Shown here: positions 1 to 64,000 of the stretch, piece after piece
Layout of the letters: every line of letters begins with the position of its first letter
Position numbering within the stretch: the first letter of the stretch is position 1
Source: Bacteroidales bacterium
GTDB lineage: Bacteria; Bacteroidota; Bacteroidia; Bacteroidales; GCA-2748055
Assembly (NCBI GenBank): GCA_030673645.1
Contig: DAOVIO010000008.1
Location: forward strand, 487 to 64,486
Length of the DNA stretch: 64,000 nt
Direction: 5' to 3'
Notes under the pieces: model-generated
What the model was told of the DNA's origin: nothing
Databases searched by the model: none
Seen by the model: only the letters and a program-made list of their open reading frames with translations
Translations under genes and position numbers: made by a program

Positions 1-592
1 GTATAAAAAGTTCATCAATAAATTGCGTATGTGTGTATCCATAATATTTTTCTGCAGCTTTATTCGCATCTAGGATATTCCCGCTTTTGGGATTAATAAG
101 AAGCATAACTGCATGACTATTAGTAAATAGTGTACGGAATCTTTCTTCGCTTTCAACCGTTTTCTCCTTTGCCAGAATTAGTTCTTTATTTGTTTTTATT
201 AATACTATTTGACTTTCCCTTAATGCAAGATGTGTTTTTATGCGTGCCAATAATTCTTCCTTCTCAAAGGGTTTGGATATATAATCAACAGCACCAAGTT
301 TAAAACCATTTAATTTGTCGGCTATTTTGTTAGCTGCTGTAAGAAATATAATAGGTATTTCAACTAATTTTTCTATTTGCTTAATTTGTTTACATACTTC
401 AAAACCATCCATTTCGGGCATCAATATATCCAGAAGAATGATGTCGGGAATATTATCTTCAAGAGAAGCAAGAGCAAGTTCGCCACTATTAGCTGAGAAA
501 GTATTATATCCTTCATCTTCCAACATTCTACACATCAATAAAAGGTTATTGTGATTATCGTCAATAACTAATATGTTTTTTTTCTTATTCAT
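1..592 (-). CDS. Response regulator (receiver domain followed by the start of a PAS-like region); its 3' end runs off the left edge of the window
   Basis: Manual reverse-strand translation from the ATG at 590-592: MNKKKNILVIDDNHNNLLLMCRMLEDEGYNTFSANSGELALASLEDNIPDIILLDILMPEMDGFEVCKQIKQ...AVDYISKPF...EERFRTLFTNSHAVMLLINPKSGNILDANKAAEKYYGY. It has the receiver DD/D/K signature and then a PAS-like start. It is absent from the ORF track because it has no stop codon inside the window. Confidence 0.75.
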   Translation of the reverse strand, partial: MNKKKNILVIDDNHNNLLLMCRMLEDEGYNTFSANSGELALASLEDNIPDIILLDILMPEMDGFEVCKQIKQIEKLVEIPIIFLTAANKIADKLNGFKLGAVDYISKPFEKEELLARIKTHLALRESQIVLIKTNKELILAKEKTVESEERFRTLFTNSHAVMLLINPKSGNILDANKAAEKYYGYTHTQFIDELFI

Positions 593-605
593 GAGTCCTG
601 GGAAT

Positions 606-2357
606 TTAATTTGAATTTAACAAACGGTATACCTCTGTATATTTCAAATTTTTTGTGTAATTTAATAAAGTTTGTCCTATTTCATAATCGTTTTCTTGAA
701 TTTGATTTATGACAAAATCGATTTGCTCGTTATTAAGATTTTTTATTGCTATTTTGAGGTTTTTAAGTATTTCCGGGTCTATATTTTTTAGCATATCAGG
801 AGTTAGCTTCCTTTCAGCAGCTTTGTCTACTGCTTTGTCGAATGTATATTTAATACCCAATTGCTCATTCAAATTTTTATATATTTCATGAAATTGATAT
901 GGTTTTTTCACGAAACTATCCATACCAACTGACATAATATTTTGGATTTCATCTTTAAAAACATGAGCAGAAATCCCAATTATTTTTACATCTTTTCCAC
1001 CTTCCAAATCCCGTATTTCTTTTGTCGCTTCCATACCATTCATAACGGGCATTCGGATATCCATCCATACTAAATGAGGATTCCATTTTTTAAAAAGCTA
1101 TACACCTTTTAAACCGTTTTCGGCAATTTGCACTTTAAGTCCTACATTTTCGTGAATACGTTGCAAAAGTAACCAGTTTTCCTTCTGGTCTTCTACAATA
1201 AGAATACGAAAATGAGATTGCCCTGGTGCAATTGATTTTACATTATTGAATTCATCATATTGAAGTAAAATATCGCTGCTACCATCAGTAATTAAAGGTA
1301 TTTTCACTAGAAATTTAGATCCTATTCCAATTTTACTCTCAACAGAAATTGTGCCTCCAAGTAATTCTGCATATTGTTTTGAGATTGTTAATCCCAGACC
1401 TGTTCCTGTTTGACCAGAAACATTGCTACCTTGAATGAAGGGCTTAAATATCTCAACTATATCTTTATTTTCTATACCACAACCAGAATCTTCAACTTCG
1501 AAAAATAGAAATTCTTGTTCGTTACAAAATTCTTTTTTTAGATAAAGAGTAATTACACCCTTGTCAGTAAACTTTATAGCATTACCAATAAGGTTAATTA
1601 GAATTTGCTCTAATTTTTGCTTATCTGTTTTTACATAGGATGGTAAGTTTTCCTGATAATCTATTTTTAGTTGCAAATTTTTAACATCTGCTTGTTGATG
1701 CATTATCTGTGTTATATTATAAATGATATTTTCGAGCCCAAATGATATTTCATTTTTAATTGTTTCTCCAGATTCTATTTTTGCGATATCCAATACATTG
1801 TTAATTAAGCTTAATAGATGTTCGCCACTACGATCAATAATTTTTAAATTTTCAAGTTCTTTTTCGGAAATATTTGTATTATTCTTCATAAGACGTGTAA
1901 AGCCAAGAATAGCATTTAATGGAGTTCTTAGCTCATGACTCATATTTGCCAAAAAATTACTTTTAGCCTTATTGGCTAATTCAGCTTTATCCTTTTGGAT
2001 ATTTGCCTTAATTTTTTGCTGACGCGAATACTCAGCTATTGCTGAAATTATGCTACAGTTAAGAAAAAATACAATCGCACTTATTGTTTCGATATTTCCT
2101 TCTATAAAAGGCATGTCAATAAATAAATGCCATTGAAAAATAACAATAAGAATAGTAAAAACTGATGTTAACATTCCGGAAAATAATCCTCCTAAAATTG
2201 CAGCAATCATTACCGCAGGATAAAAAGTAATCCAAACCACCTTGTCTTCAAGTGTACTTAGAAAGAACATACGGATTAAGGATGCAATAAGAACGGCAAT
2301 AATTGCAATTACTATACTTTGAATAATTTGTTTTTGCTTGATGTAGAATTGTAGCAT
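606..2357 (-). pseudogene. Hybrid sensor histidine kinase (TM region, HisKA, HATPase_c, receiver, C-terminal helical domain) interrupted by an in-frame TAG at 1098-1100
   Basis: ORFs 1098..2357 and 606..1064 lie in the same reverse frame. ORF 1098..2357 has the H-box SHELRTPLNAILGF and the G-boxes DSGCGI and GTGLGL, and ends ILIVEDQKENWLLLQRIHENVGLKVQIAENGLKGV. Reading through the stop gives ...NGLKGV*LFKKWNPHLVWMDIRMPVMNG..., which is one continuous receiver domain. Confidence 0.7.
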
Positions 2358-2399
2358 TTTTTTAATCTAAGCGATTAGTATGACTAAATATTTTGGATA

Positions 2400-2562
2400 C
2401 TTATTATTAATCTGATGGAAAAAGGAAAAATAGCTTCGCCATTCTTAAATTGTTTGAAGAATTTACATTTCAAGGGATTACTTTCATTAAAAGAGCTTCG
2501 GCCGATTCTTTTGAATAAGGATTATCGTCAATAATTAATATGACTGGAGTATTTTTTGACAC
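2400..2562 (-). pseudogene. Short degraded fragment of a response-regulator receiver N-terminus
   Basis: The reverse strand reads VSKNTPVILIIDDNPYSKESAEALLMKVIP*. A shifted frame then gives ..FKNGEAIFPF... This is receiver-like (IIDD, NG-EA) but truncated and frameshifted. Confidence 0.3.
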
Positions 2563-2681
2563 AATTAGTCTGATTTTATCGTAAATTACAGAATTATTTA
2601 CAAAAATCAAAAGTCAAAATAGATTTTCAAGATAAGAGAGTTGGCAATTATTATGACGTTAACTTGTTATATATTTACCTA

Positions 2682-5339
2682 TTACTGAATAATTAGTTTT
2701 TTATGATAGATTTTCTCATCATTACCAACAGACAAATAGTAAATACCATTGTCAAAATTCTCAATGTTAAGTTTTATGGCTTCTCCGGGTTGATGTACAT
2801 GATTCTCATAATAGACCATTTTGCCTAAAGCATCAAAAATGTGAAGGTTTAGTATTTCCTCAGAATTTCCAGGAAGAGTAATTTCAAATATACCAGTACT
2901 CGGATTCGGAAAAATATTTAAAGGATTTTCTGTATTGAATATTTCGTTTCTTTCTTCAATCCCTAGTGGATAATCCCAAAATATAAAAGAAAAATATCCC
3001 TCAACGCCTCCGGCACTTCCATCAACCTGCAGGAAATATCGCTCACCTGGAATTACAGCGACATTTTCGAGAGCAGCTGCATATGGTTCTACATCATAAT
3101 AATCATCGAAAGCAGCAACCATTTCATAACCTGTAGGGCTGAAAATACTATCACATGCATCAGCTTTGTATAAGGCTAGCTGTGTATCCATACCCGGAGC
3201 ATCAATACTTATTATACCACGTTCAGGGCCAACAAAAGTAAACCAAACTGAATTTTGCAAACCACCTTCAACGCACCAGTGCATTGGTTCATCACATTCA
3301 CCTTCTGGAGGGTAGGGCTCATGGTCTTCTACAGTCGCGTTAATGTTGGTATATGGGCCTAAATGACCACCCCAGAGTATTTCTATTGCTTCGCAGACAT
3401 CATCATTAGGGGGATTATTTACAACATTAATTTTAACAGTAGTGCTACCACTGCAGTTACCTAAAGTTCCTGAAACAGTATAAACAATACTTTCGGTTGG
3501 TGAGGCAATAACCGGATTATCTGTTGTTGAACTTAGCCCTTCTGCTGGACTCCAGCTATAATTTTCAGCTCCAATGGCCGTTAAAGCAACTGACTTTCCA
3601 TTAACCAATAAAATTTCAGAATAAGGTAAAAATACATCAAGAGCTTCAACGACCTCAATGTAGCTTTTCTTTTCGAGTTTTTTTGTGCCATCGGGTCCGC
3701 TTATTTCCAGAAATATATCTTTTAATCCGGGACTGCTATATATTATCTTATGCGGACCCTTAGTATCAGCAGTGGCAGGACTAGCCCCTTTGCCAAAATC
3801 CCAAAGGTAATTTGTAACATCTCCATTAGAATTTTCAGTAAATTCTACTTCAGAACCTACACAAGTCAATACATTATTTGCATTAAAGAAAGGATTAAGA
3901 GTGGTATTACGGTTTGCATAAGCTCTAATGCATAAGTCAGCATCACGATATTCAATATCAGACCCCATAGCATCCCAATCAATTGCATCCTTACTTATCC
4001 ATGAAAAGCCTTCTTGATTTATTTCCGGGGCTGCATATGGTTCACCCTGATAAGAAATAGTAGTTTCTGCCGGGATTGGATAATTATAACCAGGAGTGTT
4101 ATATTTAACTTTAATATAATAATCGCCTTCCACTAGAGCCGCTATATCGAAAGTATAATAACCAGGAAACTTTACGATATTATTATAACTGGATGATATA
4201 AGATTCTCAAGTAATGAATCGCCCGTGAAATCATCATAAATTTCAATATCAATAAAAGTTCCACTTGAATTTATATAAGTTCCTATTTTGTTAATAAAAT
4301 GCTCTGCAGGAGCTTCATATTTTACAAGCCCGTAACCAATTTCATGCCTGAAACCGTATGAAGATGTTGCGCCTAGAAAATCTTCCATGTACAAAGTATC
4401 TACTTCATCCAGATTAATCCTTTCTGGAAATATAGCAGAAGATGACAAAAATCGCGTATCTTCATAGGCTACATAAAAGTATCCCCCAAGTCCCCATTCG
4501 GTTCCCCAACTGTTTTTTACTATCCAACCTCCGATTGTTTCAGATGGACTTTCAGCTCCTCCTCTTATAACTTTTTCGTCATCCCACCCTATAATCAGAA
4601 CAGCATGGTCTGGAGAATTAGTGCCACCATAAAAGAAAGTATAGTCCATAGAATTCATATAGGAATTCATATAATTACCACCAGTGTACATGGAAGCCGT
4701 TGCAGCTCCATTTTCATAAATTGCTTTTTTAACGATATTAACATCTTTTGGTAGCCATGTAACAGTTGGTACATAAGCAGGAATGGTTACACTTTCAGTC
4801 GGACAAGTTGCATATATATTCTTAGAATAGGGGTCGCTTGATTCCAAAACCGGTCCATCAAGCCTTGTGAGATATGCAGCAGCGATCAAATTATTTCCTC
4901 CTTCGTTAATACCAAATTCAAAACCATGGCATGTCCCCATATTTTCTTCAGAAAGATCAAAGCTACCGTGTCGATTAATTAACCAACTTGATTCAATAGC
5001 TCCTATACTGGCAAAAGTCCAGCATGAACCTAACGGATTCTGATCTTTTACAGAAGTAACACACCCCAGGTTTCTAAGATCGTATCTTAATGGAAGATCG
5101 GCAGTGCTTTTTTTTGAGTTAGGGACGGGTGACAGATATTCCTGATTGAAATTTAAATACAATGGACTCGGAATATATCCAAGGGAATTTTCATTCGTTG
5201 ATTTTTTATCTGTAATATTGTCATATTGCTTGGAGAATTTTACAAATTCCGGATTTAATGGTGCTCTTTCGGGTTTGTTTTGGGCATTAAGAATTGTAAT
5301 TATTGATATACCCACTATTGTTAGGAAAATATTTCTCAT
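2682..5339 (-). CDS. Secreted papain-like (C1 family) cysteine peptidase with a PKD-like domain, a Cys-containing pre-C-terminal domain and a T9SS C-terminal sorting domain
   Basis: Has a signal peptide. The catalytic Cys context is QNPLGSCWTFASIGAIES, the His is DHAVLIIGWDD, and KNSWGTEWGLGGYF follows. The PKD-like stretch is NYLWDFGKGASPATADTKGPHKIIYSSPG. The C-terminus (IFPNPSTGIFEI...GIYYLSV...KLIIQ) is typical of T9SS cargo. Confidence 0.85.
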   Translation of the reverse strand: MRNIFLTIVGISIITILNAQNKPERAPLNPEFVKFSKQYDNITDKKSTNENSLGYIPSPLYLNFNQEYLSPVPNSKKSTADLPLRYDLRNLGCVTSVKDQNPLGSCWTFASIGAIESSWLINRHGSFDLSEENMGTCHGFEFGINEGGNNLIAAAYLTRLDGPVLESSDPYSKNIYATCPTESVTIPAYVPTVTWLPKDVNIVKKAIYENGAATASMYTGGNYMNSYMNSMDYTFFYGGTNSPDHAVLIIGWDDEKVIRGGAESPSETIGGWIVKNSWGTEWGLGGYFYVAYEDTRFLSSSAIFPERINLDEVDTLYMEDFLGATSSYGFRHEIGYGLVKYEAPAEHFINKIGTYINSSGTFIDIEIYDDFTGDSLLENLISSSYNNIVKFPGYYTFDIAALVEGDYYIKVKYNTPGYNYPIPAETTISYQGEPYAAPEINQEGFSWISKDAIDWDAMGSDIEYRDADLCIRAYANRNTTLNPFFNANNVLTCVGSEVEFTENSNGDVTNYLWDFGKGASPATADTKGPHKIIYSSPGLKDIFLEISGPDGTKKLEKKSYIEVVEALDVFLPYSEILLVNGKSVALTAIGAENYSWSPAEGLSSTTDNPVIASPTESIVYTVSGTLGNCSGSTTVKINVVNNPPNDDVCEAIEILWGGHLGPYTNINATVEDHEPYPPEGECDEPMHWCVEGGLQNSVWFTFVGPERGIISIDAPGMDTQLALYKADACDSIFSPTGYEMVAAFDDYYDVEPYAAALENVAVIPGERYFLQVDGSAGGVEGYFSFIFWDYPLGIEERNEIFNTENPLNIFPNPSTGIFEITLPGNSEEILNLHIFDALGKMVYYENHVHQPGEAIKLNIENFDNGIYYLSVGNDEKIYHKKLIIQ

Positions 5340-5493
5340 ACTTAATAATTTTGTCTATCTCAATATTTTATTATGTAGTTTTAATAAGCAAATTTAATCA
5401 AAAAATGGTTCATGTGATTCAATGTTTGTGAATACCTAACAAATATTTAGAATTTAGTTTGACTTAAGATTAGTTAAATTTTTATAAAAAAGC

Positions 5494-5501
5494 TAATTTT
5501 G
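5494..5501 (+). promoter_or_regulatory. Candidate Bacteroidota -7 promoter box (TAATTTTG) upstream of secA
   Basis: Exact match to TAnnTTTG, 29 nt upstream of the secA ATG. No clear -33 TTTG was found. Confidence 0.35.
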
Positions 5502-5529
5502 CACCCCAACAAAACAAACTCTTAAAGAA

Positions 5530-8500
5530 ATGGGTATAGTAGATACTTTATTAGGAAAATTTCTAGGTAATAAGACTGAAAGAGACCTTAAAGAAATTCA
5601 GCCAATTGTAGATCAGATATTAGATGTATATCCGGATATTGAAAAATTAAGCGATAATGAACTTCGCGAAAAAACTTTTGAAATCAAAAAAAGAATTAAG
5701 GAGTTTGTCAGTAATGAAGAAAATGAGCGATTAAATTTGTCAAAAAAGTCTGAGGATAATCAGCTGGATGTTACTGAAAAAGAAAAAATTTATGAAAAAT
5801 CAGATAAACTTGAAAAGGAAGTTGATGACAAGTACGAAGAAGTTTTGAATCAGGTACTTCCTGAAGTTTTTTCAATAGTAAAAGAAACAGCACGTCGTTT
5901 TACTGAAAATAAAAGTCTTGAGGTTACTGCACTTGACTTTGATAAAGATCTTTCTGTTGAAGGGGATCATATTGAGATTAAAGGTGATAAAGCTATTTGG
6001 CATAACAAATGGATAGCGGGCGGGAATGAGATTTTATGGGAAATGATTCATTACGATGTCCAGCTATTTGGTGGTGTAGCTCTTCATAAAGGGAAAATTG
6101 CTGAAATGGCTACTGGTGAAGGTAAAACTCTCGCCGCAACCTTACCTGTATTCCTAAATGCTCTCTCCGGTAAAGGTGTTCATATAGTTACGGTAAACGA
6201 CTATTTGGCTAAAAGAGATGCTGAGTGGATGGGACCTATTTATCAATTCCATGGCTTAACTATAGATTGTATTGATAAACATCAGCCTAATTCTGAATCC
6301 AGACGGAAAGCCTATAATTGTGATATTACATATGGAACAAATAATGAATTTGGTTTTGATTATCTGCGCGACAATATGGCTTTAAGTCCGCAAGACCTGG
6401 TTCAAAGAAGACATAATTATTCGATTGTTGATGAGGTAGACTCTGTTTTAGTAGACGATGCCAGAACTCCGTTGATTATATCCGGGCCTATTCCCAAAGG
6501 TGATAAACAAGAGTTTCTTGAACTGAAACCCAGGGTAGAAAAGATTGTTGCGGCTCAAAGAAAACTCGTTAATGAAATTCTTGTTGAGGCAAAAAAACTT
6601 CTCAACAATGATGATACCGAAAAGGCTGGAGTAATGATGCTTAGAGCTCATAAGGGCTTCCCTAAGAATAAAGCTCTTATTAAATTTCTTTCTGAAGATG
6701 GGAATAAGACTCTTTTGCAAAAAACTGAAAATGTATATATGCAGGAGAATTCAAAAAGAATGCCTGAAATTACAAGTGAGTTGTACTTTATTATAGAGGA
6801 AAAACAAAATTCTATTGAATTGACTGATATCGGTATAGATCTTATTAGTTCCAGTGAAGAACCTGATTTTTTCGTATTACCAGATATTGGATCTGAAGTT
6901 GCAGATATCGAGAAATCTGAAAAAAACGAAAGTGAAAAGCTGAGAATCAAAGACAAGATGTTGCAGGATTATGCTGTAAAATCTGAAAGAGTTCATACAG
7001 TGAATCAACTTCTGAAAGCTTATGCTTTGTTTGAGAAGGATGTGGAGTATGTTGTAATTGACAGTAAAGTAAAAATTGTTGATGAGCAAACAGGACGTAT
7101 TATGGAGGGCCGTCGTTATTCAGATGGTTTACATCAGGCTATTGAAGCCAAGGAAAATGCAAAAGTAGAAGCTGCCACCCAGACTTTTGCTACAATTACC
7201 TTACAGAACTATTTTAGGATGTATCAAAAACTGGCTGGTATGACCGGTACTGCTGAAACAGAGGCTGGGGAATTATGGGATATCTATAAACTTGATGTGG
7301 TAGTCATTCCTACAAATCGGCCTATTGTCAGGGACGATAGGGAAGACCTTGTATATAAAACAAAAAGAGAAAAATACAATTCTGTTGGTGATGAAGTAGC
7401 CAATCTTGTAAAACAAGGGCGTCCTGTTCTCGTGGGTACTACTTCTGTTGAAATCTCCGAATTATTAAGTCGAATGCTTAAAATGAAAGGCATTTCACAT
7501 AATGTTTTAAATGCTAAATTGCATCAAAGGGAAGCAGATATTGTTGCTGAAGCGGGTAGAGCAGGAAACGTTACAATTGCTACAAACATGGCTGGTAGGG
7601 GAACCGATATAAAACTTTCGCCAGAGGTAGTTGAAGCAGGAGGGTTGGCTATTATTGGTACAGAACGTCATGAATCGAGAAGAGTCGATCGTCAGTTAAG
7701 GGGTAGAGCCGGTCGTCAGGGTGATCCTGGATCATCACAGTTTTATGTTTCACTGGAAGACGATTTGATGCGCTTATTTAGTTCTGAAAGAATTGCAGGA
7801 TTAATGGATAAACTAGGCCTGAAAGAAGGTGAAGTGATTCAACATTCAATGATTTCTAAATCTATTGAGAGAGCCCAGAAGAAGGTTGAAGAAAACAACT
7901 TTGGAATTAGAAAACGATTGCTGGAATACGATGATGTAATGAATTCCCAGAGAGAAGTTATTTATAAACGTAGAAAGCATGCATTATATGGGGAAAGGTT
8001 GTCAGTTGATATTGCAAATATGATGTATGATGTTGTTGAGAGTATAGTGAATCAATATCATGAAGAGGCAAATTATGAAGATTTCAATTTCGAGTTAATC
8101 CGTACACTTTCAATTGAAAGTCCGGTTGATGAAAAAGAATTCAGAAAAATGAATGCTTCAGACCTTATTGAACGACTACATGAACTTATTCTTAATACAT
8201 TCAAGCGTAAAGAAGAGGCAATTGCAAAACAAGCACAACCGGTAATTAAAGATGTTTACGAAAAACAATCTGCAATTTATGAAAATATCGTTGTTCCTGT
8301 TTCTGATGGATCAAGAATTTTTAGAGTAATTTCCAATTTGAAAAAAGCCTATGAGTCTGAGGCTATTGAAGTGATGAGAAGTTATGAGAAAACTGTTTCG
8401 CTCGCCACCATCGATGATAATTGGAAAGAACACTTACGAGAACTTGATGACCTTAAACAAAGTGTGCAGAACGCAAGTTATGAGCAAAAAGATCCATTGT

Positions 8501-8823
8501 TGATTTATAAGTTCGAATCATTCGGCTTATTCCAACAAGTAATCGATAAAGTGAATAAAGATGTGGTTTCTACTCTGATGAAAGGACATATTCCTATTTC
8601 TGATTCCAGCGGAGTGCAGAAAGCACAGGCTCCAAAGAGGTTGGATTTAAGTAAATTTGAAGCTAATAAGAATGAGACTCCAAAATATAATGATCCTTCA
8701 GGTGGCCCGGATTCAAAAAAATCACAACCTGTGAGAGTAGATAAAAAAACTGGGAGAAATGATCCATGTCCTTGCGGTAGTGGTAAGAAATACAAGAACT
8801 GTCATGGAAGATCAGGGGCTTAG
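5530..8823 (+). CDS. secA: Preprotein translocase ATPase SecA
   Basis: The 1097 aa protein has [20 protein letters not shown] (Walker A), [20 protein letters not shown] (DEAD-like), [12 protein letters not shown] and [16 protein letters not shown]. It also has the C-terminal zinc motif [14 protein letters not shown]. Confidence 0.97.
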
Positions 8824-8932
8824 GATTGTTTACTAACCGGATAATTAACACGCTAATAATTGAATATCAAAGAGTTGAAGTATTAGGTTGTATTTCAAAC
8901 GAAATGGAATGGTAGAGTTATCCTAAAAGGTT

Positions 8933-9736
8933 TCACAAATAAATATTAAAAGAAAGTCCGACCCTAAATGGATTAACAGAATGATTACCTGCCGGGTTGT
9001 CATATATCCAGCCCGGATTAAAAAGACTTATATATTTATCATAAATCACAGGACTTGAGATATCAGTAAAAATTGAAATACCAAAGACATCATCGCCTTC
9101 TTCATTTTCCTTTATAAGATCTATCCCTAATAGGTAAGAAAGTCCCAGTGCAGTTAAGTGTGAAGCTCCATAAGAATTGCTTCCATTGTTATTTGAGAAA
9201 TCTATCGCCGAAGAGTATGTTCCTCCTGTAATTCCAATCCACACATTAACATTCTGTATACTGTAATTGTATTTAATTGCAGCTCGAATAGCCACTACAT
9301 TGCTTGTACGGAGTACATCTTCATCAAAAATATCAGTAAATCTATCTGTATTCCCTGATTCTTCAAGTACCCAATCGGAAGTAGAGCGTTGGCCTTTTAG
9401 GGCTACATGTACAGAATTTGAATAATATCCGCTTAACAAGCCAATCTCAAAATTGCTTTTTGTCTTTTTTATAATTCCCAATTGAGCAAAGAATCCCGGA
9501 ATAACAACTTCCATGTCACTTTCTTTTACAAGATCAGGAGCATTCTCAGGAACCATTGGAACATTTACAATTGAAGGAATCTGATATCCACCCGCAAAAG
9601 TAAAATATGTTTTTTTAACTTTCTCTTTTGAAGGAACAATAACTGTAATGCCTTTTCCATCATCAATCTCTTGCTGTCCACTAGATTCTATGTAGCATGA
9701 GAAAGCTAATATGACTGAAAGAATTATTAATCTCAT
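8933..9736 (-). CDS. Hypothetical secreted protein, probably an outer-membrane beta-barrel
   Basis: Has an N-terminal signal peptide, alternating hydrophobic/polar strands and a C-terminal aromatic-rich end (RVGLSFNIYL). Confidence 0.55.
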   Translation of the reverse strand: MRLIILSVILAFSCYIESSGQQEIDDGKGITVIVPSKEKVKKTYFTFAGGYQIPSIVNVPMVPENAPDLVKESDMEVVIPGFFAQLGIIKKTKSNFEIGLLSGYYSNSVHVALKGQRSTSDWVLEESGNTDRFTDIFDEDVLRTSNVVAIRAAIKYNYSIQNVNVWIGITGGTYSSAIDFSNNNGSNSYGASHLTALGLSYLLGIDLIKENEEGDDVFGISIFTDISSPVIYDKYISLFNPGWIYDNPAGNHSVNPFRVGLSFNIYL

Positions 9737-9861
9737 GATTTTGTTTATTCAAACTTAGCTAATTCTGATGAAATAATATGAGTTGAACTAGTTTTTAAGT
9801 TCATTTCAAGACTTATAGATTATTATTGTTATTTTTATTTCTTGAATATTTCATAAACCTG

Positions 9862-9869
9862 TAAATTTG
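9862..9869 (+). promoter_or_regulatory. Candidate -7 promoter box (TAAATTTG)
   Basis: Exact TAnnTTTG match 23 nt upstream of the ATG at 9892. Confidence 0.35.
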
Positions 9870-9891
9870 AATTGTTCTTGAATTTAACAAA

Positions 9892-11022
9892 ATGAATAAA
9901 GAAGTAAAAGTAAAAATCAAAGATAAACTCCTTTATGTAGATGATAGTGAGCCAAATCTGGTTCTGTTTAGGGCCACTTTTAAGGATGAATATGATGTAT
10001 TTATTGCTGAATCTGCAAAAGAGGGTCTTGAATTACTTAAAGAGCATAAGTTTACTATTCTTGTAACAGATCAGCAAATGCCTGAAATGAAGGGTATTGA
10101 ATTCCTTGAGATTGTTGCAGCAGAGATTCCGGAAGTAATGCGATTTATTCTTACAGCATATTCAACCTTCGATGTTCTTGTGGAGGCAATTAATAAAGGT
10201 CTCATTTATGGCTATTTTAATAAGCCGTTAAAAGTAGAGGAGATAAAAGCTTCCTTTAAAAAGGCTCAGGAAGTATATTATTTGCGGAAAAATAATAAAA
10301 ATATGATTCTTGAGTTGGAAAGGGCAAATAATGAATTGTTGGAAATTGATAAGTCTAGGACTAAATACCTTAAGGAGACCACCAACCAGATTAGAAAGCC
10401 AATTAGTAAGATAATGAGCACCGTTCATATGCTTAAAGATCGGGTTGAGTCAAAAGATCTTAATGAACTGATTCCGTATCTCGATTCGGCAGTTTCAAAA
10501 CTAGAGAGCTTTGCTTATGCATCTGAACAGCTTTCATTATTAAGAGATGATACCATAAAGCTTAAATTTGAAAAAATTTCATTAAAGGAATTGGTCGAGA
10601 TTAGTATTATTGAAAATCGACCTGCCTTAAAGGAAAAAGAGATTAAAATAGATATAAGTGAAAAATTTGATAATATTTCAATAAATGGAGAATACAACCT
10701 GCTAACATATTGTTTATCAAGAGTTTTAATAAATTCAGTTTTGCATACGGAAAGTCAGGGTAATTTAATTATTAAGCTTGATAATATTGGGAATAATATC
10801 TTATGTGAATTTATTGATCCTGGGGAGAATTATACTGAAAAAGCTATTGAAGAATTAACTCATTTGTACAAAGAAAAATCCGAAATCTCTTCAATGAGTT
10901 CAGGAATAGAGACACTGCTAGTTGTTAATATTTTGCATGTTCATAAAGCTGAGATCAGTTTGAAGAAGAATGAAGATGAGACCTTTTCAACTATTTTGAC
11001 TTTTCCAGGTTTAAAAGCTTGA
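9892..11022 (+). CDS. Receiver domain fused to a degenerate histidine-kinase-like (DHp/CA) module that lacks the phospho-acceptor His
   Basis: The receiver is intact (LLYVDDSE, ILVTDQQMPEMKG, FILTAYS, FNKP). The position of the H-box SHELRTP reads TNQIRKP. The ATP-lid motifs are weak (FIDPGENY, SSGIETL). Confidence 0.8.
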   Translation: MNKEVKVKIKDKLLYVDDSEPNLVLFRATFKDEYDVFIAESAKEGLELLKEHKFTILVTDQQMPEMKGIEFLEIVAAEIPEVMRFILTAYSTFDVLVEAINKGLIYGYFNKPLKVEEIKASFKKAQEVYYLRKNNKNMILELERANNELLEIDKSRTKYLKETTNQIRKPISKIMSTVHMLKDRVESKDLNELIPYLDSAVSKLESFAYASEQLSLLRDDTIKLKFEKISLKELVEISIIENRPALKEKEIKIDISEKFDNISINGEYNLLTYCLSRVLINSVLHTESQGNLIIKLDNIGNNILCEFIDPGENYTEKAIEELTHLYKEKSEISSMSSGIETLLVVNILHVHKAEISLKKNEDETFSTILTFPGLKA

Positions 11023-11075
11023 TAATAATCAGAAAGTAAATTAGCAAGTAGGATTAAGCTCATAATAAAAGCGAT

Positions 11076-14000
11076 ATGACCGACTCAATGCTTAAAGCTA
11101 TAATGAAGCTATTTGCTATCCTTGCAAGTATAAACAAGGATGTTGCTCAGGTAATCTCACGTAATTTTGTAGAATCATTTCTTAGGACTCAGTTCACTGA
11201 TAAAATTGTTGATGAATCAATTCTTATTTTCAATAAAGAGATAGATAGACTAGAAAGACTTGCTGGACTTAATGATACCAAAAGGACTTCTGCAATGTCG
11301 GTTAAAATATTAACCATTTGTAATCATATTAATCTTGAGCTTCATATAAAAAATAAATTCCTGATATTATTAAGCTTGATTAAATTTTCAAAATATTTTG
11401 ATGATCAAGCTGATTCTGATTCTGATTTCAAACAAGCGATAAGTGACACCGTTAAAACTATCTCACAAGAGTTAGCTATACGAGAAAATGAATACGAAAA
11501 TTGTAAAGCGTTTATATCGGATAAATTTTATCGGGTTCCGGAAAAGGAAAAACTATTTGTTGTTAGTGATGAGAGTAACTTTAGTTTTGACAAAATAAAT
11601 CATCTGTATAGAGAAAATATTGAGATTCAGATTTTCTTTCTGAAAATACAACAAGCAGATTTATATTTATTTTATTTTTGGGGGAGCGGAAAGATTGAAT
11701 TTGCAGGAAAAATTATACATCCTAATCATGTTTATTTTTTTGCAAAAGGTCAGGCTTTAAAAATTGAAGGAGTTAATACTGTCTATTATATCGACATCCT
11801 TAACGGATTCAGAAATAGATTAATTACAGAGCATGTCAGCTTTATTGCAAAAAACATTGAATTCCGGTATCCTAAAAGTAATAATGGAATTCATAAATTA
11901 AATTTTAAAGCTGAATCAGGTGAACTTATTGGGATAATGGGTGGCAGCGGGACAGGTAAATCTACGCTTATCAGACTTTTAAGTGGGAATTTTGCTCCCG
12001 ATGAGGGAAATATATACATTAATGGTCATGATTTGATTAAAAGCGAATCGAAAATTAAAGGAATTATAGGCTATGTTCCTCAGGGCGACATGTTAATCGA
12101 GGATTTAACAGTTTACGAAAACTTGTATTACAATGCAAAATTATGCCTTGGTAACCTAAATGATAATCAAATACATGAAACTGTTTCTAATGCCCTGAAT
12201 AAGTTTGATCTGTTTTATGTAAAAGATCTTAAAGTTGGTTCTCCTATAAATAAATTTATTAGCGGTGGTCAGAGAAAAAGGCTCAACATTGCTCTGGAGT
12301 TAATAATTGAGCCATATTTATTATTTGCTGATGAACCAACATCGGGGCTATCCTCCTCCGATTCTGAAAATGTTATGCACCTCTTAAAAGAGCATGCCAA
12401 TCAGGGAAAAATTGTAATACTTAACATTCATCAACCTTCATCGGAATTATTTAAGATGTTGGATAAATTATTAATCTTAGATAAAGGTGGTTATCCTGTC
12501 TATTTAGGAAATCCCATAGATGCTTTTTCATATCTGAAGGAAATGGCCAGCAGGGTAGATGCCTCTGAAATTGAATGTTTATCCTGTGGAAACGTTCAAA
12601 CAGATGATGTATTGAAAGTAATTGAAACAAAAAACGTAAATGAGTTTGGCGAATTTACAACTGAAAGGTTAATTCCTTCGGAAAAATGGTATTCATTATT
12701 TTTAAAAAATATTCAGGATAAAATACCACTAAAAACAGAATTAAAAGAAATCCCAGCTCTGAAATTTAAGTCGCCAGGAGTTTTTAAACAATTTCTAATT
12801 TATAGTAAAAGAAATTTCTTCACTAAACTTGCCGATAAGCAATTTCTGATTTTCTCTTTATCTATAGCTCCTGTTCTTGCTTTTATTATTGGATTCTTTA
12901 CTAAATATGTAAGTGGTGATGGTAATGACGCCACAGAATACGTATTTAGAAATAATGAGAACCTACCAGCCTATATTTTCATGGCTGTTATATTTGCACT
13001 GTTTGTCGGATTAATTATTAGTGCAGAAGAAATAATAAAAGACAGGCAAATTCTAATCAGAGAAAAGTTTTTAAATCTCAGCAGGGTTTCATATTTAAAT
13101 TCTAAAATTATTTTTTTGTTCAGTCTTACTGCACTTCAAATGTTTGTATTTGTAGTTATTGGGAATGGAATCCTTGAGGTAAAAAACTTGAATTTTAGTT
13201 ATTGGCTGGTTTTATTTTCAACAAGTAGTTTTGCTGTAATGCTTGGACTTAATATTTCATCAGGACTTAAATCGGTTGTTGCTATATATATAAATATCCC
13301 ATTTATTTTGGTCCCGTTAATATTACTTTCCGGTGTTATTGTAAAATATGATAAACTGCATTATAAAGTGTCTTCTGCTGAATACGTGCCTGTTTCAGGA
13401 GATCTGATGGCATCGAGATGGGCATATGAGGCTTTAGTTGTAAATCAATTTAAAAATAATAATTACGAAAAATATTTTTATGATATAAACAAAGAATCTT
13501 CTAATCTCTTATATGAACTAAACTTTCTTATCCCGGCCATAAACAATAAAATATATGATTATGAGAGATATTTAATAAAGGAGAAAGGATCTGAAAATTA
13601 TTTTAATTGTTTGTCGATCCTGGAAAATGCGATCGTGGAAATTGAAGGTATTGAGTTTGATGATTACACAATCGATGAACCAGTAATATCTATTGACGCT
13701 GAGAAACTTAAATTGGATATTGAAATTAAACGAAGTTTCCTTATTATAGAAACAAACATACTTGCGGCTGATAAGGATGAAATTATTAACAAACTTATTA
13801 ATTCGGGTACTGCATTAGAAGAAATTGTAAAACTCAAATCAGAAAATTATAATAAAACAATTGCCGATCTGGTATTAAATAATAATGAACTTATTAAGAT
13901 AAAAGAGCAAGGTGAAAAACTTATAAGAAAAGATAGTCCAATATACTATTATCCTTCTTCTGACTATGGGAGGGCACATTTCTATTCTGATATTAAAAGA

Positions 14001-14135
14001 ATAGGCAAATGGGATATCGATACATTATGGTTCAATATATCTATATTGTGGCTTATGACTTTAGTATTATATTTATCATTGATAACAGATTTTCTAAAAA
14101 AAATGATTAATTTGCTTAATCGCTCGTACAAATAA
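11076..14135 (+). CDS. Large fused ABC transporter (N-terminal regulatory region, ABC ATPase, ABC-2/ABCG-type permease with a long extracytoplasmic insert)
   Basis: Walker A is GGSGTGKSTLIRLLSG, the signature is ISGGQRKRLNIALEL and Walker B is LLFADEPTSGLS. Multiple TM helices follow residue 590. About 260 aa of N-terminal extension precede the ATPase. Confidence 0.85.
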   Translation: MTDSMLKAIMKLFAILASINKDVAQVISRNFVESFLRTQFTDKIVDESILIFNKEIDRLERLAGLNDTKRTSAMSVKILTICNHINLELHIKNKFLILLSLIKFSKYFDDQADSDSDFKQAISDTVKTISQELAIRENEYENCKAFISDKFYRVPEKEKLFVVSDESNFSFDKINHLYRENIEIQIFFLKIQQADLYLFYFWGSGKIEFAGKIIHPNHVYFFAKGQALKIEGVNTVYYIDILNGFRNRLITEHVSFIAKNIEFRYPKSNNGIHKLNFKAESGELIGIMGGSGTGKSTLIRLLSGNFAPDEGNIYINGHDLIKSESKIKGIIGYVPQGDMLIEDLTVYENLYYNAKLCLGNLNDNQIHETVSNALNKFDLFYVKDLKVGSPINKFISGGQRKRLNIALELIIEPYLLFADEPTSGLSSSDSENVMHLLKEHANQGKIVILNIHQPSSELFKMLDKLLILDKGGYPVYLGNPIDAFSYLKEMASRVDASEIECLSCGNVQTDDVLKVIETKNVNEFGEFTTERLIPSEKWYSLFLKNIQDKIPLKTELKEIPALKFKSPGVFKQFLIYSKRNFFTKLADKQFLIFSLSIAPVLAFIIGFFTKYVSGDGNDATEYVFRNNENLPAYIFMAVIFALFVGLIISAEEIIKDRQILIREKFLNLSRVSYLNSKIIFLFSLTALQMFVFVVIGNGILEVKNLNFSYWLVLFSTSSFAVMLGLNISSGLKSVVAIYINIPFILVPLILLSGVIVKYDKLHYKVSSAEYVPVSGDLMASRWAYEALVVNQFKNNNYEKYFYDINKESSNLLYELNFLIPAINNKIYDYERYLIKEKGSENYFNCLSILENAIVEIEGIEFDDYTIDEPVISIDAEKLKLDIEIKRSFLIIETNILAADKDEIINKLINSGTALEEIVKLKSENYNKTIADLVLNNNELIKIKEQGEKLIRKDSPIYYYPSSDYGRAHFYSDIKRIGKWDIDTLWFNISILWLMTLVLYLSLITDFLKKMINLLNRSYK

Positions 14136-14257
14136 AAATATTCGAATTTTGCTATGCAATTTTAATATTGAGAGGAGTGAAATTAGTAATTATCCTAAGA
14201 AGCTAGATAACTAATTAAATACAGTTAATTATATGGCTTCTGTCAAATATCAATAAT

Positions 14258-15169
14258 ATGAAAATATTTATAAAAAACTTTCTATGGATGATGATCGGGC
14301 TAATTATGATAATTGGATTTTCATCTTGTACCAACACAGGAAAAGAAACTAATAACGGCAATAGAGAGCAAATTGAAGATTTAAGCAATTCTGAAACAGA
14401 CTCATATGATGATGAATTGACATTTTTTCTTCTACCATCGCCTGGTGAAATTATCGAAAGGTTAAAAGAAGCTAATATTGTATATGGAAAGAAATTTACC
14501 AATCCGATATCTAATAGTAATAATTATATTGGTTTACAATCTCAAGCTTTAAATCTGGGTATTTATGTTACCGATATGGCTTATTCAGCTGTTTTTACTA
14601 GATCCGCAGAGACCATTGAATATCTCAATATTATTCAAACTATGGGTAATGAAATTAATATTTCTTCTAGCGCTTTTAAATCACTGGTAGAAAGGTCAAA
14701 GGCGAATATTGGTAATATGGATTCATTAATTCTTATCTCAAACGATGCCTTTTATAATATGATTGATTTTCTGGAATCAGGTGGTAAGGAAAATATTATT
14801 TCTCTCATCTCTGCAGGAGCCTACCTTGAAAGCATATATTTAGCAGTATGTTCCGTTGAAGAATATGAAGCAGATAACGATATTTTAAACCAGATAATGG
14901 ACCTGAAATATCCTCTGGATAATTTGAGGGAACGTGCCTCAATAATAAAAAACGATCCTAGTATTACCCAAACCATTACTTTTCTTAATAAGATTGATTC
15001 AATATTTAGTGAATTCAATATTATCGATGAAGAAATGGAGGTGACTGAGACGAATGAAGGTGGAATTAATATTAGTGGTGGTGAGTTAATTAGGTTGAAT
15101 GAAGATGATTTTCTATTATTGAAAAATAAAATAATGGAAATGCGAAACTCTATTGTGAAAATAAAGTAA
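14258..15169 (+). CDS. Hypothetical lipoprotein
   Basis: The lipobox-like signal is IMIIGFSSCTN. No domain was recognised. Confidence 0.6.
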   Translation: MKIFIKNFLWMMIGLIMIIGFSSCTNTGKETNNGNREQIEDLSNSETDSYDDELTFFLLPSPGEIIERLKEANIVYGKKFTNPISNSNNYIGLQSQALNLGIYVTDMAYSAVFTRSAETIEYLNIIQTMGNEINISSSAFKSLVERSKANIGNMDSLILISNDAFYNMIDFLESGGKENIISLISAGAYLESIYLAVCSVEEYEADNDILNQIMDLKYPLDNLRERASIIKNDPSITQTITFLNKIDSIFSEFNIIDEEMEVTETNEGGINISGGELIRLNEDDFLLLKNKIMEMRNSIVKIK

Positions 15170-15181
15170 AAAATTGATAAA

Positions 15182-15649
15182 ATGTATATGAAGAATTTAA
15201 TATATATTGGGATAATATTTACCCTTAGCTTCTCTGTTATTGCTGAGACTAAAGCACAGAATTGTAAGAAGTTCCACCTTTATAGTTATTGTATGCAGAG
15301 TCCTGGCCCAAAATATAAGATGGAGGGGCAATCAAGAAGTAATATTATTGGTCTGGGGGATAAATTAATTTATAGTGTTGTATTCTATGGAGAAAGGCAT
15401 TATCAACTTTACTTTTGTGCAAGTAAAGAGTTTGTGCCAATTCATTATGTTTTACGCGATGCTAATACAAATGAACTTATATATGACAATAAGAAAGACG
15501 ACTATGTTGAAACAATAGAGCTTAATATTGAAAATACAAGTCGAATAAAAATTGAAGTATCTGTCCTTGGATCAGAACAAGATAGAGAAACATTAGATGA
15601 ATATTTTGGATGTTTGGGATTCCTAATGCTATATAAGAAAGCCTCCTAA
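15182..15649 (+). CDS. Hypothetical secreted protein
   Basis: Has a signal peptide ending AETKAQ and lies close behind the previous gene on the same strand. Confidence 0.5.
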   Translation: MYMKNLIYIGIIFTLSFSVIAETKAQNCKKFHLYSYCMQSPGPKYKMEGQSRSNIIGLGDKLIYSVVFYGERHYQLYFCASKEFVPIHYVLRDANTNELIYDNKKDDYVETIELNIENTSRIKIEVSVLGSEQDRETLDEYFGCLGFLMLYKKAS

Positions 15650-15674
15650 ACTAAACTGTTCTAAAATAATAATT

Positions 15675-16556
15675 CTAAAAATTTTCCAATAGTTTGTCAA
15701 CGCGGTTAAATAATGACTCACTAGCCTTTATAAGTGGAAGTCTTACTTTATCAGTGCAAATATCTGCTCGACTAAGAAAAGCTTTTACTCCTGCAGGATT
15801 CCCCTCTGCGAACATTGCATCAATAACAGGAATCATCGTATAATGAATTTTCCTCGATTCCTCTATCTTATTTGAAAGAGCTAATCTAACCATTTCTGAA
15901 AATGCTTTCGGAAAAGCATTGCCAACTACAGAAATTACTCCCGACCCCCCCAGGCTTATCATAGGAAAAGTAATTGCGTCATCACCCGACACAACATGAA
16001 AATTCTTTGGTTTATTTCTGATTATCTCCATAATCTGAGCGAAGTCACCAGAAGCTTCCTTAATTGCTACAATATTCTCAAATTCATTTGCCAGCTTAAG
16101 ACAAGTTTCGGTAGAAATATTTGAACTGGTTCTTCCAGGTACATTATATAGAACTACTGGTAATGGGGAAGCCTGTGAAACAGCTTTGAAATGTTCGTAA
16201 ATACCCTCCTGGGTAGGTTTGTTATAATAAGGTGCAACAGACAATATCCCATCAATACTACTGAAGTCATAGTTTGAAATGTCCCGTACCAGTGCATTAG
16301 TATCATTTCCTCCCATTCCTATAATAATCGGGACTCTATGCGCATTAATCTTAATTATCGCCCTAACAACATCTTCCTTTTCTTTGGATGATAGAACAGG
16401 CGTTTCAGCCGTAGTGCCCAGAGCAACCAGATATTCAACTCCTCCATTAATTACATGATTGACTAATTTTTCAAGAGAATCAAAATCAATTTCACCACTA
16501 TCTGTAAATGGAGTAACGAGTGCAACCCCTGTTCCTCTAAAATTAATCTCTGCCAT
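15675..16556 (-). CDS. dapA: 4-hydroxy-tetrahydrodipicolinate synthase
   Basis: GTGVALVTPF, ALGTTAE, YNVPGRT and the active-site Lys context VAIKEASGD are the typical DapA pattern. Length is 293 aa. Confidence 0.93.
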   Translation of the reverse strand: MAEINFRGTGVALVTPFTDSGEIDFDSLEKLVNHVINGGVEYLVALGTTAETPVLSSKEKEDVVRAIIKINAHRVPIIIGMGGNDTNALVRDISNYDFSSIDGILSVAPYYNKPTQEGIYEHFKAVSQASPLPVVLYNVPGRTSSNISTETCLKLANEFENIVAIKEASGDFAQIMEIIRNKPKNFHVVSGDDAITFPMISLGGSGVISVVGNAFPKAFSEMVRLALSNKIEESRKIHYTMIPVIDAMFAEGNPAGVKAFLSRADICTDKVRLPLIKASESLFNRVDKLLENF

Positions 16557-16576
16557 AAGGTATATTTATTTTTATT

Positions 16577-17125
16577 TTATTCCGATTTATTTAGCATCGA
16601 AACATAATTAATAACTTGTTCCAAAAGGTACTTTACTGAATTGTCTTGTTCAATGTTTATCATCATATCCAGATCATTTTCACCTTCTCTGAATTTCCCA
16701 ACTTTAAATTGGGCGCTGGAAAGACTGATAATGTATGAAGAAGTTATATGATCGCTTAAACTCAGATCAAATAATATATCAAATTTCTTTGCTATAAAAT
16801 CTTCAGCAATTTGATCTTTAGGACGAAATTTCCAATCAAGATCACTATTACTTAAGACATTACATGCATCCCATAATAATAACTCGCCAGGAACTTCATC
16901 TGAATTTATATAGCACAAAATTTCAGTTTTAATTTTATTGTATTCTAATCGATTACAGAAGTGCCTGATTTTCCCTAATGATTCCGTATCATTACAATCA
17001 AAGAATATCCCAACCGATTTTGCAGTAGAAAAATTATAAACTTTACGGTTTCTTACAAGTGATTTCTTCTTCTTTCGAATACTAAACCTTGTAAGTGATT
17101 TTCTGGGCTTAACAAATATTTTCAC
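16577..17125 (-). CDS. Conserved hypothetical protein
   Basis: A 182 aa ORF packed between ligA and dapA on the same strand. No motif was recognised. Confidence 0.55.
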   Translation of the reverse strand: MKIFVKPRKSLTRFSIRKKKKSLVRNRKVYNFSTAKSVGIFFDCNDTESLGKIRHFCNRLEYNKIKTEILCYINSDEVPGELLLWDACNVLSNSDLDWKFRPKDQIAEDFIAKKFDILFDLSLSDHITSSYIISLSSAQFKVGKFREGENDLDMMINIEQDNSVKYLLEQVINYVSMLNKSE

Positions 17126-17166
17126 AATTCAAAAATACTAATTTTACGCTGAAATAGCTACTTTCT

Positions 17167-19284
<2,118 letters not shown>

Positions 19285-19409
19285 TCAGGTTTTTCTTCCA
19301 CTAGCACACCAGCACACAAATACAGCCTCTGTTAATAAAGAAATACAAAAAATAAAACATACCACTCCTCCACAAGAAATAATTCCATACATTTACATAT
19401 TCGGTTTTA

Positions 19410-19600
19410 TGCAATCGAGAGATTGTTGAACTAAGAGGGAATGCCGTGCCTGGTGGAATGATATGAATTTCACCGGAAATCGGCAACAGTACCCGCTGCT
19501 GTGATCTCCTTAATTTTCTGAATATTTTGTACCACTGTAAGTGTTAATAATTATGGGAAGGTTATTTGGAAAAGGAGTAAGTCAGAAGACCTGCCGAATT
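19410..19600 (+). promoter_or_regulatory. Cobalamin (B12) riboswitch
   Basis: The conserved core elements are read directly: AAGAGGGAAUGCCGUG, GGUGGAAU...CACC, CAGUACCCGCUGCUGU, CCACUGUAAG...UGGGAAGG. The B12 box AAGUCAGAAGACCUGCC is at 19579-19595. It is oriented toward the + strand transport locus. The boundaries are approximate. Confidence 0.8.
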
Positions 19601-19621
19601 AGTCAAAAAAGGCTATGTTAA

Positions 19622-19893
19622 ACGTAATGGTGATTGTTAATTTATTTTGTGTTTGCATGCTTGCTGATGGTGGTTACTTGTTGCTGGTTTCTAGTTACTG
19701 GTTTCTAGTTGCTGGTTACTTGTTAACTTCTTTCAGTAATTGAGCTCTTTGCGATTGGATGAAGTTTAAGGTTTAACTCCTTACAGTCGTTGAGCTCGCT
19801 ACGCTCGGTTGAGGTTTGAGAAGTTTTGCTCTTTTCTTCCCAGCAACCAGTAAACAGCACCCAGCAACTTTCCAAAAACCACCATTACAAGAT
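19622..19893. repeat. Nested inverted-repeat element (MITE-like)
   Basis: The outer arms are GTAATGGTGATTG (19624-) and CACCATTAC (19880-). The inner arms are built from GTTGCTGGTTAC words (19661-19725) against CCCAGCAACCAGTAAACAGCACCCAGCAAC (19838-19868). Two tandem copies of a roughly 34 nt module (19727-19758 and 19777-19810) lie between the arms. Confidence 0.7.
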
Positions 19894-20000
19894 AACATAG
19901 CTTAGTTATCTAGGCTTTCGGGGAATGAAGCAAAAACCATCTATCCTCCCTTGCATAGATTATTGGCTGTAAATCATTATTAACTTTTAATTTTATTAAA

Positions 20001-20729
20001 ATGAGAGCAAAAATTATTTTTATGGCATCTGCAGTAAGTGTATTATTTTTTTCAGCTTGTGAAAAAGACAAACTTGTAGAAGATAGAATTACCTTCGAAG
20101 AATTTAATTTGGGTGAGTCCGGAGTCTATGATGGCTCAGATCTTAGTGGTGGATTTACAATAGGGAATGCAATATTCTCTAATACTTATAATGCTCAATG
20201 GGATTATTGGGAGAGTGGTTTTGTAATCTCAAACCATAATGATACTCAAACTGAAGGACCTTCAAACCTATATAGTTGTATTGCAGGAAGTGGAGCAAAT
20301 CTTTCTTCTAATTTTGCATTATTCTCAAGCTGGTCAAGTGACACACTGGAATTCATAATTCCCGAAAAAGTAACAAATATTTCTATATGCAACTCAACTT
20401 ATGCATATTATTCTATGCTTTATGGTGACGATTTTGCTAAACAATTTGGAGGAAACTCAGGGGATGAAAGTGATATTTTCAAATTGAAAATCTCTTGTCT
20501 TAACGATAACAATGAGATATGGGAAATTGAAATAAATCTTGCAGACTATACTTATGTTGACAATTCAGGCGACTATATTCTCGATAGCTGGCTAGATCTG
20601 GATCTCTCGGAAGTTGGTTATATTAAGTATATGTCATTTTCTTTTGAGTCGACCGACATGGGCGATTATGGAATAAATACACCTACATATGTATGCATAG
20701 ATAATATATTCGGGGAATTGAAGGAATAG
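20001..20729 (+). CDS. DUF4465-like lipoprotein, a family often adjacent to B12 uptake genes in Bacteroidota
   Basis: Lipobox LFFSACEKD. The pattern ITFEEF.L..SGVYDGSDLSGGF..GNAIFSN.Y...WDYWESGFVISNHND....GPSNLYSCIAGSGA matches my recollection of DUF4465. The family assignment needs an HMM check. Confidence 0.65.
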   Translation: MRAKIIFMASAVSVLFFSACEKDKLVEDRITFEEFNLGESGVYDGSDLSGGFTIGNAIFSNTYNAQWDYWESGFVISNHNDTQTEGPSNLYSCIAGSGANLSSNFALFSSWSSDTLEFIIPEKVTNISICNSTYAYYSMLYGDDFAKQFGGNSGDESDIFKLKISCLNDNNEIWEIEINLADYTYVDNSGDYILDSWLDLDLSEVGYIKYMSFSFESTDMGDYGINTPTYVCIDNIFGELKE

Positions 20730-20788
20730 TTTCAATCTTTACTTTCCATTCATTGTAAATAAATTATTTTTACATAAAACAATACGGA

Positions 20789-22828
20789 ATGAGAATTTTC
20801 CTTTTTATGCTACTATTAATTTCTTCTATTGATTTGTATTCACAAATTTCCCAAGGTGGAGAACCTCTATGGCCGGATAGTAAAAAGGCAAAATCAGTGT
20901 ATCAAATACCCCAAAAAGATATTATTAAAGCAATTCGGAGTGATTTTTCTGATGAGGAACAGATATATGGCAAAAAGCCTCTTAGAGTCGGAGTGAACCA
21001 TGATATGGATATTTCTCCCAAAAATGCGGGTGAATGGATTACTTTACCAAATGGTATGGAATTATGGCGAGTTGAATTTTTCTCTGATGATGCATTTGGT
21101 CTAAGCCTGGAGTTTGATGAATTTAAATTAAGTAAGGAGGCGATAATATTCTTGTATTCACCGGATAGAAAATATATTTTAGGCGGATTCAACCATTTAA
21201 CAAATAAGCAATCAGGAAAGCTCTCCACTGCATTCATTCCAGGCGAAGAATTGATTTTGGAAATGCAAGTTATGCCAGGTGAAGGATATGGAGATATGAA
21301 TATCGGAAGTATCACTCATGCATATGTTGATATTTTTGGGACATCCCAAAAAGATGGGTATTTTGGTAATTCGGGCGATTGTGAAATAGATATCAACTGT
21401 CCTTCTGGAAATGACTGGCAAATTGTGAAAAATGCAGTTTGCAGAATTATATTCAAAAGAAATGGTGTTTATACAGAAATATGTACAGGAAGTCTTGTGA
21501 ATAACACCTTACAGGACGAGACACCATATATATATACAGCAAATCACTGCATAAGTCGCGCATTAGAAGCTGGAAATGCAGTTTTTTATTTTGGGCTTGA
21601 AAGTGAAGAATGTGACGGAGTAGATCCTTTTCAAAATAGTGTATGGAACTATACTATTTCTTCCAGTGAGCTTTTAGCTACTTCAGATAGTCTGGATTTT
21701 AGTCTATTGCTTTTATCAGAGGATGTGCCAGATACTTATAATCCATATTATGCAGGATGGTCAATTTCAGATCTGCCTCCGGAAAATTCTGTTACGATTC
21801 ATCATCCTCAGGGAGACGTAAAAAAAATATCCAGAGATTTTGATCCGGCACTGATAGAGTATCAGACCATTAGTCCTCCTTCATGGTTAAGTAGAGGTAG
21901 TATTCCGGGCGCATTTTGGAGAATAGAAGAATGGGAAGAAGGCACAACTGAAGGAGGTTCTTCGGGTGCCCCTTTGTTTAATCATCAAAAATATATTGTG
22001 GGTAATTTAACAGGGGGTGATGCTAGTTGTTATAAATCGGTAAACGATTATTTTTCAAAGTTCTATTTAAACTGGAATTATTATCCGGATCCAGATATGC
22101 AATTAAAATATTGGCTTGATTCACTTAAAATAGGAGTGATTAGCTTGAATGGCATGAAACCTGGAAGCATGTTATATATGTATCAATATTTATTGCAGAA
22201 TCCGGGATATACCAAAATATTACAATACATTGAAAAGGCCGGATATACTAAGATTCTGAGCGAGGATGGCTTTTATACATTTTTTGCTCTTACTGATACG
22301 AGTATTGAGAAATTGCCTGAATGGTATCTGAACCTATTAGATTTCGGTCCCGATTATTTTGCTGTAGAATTTATTGAAAACTATCTTGTTTCAGGAAAAT
22401 ATGTGTATACCGATTTGCTTGAGGAACCTGTTCTGTCATCGTTTAATGATAACAATCTGACATTTAGTTCTTATGATGATCTGCATTTAAATGACAGTAT
22501 GCTGGTTGTGAATGATGAGATGACTTTGTCAAATGGAATTGTATTTCCTATAGATATCCTACATATTTCAGCTGATAAAAATTATAATAACTGGAATATT
22601 TATCCAAATCCAAATAATGGAGAATTCTTCATTTATACTGATGAAACAGTCCTTGAGAACCTGACAATCAAACTTTATAACAGGATGGGTAAAATGGTTG
22701 GAGAAAAGTATTTCAGCGATACTAATACTACATTATTTAATTTTTCTGACTTGCCTTCAGGGATATACATTGCAGAAATCCAATTGGGGAACAATATTAA
22801 TTATATGAAAGTAATTATTGTGAAGTGA
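20789..22828 (+). CDS. Secreted trypsin-like serine endopeptidase with a fasciclin (FAS1)-like domain and a T9SS C-terminal sorting domain
   Basis: The triad contexts are TANHC (His), LDFSLLLL (Asp) and TEGGSSGAPLF (Ser). The FAS1-like stretch is FYTFFALTDTSIEKLP...SNGIVFPIDIL. The C-terminus is NIYPNPNNGEFFIY...GIYIAEIQ...KVIIVK. Confidence 0.8.
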   Translation: MRIFLFMLLLISSIDLYSQISQGGEPLWPDSKKAKSVYQIPQKDIIKAIRSDFSDEEQIYGKKPLRVGVNHDMDISPKNAGEWITLPNGMELWRVEFFSDDAFGLSLEFDEFKLSKEAIIFLYSPDRKYILGGFNHLTNKQSGKLSTAFIPGEELILEMQVMPGEGYGDMNIGSITHAYVDIFGTSQKDGYFGNSGDCEIDINCPSGNDWQIVKNAVCRIIFKRNGVYTEICTGSLVNNTLQDETPYIYTANHCISRALEAGNAVFYFGLESEECDGVDPFQNSVWNYTISSSELLATSDSLDFSLLLLSEDVPDTYNPYYAGWSISDLPPENSVTIHHPQGDVKKISRDFDPALIEYQTISPPSWLSRGSIPGAFWRIEEWEEGTTEGGSSGAPLFNHQKYIVGNLTGGDASCYKSVNDYFSKFYLNWNYYPDPDMQLKYWLDSLKIGVISLNGMKPGSMLYMYQYLLQNPGYTKILQYIEKAGYTKILSEDGFYTFFALTDTSIEKLPEWYLNLLDFGPDYFAVEFIENYLVSGKYVYTDLLEEPVLSSFNDNNLTFSSYDDLHLNDSMLVVNDEMTLSNGIVFPIDILHISADKNYNNWNIYPNPNNGEFFIYTDETVLENLTIKLYNRMGKMVGEKYFSDTNTTLFNFSDLPSGIYIAEIQLGNNINYMKVIIVK

Positions 22829-23949
22829 GATTATTCAGGATTTTAATATTAGTTCTTTTCATCATACTCTATGCTAATTGCACAAGACAATCTGAAAAGA
22901 ACCTGGGTGATTCTGTCCAAAATCGAAAATTCAAAATACAGAATTTCGATAATTTTACATTAATTCACATAAGAGATGCATGGCAAAATGCTTCAGATGC
23001 GAATTTTAAATACATTCTTTCAGAAAGTTTAAGTAATGTTCCAGATTCACTAAATGGTTACAAATTCATAAAGACTCCCGTCCGGAGAGTTATTGTTTTT
23101 TCTACAACGCATGTTGGATTTCTTCTGGAAATTGAAGAAGGTAACAGTATAATTGCAGCATCTGGGAGAAATTATATTTACGATGAAGGGTTAAAAAATA
23201 AAGTAAAAAAAAATGAAATAAAGGAAATTGGTTTTGCTCCGGGAATAAATTACGAGAGTATCATTGAGTTAAAACCTGATGTAATTTTTATTTATGGATT
23301 AGAGTCATCGGTTACAGGAATTGTTTCGCGTCTTGAATCAGTAGGAATTCAAAGTGTAATAATTGGGGATTATCTGGAAAATCATCCCTTAGGAAAAATG
23401 GAATGGATAAAAGTTTTTTCAGCCTTTTATAATAAGGAAAAACTTGCAGATTCTATTTTTAATATGGCTTCTGAAAAGTACCATGATCTATGTAGTCTTG
23501 TAACCGAAAAAGTAGAAAGTAGACCAACTGTTATGTTGGGTTTGCCCTGGAAAGATAGTTGGAACATGGCTGGGGGGAGATCTTTTACAGCAAAATTAAT
23601 TCATGATGCCGGAGGTAATTATTTATGGTCAGATAACAATTCTGAAGAATTTTTACCTCTTGCCATTGAATCAGTGATTCAAACTTCTTTAAATTCCGAT
23701 TGTTGGTTAAATACAGGATCTGCTCGTAGTCTTAATGATATTATCCAGAGAGATAAACGATACAAAGCTTTTAACGCATGGAAGACTCATTCAATGTATA
23801 ATAATGACAAACAATTTAATGGTGAAGCAAATAATTTTTGGGAAAAGGGTGTTGTCGAGCCTCATATAATATTGAGGGATATGATTAAAATATTTCATCC
23901 TGAAATTATTCCGGATAAGGAATTAGTATATTATCGGAAATTGGAGTAG
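22825..23949 (+). CDS. ABC transporter periplasmic substrate-binding protein (BtuF/FhuD class)
   Basis: Lipoprotein signal ILYANCT. The RVIVFSTTHVGFLLEI and KPDVIFIYG patterns are typical of class III binding proteins. It overlaps the upstream gene by 4 nt. Confidence 0.85.
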   Translation: MRLFRILILVLFIILYANCTRQSEKNLGDSVQNRKFKIQNFDNFTLIHIRDAWQNASDANFKYILSESLSNVPDSLNGYKFIKTPVRRVIVFSTTHVGFLLEIEEGNSIIAASGRNYIYDEGLKNKVKKNEIKEIGFAPGINYESIIELKPDVIFIYGLESSVTGIVSRLESVGIQSVIIGDYLENHPLGKMEWIKVFSAFYNKEKLADSIFNMASEKYHDLCSLVTEKVESRPTVMLGLPWKDSWNMAGGRSFTAKLIHDAGGNYLWSDNNSEEFLPLAIESVIQTSLNSDCWLNTGSARSLNDIIQRDKRYKAFNAWKTHSMYNNDKQFNGEANNFWEKGVVEPHIILRDMIKIFHPEIIPDKELVYYRKLE

Positions 23950-23980
23950 GGGCGAGGCACGCCTCGCCCGTACAATTTTT
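23950..23980 (+). terminator. GC-rich palindrome GGGCGAGGC-AC-GCCTCGCCC followed by a T-run, located inside the transport operon
   Basis: A perfect 9 bp stem begins immediately after the TAG at 23947-23949. TTTTT is at 23976-23980. Confidence 0.45.
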
Positions 23981-24036
23981 GGTTCATTAATAAATTCATT
24001 CTAACTTAGTAAAATAAACATTTATTCAAAGAAATT

Positions 24037-24309
24037 ATGGCCAGTATCAGGAAATTAAAAAAGGACATTAATTATGTAGCCTTCGAATTACTTACAGAGA
24101 TTTTTACTTTCAAACATTTTCATGAAGAATTAGAAGATAAAAAATTTGATCAGGTAATCAGAAAAGTTGTGAGTAAAAGAAATGAACTCATAAGTCGTGT
24201 TAATCAATACAACGGTAAAAAGGGTACATTTTCGTATAAACAATATTTTAGTAAGATCAGAGAAGAAATGATTGAATTACTCCTTATAACAGAGGAATTG
24301 TCCCAATAA
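24037..24309 (+). CDS. Small hypothetical protein (90 aa)
   Basis: Its stop abuts the permease start at 24311. The composition looks coding and helical. No family was recognised. Confidence 0.5.
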   Translation: MASIRKLKKDINYVAFELLTEIFTFKHFHEELEDKKFDQVIRKVVSKRNELISRVNQYNGKKGTFSYKQYFSKIREEMIELLLITEELSQ

Positions 24310-24310
24310 A

Positions 24311-25345
24311 ATGCCTGTAATTGGTCTGAAGTCCATATCAAGCCACGCATTTAAAATATCAGCTTTGATATTTACTTTGCTTGTTTTGCTTTTGATAGAT
24401 TTAAGGTCCGGATCAGGTTCATACTCTGTAAAACAGATTATTTCAGTACTATTTTCTGAAAATGATGATACCGCCCTCTGGTTAAATATTAATGAATTTC
24501 GTTTGCCAAGAATATTTACGGCCCTGATTGCTGGTATTGCATTGTCGGTTAGCGGATTGCAAATGCAAACTTTGTTTAGAAATCCATTAGCAGGGCCTTA
24601 TATACTCGGAATTAGTTCAGGAGCAGGATTAGGGGTAGCACTGGTGGTTTTGGGACTTCCCGGTCTTTTTGCCTACTCTGTTTTTTCATCAGTAAACAAT
24701 CTTGTACTTATCGTATCGGCCTGGTTGGGATCTGCCATTGTAATGATGCTAATTATGGCTGTATCGGTTAGAATAAAAAGTATTATGACCATACTTGTCC
24801 TTGGAATTATGCTTGGAAGTGGCATTTCAGCAATTATAAGTATTCTCCAATATTTTAGTAAGGAAGCTGCCTTAAAAGCATTTGTTGTTTGGACTATGGG
24901 GTCATTATCCGGTGTAAATACTGATCAGATTCCTTTTCTTTTATTCGGATTCTTAGCAGGTTTAATTGTGGCAGTAATAATTATTAAACCTTCAAATCTT
25001 ATTTTACTAGGGGAGGATTACGCAAAAACCATGGGAGTAAATATTCGATACTACAGGATTTGGGTTTTTCTATCCACTATTCTATTAACAGGTACTGTAA
25101 CAGCATTTTGCGGACCTATAGCATTTGTTGGAATCGCAGTCCCACATATAAGTCGAATGATTAGCAAAACCACCAGAAATGGCATTCTTCTTAGTTATTC
25201 TATACTCATTGGAGCATCAGTTTTAGTTGTAAGCGATATATTATCACAATTACCTGGAAGCGATCTGATATTACCAATAAACGCTGTTACTTCAATTATT
25301 GGAATACCCGTTGTAATCTGGATTGTTTTTAGAAAAAGGACTTAA
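24311..25345 (+). CDS. FecCD-family ABC permease (BtuC-like)
   Basis: RLPRIFTALIAGIALSVSGLQMQTLFRNPLAGPYILGISSGAGLG is a hallmark FecCD motif. There are about 9-10 TM segments. Confidence 0.92.
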   Translation: MPVIGLKSISSHAFKISALIFTLLVLLLIDLRSGSGSYSVKQIISVLFSENDDTALWLNINEFRLPRIFTALIAGIALSVSGLQMQTLFRNPLAGPYILGISSGAGLGVALVVLGLPGLFAYSVFSSVNNLVLIVSAWLGSAIVMMLIMAVSVRIKSIMTILVLGIMLGSGISAIISILQYFSKEAALKAFVVWTMGSLSGVNTDQIPFLLFGFLAGLIVAVIIIKPSNLILLGEDYAKTMGVNIRYYRIWVFLSTILLTGTVTAFCGPIAFVGIAVPHISRMISKTTRNGILLSYSILIGASVLVVSDILSQLPGSDLILPINAVTSIIGIPVVIWIVFRKRT

Positions 25346-25353
25346 AATTTGCA

Positions 25354-26361
25354 ATGAATGAGCTGACAAATATATTATCCCTGAAAAACTGTGATATTGG
25401 ATATAGATCCGGTAAGAATAGTACAATTTTGCTGGAAGATATATCTCTGGATTTAGATACTTCAAACTTAATTGCCTTGATAGGTTTGAATGGTTCCGGT
25501 AAAAGCAGCTTACTTAAAACTATAGTTAATTTGTTGGGTAGCTTAAAAGGAGAAATTAATATATCTGGCAGGAATATAAATGAATATTCTATTGGGGAAA
25601 TTGCGCGTCTTATTGGTTATGTAAAGGCAAACTGGCAACCGGAAGAGAATATGACTGTTGAGGAACTAATTCGTCTTGGGCGATACCCATTTACAAACCT
25701 ATTTGGTCAATTGGATGAGTCCGATATGGAAATTGTTGAACAATCAATCTATAAACTTAGCCTTGTAGAATTAAGAAATCGACCACTTGCCCAGATTAGC
25801 GATGGAGAAAGACAAAGGGCAATGTTAGCAAGAGTTTTTGCTCAACAAACAAAGATTGTTGTTCTCGATGAGCCAACAGCTTTTCTTGATGTACAGCATA
25901 AGTATGAAATAATTAGTCGCCTTAGGATGCTGTGTGATAATGGGATAACTGTTATTTTTAGCACGCATGATATACAGCTTGCCTCATATTTTGCAGATAG
26001 GTTCTGGCTCATTCAGAATAAAAATATTTTGGATGGAGCACCGGAAGATATCTTTCTTAATGGTAGCATGGCAAGACTTTTTAGTTCTTCCGATGTAGAT
26101 TTTGACGATGAAATTGGAAATTTTATTCCTAAATTATCAAGCGATAAGAGTATTACGCTTGTATATGATGAAAAACTTGGCTTAGTCGCAAAATGGACAA
26201 AAAAAGCCTTATTCAGAAAAGGCTTTTCCATACAAGAAAAATTATCAGATGACCCTTATATAAATATAGTACAGGAAACTCATAAACTAGTATGGAATTT
26301 GCATTTGGGAAATAGAACTATTCAATGTTACAGTATTCTGGATTTATTAAATGAACTGTAA
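25354..26361 (+). CDS. ABC transporter ATP-binding protein (BtuD/FecE-like) with an extra C-terminal domain of about 90 aa
   Basis: Walker A is GLNGSGKSSLLKT, the signature is ISDGERQRAMLARV and Walker B is VVLDEPTAFLD. Confidence 0.92.
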   Translation: MNELTNILSLKNCDIGYRSGKNSTILLEDISLDLDTSNLIALIGLNGSGKSSLLKTIVNLLGSLKGEINISGRNINEYSIGEIARLIGYVKANWQPEENMTVEELIRLGRYPFTNLFGQLDESDMEIVEQSIYKLSLVELRNRPLAQISDGERQRAMLARVFAQQTKIVVLDEPTAFLDVQHKYEIISRLRMLCDNGITVIFSTHDIQLASYFADRFWLIQNKNILDGAPEDIFLNGSMARLFSSSDVDFDDEIGNFIPKLSSDKSITLVYDEKLGLVAKWTKKALFRKGFSIQEKLSDDPYINIVQETHKLVWNLHLGNRTIQCYSILDLLNEL

Positions 26362-26466
26362 CTTATTTTGTTTTAAACCGTCGGATATTTGATGTTAATG
26401 AGGAATGTTTTATTCTTATTTTATATTTTGGAAAAATTTCTCTTTATCAGGAATTATTGAAAAATA

Positions 26467-28189
26467 GTAATTATTTACCAGAGTATGCTACCCTTTTATG
26501 AAATTGTGTCCCTCAAAGGTAGTGCATAATTCGGAGAAGGCATTCCGGTCGTGTTTTCTGGCCGTAGAAACAAACCCCTCTATCGGGCATAAATCTCTGC
26601 TCCGGAGAAAGTACGAAAACAGTTTGATATTTTCTGTTTGACCTTTGCCGGCCTGATATCCCTTTCAGCCAGATTATTGGTAAATGGAACCTCCTTATTA
26701 AAGGCAAATGCAAGTACCGCCTGTTGTTCCCTGATTAAGCGTTCAACCAGGTTTCTTCCTTTGGTTCGTTTATACTTCCCTCTTTTTCCGGGTGTTTTTC
26801 TTGGCGGAGGTTCTACTTTTTCACCGAGAGTGCAGATTCGGGTATACCTGGCCTCAATATGTTGCCGTCGTTTGAACCTTTCTTCAAAAGGCATCTCATA
26901 CACACTAAGTAAAAAGATCTTAAAAACTTTGGCCCATTTGCTTTTACCGTTTTCAACCAGTCCTTCCAGTTCTCTCAATATATGAGCTCCGCAAATGGCA
27001 TGCTTCATCTTGAAGCTAAAGTAACTGCTCCAGCAATCATGTACTAACCAGCCTCTGATCCTGTCCAATATGGATTTATCACTTTCTAATGCCAGCTTCC
27101 CTCGCTTCTCGTGTACAAAAAGATATGTAAAGAGCAATGATGAGGCTGTATGCAACCAGTGTAATTTGCCCGCTACCCGTAAGCCTGTTTCATCGGCATG
27201 TGCCACATCACCTGTAGCTATTTTTGATTTTATGGTTTCCTCAGTTTCCTCAAGATTTTCGTAGCATTGCCGAGAGGCTGAGTAAACCGTGGACTCGTTG
27301 ATTGAATAACCAAACAAGTCACCGAACAACAACTGTATTTTCTTGAAGGGAAGCTTAAAATGTACATTCAGCAATACAGCATAAGCCTTGACCCCGTTGC
27401 CATATTGAACAGGGGCATTGATCCCTTTGGGGGCTGTGCCTTTGCACCATTTTCCACACCCCGGACATTTCCCTTTTAATATCTGATGCTCTGTGATCTC
27501 TAACTCTGATTTAGGTAAATCAAAGACCTGGCGCTTTTCCGATAATATCAGCTTATGATCCGGAAGCTCATGACCACAGTCACATGGCTTAGGCTTATGT
27601 TTTATTATTTTGTCTGGATGTTCAACCTGTTGTAGGGTTCGACCTTCATGCCCTTCCTGTCCGCCTTTCTTCTTCCTGGGTAAGGCTGGCTTCTTTTTAT
27701 AGCCATCACTCGAGGGAGGTTTACTGCTGTTATTGCTGTTGCTGTTTAATCGGGATTCCAATTCAGCAATTCTTGATTTCAGATCGGCATTCTCATCTTT
27801 CAATTCAGTATTTTCCTGTCGAATGATCTTATTATCTTTTTCTTTTGTTTCCAACTGTTGGACGCGTAATGTCAATTTCCGACTCTCTTTTTTCAATTCC
27901 TGATTCTCTCGCTCAATTTGAGCTTGACGATTTAGCAGGAATTCTACCTTTTTGGTAAGATCGGATATGATTTGATTTGAATCCAACACCTTTTTGCTTT
28001 CTTCAAAAATAGTATGGATTATGCCTTAAAATCAAATATTTAGACCTAAACTTATCAGATATATTACAGTTAAATTGTTAATACCACCAGAATTTTGAAA
28101 ACAAACCAAAAATATCCAGTAAAAACTGTTGATTACTTGTGAATAAACTCCAGATTTTGTTACTTTTAGCTACCCAGCTAAATAGTTAC
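26467..28189 (-). mobile_element. IS66-family insertion sequence (single-ORF type)
   Basis: The imperfect terminal inverted repeats are GTAATTATTTACCAGAGTATGCTA (26467-26490) and the reverse complement of 28167-28189, GTAACTATTTAGCTGGGTAGCTA (about 19 of 24 match). They enclose the transposase. The element is visibly more GC-rich than its flanks. Confidence 0.8.
26580..27989 (-). CDS. IS66-family transposase, with its last ~33 aa displaced into another frame (see findings)
   Basis: Has an N-terminal coiled coil, the Zn-finger-like CPGCGKWC, and DETGLRVAGKLHWLHTA...CGAHILRE...TNNLAERDIRP, typical of IS66 DDE transposases. After ...GAEIYAR* a 1 nt shift reads IEGFVSTARKHDRNAFSELCTTFEGHNFIKG*, ending at 26488. 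Confidence 0.88.
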   Translation of the reverse strand: MLDSNQIISDLTKKVEFLLNRQAQIERENQELKKESRKLTLRVQQLETKEKDNKIIRQENTELKDENADLKSRIAELESRLNSNSNNSSKPPSSDGYKKKPALPRKKKGGQEGHEGRTLQQVEHPDKIIKHKPKPCDCGHELPDHKLILSEKRQVFDLPKSELEITEHQILKGKCPGCGKWCKGTAPKGINAPVQYGNGVKAYAVLLNVHFKLPFKKIQLLFGDLFGYSINESTVYSASRQCYENLEETEETIKSKIATGDVAHADETGLRVAGKLHWLHTASSLLFTYLFVHEKRGKLALESDKSILDRIRGWLVHDCWSSYFSFKMKHAICGAHILRELEGLVENGKSKWAKVFKIFLLSVYEMPFEERFKRRQHIEARYTRICTLGEKVEPPPRKTPGKRGKYKRTKGRNLVERLIREQQAVLAFAFNKEVPFTNNLAERDIRPAKVKQKISNCFRTFSGAEIYAR

Positions 28190-28325
28190 ATAAATATTTA
28201 ATTAATAATTTAAGTACTGCTTTATAATCCATTACTTACTTCATGAATAAATTTTGCAATCTCATAATTCTTGTCGAAATCTGTCGACCGATTAATGCAC
28301 ATGATGATGATATGATAAACAGACT

Positions 28326-29111
28326 TTGAAAAACAGATACATCATAGAACTCTCCTACTCAGGCAAAAACTTTCATGGTTGGCAAATTCAGCCAAATGCT
28401 AAAACTGTGCAACAATATCTTCAGGAGTCATTTTCGACAATTTTGCAGGAGGAAATTACAATTACAGGTGCGGGAAGGACAGATACCAGTGTTCATGCCA
28501 GTTATTATGTTGCTCATTTTGATAGTGAATCGGAGTTTGATCCGGATTTTATGGTTAATAAACTAAATCAGTTTTTATCAAAGGATGTGAGTATTTTTCA
28601 AATCCATAAAGTAGATGATGATTTCCATGCACGATTTGGAGCTCTTAGTAGAACATATAAATACATTATCAGAACAAAGAAATCAGCTTTTCTTAACGAC
28701 TTATGCTTTTATTACTCCGGCAAAATCAACATGGAAAAGATGAATGAATGTTCGGCAAGTTTATTGGAATACTCTGACTTTACAAGCTTTGCAAAATTAC
28801 ATAGCGATAATAAAACCAACATTTGCAAAATAGAAAAGGCGGTTTGGGAAATGCATGGCGATTATTTGATTTTTACAATAAAGGCTGATCGTTTTCTGAG
28901 AAATATGGTTAGGGCTATTACAGGTACAATTTTCGATGTAGGAAAAGGGAAAATCAGCACTGAGGAATTCAAAAATATTGTAGAGGGGCTGGATAACCAA
29001 CTGGCATCGATGTCGGCACCGGCAAAGGGACTTTATTTGTGGGATATTGAGTATGAGGGTGGTTATGGATTGAGGAATTTGGGAAAGGGAGTGGGTTTTC
29101 CGTTTTATTAG
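28326..29111 (+). CDS. truA: tRNA pseudouridine(38-40) synthase TruA
   Basis: YIIELSYSGKNFHGWQIQPN and the catalytic Asp context GAGRTDTSVHA. It uses a TTG start, with an in-frame stop just upstream. Confidence 0.9.
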   Translation: MKNRYIIELSYSGKNFHGWQIQPNAKTVQQYLQESFSTILQEEITITGAGRTDTSVHASYYVAHFDSESEFDPDFMVNKLNQFLSKDVSIFQIHKVDDDFHARFGALSRTYKYIIRTKKSAFLNDLCFYYSGKINMEKMNECSASLLEYSDFTSFAKLHSDNKTNICKIEKAVWEMHGDYLIFTIKADRFLRNMVRAITGTIFDVGKGKISTEEFKNIVEGLDNQLASMSAPAKGLYLWDIEYEGGYGLRNLGKGVGFPFY

Positions 29112-29420
29112 AGGGTGTGCTGGTGCTAAGTGAAACTCAGCTTTCGGGAGGTTACGAACCGAAAGATGTTAGTTGAATTTAAGCTTTTTCTTCGTCCCGA
29201 AGGGACAGATTAATTCAGCCCAAAGGCAACGCCCTGGGTATATTAAACACACACGAAACCCGCGCTCTGAAAGGGCTAATTAATAAATTCATAATTATAC
29301 TCCCAGTCATCATGAAAATATATTAACAGATTAATTTGCCCATTCCAGGGCGAAAAAAATATACATCACCTATTCACCCATGGCGTTGCCTTTGGGCTGA
29401 ATTTAGTTGGGCTTTCAGCC
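29112..29420. repeat. Mosaic of GC-rich mini-hairpins plus a long-range inverted repeat
   Basis: The hairpins are CTTTCGG..CCGAAAG, GTCCCGAAGGGAC and GGGCTTTCAGCCC. ATTCAGCCCAAAGGCAACGCC (29212-) pairs with GGCGTTGCCTTTGGGCTGAAT (29382-29402) across an AT-rich loop. The element starts with the GTGTGCTGGTGCT word directly after the truA stop. Confidence 0.7.
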
Positions 29421-29496
29421 CGAATATGTATTTGGAGTATTGCTTAAACAAAATACAGGCTTTTAACAATGAAAAAGTAATAAATTTTCAATTTAA

Positions 29497-30231
29497 TTAT
29501 TGAATAGAAGTCTTGGCCTGAGCCCTGAAAATTTCCTTATTTAATTCTTTGTTCTTAGCCTGGAAAACATAGCCATTATTAATTTCCTGATAAAAAATCA
29601 CCACCTCATCATTGAGATGTGCTTCTGAAACAAAACGGATTTCAAATTCTGTAATTTGAAATTTACCGCTGTGATAGTCATCGAGTGAATCTATGCACCA
29701 TTGGATATATTTTGTATTATTTACATGGTTATAAACATCTATATCTGAATAAAGGACCTTGAGTTCACGAACAGAATCCATTCTTGCAGGCAAGTTTATT
29801 TGTCCAGGCTTTGCATCATATACACTATCCAATTCAGGAGGTATTCTCTGCAGACCGGGAGTAATACGTCTTGGCCTATGTGTTTTCGAATCGACTAATA
29901 ACCATGCACTTGAAGCTTGAATTTTAATTTCATTACCTGATGCATCAAAGACTTCAAAATCGCGGTAGGCAAATAGATTCTCATACTTTTTCCCCCATGT
30001 CTTTAGCTTCAGACTTTCGCCCCAACCAAGAGCATCTTTGATAAATATTTTCAGACCAGATAAAACCCACATTAGGCCCTCAGGTTTTAATGAATGGTAA
30101 CCCGCATTACAACTTTCGGCATGCATCCATGCACTTTCCTGTAGAATTTGAGCTATAGCAGAAATACGAATCTTTCCGTGTGGATTACATTGAAAAGAAT
30201 AAATGAAATAATTATCAGACCACTTTGTCAT
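29497..30231 (-). CDS. Acyl-ACP thioesterase
   Basis: A double hotdog pattern: ILQESAWMHAE, MWVLSGLKI and SDIDVYNHVNNTKYIQW. Confidence 0.82.
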   Translation of the reverse strand: MTKWSDNYFIYSFQCNPHGKIRISAIAQILQESAWMHAESCNAGYHSLKPEGLMWVLSGLKIFIKDALGWGESLKLKTWGKKYENLFAYRDFEVFDASGNEIKIQASSAWLLVDSKTHRPRRITPGLQRIPPELDSVYDAKPGQINLPARMDSVRELKVLYSDIDVYNHVNNTKYIQWCIDSLDDYHSGKFQITEFEIRFVSEAHLNDEVVIFYQEINNGYVFQAKNKELNKEIFRAQAKTSIQ

Positions 30232-30244
30232 GTGTTGAGTTTTA

Positions 30245-30470
30245 AAAGTTGCTGGTTACTACTATATAACATGATACTGTTATTTTCAATTTAAAATTGC
30301 GGCTTTTTTGCCCGCACACTGGACTGGTTACTGGTTTAATTCCTTTCAGTCGTTGAGTTCGCTGTGCTCGGTTCTGGTTACTGAGTGCCGCCCTGAGCCT
30401 GAGGTCCCTGACTTGTCTAAGGGCCGAAGGGTGCTAGTTGGGACATGACACTAGCAACCAGCAACTAGCA
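30245..30470. repeat. Second copy-class of the nested inverted-repeat element, with GTTGCTGGTTAC arms and the 34 nt module
   Basis: GTTGCTGGTTACTAC (30249-) opposes CTAGCAACCAGCAACTAGCAAC (30450-). The module TCCTTTCAGTCGTTGAGTTCGCTGTGCTCGGTT at 30341-30373 is 29/34 identical to 19777-19810. Confidence 0.7.
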
Positions 30471-30471
30471 A

Positions 30472-31218
30472 CTAAACCAAATTCCATATTTTCCAGGATT
30501 CCTCAGCTTGATTTACAAGCATTTGGTATCCATTCAGGATTTTGGCGCCCATTTCTTCTCCTTTTTTCATAAATAAAGTAATTTCAGGATTATATACCAG
30601 ATCATACAAAACATGTTTCCGTGTGAGAAAATTATATGGGATATCGGGACATTCTTCAATTTTAGGATATGTGCCCAATGGACTGGTATTCACAATTAAT
30701 AAATTATCCAGAATAATATTTTCGTTCAAATCTTTATATACGATATCGGCTTTATTAGTAGAACGGCTAACCAAAGTAGTTTTGATCCCGGAATTTTGAA
30801 GTGCAAAATCAACAGCCTTGGAAGCTCCACCTGTACCTAAAATTAAAGCCGATGTAATGTCCTTTGACAAAAATGGATTTAGAGCGTTTAAAAAACCAGG
30901 AGCATCTGTATTGTATCCTGTCAGAGTTCGTTTTCCACTAAAATATTCAATTTTGATTGAATTTACTGCTCCAATTTTTCCTGCCACATCATCCACCTTG
31001 TCGAGGTAATTAATGACTTTCTCTTTATACGGAATTGTAACATTTAATCCACGTAAGTCAGGATTACTATCCAGTAAGCTCCGTAACTCTTCTATGGTTT
31101 CTATAGGGAAATTTAAATACTCAGAATCTGAAATATTTTCCTTTCTGAATTTTTCAGCAAAGTAACTCGCAGAGAATGAGTGGCTAAGAGGAAATCCTAC
31201 TAAACCGTATACTTTCAT
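30472..31218 (-). CDS. aroE: Shikimate dehydrogenase
   Basis: GFPLSHSFSASYF, NVTIPYKE, GAVNSI, GYNTD and ILGTGGASKAV. Confidence 0.9.
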   Translation of the reverse strand: MKVYGLVGFPLSHSFSASYFAEKFRKENISDSEYLNFPIETIEELRSLLDSNPDLRGLNVTIPYKEKVINYLDKVDDVAGKIGAVNSIKIEYFSGKRTLTGYNTDAPGFLNALNPFLSKDITSALILGTGGASKAVDFALQNSGIKTTLVSRSTNKADIVYKDLNENIILDNLLIVNTSPLGTYPKIEECPDIPYNFLTRKHVLYDLVYNPEITLFMKKGEEMGAKILNGYQMLVNQAEESWKIWNLV

Positions 31219-31327
31219 TATTTTGTTTTAATTTCTTTTTTGAATATCCTTGCTTACCTCAGGCAGAGAATATCGATTATTGATTTTAGATTTGGACTCT
31301 TTCCTTCATCATTCATCATTCATAATT

Positions 31328-32248
31328 CTACTCGTCAGAAGCCCCAGCTAATCTTGTAATCAGAAAAATAATTAAAAAACCTGCAACGGCAATCAAAATA
31401 GCCGGATAAAAATCCGAATTTAAACTAGTATCCGATGGCAGGATATTACGTTGAATTAGTGGTTGTAATTCTCCATGACGATCAGTAAAACTTTCCAGGG
31501 TTTCCTTCCAGGGCCAAATCTTGTTTAACGAACCTCCCATAAAACCAGCTAGCAACGCAATGGTCTGAAACCTGAACTTTTTTAGCAACCATGAAAGCAA
31601 ATTAGAAAACGAGATCAATCCAACTACTGCCCCAGCAGCAAAAATAGCGATTACCGATATTTTAAACTCGGTTACTGCAGAAAGTATATATTGATATTTC
31701 CCCAGAAGAACTAAAATGAAACTGCCAGAAATCCCGGGTAATATCATTGCACAAATAGCAATTGAACCTGAAAGAAATATAAACCATGATGAAGTGGAAG
31801 TCTCAGCTGGTGTAATAGTCGTAATCCAGAACGCCAGTACAAAACCAACAATTAGAGAAAGCACAATACTAAGATTCCACTTTTTAATGTCTTTGATAAT
31901 ATATATTACCGATGCAACAATAAGTCCGAAGAAAAATGACCATATATAAACCGGATGATTCGTCAGAAGATGTTCAATAAGATGAGCCAATGAAAAAATA
32001 CTTATAAGAATTCCAGAAAATACAGCCAAAAGAAAATTTCCATTTATTTTTTTCCAAAAATCAATGAACTTAAATTTCAGAATTAATTTTAATGCTTCCC
32101 CGTTAACAGATTTGATTGAATGAATAAGCTCCTCATAAATACCGGTAATAAATGCTATTGTTCCACCTGATACACCAGGAACAACATCGGAAGCGCCCAT
32201 TCCAATACCTTTCAGCCAAATGACTAAATAATCCTTTAAAGTCCTCAT
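31328..32248 (-). CDS. DUF368-family integral membrane protein
   Basis: GMGASDVVPGVSGGTIAFITGIYEEL and a second PGISGSFILVLLG repeat. There are about 8 TM helices. Confidence 0.85.
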   Translation of the reverse strand: MRTLKDYLVIWLKGIGMGASDVVPGVSGGTIAFITGIYEELIHSIKSVNGEALKLILKFKFIDFWKKINGNFLLAVFSGILISIFSLAHLIEHLLTNHPVYIWSFFFGLIVASVIYIIKDIKKWNLSIVLSLIVGFVLAFWITTITPAETSTSSWFIFLSGSIAICAMILPGISGSFILVLLGKYQYILSAVTEFKISVIAIFAAGAVVGLISFSNLLSWLLKKFRFQTIALLAGFMGGSLNKIWPWKETLESFTDRHGELQPLIQRNILPSDTSLNSDFYPAILIAVAGFLIIFLITRLAGASDE

Positions 32249-33027
32249 AATTTGTAACCCTGAAATTCTTCTGGCAGATAATTAAAAAAGGTATCTCCTC
32301 TCAATCCAAGCCTTAAAGCTTCCAATGCAACAACTTCGCCTGGAGCAATATTGCCAAGATTAACATTGGCTCCAAGTAAATCTATAAACCATACTTGCTG
32401 ATTCTTTATTGGAGCTTCCCATAATACATTTTCACCTTTAACATTCTCCAATATATCATCAACTAATTCAATATTTGCTGATCCATCTCTGTTATATATT
32501 CCAATAGTTCCACTTTCTCTTGCTTCCGCTATTACCTTCCATGCACCCGCTTCAAGTTCCTTTTTCATAAAACTTACCCATACATCATGAGGTATTTCAT
32601 TTCCTTTTACCTTCGATCCTACTTCAGAAAAAACTTTAAAATCCTTACTAAGCTTATTAACATACTCCAGCTTTTCATCATGATCAATTTGCATAGAACC
32701 ATCTGACACTTCAACAGTTTCCATTCCCATTTTTGAAACAAAACTTCTAAATTCATCAAACTTATTCCTTACAATATATGCTTCAAATAAGGTTCCCCCA
32801 AAATAAGGTTCCAAATTAGCTTTTCTATAGGCTTCTATTTTCTCCTTAACTTGTTTTGCAAAAATTGCAGTTCCAAAGCCAAATTTTACAAAATCCGTGA
32901 ATTCCTCACTACTATCAATAAAATTATAAGCCTCGTTAAGGCTTAAACCTTTATCCATCATCATGGTTACTCCTGAATTCCTTGGCTTTGCAGGCCGATC
33001 AGGCAGGAATGAAATATTAGTATTCAT
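32245..33027 (-). CDS. Phosphosulfolactate synthase (ComA) family protein
   Basis: DKGL...FVKFGFGTA...GGTLFE...VEVSDGS...EVG.K...EARESG...EAP.K.QQVWFI...NVNLGNIAPGEVVALEALRLGLRGDTF aligns along its whole length with my recollection of archaeal ComA. Confidence 0.88.
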   Translation of the reverse strand: MNTNISFLPDRPAKPRNSGVTMMMDKGLSLNEAYNFIDSSEEFTDFVKFGFGTAIFAKQVKEKIEAYRKANLEPYFGGTLFEAYIVRNKFDEFRSFVSKMGMETVEVSDGSMQIDHDEKLEYVNKLSKDFKVFSEVGSKVKGNEIPHDVWVSFMKKELEAGAWKVIAEARESGTIGIYNRDGSANIELVDDILENVKGENVLWEAPIKNQQVWFIDLLGANVNLGNIAPGEVVALEALRLGLRGDTFFNYLPEEFQGYKL

Positions 33028-33122
33028 ATTTATAGTTTTATTTAAATGAATTTTAGAGTTTGAAATTAAATTAATTCAAATCCCGAGAAAAAAGATTAAA
33101 ATCACACAGAAAGAATATATTA

Positions 33123-34538
33123 TCAGGACTTTGACTTGATCAGATTATTTATTTTTTTTATATTTTTTCCTTGAGGATAAACCTTATAAAACAATTTAAT
33201 TCCACCCTTTCCCAGTTCAACAGCCTTTTCAAGATACTTCATTCCTGCTTTTTTATCATTCAGTTGAAAATATACTGCAGCAATAATGTAGAGAATGTCT
33301 TGTGAATTTATATTATTCGAAGATGCTTTTTGCAAAATAATCAGAGCATCACCAAATTCATTCTTTTCTGTATACAAAAAGGCTAAACGAATCCATGCTT
33401 CTCTATCCTTGGGATCTAATTTACACACCTGACGGAAACATTTCTCAGCCTCACCAGATAACTTTTGTATAGAATATATTTCTCCTAAAGTATACCAATA
33501 CTCAGGATTATCTCTATCGAAATCTATAGCTTTCAGAATATATGTTCTGGCTTCACTAAGCTTTTCCTGTTGCATATATGACAGTCCGGCACCATACCAT
33601 CCATCAGCAAATGTATTATCAATTTCAATAAGTTTCTTATATATTTCCAGCGCCTTATTATAATCTTCTAACTCTTCATAACTTTCTCCAAGAAAATTCC
33701 AGGCTTGTAAATTCTCTGGTTCGATTTTCAGAAATTCCTCATAAACTTTTATAGCCTCATGATAATTGTTCTCATCAGCATAAATATGTGCTTTATTGAA
33801 ATAGGCCAAGCCATATGAGAGATTAATTGCAATGGCATAATCGTAACATTCGTGTGCTTTTGGCAAGTCATTTATTTTGGTATAAATAACTCCAAGATTA
33901 TGCCATACATTTTCGGAATAGCTATCTACATCGAGGTATTTATTATAATATTCTATACTAGCCTTGAAATTTTGTATTCTTTCATTATAATAACCAAGAT
34001 CATAAAGAACAGACAAATTATTTGGATCAGACTTATTAGCCATCCTTAAGTATTTTAGAGCAAAATTATATTGTCTTGCATTTTCAAATGCAATACTAAT
34101 ATTGATATAAATGTCTACGGAATCTCCATCGGTTTTTTCCAGAGCAAGATCAAATACTTTCTCAGCTTCTCTGAATTTCGACATACTTACAAGGGCAGTC
34201 CCTTTTAATAAAAAATAATCAGAATCTTCTTTTTCATACTTTGCGAATTTATCCAGGGACTGAAGTGCACTATCAGCCTCTCCAGATTCTAATTGTGTAT
34301 GAACTAGCTTTACCCTCAGATCGTATGAACCAGGATGTTGTCTTAATGCCTTCTCAGCCGCCTCATAAGCATGCTTATAATCACGTAGGTCAAGATAATA
34401 ATCTATTATTTCCTCAAACTCCTCAACATCAAAGAAATAAGACCTTCTTGCTTTCAACATATCCTCATACTTCTGAAGTACCAGTTGAAATTCATTATCA
34501 TTTTGCATCTTCCCTTGTCCTTTATCCATTATGTTCAA
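33123..34538 (-). CDS. Tetratricopeptide (TPR) repeat protein
   Basis: At least 10 TPR-like 34-aa units, for example AYFNKAHIYADENNYHEAIKVYEEFLKIEPEN. Confidence 0.8.
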   Translation of the reverse strand: MNIMDKGQGKMQNDNEFQLVLQKYEDMLKARRSYFFDVEEFEEIIDYYLDLRDYKHAYEAAEKALRQHPGSYDLRVKLVHTQLESGEADSALQSLDKFAKYEKEDSDYFLLKGTALVSMSKFREAEKVFDLALEKTDGDSVDIYINISIAFENARQYNFALKYLRMANKSDPNNLSVLYDLGYYNERIQNFKASIEYYNKYLDVDSYSENVWHNLGVIYTKINDLPKAHECYDYAIAINLSYGLAYFNKAHIYADENNYHEAIKVYEEFLKIEPENLQAWNFLGESYEELEDYNKALEIYKKLIEIDNTFADGWYGAGLSYMQQEKLSEARTYILKAIDFDRDNPEYWYTLGEIYSIQKLSGEAEKCFRQVCKLDPKDREAWIRLAFLYTEKNEFGDALIILQKASSNNINSQDILYIIAAVYFQLNDKKAGMKYLEKAVELGKGGIKLFYKVYPQGKNIKKINNLIKSKS

Positions 34539-34612
34539 AATCTAAGCTGCAAAATTAGAAATATTTTGCAATTGAATGAGCTTAGTAAGTTATTTTATAA
34601 GTTATTTAATTT

Positions 34613-37189
34613 TTACTCTACCGGAGTTTCTCTCGAACTTATTCTGGCAATCTGGTAATATCTAGAAATCAACGAATTTTTCAAGTCAGAAAGATCATTT
34701 AATAAGCTTGTATGCGAAGCAAGATCTGTTGTAATATTGTCCCAATACTTATTTAACTCCGAAATGAGATATTCACCATTTTTGCTAATCCTCTGATTAA
34801 ATCCTAGTTTATCTAAATCGATTATAGTTGAGTTTAATCTGTAGTATGCATCATTAAATAATACCAGACTTTGTGCTGTTTCTTTTCCATATAATTTCAC
34901 AAGCACCTTCCAACTGGAGAAGGTTGGATTATAGGCTGAAGAATTCCATAAATAATCCAATGAACTTAATAAGCGAATCAGATTTAATTCCGTGAAATTC
35001 TCAAGATCAAACAGACATTCGTAGTTTAGCATTTCAGGGGTAATTCCAATCATCTTAGTATTGAATCCATCGAATAAACTTCCTGTTAGAGCTCTTCCGG
35101 CATATAGTGAATAATAACTTCCGGTAAGACAGCTCTCTTTACGCATATTGGAATGCATACTTAGCAGACTAACAGAATTACCTGAATAATTATAGATATC
35201 AGAAGGATCAATAAATTCAGGAAACTCAACTGCTCCTGTCCATAAAGTTTTCGTGAAATTCATTCCCAGATCATCAATATTGTCAAAATACAATCTACTG
35301 ACTAACTCATTATTTTTCTGATCTGAATTAGAAAGAAAGAAAGGATGAAGATATTTTGGTGTTGTTGCAGATATTTTGAGTTCGCTAGATAAACTCTTCC
35401 AAAATATTCTTTCGCCATCAATGAAATATGAATAATTATCCATTGATAAGGTATTCCGCATATTTCTAATTTGAATTTCCCTTAAGAATCTATCTGAGAA
35501 TATCCAAAAATCAGGTTTAATCCTATCAATTCGATTAACTAAACCAGCCAGGGCCGCTGCATCTTTAGCCAAGGCTTCTTCCAATTCAAGATCGCCAAAA
35601 ACTTTACCTTCTTCCAAAGAATTTTGGGTTTCTATGAGTTTAACTGTCTCAAGAAAAACTCCCTTTTTTACATAATGATAAGAATCTTGAATATTCTTAA
35701 AATGACTTAGCCAGGTTTTTGTCAATTCATCGATTTGAGCAGTAGACAAATTCTGCGAAGCAATTTTTGCAATAAATTTATTGAAACCAAATTCCCGAAG
35801 GAGATTTAACCACTCAGAATATTCTGTATAATTATCATTAATAAAATATGGGATAATTGCAGTTCGTTCAGTATAATCGGGGTAATCGCTAATATTATAA
35901 TGATGATAAATCTCATTGTTCTCATCAATTAGCTGAGTAAAAGTATTAATTGCATGACCTAATCCTTCAACATCGCTATAATCTATAAAAATCAAATTAT
36001 CACCATTCGATAAATCCTTGATATAGTAGGCCTGTTTCTTCCCTTCCAGTTCTTGTACGGGTAACCGATCTGAAAATTGTGAAGAAAGATCATTTAAACC
36101 AAAACTAATTACAAAAGGATAGGATTCGCTATCAATTCTTCTATATCTGTAAGTATAATTTTCGCTTTTTGCTGAAATCAATCCTTTTTCCTGTAGAGCC
36201 ATTTTGAGATTATTGAACAATACTCTCTCATGACTGTTCGCACTTTTCGGAAGTATAAATAGTGGAGGGGTTTTTTCTTCTTTCTCGTTTAATATGAAAG
36301 TTTCGAGTGGTCTATAAGATTCCGACTTTCGAGGGCCAGGAATTAAGTAAGCCGATTTATCAAGAATTGTATCAAAATATGGCTGTAATTGTTCAAGATA
36401 AGTGAAGTTCTTAGTTGTATATTCAAATCTCACAAAATCGATATACATTTCCCCGGTACCTTTTAATCCTGCAAATATTTTGACATAGCGTGTATCATCC
36501 GGTATATTCCCTTCTTCATAAGGAAAATTACCGGCACGAGCAACGATTTCTGCCCATCCGAACTCTGAAATATTTTCATTTCCCGCAAAATTAAAACCTT
36601 TGAACGCCTGATTAATTTCACGATCATATTCCGGGTGATAAGCTTTGGATTTAATAAGAACCTTATTTTTATCGTAATAAAACAAACTAATATTTACTGC
36701 ATCAAAAACACCTGTTCCAAATCTATCCATATTGGAAACAATATTTTTTAAACGCAGGTCTAATCTTAGCATATAATTTCCAGGAATAACTTTAATATAA
36801 TCACTTATAATTCCTTCCCCTTGATTATCAGTTTCATTACAAACATCCTTAACTATTTTTATGGCATGAGTTCCTTTTGATGCCTCATCATGTAGAAAAG
36901 TGAGTTCATCTTCTATATCTGTCCAAAACACATTCTCACCAACCTTTTTCCAACCCGGCAAACTAAAAGACAGTTTCAAAGTATCTGCCATATAATGTTT
37001 TCCTTTTTCGAAAGAAGGATTTGAAATTAGATTTTTCTTACTTAATTCTCTTTTGCGTATATTTTCAGGTACCTGACCTGAATGAAGTCCTGACCATTGA
37101 GGAGCCGTAGTTAAAGGTTGATTTTCCTGTTTGCAAGAGCTAAACACAATTAAAATAAAGAGAAAATATTTTATAGTATATGTTGACAT
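34613..37189 (-). CDS. Large hypothetical lipoprotein/secreted protein with an N-terminal carbohydrate-binding-module-like region
   Basis: The signal plus lipobox is VFSSCKQ. An N-terminal NLISNPSFEKG...WKKVGENVFW segment resembles CBM4/9-type beta-sandwiches. The rest is unassigned. Confidence 0.65.
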   Translation of the reverse strand: MSTYTIKYFLFILIVFSSCKQENQPLTTAPQWSGLHSGQVPENIRKRELSKKNLISNPSFEKGKHYMADTLKLSFSLPGWKKVGENVFWTDIEDELTFLHDEASKGTHAIKIVKDVCNETDNQGEGIISDYIKVIPGNYMLRLDLRLKNIVSNMDRFGTGVFDAVNISLFYYDKNKVLIKSKAYHPEYDREINQAFKGFNFAGNENISEFGWAEIVARAGNFPYEEGNIPDDTRYVKIFAGLKGTGEMYIDFVRFEYTTKNFTYLEQLQPYFDTILDKSAYLIPGPRKSESYRPLETFILNEKEEKTPPLFILPKSANSHERVLFNNLKMALQEKGLISAKSENYTYRYRRIDSESYPFVISFGLNDLSSQFSDRLPVQELEGKKQAYYIKDLSNGDNLIFIDYSDVEGLGHAINTFTQLIDENNEIYHHYNISDYPDYTERTAIIPYFINDNYTEYSEWLNLLREFGFNKFIAKIASQNLSTAQIDELTKTWLSHFKNIQDSYHYVKKGVFLETVKLIETQNSLEEGKVFGDLELEEALAKDAAALAGLVNRIDRIKPDFWIFSDRFLREIQIRNMRNTLSMDNYSYFIDGERIFWKSLSSELKISATTPKYLHPFFLSNSDQKNNELVSRLYFDNIDDLGMNFTKTLWTGAVEFPEFIDPSDIYNYSGNSVSLLSMHSNMRKESCLTGSYYSLYAGRALTGSLFDGFNTKMIGITPEMLNYECLFDLENFTELNLIRLLSSLDYLWNSSAYNPTFSSWKVLVKLYGKETAQSLVLFNDAYYRLNSTIIDLDKLGFNQRISKNGEYLISELNKYWDNITTDLASHTSLLNDLSDLKNSLISRYYQIARISSRETPVE

Positions 37190-37416
37190 ATATAAATTAA
37201 TTCAAATTATGAGTTTAAAGATAAGTAAATCCTATGAATTGCTAGTAATAAAAAATATCTTCCTATTATAAATTTAGATGCTATTTTTTAACAAATAGTT
37301 GCAAGTGATTTTAATATTTATATTAACTGTTGTCTACTAAAAAACATGCACTCGAAAATATCTGATATTAATAATGCTATTCTAGCCTTCTGCTTTCCCT
37401 TCTCATCAAATTTATA

Positions 37417-37424
37417 TATTTTTG
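37417..37424 (+). promoter_or_regulatory. Candidate -7 promoter box (TATTTTTG) for ffh
   Basis: Exact TAnnTTTG match. The TTG 'start' of track ORF 37422 is the end of this box, so the ATG at 37446 is the real start. Confidence 0.45.
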
Positions 37425-37445
37425 CAAGCACAAAATTCAAAGAGA

Positions 37446-38786
37446 ATGTTTGAGAAATTAAGTGAAAGATTAGAAAGATCGTTCAAAATTTTAAAAGGTC
37501 AAGGTACAATTACTGAAATTAATGTTTCAGAAACCCTGAAAGACTTGCGTCGGGCACTTTTGGACGCCGATGTTAACTTTAAAATTGCAAAGAGTTTTAC
37601 CGACTCTATAAAAGAGAAAGCTTTGGGTCAAAATGTCCTGAATGCGGTTAAGCCGGGACAAATGATGATAAAAATTGTCCATGAGGAGCTAACTGGCTTG
37701 ATGGGGAAAAGCAGCGAAGAAGTTAATGTTAAAGCAAATCCTGCAATTATTTTAATTGCCGGTCTGCAAGGTTCTGGTAAAACTACTTTTACAGGAAAAC
37801 TTGCGAATCATTTAAAAACCAAAAAAAGTAAAAATCCTTTATTAGTAGCATGCGATGTTTACCGTCCTGCAGCTATTGAACAATTAAAGGTTTTGGGTGA
37901 ACAAATAGAAGTTCCCGTCTATATCGAAGAAGACAGAAAGGATCCGGTTAAAATTGCTAAGAACGCAATTAAGCAGGCTAAAAATTCCGGGAATGACGTT
38001 GTGATTATTGATACTGCTGGGCGTTTGGCTATAGATAAAGAGATGATGCAGGAAATCTCCAGTATTAAGAAATCTGTAAATCCTCATGAGATTCTTTTCG
38101 TTGTAGATTCAATGACAGGGCAGGATGCTGTAAATACTGCTGCTGAATTTAACAAGCAGTTGGATTTTGACGGTGTGGTGCTAACAAAACTTGATGGTGA
38201 TACAAGAGGAGGGGCAGCTTTATCTATACGAGCAGTTGTCAATAAACCTATAAAATTTGTTGGAACGGGTGAAAAAATGGATGCTATAGATGTTTTCCAT
38301 CCAAGCAGAATGGCAGACAGGATTCTTGGCATGGGTGATATTGTTTCACTTGTTGAGAGAGCCCAGGAGCAATTTGATGCTGATGAAGCAAGACAACTTC
38401 AAAAGAAAATAGCTAAAAACCAATTTAGTTTTGATGACTTCCTTGCTCAGATACAACAAATTAAGAAAATGGGTAATATCAAGGAATTAGCCGGTATGAT
38501 TCCTGGAGTTGGAAAAGCTATTAAAGATATGGATATTGACGATGATGCTTTTAAAGGAATAGAAGCAATTATTAAATCAATGACCCCTGTTGAAAGAGAT
38601 AATCCTACAATATTAAATGGCAGTCGCAGAAAAAGAATTGCTACCGGTTCAGGAACAAATATACAAGAGGTAAACAGGCTGATAAAGCAATTTGATGATA
38701 CCCGAAAAATGATGAAAATGATGTCGGGAAGCAAAGGGAAGAATATGGCCAGGATGATGGGGAATATGCCTGGGATGGGGAGGTAG
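37446..38786 (+). CDS. ffh: Signal recognition particle protein Ffh
   Basis: MFEKLSERL start, GLQGSGKTTFTGKLA, DTAGR, TKLDGDTRGGAALS and the Met-rich C-terminal M domain. Confidence 0.96.
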   Translation: MFEKLSERLERSFKILKGQGTITEINVSETLKDLRRALLDADVNFKIAKSFTDSIKEKALGQNVLNAVKPGQMMIKIVHEELTGLMGKSSEEVNVKANPAIILIAGLQGSGKTTFTGKLANHLKTKKSKNPLLVACDVYRPAAIEQLKVLGEQIEVPVYIEEDRKDPVKIAKNAIKQAKNSGNDVVIIDTAGRLAIDKEMMQEISSIKKSVNPHEILFVVDSMTGQDAVNTAAEFNKQLDFDGVVLTKLDGDTRGGAALSIRAVVNKPIKFVGTGEKMDAIDVFHPSRMADRILGMGDIVSLVERAQEQFDADEARQLQKKIAKNQFSFDDFLAQIQQIKKMGNIKELAGMIPGVGKAIKDMDIDDDAFKGIEAIIKSMTPVERDNPTILNGSRRKRIATGSGTNIQEVNRLIKQFDDTRKMMKMMSGSKGKNMARMMGNMPGMGR

Positions 38787-38788
38787 TG

Positions 38789-38826
38789 TGGTTGAGTGGT
38801 TGAATGGTTGAATGGTTGAGTGGTGA
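38789..38826. repeat. Tandem 8-mer tract (TGGTTGAR, about 4.5 copies) starting 3 nt after the ffh stop
   Basis: It reads GGTTGAG TGGTTGAA TGGTTGAA TGGTTGAG TGGTGAT. Confidence 0.8.
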
Positions 38827-38861
38827 TATAGCCAATAGTATATAATCAGAAGGATTCGTAA

Positions 38862-38881
38862 AGACGTAAAAATTTACGTCT
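38862..38881 (+). terminator. Hairpin AGACGTAAA-AA-TTTACGTCT downstream of ffh
   Basis: A perfect 9 bp palindrome with no clear U-tract, so its terminator function is uncertain. Confidence 0.3.
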
Positions 38882-38915
38882 CATAATAAAACACAATAAA
38901 TAATTACACTATATT

Positions 38916-39794
38916 ATGCAACTTATTCAGGGAAAAGTTATTGCAGATCAGATTAAAGAAGAAATTGCTTCTGAAGTTAAAGAATTGGTAGATATGGGGA
39001 AAAAGCGACCTCATCTTGCAGCTATTTTAGTAGGTCATGACGGTGGCAGTGAGACTTATGTCGCACATAAAGTAAAGGCTTGTGAGCAAGTGGGTTTCGA
39101 ATCAAGTCTTATCCGCTTCGAGGATAATATCAGCGAGGATGAACTATTGAAAAAAGTTCAGGAACTCAATAATGATGATTCTATTGATGGATTCATTGTG
39201 CAGCTCCCGATTCCTGACCATATTTCTGAAAACAAAGTGATTGAAGCCATTGATCCATCAAAAGATGTGGATGGTTTTCATCCGGTTAATCTTGGAAGAA
39301 TGGTAATCGGACTACCTAGCTATGTTTCAGCAACTCCTTCAGGAATAATAGAATTAATTCGCCGATATAATATTGAAACTTCTGGGAAACATTGTGTAAT
39401 TGTGGGCAGAAGCAATATAGTTGGTAAACCAATGAGTATTTTACTGGGACAAAAAACAAATCCGGGAAATTGTACGGTAACACTTTGTCACAGTCGTACA
39501 AAAGATTTACCTTCCGTAACCCGACAAGCAGATATTTTAATTGCAGCTCTTGGAGCTCCGGAATTTGTAAAAGAAGATATGGTTAAAGAAGGAGCAGTTG
39601 TAATTGATGTTGGTACAACCCGAGTGCCATCAACGGAAACCAAATCTGGTTTTCGTTTAAAAGGTGACGTTAAATTTGATGAAGTTTCTCCAAAATGTTC
39701 GTATATAACACCTGTACCTGGTGGTGTTGGCCCGATGACAATCGTTTCTCTTTTGAGGAATACTTTATTGGCCGCGAAAAGAGATGTTTATTAG
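38916..39794 (+). CDS. folD: Bifunctional methylenetetrahydrofolate dehydrogenase/cyclohydrolase FolD
   Basis: [48 protein letters not shown] and [10 protein letters not shown]. Confidence 0.95.
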
Positions 39795-39817
39795 GGGAAG
39801 TTGGAAATTGTTTTCAA

Positions 39818-39862
39818 CTAAGGCACTCTTAACTTTAGACACTTTAGGCACTTTAGGCACTT
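39818..39862. repeat. Tandem 9-10 nt word tract (TTAGGCACT / TTAGACACT, about 4 copies) between the convergent folD and argS
   Basis: It reads TAAGGCACT CTTAAC TTTAGACAC TTTAGGCAC TTTAGGCAC. It is preceded by the hairpin AGTTGGAAA-TTG-TTTTCAACT at 39799-39819. Confidence 0.75.
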
Positions 39863-39869
39863 CCTCCCA

Positions 39870-41654
39870 CTACATCCTTTCCGGAACCTCAATTCCCAAT
39901 AATCCCATTCCACTTTTTATAACATGGCTGCAAACTTCTGCGAGTGCCAGCCTGAATTCTTTGATAGTCTCGCTTTCAGCTTTTAGGATTGAATGATCAT
40001 GATAAAACTGATTGAATTCTTTAGCAATTTCATACATATAATTTGCTATTAATGCAGGACTCATTTCACGTGCTGATGATTCGATAATGTCGGGAAAATC
40101 GAATAATAATTTAATAAGAGAAATTTCTTTCTCTTCAGGTTTATGATCACTTGAATTACTTGAAATTACTCCTTCAGCTTCAGCTTTCCTGAGGATAGAT
40201 CTTATTCTTGCATGAGTATATTGAATAAATGGACCTGTATTCCCGTTAAAATCAATTGATTCAGTTGGATTAAATGTCATATTTTTCTTAGGATCAACCT
40301 TTAAAATAAAGTATTTTAAAGCCCCGAGTCCCACTTGCCTATATATCAACTCTTTTTCTTCCTCTTGAATTTCAGATAATTTCCCCATTTCCTCTGACAT
40401 ATCTTTAGCAGTTACTATCATGTCATTCATTAAATCATCAGCATCGACAACAGTACCTTCACGCGACTTCATTTTTCCTTCTGGTAATTCAACCATTCCA
40501 TAGGAAAGATGAAAGATCTTTTCTGCCCATTCAAATCCTAATTTTTTCAAAATAAGTGCAAGAACCTGAAAATGATAATTTTGCTCATTACCAACCACAT
40601 AAATATGCTTATCGATATTGAAATCCTTAAAACGCTGACGAGCTGTGCCAAGATCCTGTGTCATATATACAGATGTGCCATCAGCCCTTAATAACAATTT
40701 ACTATCTAAACCATCTTCGGTAAGATCTGCCCAAATAGATTTATCTGATTTTTGTGATAAAACGGAATTTTTCAATCCTTCTTCAACCAATTCTTTACCA
40801 AGTTTATAAGTATCCGACTCATAGTATATTTTATCAAAACTCACCCCCATGGTTTTATAAGTTTTATCAAATCCCTCATAAACCCATGAGTTCATAGTTT
40901 TCCATAATTCCAATACTTCCTGGTCTCCAGCCTCCCATTTCCTGAGCATTTCACGAGTCTCGAGCATTAAAGGACTCTTTTTTTCCGCCTCTTCTTTACT
41001 TAAACCTTTTTTCTCAAGTTCTGCAAGTTCAGCTTTATAAGCTTTATCGAAAGCTACATAATATTCACCCACTAGTTTATCACCCTTTTTATCTTCGGAA
41101 GGTGTTTCATTCTTTCCTGCTTTTTGCCATGCAAGCATAGATTTACAGATATGAATACCTCTGTCGTTCACCAGATTTACCTTAATGACTTTTCTCCCCG
41201 AAGCTTCAAGTATATTTGAAATGGAGTAACCCAATAAGTTATTGCGAATATGGCCAAGGTGTAAGGGCTTATTTGTATTTGGAGAGGAAAATTCGACCAT
41301 TACCGATGGCTTTCCTTTATCAATCGGGTTAATTCCATAATTTTTTTCTGCACCGATTTCAAAAAGAAAATTATTCCAATATTCAGGAGTAATAGTAAAA
41401 TTCAGAAAACCTTTGATAACATTGTAACTCTCTATTTCAGCAAGTAAGTTCTGAAGATAATTTCCGATTTCTTCAGCAGTATTCTCAGGAGATTTTCGCG
41501 CCATTTTAACAAGAGGAAAAACTACAAGTGTATAATCTCCCGTAAAGTCTTTTCTTGTTTTTTGTAATTGTATTAGATTCTCATTGGGAGTTTGATCATA
41601 AAGTTCTTTACATGCATCTAAAACGGATTTAAAAAGTATATCATCAATTTTCAT
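39870..41654 (-). CDS. argS: Arginine--tRNA ligase
   Basis: The class I HIGH-type motif is PNTNKPLHLGHIRN and the KMSK-like motif is GKMKSREG. The anticodon-binding C-terminus ends ...GIEVPERM. The ATG (MKIDDILF...) is at 41652-41654. The TTG at 41684 in the ORF track is less likely. Confidence 0.95.
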   Translation of the reverse strand: MKIDDILFKSVLDACKELYDQTPNENLIQLQKTRKDFTGDYTLVVFPLVKMARKSPENTAEEIGNYLQNLLAEIESYNVIKGFLNFTITPEYWNNFLFEIGAEKNYGINPIDKGKPSVMVEFSSPNTNKPLHLGHIRNNLLGYSISNILEASGRKVIKVNLVNDRGIHICKSMLAWQKAGKNETPSEDKKGDKLVGEYYVAFDKAYKAELAELEKKGLSKEEAEKKSPLMLETREMLRKWEAGDQEVLELWKTMNSWVYEGFDKTYKTMGVSFDKIYYESDTYKLGKELVEEGLKNSVLSQKSDKSIWADLTEDGLDSKLLLRADGTSVYMTQDLGTARQRFKDFNIDKHIYVVGNEQNYHFQVLALILKKLGFEWAEKIFHLSYGMVELPEGKMKSREGTVVDADDLMNDMIVTAKDMSEEMGKLSEIQEEEKELIYRQVGLGALKYFILKVDPKKNMTFNPTESIDFNGNTGPFIQYTHARIRSILRKAEAEGVISSNSSDHKPEEKEISLIKLLFDFPDIIESSAREMSPALIANYMYEIAKEFNQFYHDHSILKAESETIKEFRLALAEVCSHVIKSGMGLLGIEVPERM

Positions 41655-41746
41655 AGTTTCTTTTTCTAATATTTCAGATTGCAAAGATATATAAGTAGAG
41701 CATATAAATTAGACGATTATTATTTTTATAGCTTAAAATGTGATAT

Positions 41747-41776
41747 AAAAAAAGTGCCACCTCCTCAGGTGACACT
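41747..41776 (-). terminator. Intrinsic-terminator-like hairpin read on the minus strand, upstream of argS
   Basis: The minus strand reads AGTGTCACCT-GAGG-AGGTGGCACT followed by TTTTTTT (one mismatch in a 10 bp stem). No annotated minus-strand gene ends here. Confidence 0.5.
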
Positions 41777-42104
41777 TTAACTAACTAACTAACCCTAAAA
41801 CTATCTATGAAATAAAACTACTAAACTAATTTTTATTTTCTAATATATCATTCACAAATTCCGTGCCAATAATATAAATATAAAATATTTTAACTATTTT
41901 TATGATCTATAAATCTGAATATATTAATTATATAACTTTTCTTCAAAAAACATAAATCAAAATAATCAAGATCAAAAAGTTCATCCTTTTGTAAGAACTA
42001 AAAACATTATTAAAATGTTTATTTATATATTCTGAAACGTTATAAATAAAATTTTGTTACATTGTTAAAGCATATTTAACTCTTTTTAACATATTTTCTA
42101 GTAA

Positions 42105-43238
42105 TTGAATAACAGAACATTAGATATAATTTCTTTTAATATTCCTTATCCTCCAAACTACGGTGGGGTAATTGATGTTTATTATAAGCTATTATCATTA
42201 AAAAATGAAGGCTATGAAATAATCCTGCACACTTTCAAATATGATAGAGAGCCCTCCCCTGCTTTAGAAGAAATTTGCAAGAAAGTCTATTATTATAAAA
42301 GAAAGACTGGTTTTTTCTCCTTTTTTCATTATTTACCATATATCGTAAATTCCCGAAGGTCTTCTGAACTATTAAATAACCTCAATAATGAGCAGGGCCC
42401 AATACTTTTTGAAGGTCTGCATTCTTGTTACTATTTAATTCATAAGAGTCTTAGGCTAAGAAATAAAATTGTAAGAACACATAATATCGAGCACAAATAT
42501 TATTATCATCTTTATAAGGCTGAGAGAAATATATACAATAAGTTTTTCTTTTTGACTGAAGCTTTAAAGCTCAAGGTTTATCAAAAATCGCTGAAAAAGG
42601 CCACATCTCTTGCAACAATCTCCAAGGATGATAAGGATTACTTCAGTTCCATAAACAAGAATAGTTTTCTATTGCATCCTTTTCATTCTAGTTCTAAATT
42701 AATTAGTCAAACCGGAACAGGATCCTATTATCTTTATCATGGAAATCTGGAGGTACCTGAGAATCGCAAAGCAGTTTGGTTTCTTGTTGCCAACATATTT
42801 TCTAAATTGAACCTAAAGCTGGTCATTGCTGGAAAAAATCCAGAAGCTTCTTTGAAAAATTATATTTCCGGCAAATCAAATATTATATTGACTGAGAACC
42901 CATCAGAAATTGAAATGCAAAATCTTATTTCAGATGCTCAGGCAATAATTCTTTACACATTACAGTCGACAGGCGTTAAATTAAAATTGCTTGAATCTTT
43001 ATTTAAAGGAAGGTTCTGTATTGTCAATGATAAAATTGTAAAAGGCACAGGGCTTGAAGAATTATGTATCATAGCCAATACCCCAATGGAATTTATATCC
43101 CAGATTAAAAAGATAGAAAAGCAAATTTTTGATGATGATATTCTCAACCATCGTAAACTTGTGGTTGAGAAATTTCTTCCGGAAAATAATGTGAGTGTCC
43201 TAATTGAGTGGTTGGGGAAAAGGGACTTTGGAGGATAG
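42105..43238 (+). CDS. Glycosyltransferase (GT4/GT1-like fold)
   Basis: N-terminal NIPYPPNYGGVIDVYYKL and a C-terminal Rossmann half with LVIAGKNPE...; the predicted start is TTG. Confidence 0.75.
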   Translation: MNNRTLDIISFNIPYPPNYGGVIDVYYKLLSLKNEGYEIILHTFKYDREPSPALEEICKKVYYYKRKTGFFSFFHYLPYIVNSRRSSELLNNLNNEQGPILFEGLHSCYYLIHKSLRLRNKIVRTHNIEHKYYYHLYKAERNIYNKFFFLTEALKLKVYQKSLKKATSLATISKDDKDYFSSINKNSFLLHPFHSSSKLISQTGTGSYYLYHGNLEVPENRKAVWFLVANIFSKLNLKLVIAGKNPEASLKNYISGKSNIILTENPSEIEMQNLISDAQAIILYTLQSTGVKLKLLESLFKGRFCIVNDKIVKGTGLEELCIIANTPMEFISQIKKIEKQIFDDDILNHRKLVVEKFLPENNVSVLIEWLGKRDFGG

Positions 43239-43240
43239 AC

Positions 43241-43281
43241 GGTCCCTCATCCATCGTCTATCGTCCACCGTCCCTCCACTC
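43241..43281. repeat. C-rich word tract (CCATCGTCTATCGTCCA CCGTCCCTCC) between convergent genes
   Basis: 43250-43267 (TCCATCGTCTATCGTCCA) is 17/18 identical to 49351-49368. CCACCGTCCCTC at 43265-43276 is identical to 49380-49391. Confidence 0.8.
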
Positions 43282-43497
43282 CTAATCCTCATCAAACTTT
43301 CTGTTCTCACGGAATAAAAGCGCAAAAATAAATACAATCACAGCGACTGATGCTAATATCACCATCATTGACTTAAACATTTTTTCAAGCAAATATTCCA
43401 TATCAATCACCTCCCATATACCCAGAATTGCAAGGATACAAAATAGCAATACTAATCCTGTAAGAAAGTAAGCAACAATTTTTTTTATTGAATTCAT
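43282..43497 (-). CDS. Small two-TM membrane protein (71 aa)
   Basis: Two clear hydrophobic helices and a charged C-terminus. No family was recognised. Confidence 0.5.
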   Translation of the reverse strand: MNSIKKIVAYFLTGLVLLFCILAILGIWEVIDMEYLLEKMFKSMMVILASVAVIVFIFALLFRENRKFDED

Positions 43498-43631
43498 GAT
43501 CTAAATATTAATTATTTATTTTTCTATAAATTAATTATCCTTGAATTAATATTGATACGGATTGTGTTTATACAACTAATAATGAATTTGGCAGACTTAC
43601 AGCATTTGAAATATATACTGGAAGAATACTT

Positions 43632-43663
43632 TTTGTTTGATGTAATTATTAGTATTATATTTG
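43632..43663 (+). promoter_or_regulatory. Bacteroidota-type promoter: TTTG (-33), 20 nt spacer, TATATTTG (-7)
   Basis: TTTG is at 43632-43635 and TATATTTG at 43656-43663. The TTG 'start' of track ORF 43661 is part of the -7 box. Confidence 0.5.
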
Positions 43664-43705
43664 CAATACGCGAATCGCGAAACGCGAGATAAAAAAATAT
43701 TGGTT

Positions 43706-44227
43706 ATGAAGAAACATAATGGAATGCGACCACAAGATATTGTTGTGCTAATGAAAATAATTGCACTAAGCAATGATAACTGGCGTAATATAGATATAGC
43801 TAATTCAATTCATTTAAGTCCATCTGAAGTATCGGAAGCCTTGAACAGATGTAAAATTGCAGGACTTATTGATTCAAAGAAAAGAAATGTAAATATTAAT
43901 TCGTTTATAGAATTTTTAATTTACGGATTAAAATATGTATTCCCGGTAGAACTGGGTGCTATTGTAAAAGGAATCCCTACAGCTCATTCTGCGTCTCCAA
44001 TAAATGAACATATTTCATCTGGGATTGATTTCATTGTATGGCCTTATGCAAAAGGTAACCATCGGGGACAAGCCATTGAGCCACTATATAAAACTTTGCC
44101 ACAAATAGTTCAAGAGGATGAATTATTCTACGAACTTTTAACCATAGTAGACACTATAAGAGTTGGACGGGTACGAGAAATAAAAATTGCAATTGATGAA
44201 TTAAATAAACGATTAAAACATGCCTAG
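43706..44227 (+). CDS. Winged-helix DNA-binding-like protein (N-terminal wHTH plus an uncharacterised C-terminal domain)
   Basis: From the ATG at 43706 it reads MKKHNGMRPQDIVVLMKIIALSNDNWRNIDIANSIHLSPSEVSEALNRCKIAGLI, a MarR/wHTH-like pattern. Confidence 0.6.
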   Translation: MKKHNGMRPQDIVVLMKIIALSNDNWRNIDIANSIHLSPSEVSEALNRCKIAGLIDSKKRNVNINSFIEFLIYGLKYVFPVELGAIVKGIPTAHSASPINEHISSGIDFIVWPYAKGNHRGQAIEPLYKTLPQIVQEDELFYELLTIVDTIRVGRVREIKIAIDELNKRLKHA

Positions 44228-44432
44228 TACAAATATTGTAATGCTGCAAACTGTTGTAATCGGCTTGGACGATTTAATAGATGATATTTTGAAGTTCATA
44301 AAACTGGTTGCAACCCAGAAAATGAATAACAGTTGTGCGCCAGGATGCCTGATTTCTGAGGATAGTGATCTGTCTAAAAAAGGTAGGTATATAGAGAAGT
44401 TAGTGGCAAGCTCAACACAAACCGAAAATTGA
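44220..44432 (+). CDS. Questionable 70 aa ORF overlapping the stop of the wHTH gene (ATGCCTAG); possibly a truncated partner gene
   Basis: The 8 nt overlap suggests translational coupling. The sequence after the stop has no long ORF. Confidence 0.25.
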   Translation: MPSTNIVMLQTVVIGLDDLIDDILKFIKLVATQKMNNSCAPGCLISEDSDLSKKGRYIEKLVASSTQTEN

Positions 44433-44706
44433 AACTTGATAAGCAGCAATAAAAAAAAACATTTGCTAGAAACCAACGAGCTGTATGAAATGGATAGCCA
44501 ATTGCTAACTAGTATATTCAAGTACCCGATTTATCACTTAATCGAAAATAATCCTAAAATATTTAATATATTTATTCTATTATCTTAATAGTTTGTGCAC
44601 CAACACATACACAGAACCTTAGAATTTTTAACAAAGCAGCAGAACATAATAAAGCAACCAATAAATCCAAATATTCATCTTAGTAAATAATTAACATATT
44701 TCATAA

Positions 44707-45009
44707 ATGAAGGTTTCGTTTAGAATAATACTTATTATAATAATGTTTGGGCTAATTAATAGTTGCAACTCAGAACTTGATAGAGACATTATAAATGAAT
44801 TAGAAAACTCACCCGAAGAGCTAATTATTAATGAAGACACCTTAAAACTTGAAGCATATTTATACAGAAATTTTATGCCAATTGTAATTGATCCATCTAA
44901 TTTACCGGATTTAGAAAATCATTCATCTCTAATAAGCATTAACAAACTTCAGGAAGAAAACGGGAATCAAAAAATTAGTAACTTAAATGATGACTTCAGT
45001 TTTATATAA
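44707..45009 (+). CDS. Small hypothetical lipoprotein (100 aa)
   Basis: Lipobox GLINSCN. Confidence 0.45.
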   Translation: MKVSFRIILIIIMFGLINSCNSELDRDIINELENSPEELIINEDTLKLEAYLYRNFMPIVIDPSNLPDLENHSSLISINKLQEENGNQKISNLNDDFSFI

Positions 45010-45185
45010 CTTATCAGTACTTATAATTAATGCTATGAGCGAGTTCCAAACCCGAATACAACACATCTTAATATCCTATGAACCAACCCATTTCCATAAT
45101 TTTAAAAAGAGCTGATTATTTTAACCCATATAACATAATCCGACCTTATTATATATCAAAAAACGAGATATTAATTTGATTTTAG

Positions 45186-45193
45186 TATATTTG
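45186..45193 (+). promoter_or_regulatory. Candidate -7 promoter box (TATATTTG) for the XRE-helicase-DprA operon
   Basis: Exact TAnnTTTG match 20 nt upstream of the ATG at 45214. Confidence 0.4.
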
Positions 45194-45213
45194 ATTTTTA
45201 GATATTCTTATCC

Positions 45214-45408
45214 ATGAATAGAATTAAAGAAGTTTTAGAGGAAAAAGGGATAAAACAAACCTGGTTAGCAGACAAGTTAGGTAAAAGTTATAATATGGTA
45301 AATGGTTACGTTCAGAATAGGCAGCAACCTAGATTAGAAGTTTTATTTGAAATTGCCAAAATACTAAAAGTTAATCCTAAAGACTTAATACAGGCTAATT
45401 ATGAATAA
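45214..45408 (+). CDS. XRE-family helix-turn-helix transcriptional regulator (64 aa)
   Basis: IKEVLEEKGIKQTWLADKLGKSYNMVNGYVQNRQQPRLEVLFEIAKILKVNPKDLI is a canonical HTH_3/Cro-C1 pattern. Confidence 0.88.
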   Translation: MNRIKEVLEEKGIKQTWLADKLGKSYNMVNGYVQNRQQPRLEVLFEIAKILKVNPKDLIQANYE

Positions 45409-47497
45409 AAATGAAGGATTAGAATTATTAAGAAAAGCACTAAATGATTCCACAGCCGAATTTAGAGAAGGACAATGGGAAGCAATAGATAGTTTAGTAA
45501 ATTACAAAAGAAAATTACTTGTTGTTGAGCGTACAGGATGGGGGAAAAGTTCCGTTTACTTTATCAGTACTAGAATATTAAGAGACCAAGGAAAAGGTAT
45601 AACTATTATTATTTCACCGTTACTTGCATTAATGCGAAACCAAGTAGAGGCTGCAGAAAGACTTGGAATAATAGCCATTTCAATAAATTCCTCAAATCTT
45701 GAAGATTGGGAAAATAGTAAGCAAGATGTTCTTAATAACAAAGTCGATGCACTTTTAATTTCTCCTGAGAGATTAGCAAATGAAAACTTTATGAATAACA
45801 TTTTAAGACCAATAGCAGATAGAATTGGTTTATTTGTTGTGGATGAAGCACATTGTATATCAGATTGGGGTCATGATTTTAGACCTGATTATAGACGGAT
45901 TGTAAATATTTTAAAGTTTATGCCAGAAGGCATGCCAATTCTTGGAACAACTGCAACAGCTAATAATAGAGTGTCTGATGATATTGTTTCCCAACTTGGA
46001 GATATTGAAATTATTAGAGGAGTATTAACTAGAGAAAGTTTAATTTTACAAAATATAAAACTACAAGATCAAGCCTCTAGATTAGCTTGGTTAAAACAAA
46101 ATATTCAAAACCTACCTGGAAGTGGAATTATCTACACGCTAACCAAAAGAGATGCCCGACTAGTAACCGAATGGTTAATTGATTGTGACATTGAGGCAGC
46201 GTACTATTATTCAGGTGCAACTGATGAGAATTTTGAAGATTCAAATCAATATCGTCAATATGTTGAAGATGCTCTTTATAATAATGAAATTAAGGTTCTT
46301 GTAGCTACCACGGCGTTGGGTATGGGCTATGATAAGCCAGATTTAGGATTTGTGGTACATTATCAAGCACCTGGTTCAATTATTAGTTACTATCAACAGG
46401 TAGGTCGAGCAGGTCGAGCTATTAGAAAAGCTTATGGAATTCTTTTATCAGGACAGGAAGATAGTGATATTCATGCTTATTTTCGACAATCAGCGTTTCC
46501 TCCTGAAGATAGAGTTCAAGCTATATTAGATAAAATTGAAGAAGAAGATGGATTATCTGTTCCTGAATTAATGAAATATCTTAATTTGAGGAAGGGGCAA
46601 ATTGAACAAGTACTTAAATATCTTAGTGTAGAAGAATCATCACCAATAATTAAAATAGGACCAAAATGGACAAGAACTGCAGTTGATTATAAAATGGATT
46701 CTGAAAAGATTACAAGATTAACCAACCAGCGTCTTAATGAATGGCAAGATGTGGAAGCATATATTAGTACAACAGATTGCTTAATGAATTATTTGCAAAA
46801 ATCACTTGATGATCCTAAAAGTGCTATGTGTGGGAAGTGTGCTAATTGTAGAAAACAGGAAAGGTTTTCAGTAGATGTATTGCATGAAAATGTGGTAAAT
46901 GCAGCAATTTTTTTAAAACATTCTGAATTTGATATTAAGTTAAAGGTTAGGATAGAGTCGGATGCCTTATCGGAGTATGGTTTTAGAGGAAATCTTTCTC
47001 AAAGTTTACGAGGTGAAGTAGGAAAGTCATTATCAAGATGGGGAGATGCTGGATGGGGAAAAATTGTTGCACAGGATAAACATAATAATCACTTTCGAGA
47101 TGAATTAGTGGATGCTTTTGTTGAAATGATAAATGAAAGATGGAATATGGATCCCATCCCTACATGGGTTACTTGTATTCCATCAAACAGACATCCTGAT
47201 TTAGTTTCGTCGTTTGCAAAAAGAGTAGCAGATAAATTAGGTTTACCTTTTATTCCTGTTATTGATAAATTGGAAGAAACAGCACCCCAAAAGGAACAAG
47301 AAAATAGCTATTTCCAATGTGAAAATCTTGATGGTATTTTTGAAATAAACGATGATGTAAAAGTCGATGAACCAGTTTTACTTATTGATGATATAATTGA
47401 TTCTGGTTGGACTTTAACAATTGCATCCGCCTTGCTTAGGCAATCTGGTAGCGGATTAGTATATCCAACTACATTAACATCAACTTCAGTAAATTAA
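45401..47497 (+). CDS. RecQ-like superfamily-2 DNA helicase fused to a C-terminal ComF/GntX-type phosphoribosyltransferase (PRTase) domain
   Basis: The helicase motifs are ERTGWGKSSVYF (I), VVDEAHCISDWGHDFRPDY (II, the RecQ-specific DEAH..W.H.FR), TATA (III), VATTALGMGYDKPDLGFVVHY (V) and YYQQVGRAGR (VI). A wHTH and a CGKCANC motif follow. The C-terminal ~190 aa read CIPSNRHPDLVSSFAKRVADKLGLPF...QK...NLDGIFEI...PVLLIDDIIDSGWTLTIASALLRQSG, a PRPP-loop pattern. The start overlaps the XRE stop by 8 nt (ATGAATAA). Confidence 0.9.
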   Translation: MNKNEGLELLRKALNDSTAEFREGQWEAIDSLVNYKRKLLVVERTGWGKSSVYFISTRILRDQGKGITIIISPLLALMRNQVEAAERLGIIAISINSSNLEDWENSKQDVLNNKVDALLISPERLANENFMNNILRPIADRIGLFVVDEAHCISDWGHDFRPDYRRIVNILKFMPEGMPILGTTATANNRVSDDIVSQLGDIEIIRGVLTRESLILQNIKLQDQASRLAWLKQNIQNLPGSGIIYTLTKRDARLVTEWLIDCDIEAAYYYSGATDENFEDSNQYRQYVEDALYNNEIKVLVATTALGMGYDKPDLGFVVHYQAPGSIISYYQQVGRAGRAIRKAYGILLSGQEDSDIHAYFRQSAFPPEDRVQAILDKIEEEDGLSVPELMKYLNLRKGQIEQVLKYLSVEESSPIIKIGPKWTRTAVDYKMDSEKITRLTNQRLNEWQDVEAYISTTDCLMNYLQKSLDDPKSAMCGKCANCRKQERFSVDVLHENVVNAAIFLKHSEFDIKLKVRIESDALSEYGFRGNLSQSLRGEVGKSLSRWGDAGWGKIVAQDKHNNHFRDELVDAFVEMINERWNMDPIPTWVTCIPSNRHPDLVSSFAKRVADKLGLPFIPVIDKLEETAPQKEQENSYFQCENLDGIFEINDDVKVDEPVLLIDDIIDSGWTLTIASALLRQSGSGLVYPTTLTSTSVN

Positions 47498-47501
47498 GAT
47501 T

Positions 47502-48755
47502 ATGATTACAGAAAGGACAAAAGCAATATTATTATTTACATCTTACTTCGCAAAGAGTTCGGATAGAAACTTGAAGCCATTAACGACAAGTGAATGGAAT
47601 AGGCTTGTACGTTGGTTGCAAACGAATTCAATTAATCCTGAAGATTTTTTAACTAAGGATATTGACTCATTACTTTATGGTTGGCAGGATGAAACTATAA
47701 CTGTAGAAAGAGTTATAGCATTACTAGAACGAAAATCAGGATTGGCAATAGCACTAGACAAGTGGATTAAAGTTGGGATTTGGATAATTAATAGAGGCGA
47801 TAAACTGTACCCCAGAAAACTTAAAGAAAGATTAAAAGAGAATGTACCTCCAATATTGTTTGGCATTGGCAATGTTGAATTGTTAAATCAAAAATTCGTT
47901 GGTGTTGTAGGTGCAAGGAAAACTAGTGAAAAGGAACTTCAAGATACAAAACATATCGGAGCAAGCATAAGTGAAAATAATTATGGTGTTGTTTCAGGAG
48001 GAGCAAAAGGCGTAGATGAATCAGCTATGCTTGGAGCTTTAGAAGCAGATGGTTATTGTGTTGGGTTTGTAGCGGATTCATTGATTAAAAAATCGACTTC
48101 TAGTATTTTTCGTAAGCACATTATAAATAAAAAACTGTGTTTAGTATCGCCTTACAATCCAGAAGCAGGTTTCAATGTTGGTAATGCAATGGCTAGGAAT
48201 AAATTAATCTACACTCAGTCAGAAGCAACAATTGTTATGAAATCGGATACAAAAGGGGGAACATGGGAAGGTGCTAAAGAAAACATAAAGAAACAATGGG
48301 TACCTCTTTGGGTAATAGATTACCAAGAGAAAGGGAATGAGGAAATTATCAAAATGGGAGCAAAAAGACTGTTAATTGGAGAAGTGCTAAGAATTTCTGA
48401 TTTAATCAAAATAGAATCTCCTAAACAATATAAACCAGATTTGTTTTCTTCTGCAAATAAAGAATTTTCATCAAATGATTTAAAACAGAATATAGTGGTA
48501 TCAGAAACGAATAAAAGCGAAATTCAGATTAAGATAGAAGAAGCTTCATTATTCGATTTGTTTTTAGTGAAACTCGTTGACTCATTCAAAAACAAGACTA
48601 TTACTAAAAAGGAAATGAAAGAGCAGTTAGATATTACTAATAGTCAATTGGATGAATGGTTGAGAATTGGGACAGAGAAAGAGTTTATTATAAAAAAAAA
48701 TAAACCTGTTTCATTTATGATTAACCCAAACAAACATATTAGAGTAGTTTTGTGA
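47502..48755 (+). CDS. DprA/Smf-like (SLOG Rossmann) protein with a C-terminal winged-helix extension
   Basis: YPRKLKE...PPILFGIGNVELL...VGVVGARKTSEKELQDTKHIGASISENNYGVVSGGAKGVDESAMLGALEADG..VGFVADSL...NAMARNKLIYTQSEATIV...GGTWEGA follows the DprA core pattern. It starts 4 nt after the helicase stop. Confidence 0.85.
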   Translation: MITERTKAILLFTSYFAKSSDRNLKPLTTSEWNRLVRWLQTNSINPEDFLTKDIDSLLYGWQDETITVERVIALLERKSGLAIALDKWIKVGIWIINRGDKLYPRKLKERLKENVPPILFGIGNVELLNQKFVGVVGARKTSEKELQDTKHIGASISENNYGVVSGGAKGVDESAMLGALEADGYCVGFVADSLIKKSTSSIFRKHIINKKLCLVSPYNPEAGFNVGNAMARNKLIYTQSEATIVMKSDTKGGTWEGAKENIKKQWVPLWVIDYQEKGNEEIIKMGAKRLLIGEVLRISDLIKIESPKQYKPDLFSSANKEFSSNDLKQNIVVSETNKSEIQIKIEEASLFDLFLVKLVDSFKNKTITKKEMKEQLDITNSQLDEWLRIGTEKEFIIKKNKPVSFMINPNKHIRVVL

Positions 48756-48797
48756 TGCTAACCCTTCGCAAACATACACATTACCAAGTCGCTTAAA

Positions 48798-48947
48798 ATG
48801 GCTGACACACAGTCCAAAACTTGTCACCCATTGATTCTTCTCAGGAAAAGTGAGAAAGATGTGGATTTAGTAAAAACAATCAACTCTATACCCATTGGGA
48901 AGCTATCAAGGATTGAACAAATGATAAAAGAAGAAATCAAACGATAG
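48798..48947 (+). CDS. Questionable 49 aa ORF (MADTQSKTCHPLILLRKSEKDVDLVKTINSIPIGKLSRIEQMIKEEIKR)
   Basis: Translated manually; it is below the ORF-track cutoff. No RBS or promoter evidence was found. Confidence 0.2.
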   Translation: MADTQSKTCHPLILLRKSEKDVDLVKTINSIPIGKLSRIEQMIKEEIKR

Positions 48948-49017
48948 GATAAAGCAACTATACCTGATTTTTATATAATATTTCGTTAACTGAATAATAA
49001 ATCAGAACAAATTTGTT

Positions 49018-49300
49018 TCGGGCTTACAGCCCTTTATTTTCAATCGTATTAGCACAGGGTTTCGCAATGCTTCACCCTGTGCTAAAATGTTACGGGCCTT
49101 CAGCCCTATTAATTGCATTCCACCAAAACCACTCAACTCTTCAACCCCGGAGGGTGTGTTGCACTCTTTTATTTATTTGGACTGTATTATTCTTATAAAT
49201 AATTATTTGTATAAAAAAATGCAACACCCTCCGGGGTTGGGGGTTCGGTTCATATCTAAAACCCCAGGTGTGACTGGGGCTAATCTATTTTAACCACTCC
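49018..49300. repeat. GC-rich mini-hairpin mosaic with a long-range inverted repeat
   Basis: The hairpins are GGGCTTACAGCCC, AGCACAGGG..CCCTGTGCT, CCCCAGGTGTGACTGGGG and AACCACTCCGTGGTT. CAACCCCGGAGGGTGTGTTGCA (49142-49163) pairs with TGCAACACCCTCCGGGGTTG (49219-49238) over a 55 nt AT-rich loop. Confidence 0.75.
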
Positions 49301-49344
49301 GTGGTTAGTATTTTGGATTCCTCCATTATTCTTCAACAGAGTTT

Positions 49345-49442
49345 CCATCCTCCATCGTCTACCGTCCATTTTCCATCTTCCACCGTCCCTCGTCCATCCT
49401 CCACCATCCATCGTTCATCCTCCATCCTCCATCGTCCACCAC
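49345..49442. repeat. About 100 nt C-rich word tract (CCATCCT / CCATCGTC / CCACCGTCC units)
   Basis: It reads CCATCCTCCATCGTCTACCGTCCATTTTCCATCTTCCACCGTCCCTCGTCCATCCTCCACCATCCATCGTTCATCCTCCATCCTCCATCGTCCACC. It belongs to the same word family as 43241-43281. Confidence 0.8.
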
Positions 49443-49499
49443 ATCTCTTAACATTTTTTAACGCAAATTCAACCAAAATACCCCCCATAAGCCCCTTAC

Positions 49500-49507
49500 T
49501 AATTTTG
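49500..49507 (+). promoter_or_regulatory. Candidate -7 promoter box (TAATTTTG) for the MoxR/Bat operon
   Basis: Exact TAnnTTTG match 55 nt upstream of the ATG at 49562. Confidence 0.35.
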
Positions 49508-49561
49508 AAAAACGGTAATTAATAATGACTTTTGTAGAGTCTTTTTATAAATTGTAAAATT

Positions 49562-50557
49562 ATGAGTGAACAGGTAAATATTAAAGAATTAAATGAGCGT
49601 ATTAAACAGGAAAGTGAATTTATTGACCTGATTAATATTGAAATTAATAAGGTTATTGTTGGACAGAAACATCTTTTGGAAAGTTTGTTGATTGGCTTGC
49701 TTTCTGACGGACATGTATTGCTTGAAGGTGTTCCAGGACTGGCAAAGACACTATCAATAAAAACATTGGCAGATACTATCGATGCTAAATTCAGTCGGAT
49801 TCAATTTACACCCGACCTTCTTCCTGCCGATTTAATCGGAACGATGATCTATAGTCAGAAAAAAGAGGAATTTCTAGTGAAAAAAGGTCCGGTCTTTGCA
49901 AATTTTATATTGGCAGATGAAATAAATCGTTCTCCGGCAAAAGTCCAGAGTGCCTTACTCGAAGCCATGCAGGAACAACAGGTTACTATAGGTAAAAATA
50001 CTTTTCAATTAGATAAACCATTTCTTGTTTTGGCTACACAAAACCCAATAGAGCAGGAGGGAACTTACCCATTACCTGAGGCCCAGATTGACAGGTTTAT
50101 GCTAAAGGTCGTAATTAGCTATCCTACGAAAGAAGAGGAGCGAATTATTATGCGGGAGAATTTGGAGAAAATATTCCCAACTGCTTCAAAAATTCTAAAA
50201 ACGGTTGATATTTTAAAAGCAAAGGAAGTTGTACAGGAGGTATACCTTGATGAGAAAATTGAAAACTACATTCTTGATATAGTTTTTGCCACAAGGAATC
50301 CTCAGGATTTTGGTCTTAGCGAATTCAAAAATATGATTCAATATGGTGCATCTCCCAGAGCAAGTATTAATCTTGCAAAAGCTGCAAAAGCCTATGCTTT
50401 TATAAAAAGAAGAGGTTATGTAGTTCCTGAAGATGTGAGAGCCGTATGTTTTGATGTAATGCGGCACCGGATTGGTCTGAGTTATGAGGCTGAAGCAGAA
50501 AATGTTAGTTCTGAAGATATCATACGTGAAATTCTAAATAAAGTGGAAGTACCCTAA
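49562..50557 (+). CDS. MoxR-family AAA+ ATPase
   Basis: Walker A is LLEGVPGLAKT and Walker B is FILADEINRSPAKVQSALLEAMQE. ATQNPIEQEGTYPLPEAQIDRF is also present. Confidence 0.93.
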   Translation: MSEQVNIKELNERIKQESEFIDLINIEINKVIVGQKHLLESLLIGLLSDGHVLLEGVPGLAKTLSIKTLADTIDAKFSRIQFTPDLLPADLIGTMIYSQKKEEFLVKKGPVFANFILADEINRSPAKVQSALLEAMQEQQVTIGKNTFQLDKPFLVLATQNPIEQEGTYPLPEAQIDRFMLKVVISYPTKEEERIIMRENLEKIFPTASKILKTVDILKAKEVVQEVYLDEKIENYILDIVFATRNPQDFGLSEFKNMIQYGASPRASINLAKAAKAYAFIKRRGYVVPEDVRAVCFDVMRHRIGLSYEAEAENVSSEDIIREILNKVEVP

Positions 50558-50568
50558 AACATCGGGTT

Positions 50569-50973
50569 ATGAAGAAAATACTCCTTTTTACTTTTGTTTT
50601 CTTATTTTTCCCGGACAATAATATGATTGCTCAGCATTTTATTGGCCTCAACAAAGAAGAAACCAGAGTATTAGCAAGGAAAACAGGTTTTTATATTGAT
50701 GATATAATAATGAATAAGAAGTTTAACTATCTGAAATTTATTAATTCATCAAATACCAAAACCTTATTAGTATTTTTCTCAGATAAAGATATTTCTACAC
50801 ATACTCGTATGATTTGTGACTATTCAGAATATGATGCTATAATAAGCAATTGCAATGAGCATTATAAGAAAAAGCGAAAGAATTTGTGGGTATACAATGT
50901 AGGAAAGGAGATTTTTAAAGTTACGCTGGAAGAAGAGGCGTGGTACTTTGTTTTGCGGGTAAAAAAAAAGTAG
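50569..50973 (+). CDS. Hypothetical secreted protein (134 aa) inserted between MoxR and DUF58
   Basis: Has a signal peptide. No family was recognised. Confidence 0.5.
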   Translation: MKKILLFTFVFLFFPDNNMIAQHFIGLNKEETRVLARKTGFYIDDIIMNKKFNYLKFINSSNTKTLLVFFSDKDISTHTRMICDYSEYDAIISNCNEHYKKKRKNLWVYNVGKEIFKVTLEEEAWYFVLRVKKK

Positions 50974-50995
50974 TTGATAAAGAAGGTATTTTAAA

Positions 50996-51868
50996 ATGGC
51001 GAAAGATGAAACGTCGGAACTTCTGAAAAAGGTTCGGACAATTGAAATAAAAACACGCGGATTAACGCGTCAGGTATTCGCTGGCGAGTATCATAGTGCA
51101 TTTAAAGGTAGGGGTGTTACCTTCTCGGAGGTGAGAGAATACCTTTATGGTGACGATATACGGAATATAGACTGGAATGTAACTGCCCGCTATAGTAATC
51201 CATATATTAAAATTTATGAAGAGGAAAGAGAGCTCACTGTTGTCTTATTGATTGATGTTAGTGGTTCCCGAAACTTTGGATCAGTTTCTTTACTTAAAAA
51301 GAATATCATAACAGAAATCTCTGCAGTACTTTCATTCTCTGCGATCTTAAATAACGATAAAATTGGTGTTATCTTTTTTAGCGATAAAGTTGAAAAGTAT
51401 ATACCCCCTAAAAAAGGCCGGAAGCATATATTACACATTATAAGGGAATTAATTGAGTTTAAACCGGAAAGTAATAAAACGGACTTAAGGGAGCCATTAA
51501 AATTTTTCACCAATGTAATTAAGAAGCGCTGCACGGCATTTGTAATATCTGACTTTATGTGTCCCGATTTTGAGAACTCACTGAAAGTGGCCAGAAAAAA
51601 GCATGATGTTGTAGCTCTTAATATTTATGATAAAAGAGAAACTGAAATGCCCGATATTGGATTAGTAAAATTTCTCGATCCGGAAAATTCACAAACGAGA
51701 TGGGTTGATACTTCCATAGCTAGTGTCAGAAAAGATTATGATGAAAATTGGATAGAAAGGATGGGACATCTTGATAATCTTTTTGTGCGAAATAATATTG
51801 ATCATGTTAGTATAAATACTTCAGAAGATTATGTGAAGCCACTTTTGGGGTTATTTAAAAGAAGATAA
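50996..51868 (+). CDS. DUF58-domain protein (MoxR-associated, VWA-like)
   Basis: G.YHSAFKGRGVTFSEVREYLYGDDIRNIDWNVTAR and LLIDVSGS are hallmark DUF58 motifs. Confidence 0.9.
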   Translation: MAKDETSELLKKVRTIEIKTRGLTRQVFAGEYHSAFKGRGVTFSEVREYLYGDDIRNIDWNVTARYSNPYIKIYEEERELTVVLLIDVSGSRNFGSVSLLKKNIITEISAVLSFSAILNNDKIGVIFFSDKVEKYIPPKKGRKHILHIIRELIEFKPESNKTDLREPLKFFTNVIKKRCTAFVISDFMCPDFENSLKVARKKHDVVALNIYDKRETEMPDIGLVKFLDPENSQTRWVDTSIASVRKDYDENWIERMGHLDNLFVRNNIDHVSINTSEDYVKPLLGLFKRR

Positions 51869-52828
51869 ATGAGTAGAACAGTTTTCATATTAGTATTAAT
51901 ATTTACAAATATTCAAATATTTGGTCAGTTAAGTCTCTTGTCCACTCTTGAAAAAGACAGTATTAAAATTGGTGAGCAATTAGAATATAATCTAATCCTT
52001 AATTCACCTAATGCAATTCATTCTTTTGTGACAGATACACGAGGATTAGAAAATTCAGGCCTCGAAATTATTGTTGCTCAAATGGATTCAATTCTAGACA
52101 ACGATCATTTTATTTATAGACAAAATTATATTCTAACGGTTTTCGATTCAGGAAGATATATTCTGCCTTCTTTGCCAGTGCTTGTCAATGATAACAAAAG
52201 ATTGGATACATTATATACAGATGAATTATTTTTGATGGTGTACTCTCCTGAAATAGACACTACACAAGAGATTATGGATATAAAGGATACCGTTAATACT
52301 CCTTTTAATTTATCGGAGATTGTGCCTTATATTCCATGGATTGCAGGAGGTGTAGCTTTGATTATTGCCATATTAATATTAAGATGGTATCTGAGGAGAA
52401 AGAAAAAAGTTATTGAAGAAAAAGAAAATATTCCTGCACATATTAAAGCCTTTAACAAACTCGATCAGATTAAGGAAACAAAACTCTGGCAGCACGGCAA
52501 GGTAAAAGATTATTATGTTGAATTGTCTGATACTGTAAGGACATATATTGAAGATAGATATGAAATACCTGCAATGGAATCTGTTACATGGGAAATTCTT
52601 GAGAAATTCAATAAATATTCTTATGACGATGACTTCCAGGTTGAAATTCTAGAAGACCTGTTAAATCTTTCTGACCTTGTAAAGTTTGCAAAAGAGAATC
52701 CAGATCCTTCTGAAAATGAAACTCATCTGAGTCAGGCCTATATATTTGTTGAGAAAACTAAAATTGTTGAAGCTCCTAAGACTGAAGATATTCAGGATGA
52801 AGCTGATATTGAAAAGCAAAATATTTAA
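51869..52828 (+). CDS. Membrane protein of the Bat operon (DUF4381-like)
   Basis: Has a signal sequence plus one internal TM (WIAGGVALIIAILILRWYL). Its position between DUF58 and BatA is the usual one. Confidence 0.6.
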   Translation: MSRTVFILVLIFTNIQIFGQLSLLSTLEKDSIKIGEQLEYNLILNSPNAIHSFVTDTRGLENSGLEIIVAQMDSILDNDHFIYRQNYILTVFDSGRYILPSLPVLVNDNKRLDTLYTDELFLMVYSPEIDTTQEIMDIKDTVNTPFNLSEIVPYIPWIAGGVALIIAILILRWYLRRKKKVIEEKENIPAHIKAFNKLDQIKETKLWQHGKVKDYYVELSDTVRTYIEDRYEIPAMESVTWEILEKFNKYSYDDDFQVEILEDLLNLSDLVKFAKENPDPSENETHLSQAYIFVEKTKIVEAPKTEDIQDEADIEKQNI

Positions 52829-52831
52829 GAT

Positions 52832-53824
52832 ATGTTTAATTACGATTTTGCAAATCCCGGATTTTTATTTCTGCTGCTAGTGCTGCCACTAATAGTAGTT
52901 TTTTATATATTCCGACAAAGAAAGGATACTCCTGATATCAAACTTTCATCTCTTTCAGTGTTTTCCGGATCAAAAATTCCTTTCAGATTAATCTTAAAGC
53001 ATTTTTTATTTGGATTAAGACTAATTGCTATGGCTTTACTTATTATTGCTTTAGCCCGTCCACAATCGACCGATTCATGGAGCGAGACATCAACGGAAGG
53101 AATAGATATCACACTTTGTCTGGACGTTTCAGGAAGTATGCGGGCTATGGATTTGAAGCCGGACAGATTAGAAGCAGCAAAAAATGTGGCTTCCGAATTT
53201 ATTAATGGTAGAGAAAACGATAGGATTGCAATTGTAGCTTTTAGTGGAGAAAGTTTTACGGTTTGTCCTCTAACTTCAGACAGAGCCATTGCTGTTAATC
53301 AGCTGAATGATCTGAAATTTGGGATGATTGAAGATGGCACTGCAATAGGAATGGGACTGGCTACCTCGGTAAACAGACTTAAAGACAGCGACGCAGTTTC
53401 TAAAGTAGTTATATTATTAACTGACGGAGTTAATAATTCAGGAACCATAGGGCCGCTTACGGCTGCTGAGATTGCAAATGAATTTGGAATCAGAATCTAT
53501 ACTATTGGTATTGGCACTCAAGGAACTGCTCCAATTCAGGTTCAAACGCCTTTTGGTACGAGAACGCAGCAAATGCAGGTTGAGATTGATGAAGATGTAT
53601 TGAAAGAAATTTCTGAAAAAACAGGGGGTATGTATTTTAGAGCTACAGATAATCAGTCACTTAAAGAGATTTATGTTGAAATTGACAAGCTGGAGAAAAC
53701 CATACTCGATACTCAGGATTACAGCAAGAAGCATGAGGAATATTTTATATTTCTTCTTATTGGAATTGGATTAATATTATTGGATAAAGTATTGAGTTTA
53801 ACAATTTTAAAATCATTGACTTAA
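52832..53824 (+). CDS. batA: VWA-domain aerotolerance protein BatA
   Basis: Two N-terminal TMs, the MIDAS motif LCLDVSGSM, ILLTDGVNN and a C-terminal TM. Confidence 0.87.
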   Translation: MFNYDFANPGFLFLLLVLPLIVVFYIFRQRKDTPDIKLSSLSVFSGSKIPFRLILKHFLFGLRLIAMALLIIALARPQSTDSWSETSTEGIDITLCLDVSGSMRAMDLKPDRLEAAKNVASEFINGRENDRIAIVAFSGESFTVCPLTSDRAIAVNQLNDLKFGMIEDGTAIGMGLATSVNRLKDSDAVSKVVILLTDGVNNSGTIGPLTAAEIANEFGIRIYTIGIGTQGTAPIQVQTPFGTRTQQMQVEIDEDVLKEISEKTGGMYFRATDNQSLKEIYVEIDKLEKTILDTQDYSKKHEEYFIFLLIGIGLILLDKVLSLTILKSLT

Positions 53825-53833
53825 AATCAGGAC

Positions 53834-54877
53834 ATGATAAGGTTTGAAAGAATTGAAATATTATATTTATTGATTGTAATTCCGGTTTTGGTGCTGCTAT
53901 ACCTGATTGCCGTACATTCTTCGAAGAGAAAATTTAAAAAGTTTGCTTCCTACGAGATGAAAGAATTTCTTTTTCCATTGGAATCTGGTTTCAGGAAAGC
54001 ATTGAAATTTGGTATTTGGATATTAGCCTACGGTATTCTAATAATCGCTTTAGCCGGCCCTCAAGTTGGGTCAAAGCTAAAAGAAGTACAAAAAAGAGGA
54101 AGAGAAATTGTAATTGCATTAGATGTTTCTAATTCAATGCTGTCGGAAGATATTAAACCGAACAGGCTCGAAATGGCGAAACAATCATTAAGCCGAATGT
54201 TGAATGAGATGGAAGATGACAAGGTTGGATTAATTGTTTTTGCAGGCGATGCTTATACCCAGATTCCCATTACTAACGATTACGGAGCTGCTCGTCTTTT
54301 TTTGAATACTGTATCACCTGAGATTGTATCGAAGCAGGGCACAGCTGTTGCTGCTGCAATTGAACTTGCCAGTCGTTCTTTTACTCCTGAATCAGGGAAT
54401 GGAAATCAATATGGTGCTAAATCGAGGGCAATTATTATTATCACAGATGGTGAAAACCATGAAGGGGATGCTATCGTTGCTGCAAAAGAAGCAGCAGATA
54501 AAGGAATAATTATACATACCATTGGTTTGGGGAGTCCTGAAGGAGTTCCAATTCCAATTTACCCGGGAAGTCGTGAATTCAGAAGAGACAAAGACGGAAA
54601 TGTTGTTGTAAGTAAACTGGAAGAAACGGTTCTGAAGCAAATCGCAGGAATAACAAAGGGCTATTATGTAAGGGCAGGGAAAAATACTGCGGGTATTCAG
54701 CAACTTATGCTAAAGATTAATGAGCTCGAAACGGAAGAGTATACCACAAAGGTTTTTGCTGAATATATAGAACGATATCAGTTTTTTGTTGCGATAGCTC
54801 TTTTTTTATTGCTGATAGAATTTTTGATAATGCAGAAAAAGAGTTTATGGATGAGTAAATTTAAATTATTTGTTTGA
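53834..54877 (+). CDS. batB: VWA-domain aerotolerance protein BatB
   Basis: The MIDAS motif is IALDVSNSM. IIITDGENHEG and a C-terminal TM are present. Confidence 0.87.
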   Translation: MIRFERIEILYLLIVIPVLVLLYLIAVHSSKRKFKKFASYEMKEFLFPLESGFRKALKFGIWILAYGILIIALAGPQVGSKLKEVQKRGREIVIALDVSNSMLSEDIKPNRLEMAKQSLSRMLNEMEDDKVGLIVFAGDAYTQIPITNDYGAARLFLNTVSPEIVSKQGTAVAAAIELASRSFTPESGNGNQYGAKSRAIIIITDGENHEGDAIVAAKEAADKGIIIHTIGLGSPEGVPIPIYPGSREFRRDKDGNVVVSKLEETVLKQIAGITKGYYVRAGKNTAGIQQLMLKINELETEEYTTKVFAEYIERYQFFVAIALFLLLIEFLIMQKKSLWMSKFKLFV

Positions 54878-55571
54878 GATGAAGATATCAGTAATTATTC
54901 TGTTAAGTATGGTATTTCTACCTTTGTCTTACGGGCAAAAGGAGAGGTCTTATAATAGAACAGGCGTAAAAAATTATAACTTAGGTGAATATAACAATGC
55001 AGAAGTAGATTTTATGAAGGCGCTGGAAGTTGATTCAACAGCCTTTGCGGCCAATTACAATACTGCAGCTACTCTATACAAACTTGAAAAATATGGAGAA
55101 GCAAACGAGATTCTTGCAAAGCTTGCAAACAATATTGAAAGCCCTCAACATCTTCCTGATATGCTGCATAATCTTGGGAATAATTTTTTGAAGCAAGATA
55201 TGTACGAGCAAAGCATTGAAGCTTATAAGAATTCCTTACGTCTAAGACCCAGTGACGATGAAAGCAGATACAACCTCGCTTATGCACAAGCAAAGTTAAA
55301 GCAGCAGCAAGAAGAAAATAAGGACGACCAGAAACAGGATCAGGATAATAAGGATCAAGACGATCAGGAAGACAAGAAGGAAGATCAGCAGGAGCAACAG
55401 AATGAGGAAAATAAAGAACAGCAACAACAGCAACCTGAACCTAAGGAATTGTCAAAAGAAGATGTAGAAAGGATTCTTCAGGCAATTCAGGAACAAGAAA
55501 AGGATGTAAAAGAAAAAGTTGATAAAGAAAAAGCCAAAGTTCAAAAAGTAAAAACAGAAAAGGATTGGTAA
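54870..55571 (+). CDS. batC: TPR protein BatC with a Q/E/D/K-rich low-complexity tail
   Basis: TPR units, for example YEQSIEAYKNSLRLRPSDDESRYNLAYA. The tail reads QQQEENKDDQKQDQDNKDQDDQEDKKEDQQEQQNEENKEQQQQQ. Confidence 0.78.
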   Translation: MFEMKISVIILLSMVFLPLSYGQKERSYNRTGVKNYNLGEYNNAEVDFMKALEVDSTAFAANYNTAATLYKLEKYGEANEILAKLANNIESPQHLPDMLHNLGNNFLKQDMYEQSIEAYKNSLRLRPSDDESRYNLAYAQAKLKQQQEENKDDQKQDQDNKDQDDQEDKKEDQQEQQNEENKEQQQQQPEPKELSKEDVERILQAIQEQEKDVKEKVDKEKAKVQKVKTEKDW

Positions 55572-55572
55572 A

Positions 55573-57378
55573 ATGAGAAGTTTAGTGAAATCATCTCATA
55601 TTAAATTATTTATCTTATTGATATCGTTTTATTTCGGTATTAGTTCCCTTGTAATTGCTCAGGAAAAAACCATTAAGGCAAGTGCTCCTTCGGTAGTTCA
55701 AGCTGGCACTGCCTTTAATTATTTGCTTTCTGGTGAAAACCAGGGGGAGGTGACCCTTGCTCCTCCAACTGGTGTGCGAATTCTGGCCGGACCATCTCAA
55801 ATGGTAAGCTTCCGTAGCTCAAATATTAATGGAAGAATGCAATCTGTTAAAGAAGTTAGTTATACTTATGTTATGATAGCTGACAAAGAGGGTGATTATA
55901 TTATTCCTTCGGCATTAATTAAGTCGGGTCGCAAAGAATACATATCTAATGAAGTAAGGTTTAAAGCTGTTAATTCATCTTCAAGCATTGGCGAATCTAC
56001 ATCAACCGGACTGCCACCAGCTGTTATTGTTCAACTTATTCCATCAAAAAGAAGTATTTATGAAGGAGAACAAATTGTCTTATCAACCAAAGTTTTAGTT
56101 AGGGAACAACTTCAGATAACTGGATTGAATTCTGCTTCTTCTGAAGGATTTTGGACAGAAGTTCTGGAGCCTGATGAGTTCGCCTTAAATGAAACAGTTG
56201 AAGGGCAGGCATATAGGACTCAGGTTATTAAACGCGATTTACTTACTGCTCAGAAAAAAGGAGAAGTAAAAATCGGGCCCTCAGTTATGGATGTAACCAT
56301 TCAGAAAAAAGTAAAAAGTAGAAACAGTTTTTTCAATGATCCATTTTTTGATAATGCTTTTGGATCTTATGAAAATGTTCCACAGTCAGTTAAGTCAAAT
56401 ATTCTTACATTAAATATTAAACCTTTACCTGATAATGCGCCGGAAAATTTTAAAGGTGCAGTAGGAAGTTTTAAGATTACTTCAAGTTTGAACAAGGACA
56501 GTATAGAAACTAATGATGCCATTTCCCTTATAGTTAAATATTCGGGGAAAGGTAACCTAAGTCTTATTACAGCACCTGATCTTGATTTACCACCGGATCT
56601 GGAAGTGTTTGAACCCAAGAGAGTAGCGAAGTTAAAACATGATGTTTCGGGCACTACAGGAACATTAAGTTTTGAATACACACTTATTCCCAGACATTCG
56701 GGAAATTACAGAATTTCACCTATTAATATTAGTTTCTTTAATCCTGGTACAGCTCGGTACGATCGTTATATATCAGATGTTTTTGAATTTTTCGCGACAG
56801 GCGAAAATAATGAATCTGAAAAAGGAGGAATGATTAGTGGTGGATTTTTCAGAGATGAGGTATCAAATCTTAATACAGATATTGTTTATATTAAAACTTC
56901 TTCTCCAAAACTATATATCAATGGCAGCTACCTGATATTGAAAAATGGGGTATACATTTATTTTGTCTCCGGCTTATTAATGCTTGTAATATCTTTTTTC
57001 TTGTGGAGAAAGAAACTTGAAAAAGAGTCGGATGTATTTTATACCCGAAATAAAAAGGCATGGAAAAAGACTAAGAAACGACTTAAAAGAGGATCCGAAT
57101 TACTTAAAAAGGATGATGATGGATTTTATGAGGAAATATTAAGAGCAATAGAAGATTACCTGGCCGATAGGTTAAGCATAAATAAATCTGATTTATCTCG
57201 CGAGAAAATTAAATCTGAACTTGCTCTCCGAAAACTGCCTGAAGAAGTAATAATAATTTTAATGCAACTTATGGATGATTGTGAAATTGCCAGATATTCG
57301 ACTGAAGAAAGTGCTGATAAGAAGAAAGTTTATGAGAATGCAGTAAGGTGCTTAACTGAAATTGAACAAAAGCTTTAA
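55573..57378 (+). CDS. batD: BatD-like oxygen-tolerance protein
   Basis: A 601 aa protein with a signal peptide and one TM near residue 460, in the operon position after BatC. Confidence 0.75.
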   Translation: MRSLVKSSHIKLFILLISFYFGISSLVIAQEKTIKASAPSVVQAGTAFNYLLSGENQGEVTLAPPTGVRILAGPSQMVSFRSSNINGRMQSVKEVSYTYVMIADKEGDYIIPSALIKSGRKEYISNEVRFKAVNSSSSIGESTSTGLPPAVIVQLIPSKRSIYEGEQIVLSTKVLVREQLQITGLNSASSEGFWTEVLEPDEFALNETVEGQAYRTQVIKRDLLTAQKKGEVKIGPSVMDVTIQKKVKSRNSFFNDPFFDNAFGSYENVPQSVKSNILTLNIKPLPDNAPENFKGAVGSFKITSSLNKDSIETNDAISLIVKYSGKGNLSLITAPDLDLPPDLEVFEPKRVAKLKHDVSGTTGTLSFEYTLIPRHSGNYRISPINISFFNPGTARYDRYISDVFEFFATGENNESEKGGMISGGFFRDEVSNLNTDIVYIKTSSPKLYINGSYLILKNGVYIYFVSGLLMLVISFFLWRKKLEKESDVFYTRNKKAWKKTKKRLKRGSELLKKDDDGFYEEILRAIEDYLADRLSINKSDLSREKIKSELALRKLPEEVIIILMQLMDDCEIARYSTEESADKKKVYENAVRCLTEIEQKL

Positions 57379-57381
57379 AAA

Positions 57382-58143
57382 ATGAAAAGGAATTTTGTCA
57401 GTTTTATATTGCTAATTGTATCAGTATTTATGCTTGAGGCTAGCCCTGAAGTAGATACTTTATTTAACCAGGCGAATAAACTATATCAACAATCCGAATA
57501 TGAAAAAGCTATTGGCTTTTATTCTAAAATTGACAGTCTGGGCTACAAGTCCTCTGAAGTTTATTTTAATATGGCGAATTCATATTTTCGTTCCAATAAA
57601 CTTGGTAAAGCCAGATTATACTATGAACGAGCCCTGTTAATTAGCCCATCTGATGAAGAGATTAATGCGAATTTGGAATTTCTGGAATCCATGCTTACCG
57701 ATAGATTTGATATGGTTCCTGAATTTTTTATTAAAACATGGTTAAGAAAGGTTATTTTGGGTCTACATCCAGATAAGTGGATGATAATTAGTTTAATTTT
57801 ATTTACTCTTTTTCTCATTGGTGGTTTAATCTATATTTTTATAAAATCCATAGCAATCCGGAGAATTGGAATTCTTGTTGCTATTGTAGCCTTTTTTCTT
57901 TCAACTTTCAGCTTTGGATTGTCATTTATTAGTTATCAGAAAGTTTCGGAACCCTTAACAGCAGTTATTATGGAAGGCGGACAAGTAGTGAAATCTGCAC
58001 CCAGACAGAGTGGAAAGGAATTGTTTATTTTACATCTGGGTAGCAAAGTATATATCGAAAATTCTATAGATACCTGGAAAGAAATAAGAATAAGTGATGG
58101 CCGAAAAGGTTGGGTTCCTGCCGAAAGTATTGAGGGAATTTAA
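57382..58143 (+). CDS. batE: BatE-like protein (TPR, TMs and a C-terminal SH3b-like domain)
   Basis: The TPR is YFNMANSYFRSNKLGKARLYYERALLISPSD and the C-terminus reads WKEIRISDGRKGWVPAESI. Confidence 0.72.
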   Translation: MKRNFVSFILLIVSVFMLEASPEVDTLFNQANKLYQQSEYEKAIGFYSKIDSLGYKSSEVYFNMANSYFRSNKLGKARLYYERALLISPSDEEINANLEFLESMLTDRFDMVPEFFIKTWLRKVILGLHPDKWMIISLILFTLFLIGGLIYIFIKSIAIRRIGILVAIVAFFLSTFSFGLSFISYQKVSEPLTAVIMEGGQVVKSAPRQSGKELFILHLGSKVYIENSIDTWKEIRISDGRKGWVPAESIEGI

Positions 58144-58155
58144 AATTCAAATTCA

Positions 58156-58163
58156 TATATTTG
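58156..58163 (+). promoter_or_regulatory. Candidate -7 promoter box (TATATTTG) for the MBOAT operon
   Basis: Exact TAnnTTTG match 38 nt upstream of the ATG at 58201. Confidence 0.35.
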
Positions 58164-58200
58164 GCAATTATTTTTTTTAATTCTCAATTGGGATACACAA

Positions 58201-59625
58201 ATGCTATTCAATTCAACTGTATTTTTTGGATTCTTCCTCATTGTATTGATAGCCTATTTCAGCTTTAAAAAATCTTACAAACTTCAAAATATTCTTTTAC
58301 TAATCTCCAGTTATGTCTTCTATGGGTACTGGGATTGGCGATTTTTATTTCTTATTGCTCTGTCAACTGTCATCGACTTTTTTGTCGGGAAAACTCTTCA
58401 TGGAGAACAAAATGAGAGAAAACGTAAACAGTTACTATTTATTTCCGTCTTTGCTAATCTGTCGATACTTGGATTTTTTAAATACTTCAATTTTTTTGCA
58501 GATAGTTTTACAGATGTACTAAATCTTTTTGGTTTTCATGGAGATATGATAACACTTAAGGTTATCCTACCGGTTGGCATTTCATTCTATACATTCCAAA
58601 CGATGAGCTATACTATCGATATTTATAGGAAGAAACTGAAACCTACAAAAGATTTTATCGATTTTGCTCTTTTTGTGTCATTTTTCCCTCAGCTTGTTGC
58701 TGGTCCAATTGAAAGGGCTGTTAATCTATTGCCACAGATATCTAAAGCTAGAATAATAAAAAAGGAGCAGATTTATGCCGGTATATTTTTAATTCTATGG
58801 GGATACTTTAAGAAAGTTGTTATTGCTGATAATATGGGATTGCTGGCAGATAGAATTTTTAATAATTATGAATCCTTTCATGGTATTGATTTATATATTG
58901 GTATTATCGCCTTTAGTATTCAGATTTATGGTGATTTCTCCGGTTATTCAGATATTGCCAGGGGAATTGCTAAATTATTAGGATTTGATCTGATGGTTAA
59001 TTTTCGATTACCATATTTTGCAATAAACCCAAGTGATTTCTGGAACCGATGGCATATTTCACTTTCCAGTTGGCTACGTGATTATCTATACATATCCTTA
59101 GGGGGAAATAGGAAGGGTAATCTAAAAACTTACAGGAATTTGGGCCTGACAATGCTGCTAGGGGGCTTATGGCATGGTGCTTCCTGGAATTTTGTTCTGT
59201 GGGGAGCATTTCATGGTATTATATTGATCGTATATAGATATATTGGATTTGTGAAGCTACCTGATGGTATGAGGGGAATGAATATTAAGGCTATTTTCAA
59301 GCGGTGGGGCAGTATGATCATTATGTTATTGATCACACTCTTTGGTTGGCTTATCTTTAGAGTGGATTCAATGGATCAATTTGAATACTTTCTAAAATAT
59401 ATGTATCTAAGACCCAGTGGTTTTACCTCTGAGTTTTTAAAATTAATATTTTGGTTCAGTTTGCCGCTTATTATAATGCAGATCTTTCAACATATTAAGA
59501 AAGATTTATTAGTTGTTTTGCGCCTGCCTAATATAATTTTGATAGTCCTATTTAGTATAATGCTATTAATAATATTCATTTTCGGTGCACAGGAAGCTAG
59601 TGAATTCATTTATTTTCAGTTCTGA
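58201..59625 (+). CDS. MBOAT-family O-acyltransferase (AlgI/DltB-like)
   Basis: A multi-TM protein. FWNRWHISLSSWLRDYLYISLGGNR and the conserved-His block LGGLWHGASWNFVLWG are present. Confidence 0.92.
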   Translation: MLFNSTVFFGFFLIVLIAYFSFKKSYKLQNILLLISSYVFYGYWDWRFLFLIALSTVIDFFVGKTLHGEQNERKRKQLLFISVFANLSILGFFKYFNFFADSFTDVLNLFGFHGDMITLKVILPVGISFYTFQTMSYTIDIYRKKLKPTKDFIDFALFVSFFPQLVAGPIERAVNLLPQISKARIIKKEQIYAGIFLILWGYFKKVVIADNMGLLADRIFNNYESFHGIDLYIGIIAFSIQIYGDFSGYSDIARGIAKLLGFDLMVNFRLPYFAINPSDFWNRWHISLSSWLRDYLYISLGGNRKGNLKTYRNLGLTMLLGGLWHGASWNFVLWGAFHGIILIVYRYIGFVKLPDGMRGMNIKAIFKRWGSMIIMLLITLFGWLIFRVDSMDQFEYFLKYMYLRPSGFTSEFLKLIFWFSLPLIIMQIFQHIKKDLLVVLRLPNIILIVLFSIMLLIIFIFGAQEASEFIYFQF

Positions 59626-59627
59626 TT

Positions 59628-60644
59628 ATGGATAAACTACCAATTGAAATATTGAAAAAAATTAGCAATAGGAAAATTGTCAGCCTAATCGTAATTCCTT
59701 TGCTTGTTGCATTTTTGGTAAACCTATATTTGATATTTTATTTCGAGAGATTTAGCCCCAATCCTTTCTATTTTATTGTAAATAAAAAACTTAGTATTTT
59801 AAAAAAAATTGATAAGAAAGTTGATTGGCTTGTTGTTGGTGATTCCAGTGGCAATCAGGGTGTAAATCCTGCAATTATTAAAGATTCCATTGGGGGTTCA
59901 TCTTATAATCTGTGCACCTTTGCCGATATGGGTCTAATGGATGGTTGTTGGATGCTTGATTATCTGATTAAAAGTGATTTAGCTCCGAAAAATGTTATTA
60001 TGGTTCAGGTCTATGATAGCTGGAATAGAAATGTATATCCTGCTTTATTTGGACAATATCCTTTTAGCTGGATATACAGGAAGGCTGTTGAACCCGAATT
60101 ATTTATTCCAGAACAATATCGGAAAGATGTATTTTACTCTCATTTTCTACCAATTATTCATCAGGCAGACAGAATTCCTGATCGTATAAAAACTTTGCGA
60201 AGTTTTAAGCAGAAATTGGCTTATATTGATGATAACGGATATAATCCATATACTTTTGGTGTGAATGAATACGAGATCAATGCTGATTTTAAGTATCACC
60301 TGAAGTATACAACTGATAGAGAGCCCTATATATCTCCTCATAACTTGATTGCAATTAAATATTTACAAGAAATATCAGAAAATACCGATATCAATATTTA
60401 CCTTGCTAATAGTCCCCTACATGATGAATTATTTGCAGATAGTACATTTAATAAATTTTACACGAAACTAAATGAGATCATTTCCAGTCATTTTAATGAA
60501 TCGGGAAGGGTTCATTATATAAATAATCCTCCAATATTATTCAATAAGAGTCTGTTGCAAAGCTCAGATCATTTAACTGATGAAGGAGCAGAAATTTTCA
60601 CGCGACATTTGTTAAAAGAAATATCTAAAGCTAAGCTGGAATGA
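59628..60644 (+). CDS. Membrane-anchored SGNH/AlgJ-like partner of the MBOAT protein
   Basis: Has an N-terminal TM, a GDS-type block (WLVVGDSSGNQG) and a C-terminal SDHLTDEG (D-x-x-H-like). It starts 3 nt after the MBOAT stop. Confidence 0.55.
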   Translation: MDKLPIEILKKISNRKIVSLIVIPLLVAFLVNLYLIFYFERFSPNPFYFIVNKKLSILKKIDKKVDWLVVGDSSGNQGVNPAIIKDSIGGSSYNLCTFADMGLMDGCWMLDYLIKSDLAPKNVIMVQVYDSWNRNVYPALFGQYPFSWIYRKAVEPELFIPEQYRKDVFYSHFLPIIHQADRIPDRIKTLRSFKQKLAYIDDNGYNPYTFGVNEYEINADFKYHLKYTTDREPYISPHNLIAIKYLQEISENTDINIYLANSPLHDELFADSTFNKFYTKLNEIISSHFNESGRVHYINNPPILFNKSLLQSSDHLTDEGAEIFTRHLLKEISKAKLE

Positions 60645-60708
60645 TTCTAAACTGTAAGACTAAATTATTCATTCTGAAAAAATTAAAAGCTATCTGATAA
60701 TTTATATT

Positions 60709-60716
60709 TAGCTTTG
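60709..60716 (+). promoter_or_regulatory. Candidate -7 promoter box (TAGCTTTG) ahead of the SAM riboswitch
   Basis: Exact TAnnTTTG match about 30 nt upstream of the riboswitch P1. Confidence 0.4.
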
Positions 60717-60747
60717 CAAGCAAATAAATCTTTCCAAATCGGGATGA

Positions 60748-60849
60748 TTTATATAGAAGAGGGGAGAGAACAGGCTCTTTGAACCTCTAGCAACCGGCCC
60801 ACCTCGGGAAATGGTGCTAATACCTGACCCCATTATGGGGAATTATAAA
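60748..60849 (+). promoter_or_regulatory. SAM-I (S-box) riboswitch
   Basis: P1 pairs UUUAUA with UAUAAA. The core reads AGAGGGGAGAGAACAGGCUCUUUGAACCUCUAGCAACC...GGUGCUAAUACCUGACCCCAUUAUGGGGAA. This matches the conserved SAM-I blocks (GAGGGA-like, GGCNC..UGAA..CC, GCAACC, GGUGCUAA..CC). Confidence 0.8.
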
Positions 60850-60924
60850 TTGTTTTTAAACCCACAATAATAAAAACATAACTGTATATCAGTCTGTTTC
60901 AGATTATTGAATAAATAAAGTATT

Positions 60925-62076
60925 ATGACAAAAGGAAAAACTCTAGGGGAGATAAATGAAAAGATATCGCGTGGAGAAGCAATTGTATTAACTGCTGAAG
61001 AAGTTTCTGAAATGGCTAATGACATGAGCCCTGAGGAGATATTAAAGAAAGTTGATGTTGTGACTACGGCAACATTCGGCCCGATGTGTTCCTCAGGTAT
61101 GTTTGTTAATTTCGGACATTCAGATCCTCCCATACGAATGGAAAAGGTTACATTGAACAATGTGCCAGTTCATTCTGGAATAGCGGCAGTTGATGTTTAT
61201 GTTGGTGCCACGGAAGAAAACCCATTCAATGAAAAATATGGCGGTGCTCATGTTATCGAAGATTTAATCTCTGGAAAAAAAGTCAAATTAAAGGCTTCAG
61301 CTAAAGGTACAGATTGTTATCCTGAAACAGAGCTCGAAACATATATCACCAAAGAATCTGTTAACGAAATGTTCATGTTTAATCCAAGGAATTCCTATCA
61401 GAATTATCCTTGTGCTATAAATACTTCCGGAAAGATTATTAATACCTATATGGGTTCTTTGTTGCCTAATATTGGAAGTGCTACCTTTTCAACATCAGGT
61501 GAGCTTAGCCCATTGCTTAACGATCCTGAAATGAAGACAATTGGAATAGGGACACGAATATTCCTTGGGGGAACTGAAGGTTATGTGGCATGGAATGGTA
61601 CACAATTTAAAACTACTGGTGAAAAAAATGATCATGGAATTCCTATTGGAAATTCAGCCACCTTAGCAGTTATTGGTAATGCAAAAGACATGAGTCCTGA
61701 ATATATTAAGGCCGCATATTTCGAGAAATATGGAGTCAGTATATTTATTGGAATTGGAATTCCCATACCAATTCTGGATGTGGAAATTGCAAAAGCGGTA
61801 TCGATTAGAAATAGCCAGATAAACACAAATATTTGCGATTATAGTAAGCCTGATCATCCTGTAGTTGGTACTACCGATTATGAGAGTCTTTTCTCAGGTG
61901 TAATAACACTGGATGGTAAAAAAATAAGGACAGCATCATTGTCAAGTGTATTTAAAGCCCGGATTATTGCCGAGGAACTTAAAAGTTGGATTAAAGATGG
62001 AAAATTCTTACTTACAAATCCGGTCAGTTTATTCCCTGCAGAAACCAAATTGAACAAATTAGAAAGGAGAGATTAA
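60925..62076 (+). CDS. Homocysteine biosynthesis protein (COG1900/DUF39 family)
   Basis: EINEKISRGEAIVLTAEEV...VDVVTTATFGPMCSSGMFVNFGHSDPPIRM matches the methanogen COG1900 N-terminal pattern. Confidence 0.87.
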   Translation: MTKGKTLGEINEKISRGEAIVLTAEEVSEMANDMSPEEILKKVDVVTTATFGPMCSSGMFVNFGHSDPPIRMEKVTLNNVPVHSGIAAVDVYVGATEENPFNEKYGGAHVIEDLISGKKVKLKASAKGTDCYPETELETYITKESVNEMFMFNPRNSYQNYPCAINTSGKIINTYMGSLLPNIGSATFSTSGELSPLLNDPEMKTIGIGTRIFLGGTEGYVAWNGTQFKTTGEKNDHGIPIGNSATLAVIGNAKDMSPEYIKAAYFEKYGVSIFIGIGIPIPILDVEIAKAVSIRNSQINTNICDYSKPDHPVVGTTDYESLFSGVITLDGKKIRTASLSSVFKARIIAEELKSWIKDGKFLLTNPVSLFPAETKLNKLERRD

Positions 62077-62077
62077 T

Positions 62078-62485
62078 ATGAAAAAGCGACTTGTACTAAC
62101 TTTCCCGGCAAATCGCGTTAACGAGCCGGTTACATACAAATTGATTAAGGAATATGATATACTCGTGAATATTCTTAATGCTGATATTACACCTGGAAGA
62201 AAGGGTAAATTACTTGTTGAGTTGAAATCATCAAAGGAAAACATTGATAAGGCCATCAATTATATTGAAAGTACGGAAATTCAATGGAGTCCTGCTGTTA
62301 AAAGCATACAACTCGATTACGACAATTGCATTCACTGCGGAAGTTGTTCATCTGTTTGCTTTGCTGAGGCCTTGGAAATGGATAGTGATACCAGGAAACT
62401 CATATTTACTCCTGAAAAATGTATTATTTGTGAACTTTGTCTTACTGCATGTCCATTACAATTATTCGATTTGAAACTTACTTGA
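62078..62485 (+). CDS. NIL-domain / 4Fe-4S ferredoxin protein (partner of COG1900)
   Basis: N-terminal NIL-like (LVLTFPANRVNEPVTYKLIKEYDILVNILNADI) plus two Cys clusters, CIHCGSCSSVC and CIICELCLTACP. Confidence 0.87.
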   Translation: MKKRLVLTFPANRVNEPVTYKLIKEYDILVNILNADITPGRKGKLLVELKSSKENIDKAINYIESTEIQWSPAVKSIQLDYDNCIHCGSCSSVCFAEALEMDSDTRKLIFTPEKCIICELCLTACPLQLFDLKLT

Positions 62486-63228
62486 TGTATGAACCCAGAA
62501 CATACCGTAAAAATCTAAATACAGATCGATTTGAATATGCCAGAATAATTGTTGAAGAATCGGATTTATGGTTAGGAATTGAAAAGAGCAGAATTAAAAA
62601 AGTAGACCAAAAGCTTGTTCAAAATGAAATACTTCGACTAAGGACAATTTTAAAAGATTATATTGGCTTGAATCCGGATTTCCTTCAATCAATGAAACCA
62701 ATTGAAATTTATGAGAATGATCCGCCAATTATTAAAAAGCTTAAAGAAACGGGAATCATAAGTCATACTGGACCAATGACCGGCGTTGCCGGTCTGATTG
62801 CAGAACTAATTACTAATTTTATTCAAAATTCTTTTGATATTCAGGAAGTTATTGTTGAAAACGGTGGGGATATTTGCATGAAGATAAATTCAGAATTAAA
62901 TCTTGCTGTTGCAGCAGGCAAGAATTCCGGTTTTAATAATTTGGGCCTTAAAATTTTACCCTCTGAAGAAGTAATCGGGATTTGCAGTTCCTCAGGAACA
63001 TTTGGTCACTCTATTAGCTTTGGAAAAGCTGATTTATTAACAGTTATTTCGCATGACACCACACTTGCTGATGCATGGGCAACATCACTGGCAAATAAAA
63101 TTAATAAAGAAGAAGATATCCAGACTTTATGTAATATCCTACCTGAAAATATTATAGGACTTTTAGCAATAAAAGATAAAAAGATTGCATATAAAGGAGA
63201 TTATGAATTACTTAAGTTAGCGCACTAA
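62485..63228 (+). CDS. UPF0280 (ApbE-like) family protein
   Basis: The start ATG overlaps the upstream TGA (TGATG). MTGVAGLIAE...ENGGDI...SSGTFGHSISFGKAD...ADAWATSLAN has the ApbE-like pattern. The track start at 62437 is less likely. Confidence 0.7.
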   Translation: MYEPRTYRKNLNTDRFEYARIIVEESDLWLGIEKSRIKKVDQKLVQNEILRLRTILKDYIGLNPDFLQSMKPIEIYENDPPIIKKLKETGIISHTGPMTGVAGLIAELITNFIQNSFDIQEVIVENGGDICMKINSELNLAVAAGKNSGFNNLGLKILPSEEVIGICSSSGTFGHSISFGKADLLTVISHDTTLADAWATSLANKINKEEDIQTLCNILPENIIGLLAIKDKKIAYKGDYELLKLAH

Positions 63229-63252
63229 TTCTTATCATCTTCGTCGTCTGAT

Positions 63253-63612
63253 TTATTTCGGGATCTTTTTAAAATGGCGGGCAAATTCTTTTTCGGCATT
63301 TATCTGTTCTTCAGTTAGATAAGGAGCAAGATTTTCATGAAATTCTTCAAGAAAATCCATATATTGTTTATATGTACATTTTCTCAAAGAGTCGAATCTA
63401 AGACCATATTCTTCAACAATTGGCGTTAATATTTCAATCTGTTCTTCAGTAGGATTTATCCTGTTAAATGTCCGGTCTTTAAAAGACTCTTTGGAGCGCA
63501 TACTTCTTACATCCTTCGTTTTGTAATGATGAATCTGATTTGCTGAAATAAAACCTATTGCAGCTCCTATGAGTAAAGAAATTAGTATTACAATTGATGC
63601 CCGTGTTTTCAT
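63253..63612 (-). CDS. Membrane-anchored periplasmic protein with LTxxQ-like motifs (Spy/CpxP-like)
   Basis: Has an N-terminal TM plus PTEEQIEIL and LTEEQINAE motifs. Confidence 0.5.
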   Translation of the reverse strand: MKTRASIVILISLLIGAAIGFISANQIHHYKTKDVRSMRSKESFKDRTFNRINPTEEQIEILTPIVEEYGLRFDSLRKCTYKQYMDFLEEFHENLAPYLTEEQINAEKEFARHFKKIPK

Positions 63613-63630
63613 TTTTTCTGTATTTAAGTA

Positions 63631-63966
63631 TTATTCAAGAATCAGATAACCTATAAAATTATTCTCGTTAACACTAGGAGAGCCAAGGAAAGCCTCCAAA
63701 TTAATTTCTCCATTTATGACTATCATTCCTAAAATAAACAGGATAATAATAATACTGGAAATTGTTATTAACCTGGGTAATAATGAAGATAAACCTCTTA
63801 AAAAATCGATTGATGGATCTACATCAAGCATATTTTCTAATCTTGCAGTAAGTCTGTTTGAAAATCCATCCCGAAAAGAAAACTGAATTTGATTCAGTTC
63901 AGCCAATTTTTCATCAAGAACAAACTTATTTTCCTTTTTTCTTTTTAATATGTTCATAATTATCAA
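63631..63966 (-). CDS. Small single-TM membrane protein (possible anti-sigma-like partner)
   Basis: An internal TM (LITISSIIIILFILGMIVI). It lies directly upstream of the LTxxQ gene on the same strand. Confidence 0.45.
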   Translation of the reverse strand: MIIMNILKRKKENKFVLDEKLAELNQIQFSFRDGFSNRLTARLENMLDVDPSIDFLRGLSSLLPRLITISSIIIILFILGMIVINGEINLEAFLGSPSVNENNFIGYLILE

Positions 63967-64000
63967 TAGTTAAAGATAATTTTTTAAAATCTTTTTAAGT

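What the first reader, a model, noticed from the sequence alone, without database searches (positions are those of the whole stretch)
45186..48755. XRE regulator, RecQ-like helicase fused to a ComF-type PRTase, and a DprA-like protein in one tightly coupled operon
Seen in sequence: three genes are packed with an 8 nt overlap (ATGAATAA) and a 4 nt gap behind a TATATTTG -7 box.
- The 698 aa middle protein has every RecQ-type SF2 motif (TGWGKS, DEAHCISDWGHDFRPDY, TATA, QQVGRAGR), a wHTH and a CGKCANC motif.
- It ends in a ~190 aa phosphoribosyltransferase fold of the ComF/GntX type (PVLLIDDIIDSGWTLT PRPP loop).
- The 417 aa third protein has the DprA/Smf Rossmann (SLOG) core plus a C-terminal wHTH.
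Established knowledge: in natural transformation, ComFA (helicase), ComFC (PRTase-like) and DprA cooperate on incoming ssDNA. From memory (to be verified), a two-gene DprA-like + PRTase pair was reported as an anti-phage system from P2/P4 hotspots and is listed in DefenseFinder as DprA-PPRT.
Inference: this locus puts the helicase and PRTase into one polypeptide, keeps DprA as partner, adds an XRE switch, and sits in a small accessory segment with no other competence genes nearby. I do not recognise this architecture as a characterised system. It could be a helicase-armed variant of DprA-PRTase immunity that senses or processes foreign ssDNA or replication intermediates. It could also be a nucleotide-modifying or signal-generating module, given the PRTase chemistry plus the SLOG nucleotide-binding fold.
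Basis: partly seen in the sequence, partly recalled or inferred. Interest (0 to 1): 0.85.

Follow-up and report, generated by a model that had tools for sequence, protein, structure and literature searches.

The report
Known PsyrTA/RqlHI defence operon with XRE
The three genes are real and intact, but the helicase-PRTase fusion plus DprA-like partner is the already described PsyrTA (RqlHI) toxin-antitoxin anti-phage system, here with a small XRE regulator gene added in front that only close relatives carry.

Summary
Three tightly packed genes lie at 45214-48755: an XRE, a 698-aa RecQ-like helicase fused to a PRTase, and a 417-aa DprA-like protein. The interpretation "not a characterised system" does not hold.

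- **Identity:** both large proteins match the PADLOC models PsyrT (E 3e-301) and PsyrA (E 3e-133) end to end. They are 57% and 38% identical to an E. coli pair with the architecture of the RqlH/RqlI system studied in E. coli.
- **Published function:** PsyrTA/RqlHI is a toxin-antitoxin pair (Sberro 2013; Russell and Mulvey 2015) and an anti-phage system (Millman 2022). It is related to ShosTA (DprA-PRTase). Its biochemical mechanism is still unknown.
- **Linkage:** in 85 related loci the DprA-like gene follows the fusion in 83.
- **XRE:** the gene with the same 8-nt overlap occurs only in the closest Bacteroidota relatives. Four others carry decayed remnants, so it is an ancestral, dispensable regulator of one subclade.
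- **Context:** the operon lies in a variable segment next to a decayed second defence module, with no competence genes nearby.

Verdict: a new member of a known kind; low interest.

The parts
45159..45171 (+). Conserved upstream motif AAAAACGAGATAT. It may be an operator or a promoter-upstream element.
   Evidence: It is conserved in the aligned upstream regions of all XRE-bearing relatives and most remnant-bearing ones. Its function is inferred.
45186..45193 (+). TATATTTG, a candidate Bacteroidota -7 promoter box 20 nt before the XRE start. It lies inside a 15-nt direct repeat (45174-45206).
   Evidence: Sequence. Repeat. Aligned relatives have TATCTTTG, TAACTTGG or TATATTTG at the same column. 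The motif alone is at chance frequency.
45214..45408 (+). XRE/Cro-C1-type HTH protein of 64 aa, a lineage-specific regulator gene. Its stop overlaps the psyrT start by 8 nt.
   Evidence: HTH_3 4.6e-11 and HTH_26 6e-10. Orthologues with the same -8 overlap are in L007, L008, L010 and L090.
45401..47497 (+). psyrT (rqlH): a 698-aa RecQ-like SF2 helicase fused to a C-terminal PRTase; the toxin/effector.
   Evidence: PADLOC PsyrT 3.2e-301, residues 2-697 on model positions 2-686 of 689. RecQ-family subfamily TIGR00614 scores 240 bits against a cut-off of 219.8. It is 57% identical to the E. coli homologue over its full length. AF2 model pLDDT 86.7.
45401..46870 (+). RecQ catalytic core of PsyrT (residues 1 to about 490): helicase lobes (K49, DEAH 148-151), winged helix, and the 4-Cys zinc site (C460, C477, C480, C483).
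   Evidence: Foldseek against RecQ 4tmu/1oyw: TM 0.68, E 1e-27. The Cys and motif residues are invariant in 46 homologues.
46886..47494 (+). C-terminal domain of PsyrT (residues 496-698): a beta-rich subdomain plus a type I PRTase fold. The PRPP loop VLLIDDIIDSGWT spans residues 659-671 (nt 47375-47413).
   Evidence: Domain model pLDDT 89. Foldseek: PurF 1ecb E 1.1e-4, APRT, and ComF 7p0h with TMq 0.49. The profile hits PRPP-loop enzymes. D663, D664, D667 and S668 are invariant.
47502..48755 (+). psyrA (rqlI): a 417-aa DprA-like antitoxin. It has a Rossmann/SLOG core (residues 90-290) and a C-terminal HTH-like region (residues ~345-410).
   Evidence: PADLOC PsyrA 3.4e-133, full length. DNA_processg_A 5.9e-39. 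It is 38% identical to the E. coli partner end to end, including the C-terminal motif. The HTH itself is only weakly supported.
49020..49032 (+). First terminator-like hairpin downstream of psyrA (GGGCTTACAGCCC followed by a T-rich tail).
   Evidence: Consensus scan only. Function is inferred.

Best explanation
This is an intact PsyrTA (RqlHI) toxin-antitoxin type anti-phage defence operon in an uncultured Bacteroidota genome. It is preceded by a small XRE-family transcription regulator found only in its subclade.

**Proposed mechanism**
1. One promoter just upstream of the XRE gene drives all three genes. The 8-nt overlap and the 4-nt gap couple their translation. The layout is shown by sequence; the coupling is inferred.
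2. XRE most likely represses its own promoter and keeps expression low (inferred).
3. PsyrT is a 3'-5' RecQ-like helicase carrying a PRPP-dependent phosphoribosyltransferase domain, and that domain is the toxic effector. In E. coli RqlH the PRPP-loop aspartates are needed for SOS induction, filamentation and growth arrest. The same residues are conserved here.
4. PsyrA is a DprA-like protein. In E. coli it binds RqlH, and the binding is lost when the PRTase domain is removed. It neutralises the toxicity. The helicase activity also restrains the PRTase.
5. On phage infection the balance is lost. The trigger is unknown. It could be loss of a labile antitoxin after host shut-off, as in ShosTA, or the helicase meeting phage DNA intermediates.
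6. The released PRTase then damages DNA or nucleotide metabolism and stops replication of both phage and host (inferred by analogy; the substrate is unknown).
For: **Identity**
- Both proteins match the PADLOC PsyrT and PsyrA models over their full length.
- They are 57% and 38% identical, end to end, to an E. coli homologue pair.
- Structure models confirm a RecQ core and a PRTase fold.
- The residues tested in E. coli (K49, D148 and the PRPP-loop aspartates) are conserved.

**Gene linkage**
- psyrA follows psyrT directly in 83 of 85 related loci.

**Defence and mobile context**
- In E. coli the pair sits inside a type I R-M operon.
- Insertion sites differ between close relatives.
- Synteny with the host's relatives breaks exactly at this segment.
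- A decayed second defence module lies next door.

**Literature**
- TA behaviour, PRTase-dependent genotoxicity, and RqlH-RqlI binding that is lost when the PRTase domain is deleted (PMC4670107).
- Phage defence (Millman 2022).
- The sister system ShosTA (PMC11961720).

**XRE as a dispensable regulator**
- It is present only in the closest relatives. Remnants occur where psyrTA is still intact.
Against: - Nothing was tested functionally for this locus.
- The biochemical activity of any PsyrT PRTase is unknown.
- One native E. coli PsyrTA gave no measurable protection against the phages tried, only a growth defect.
- No PsyrT relative was found in viral contigs or phage genomes, so a phage or satellite origin is not shown.
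- The promoter and operator are inferred. The -7 motif alone occurs at chance frequency.
- The HTH of PsyrA is only weakly supported by sequence.
Confidence: 0.85

Rival explanations
1. It is a purely selfish toxin-antitoxin addiction module. It stabilises the accessory segment and gives no real benefit against phage.
For: - PsyrTA was first found as a TA pair.
- The antitoxin deletion could not be transformed into cells, possibly because of toxicity.
- The native E. coli NILS69 system gave no protection and caused a growth defect.
- The neighbouring genes here are decayed while this operon stays intact.
Against: - Millman 2022 reports phage resistance for PsyrTA.
- The E. coli copy is embedded inside a type I R-M operon.
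- PADLOC lists it as a defence system.
- TA function and defence do not exclude each other.
Confidence: 0.12
2. It is a housekeeping genome-maintenance pair: a RecQ-like repair helicase with a DprA-like ssDNA-binding or RecA-loading partner acting on the cell's own DNA.
For: - M. smegmatis RqlH is a bona fide 3'-5' helicase (cited).
- Russell and Mulvey proposed a cooperative DNA-processing function.
- ShosA is thought to promote recombination repair.
- The RecQ-family subfamily model is passed.
Against: - Distribution is patchy and insertion sites differ among close relatives.
- Relatives of the host lineage lack it at this position.
- It scores well below the equivalog cut-offs for RecQ (278 against 640) and DprA (95 against 191).
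- Deleting the whole operon had no fitness cost in E. coli.
Confidence: 0.05
3. It is a natural-transformation module analogous to ComFA (helicase), ComFC (PRTase-like) and DprA, processing incoming ssDNA.
For: - The domains parallel those proteins.
- H. pylori ComF aligns over the whole C-terminal domain (TMq 0.49).
- PGAP names a split-off PRTase part 'ComF family protein'.
Against: - The helicase is of the RecQ type; none of the listed matches is a ComFA model.
- The DprA equivalog cut-off is failed.
- No pilus or com genes are in the neighbourhood.
- E. coli carriers showed no transformation.
- The pair behaves as a TA system.
Confidence: 0.02

Closest known systems
PsyrTA / RqlHI (Sberro 2013; Russell and Mulvey 2015, PMC4670107; Millman 2022)
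   Same: - Two core genes in the same order and tightly coupled.
- A RecQ-like helicase of about 700 aa with a C-terminal PRTase, followed by a DprA-like protein with a C-terminal HTH-like region.
- Full-length PADLOC model matches.
- 57% and 38% identity to an E. coli pair of the same architecture.
- The residues tested in E. coli are conserved.
   Different: - An XRE gene is translationally coupled in front, whereas E. coli F11 has a two-gene operon.
- The host is a Bacteroidota lineage.
- The context differs: there is no flanking R-M system here.
ShosTA (DprA-PPRT; Rousset 2022; Millman 2022; Pu 2025, PMC11961720)
   Same: - A PRTase-domain toxin is paired with a DprA-like antitoxin.
- It is a TA-type defence.
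- PsyrA hits ShosA models (1e-27) and the ShosA structures 8zva and 9vzo.
   Different: - ShosT carries an N-terminal pyrophosphatase-like domain, not a helicase.
- The gene sizes differ.
- PsyrA matches its own model far better than ShosA (443 against 95 bits).
ComFA / ComFC / DprA of natural transformation
   Same: An SF2 helicase, a PRTase-fold protein and a DprA-fold protein occur together. ComF aligns structurally with the C-terminal domain.
   Different: - The helicase is RecQ-type and is fused to the PRTase.
- The DprA equivalog threshold is failed.
- There is no com context.
- The pair shows toxin-antitoxin behaviour.
Canonical RecQ, and DpdF of the dpd 7-deazaguanine system
   Same: The RecQ catalytic core fold and motifs are shared. 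There are partial PADLOC DpdF hits (7e-84, residues 19-410).
   Different: - It fails the RecQ equivalog (278 against 640 bits) and the DpdF equivalog (142 against 550).
- No HRDC domain was detected.
- The C-terminal PRTase is not part of canonical RecQ.
- No dpd genes are nearby.

Membership tests
PsyrTA / RqlHI | Toxin gene with an N-terminal RecQ-like SF2 helicase (Walker A lysine, DEAH box) | tested here: met
   DEAD 3e-24 and Helicase_C 2e-13. TIGR00614 scores 240 against a cut-off of 219.8. Foldseek to RecQ gives TM 0.68. K49 and D148-H151 are present.
PsyrTA / RqlHI | C-terminal PRTase domain in the same polypeptide, with an acidic PRPP loop | tested here: met
   Type I PRTase fold. 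The PRPP-loop profile matches. LLIDDIIDSGWT is conserved. The Pfam sequence hit alone is sub-threshold.
PsyrTA / RqlHI | Full-length match to the curated PsyrT and PsyrA models | tested here: met
   PADLOC PsyrT 3.2e-301 (2-697 on 2-686/689). PADLOC PsyrA 3.4e-133 (2-407 on 3-396/398).
PsyrTA / RqlHI | DprA-like partner gene immediately downstream, co-oriented | tested here: met
   A 4-nt gap here. The same arrangement occurs in 83 of 85 related loci.
PsyrTA / RqlHI | The partner physically binds the toxin (binding lost without the PRTase domain) | not testable with these tools
   Shown for E. coli RqlH/RqlI by co-immunoprecipitation. No complex prediction tool was available here.
PsyrTA / RqlHI | Toxicity of PsyrT neutralised by PsyrA; protection against phage | not testable with these tools
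   Literature only. One native E. coli system showed no protection.
ShosTA (DprA-PPRT) | Toxin made of a pyrophosphatase-like N-terminal domain plus a PRTase, with no helicase | tested here: not met
   The N-terminal 490 residues are a RecQ core. ShosT architecture is described in PMC11961720.
ShosTA (DprA-PPRT) | DprA-like antitoxin | tested here: met
   ShosA models at 1e-27. ShosA structures at 3e-12. The PsyrA model fits far better.
Competence ComFA/ComFC/DprA | Canonical DprA (equivalog) | tested here: not met
   TIGR00732 scores 94.9 bits against a cut-off of 191.
Competence ComFA/ComFC/DprA | ComFC-type PRTase-like protein | tested here: inconclusive
   ComF 7p0h aligns over 199 columns with TMq 0.49 but E 4.5e-3, ranking 42nd behind PurF and APRT.
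Competence ComFA/ComFC/DprA | Genomic association with com or pilus genes | tested here: not met
   The neighbours are folD, argS, a glycosyltransferase, and the MoxR/BatA-D operon.
Canonical RecQ | RecQ equivalog score | tested here: not met
   TIGR01389 scores 278 against 640. PRK11057 scores 202 against 1015.

The most novel reading that the evidence does not exclude
The XRE protein could be a true third component of a distinct PsyrTA subtype rather than a plain autorepressor. It might act as a phage-responsive switch, for example inactivated by a phage anti-repressor or protease, that induces the helicase-PRTase on infection. The conserved AAAAACGAGATAT element would then be its operator. 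More broadly, the family's PRTase might phosphoribosylate DNA bases directly while the helicase unwinds the target, as Russell and Mulvey speculated. This small, intact Bacteroidota operon would be a convenient model for testing that idea.
Probability: 0.1. Interest if true: 0.45.

Novelty: new member of a known kind. Interest (0 to 1): 0.18.

Why it matters
It matters little as a discovery. The architecture is catalogued (it has PADLOC models) and has been studied genetically. Three points have modest value:

1. It documents PsyrTA in a poorly sampled Bacteroidota lineage.
2. It shows that one subclade acquired a translationally coupled XRE regulator and then lost it repeatedly. This argues that the regulator is dispensable and that PsyrA alone is enough to contain the toxin.
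3. The biochemical activity of the PsyrT PRTase is still unknown for the whole family, so any tractable member can help settle that open question.

Tried and rejected
- **Genome scan with the single protein:** I switched to an alignment of the family-specific C-terminal half on metagenome contigs, which gave 80 loci.
- **Viral contigs and phage genomes:** no PsyrT-type relatives, only RecQ cores. A phage or satellite origin was therefore not pursued.
- **Heptamer arrays as island borders:** the (TCCATCG)n arrays at 43243-43287 and 49344-49451 looked like borders. I rejected this because the left array lies outside the conserved 71-aa core gene and is absent from relatives.
- **Other short ORFs overlapping psyrT starts:** in other loci these are low-complexity read-throughs in GC-rich DNA, not regulators.
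- **Fulvivirga's 71-aa upstream gene:** it is unrelated to the window's 71-aa gene.
- **Rfam on the flanks:** only sub-threshold chance hits.
- **Full-length fold search:** it was swamped by RecQ structures, so the PRTase domain was folded and searched separately.
- **The PDC-M21A-like gene as a partner of the PsyrT PRTase:** rejected. It is absent from the other 85 PsyrTA loci, and elsewhere it leads a different operon.
- **Literature search for PDC-M21:** found nothing.


Full report
**1. Observation**

The window carries three co-oriented ORFs on the + strand:

| Gene | Coordinates | Length |
|---|---|---|
| XRE | 45214-45408 | 64 aa |
| psyrT | 45401-47497 | 698 aa |
| psyrA | 47502-48755 | 417 aa |

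- The first stop overlaps the second start in ATGAATAA (45401-45408). The second and third genes are 4 nt apart. TATATTTG lies at 45186-45193, 20 nt before the first ATG.
- Open frames of 698 and 417 codons in DNA of about 33% G+C are not chance, and the homology statistics below settle the matter.
- The -7 box carries little weight alone. TAnnTTTG occurs 95 times in the window against 94 expected. Its support comes from position and from the same column holding TATCTTTG, TAACTTGG or TATATTTG in aligned relatives.

**2. Domains**

*Sequence matches*
- Pfam: HTH_3 for gene 1. DEAD, Helicase_C and ResIII, plus sub-threshold RecQ_Zn_bind and Pribosyltran, for gene 2. DNA_processg_A (5.9e-39) and SLOG LDcluster4 for gene 3.
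- NCBIfam: gene 2 passes the RecQ-family subfamily model (240 against 219.8 bits). It fails the RecQ (278 against 640) and DpdF equivalogs. Gene 3 fails the DprA equivalog (95 against 191).

*Structure models*
- An AlphaFold2 model of the whole 698-aa protein is confident (pLDDT 86.7, pTM 0.79).
- It superposes on RecQ catalytic cores over about 490 residues (4tmu and 1oyw, TM 0.68, E 1e-27).
- Four cysteines (C460, C477, C480, C483) are invariant in 46 homologues.
- Residues 496-698 were folded separately (pLDDT 89). They give a type I PRTase fold, with best E-values for the PurF PRTase domain and for APRT (about 1e-4).
- H. pylori ComF aligns over the whole domain (199 columns, TMq 0.49) but with a weaker E-value of 4.5e-3. 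'PRTase' is therefore confirmed, and 'ComF type' is only a loose resemblance.

*C-terminus of PsyrA*
- The last ~70 residues carry a family-wide motif (L.L.K.QL..WLK....KPVRY; F, Q and W invariant).
- It looks like a helix-turn-helix plus a wing, but it matches HTH profiles only marginally.

**3. What it is**

- PADLOC's models give full-length matches: PsyrT 3.2e-301 (999 bits) and PsyrA 3.4e-133 (443 bits).
- The literature identifies PsyrTA, also called RqlHI, as a toxin-antitoxin pair found by shotgun-cloning bias (Sberro 2013).
- Millman et al. 2022 showed that it protects against phage. They grouped it with ShosTA because both have a DprA-like antitoxin and a PRTase toxin.
- Russell and Mulvey 2015 dissected the E. 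coli pair:
  - RqlH is a RecQ-like helicase with a C-terminal PRTase described as 'unique among known helicases'.
  - RqlH alone causes SOS induction, filamentation and growth arrest.
  - Deleting the PRTase domain or mutating its PRPP pocket (D663A, DIVD to EVME) abolishes this.
  - Helicase-dead K49A and D148A mutants are still harmful.
  - RqlI (a DprA-like region plus a C-terminal HTH) co-purifies with RqlH, and this is lost when the PRTase domain is deleted; RqlI neutralises the toxicity.
  - The two genes form an operon.
- The window proteins are 57% and 38% identical, end to end, to an E. coli homologue pair.
- K49, D148 and the DD..D PRPP-loop residues are conserved.
- No full-length PsyrT structure has been solved. 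ShosA and DprA structures match PsyrA.
- As of 2025 the PsyrT PRTase activity is still uncharacterised.

**4. Survey of relatives**

- The PsyrT-specific C-terminal half (residues 381-698) finds 268 clusters (50% identity) at E <= 1e-30 and 931 at E <= 1e-10. Most are about 690-730 aa, the same fusion.
- In 85 loci (2 genomes, 3 plasmids, 80 metagenome contigs), a PsyrA homologue lies directly downstream in 83. Gaps are mostly between -8 and +5 nt.
- On an E. coli IncF plasmid, and in 53 of 5426 complete E. coli genomes, the pair occurs as a nearly identical allele. On the plasmid it sits inside a type I R-M operon, hsdM-hsdS-psyrT-psyrA-hsdR.
- No relative was found in viral contigs or phage genomes.

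**5. The XRE gene**

- Clear orthologues with the same 8-nt overlap occur only in the closest relatives: L007, L008, L010 and Fulvivirga sp. L090.
- Other members of the same subclade (about 71% identity or more) carry remnants at the same place:

| Locus | XRE residues remaining | Note |
|---|---|---|
| L009 | 2-54 | Frame broken |
| L091 (Labilibaculum) | 1-29 | |
| L089 | 48-64 | |
| L011 | 1-12 | |

- psyrT is intact in all four. psyrA is full-length in L009, L011 and L091, but only 322 aa in L089.
- More distant loci have no XRE. E. coli F11 has a two-gene operon.
- The XRE gene was therefore ancestral to one Bacteroidota subclade and has been lost several times. It behaves as a dispensable regulator, not as a core component.
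- A conserved AAAAACGAGATAT element (45159-45171) and a 15-nt direct repeat over the -7 box (45174-45206) are candidate control sites. This is inference.

**6. Context**

- The window matches an ENA metagenome scaffold. The same arrangement is seen in three samples.
- The neighbours are folD, argS, a glycosyltransferase and a 71-aa membrane protein on one side, and the MoxR-DUF58-BatA-D operon on the other. There are no competence genes.
- In the nearest relatives of the host lineage (glycosyltransferase 59-67% identical), the order is argS, GT, the 71-aa gene, then an ABC-transporter operon. Synteny therefore breaks right after the 71-aa gene, and about 43500-49560 is a variable segment.
- PsyrTA sits at different sites in close relatives. 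In Labilibaculum it lies beside a resolvase and another large helicase.
- The segment also holds a 173-aa gene (43706-44227) matching PADLOC candidate PDC-M21A (4.9e-48).
- In intact loci that gene leads an operon with a 230-aa partner, a type I S subunit, an AAA ATPase and HsdM.
- Here the partner is cut down to a 70-aa ORF that shares only its first ~13-20 residues. This is a decayed second defence module.

**7. Mechanism**

*Shown in relatives*
- The toxicity depends on the PRTase.
- The DprA-like partner binds RqlH, needs the PRTase domain to do so, and neutralises the toxicity.
- The helicase has 3'-5' activity.
- The system protects against phage.

*Shown here by sequence*
- All catalytic motifs are conserved.
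- The genes are tightly coupled.
- The context is variable and defence-rich.

*Inferred*
- XRE autorepression.
- The trigger: antitoxin decay after host shut-off, as in ShosTA, or helicase sensing of phage DNA.
- The chemistry of the PRTase.

**8. Verdict**

The claim that the architecture is uncharacterised is wrong.
- This is a new Bacteroidota member of the known PsyrTA/RqlHI system, with a lineage-specific XRE regulator.
- Interest is low.

Noticed in passing
window 43706-44432: A 173-aa gene matches PADLOC candidate PDC-M21A (4.9e-48) and, weakly, Pfam 'wHTH-PRTase associated'. It is 77-90% identical to thousands of Bacteroidota proteins. In intact loci (L095, L096) it overlaps a 230-aa partner by 8 nt and precedes type I R-M S, AAA-ATPase and HsdM genes. 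Here the partner is truncated to a 70-aa ORF that shares only its N-terminus, so this is a decayed second defence module.
   Followed up: yes
window 43243-43287 and 49344-49451: Tandem heptamer arrays (TCCATCG)n in the same orientation occur only at these two sites in 64 kb (10 hits against 0.03 expected). They bracket the variable segment plus the conserved 71-aa gene. They are absent at this position in relatives (L093 has a different CTCACT-type array), so they are probably not att sites. Their function is unknown.
   Followed up: partly
window 49013-49245: The non-coding stretch after psyrA holds nested inverted repeats. One set is GGGCTTACAGCCC ... AGCACAGGGT/ACCCTGTGCT ... GGGCCTTCAGCCC. 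There is also a perfect 16-nt stem (49142-49157 with 49224-49239) around a 66-nt AT-rich loop. Rfam gives only sub-threshold hits. It may be a MITE-like element or a terminator cluster.
   Followed up: partly
L009:714-872; L091:7881-7967; L089:7955-8005; L011:5368-5403: Decayed remnants of the XRE gene lie directly upstream of intact psyrT genes in relatives. This shows repeated loss of the regulator.
   Followed up: yes
L003 (E. coli plasmid NZ_OX030731.1) 2694-12773: psyrT-psyrA is inserted between hsdS and hsdR of a type I R-M operon, with a small HTH gene upstream of hsdM. The same allele is in 53 of 5426 complete E. coli genomes. In one genome (H72) an IS3 element splits the gene, and the detached PRTase part is annotated 'ComF family protein'.
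   Followed up: partly
P0355 (2597 aa), P0328 (1720 aa), P0326 (1441 aa), P0361 (1244 aa); also P0099 (990 aa), L019, L037: The PsyrT C-terminal module (winged helix, zinc site, PRTase) also occurs at the C-terminus of much larger proteins, and some PsyrT homologues have extra N-terminal extensions of about 300 aa. These architectures were not examined.
   Followed up: no
L089:10097-11065: In the 84%-identical relative, PsyrA is only 322 aa and lacks the C-terminal HTH-like region. The XRE there is reduced to a 17-residue remnant. Both DNA-binding modules may have been lost together.
   Followed up: no
window 45174-45206: A 15-nt direct repeat (ATTTGATTTTAG.., 2.2 copies) spans the candidate -7 box upstream of the XRE gene. 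It could be an operator or a duplicated promoter element.
   Followed up: partly
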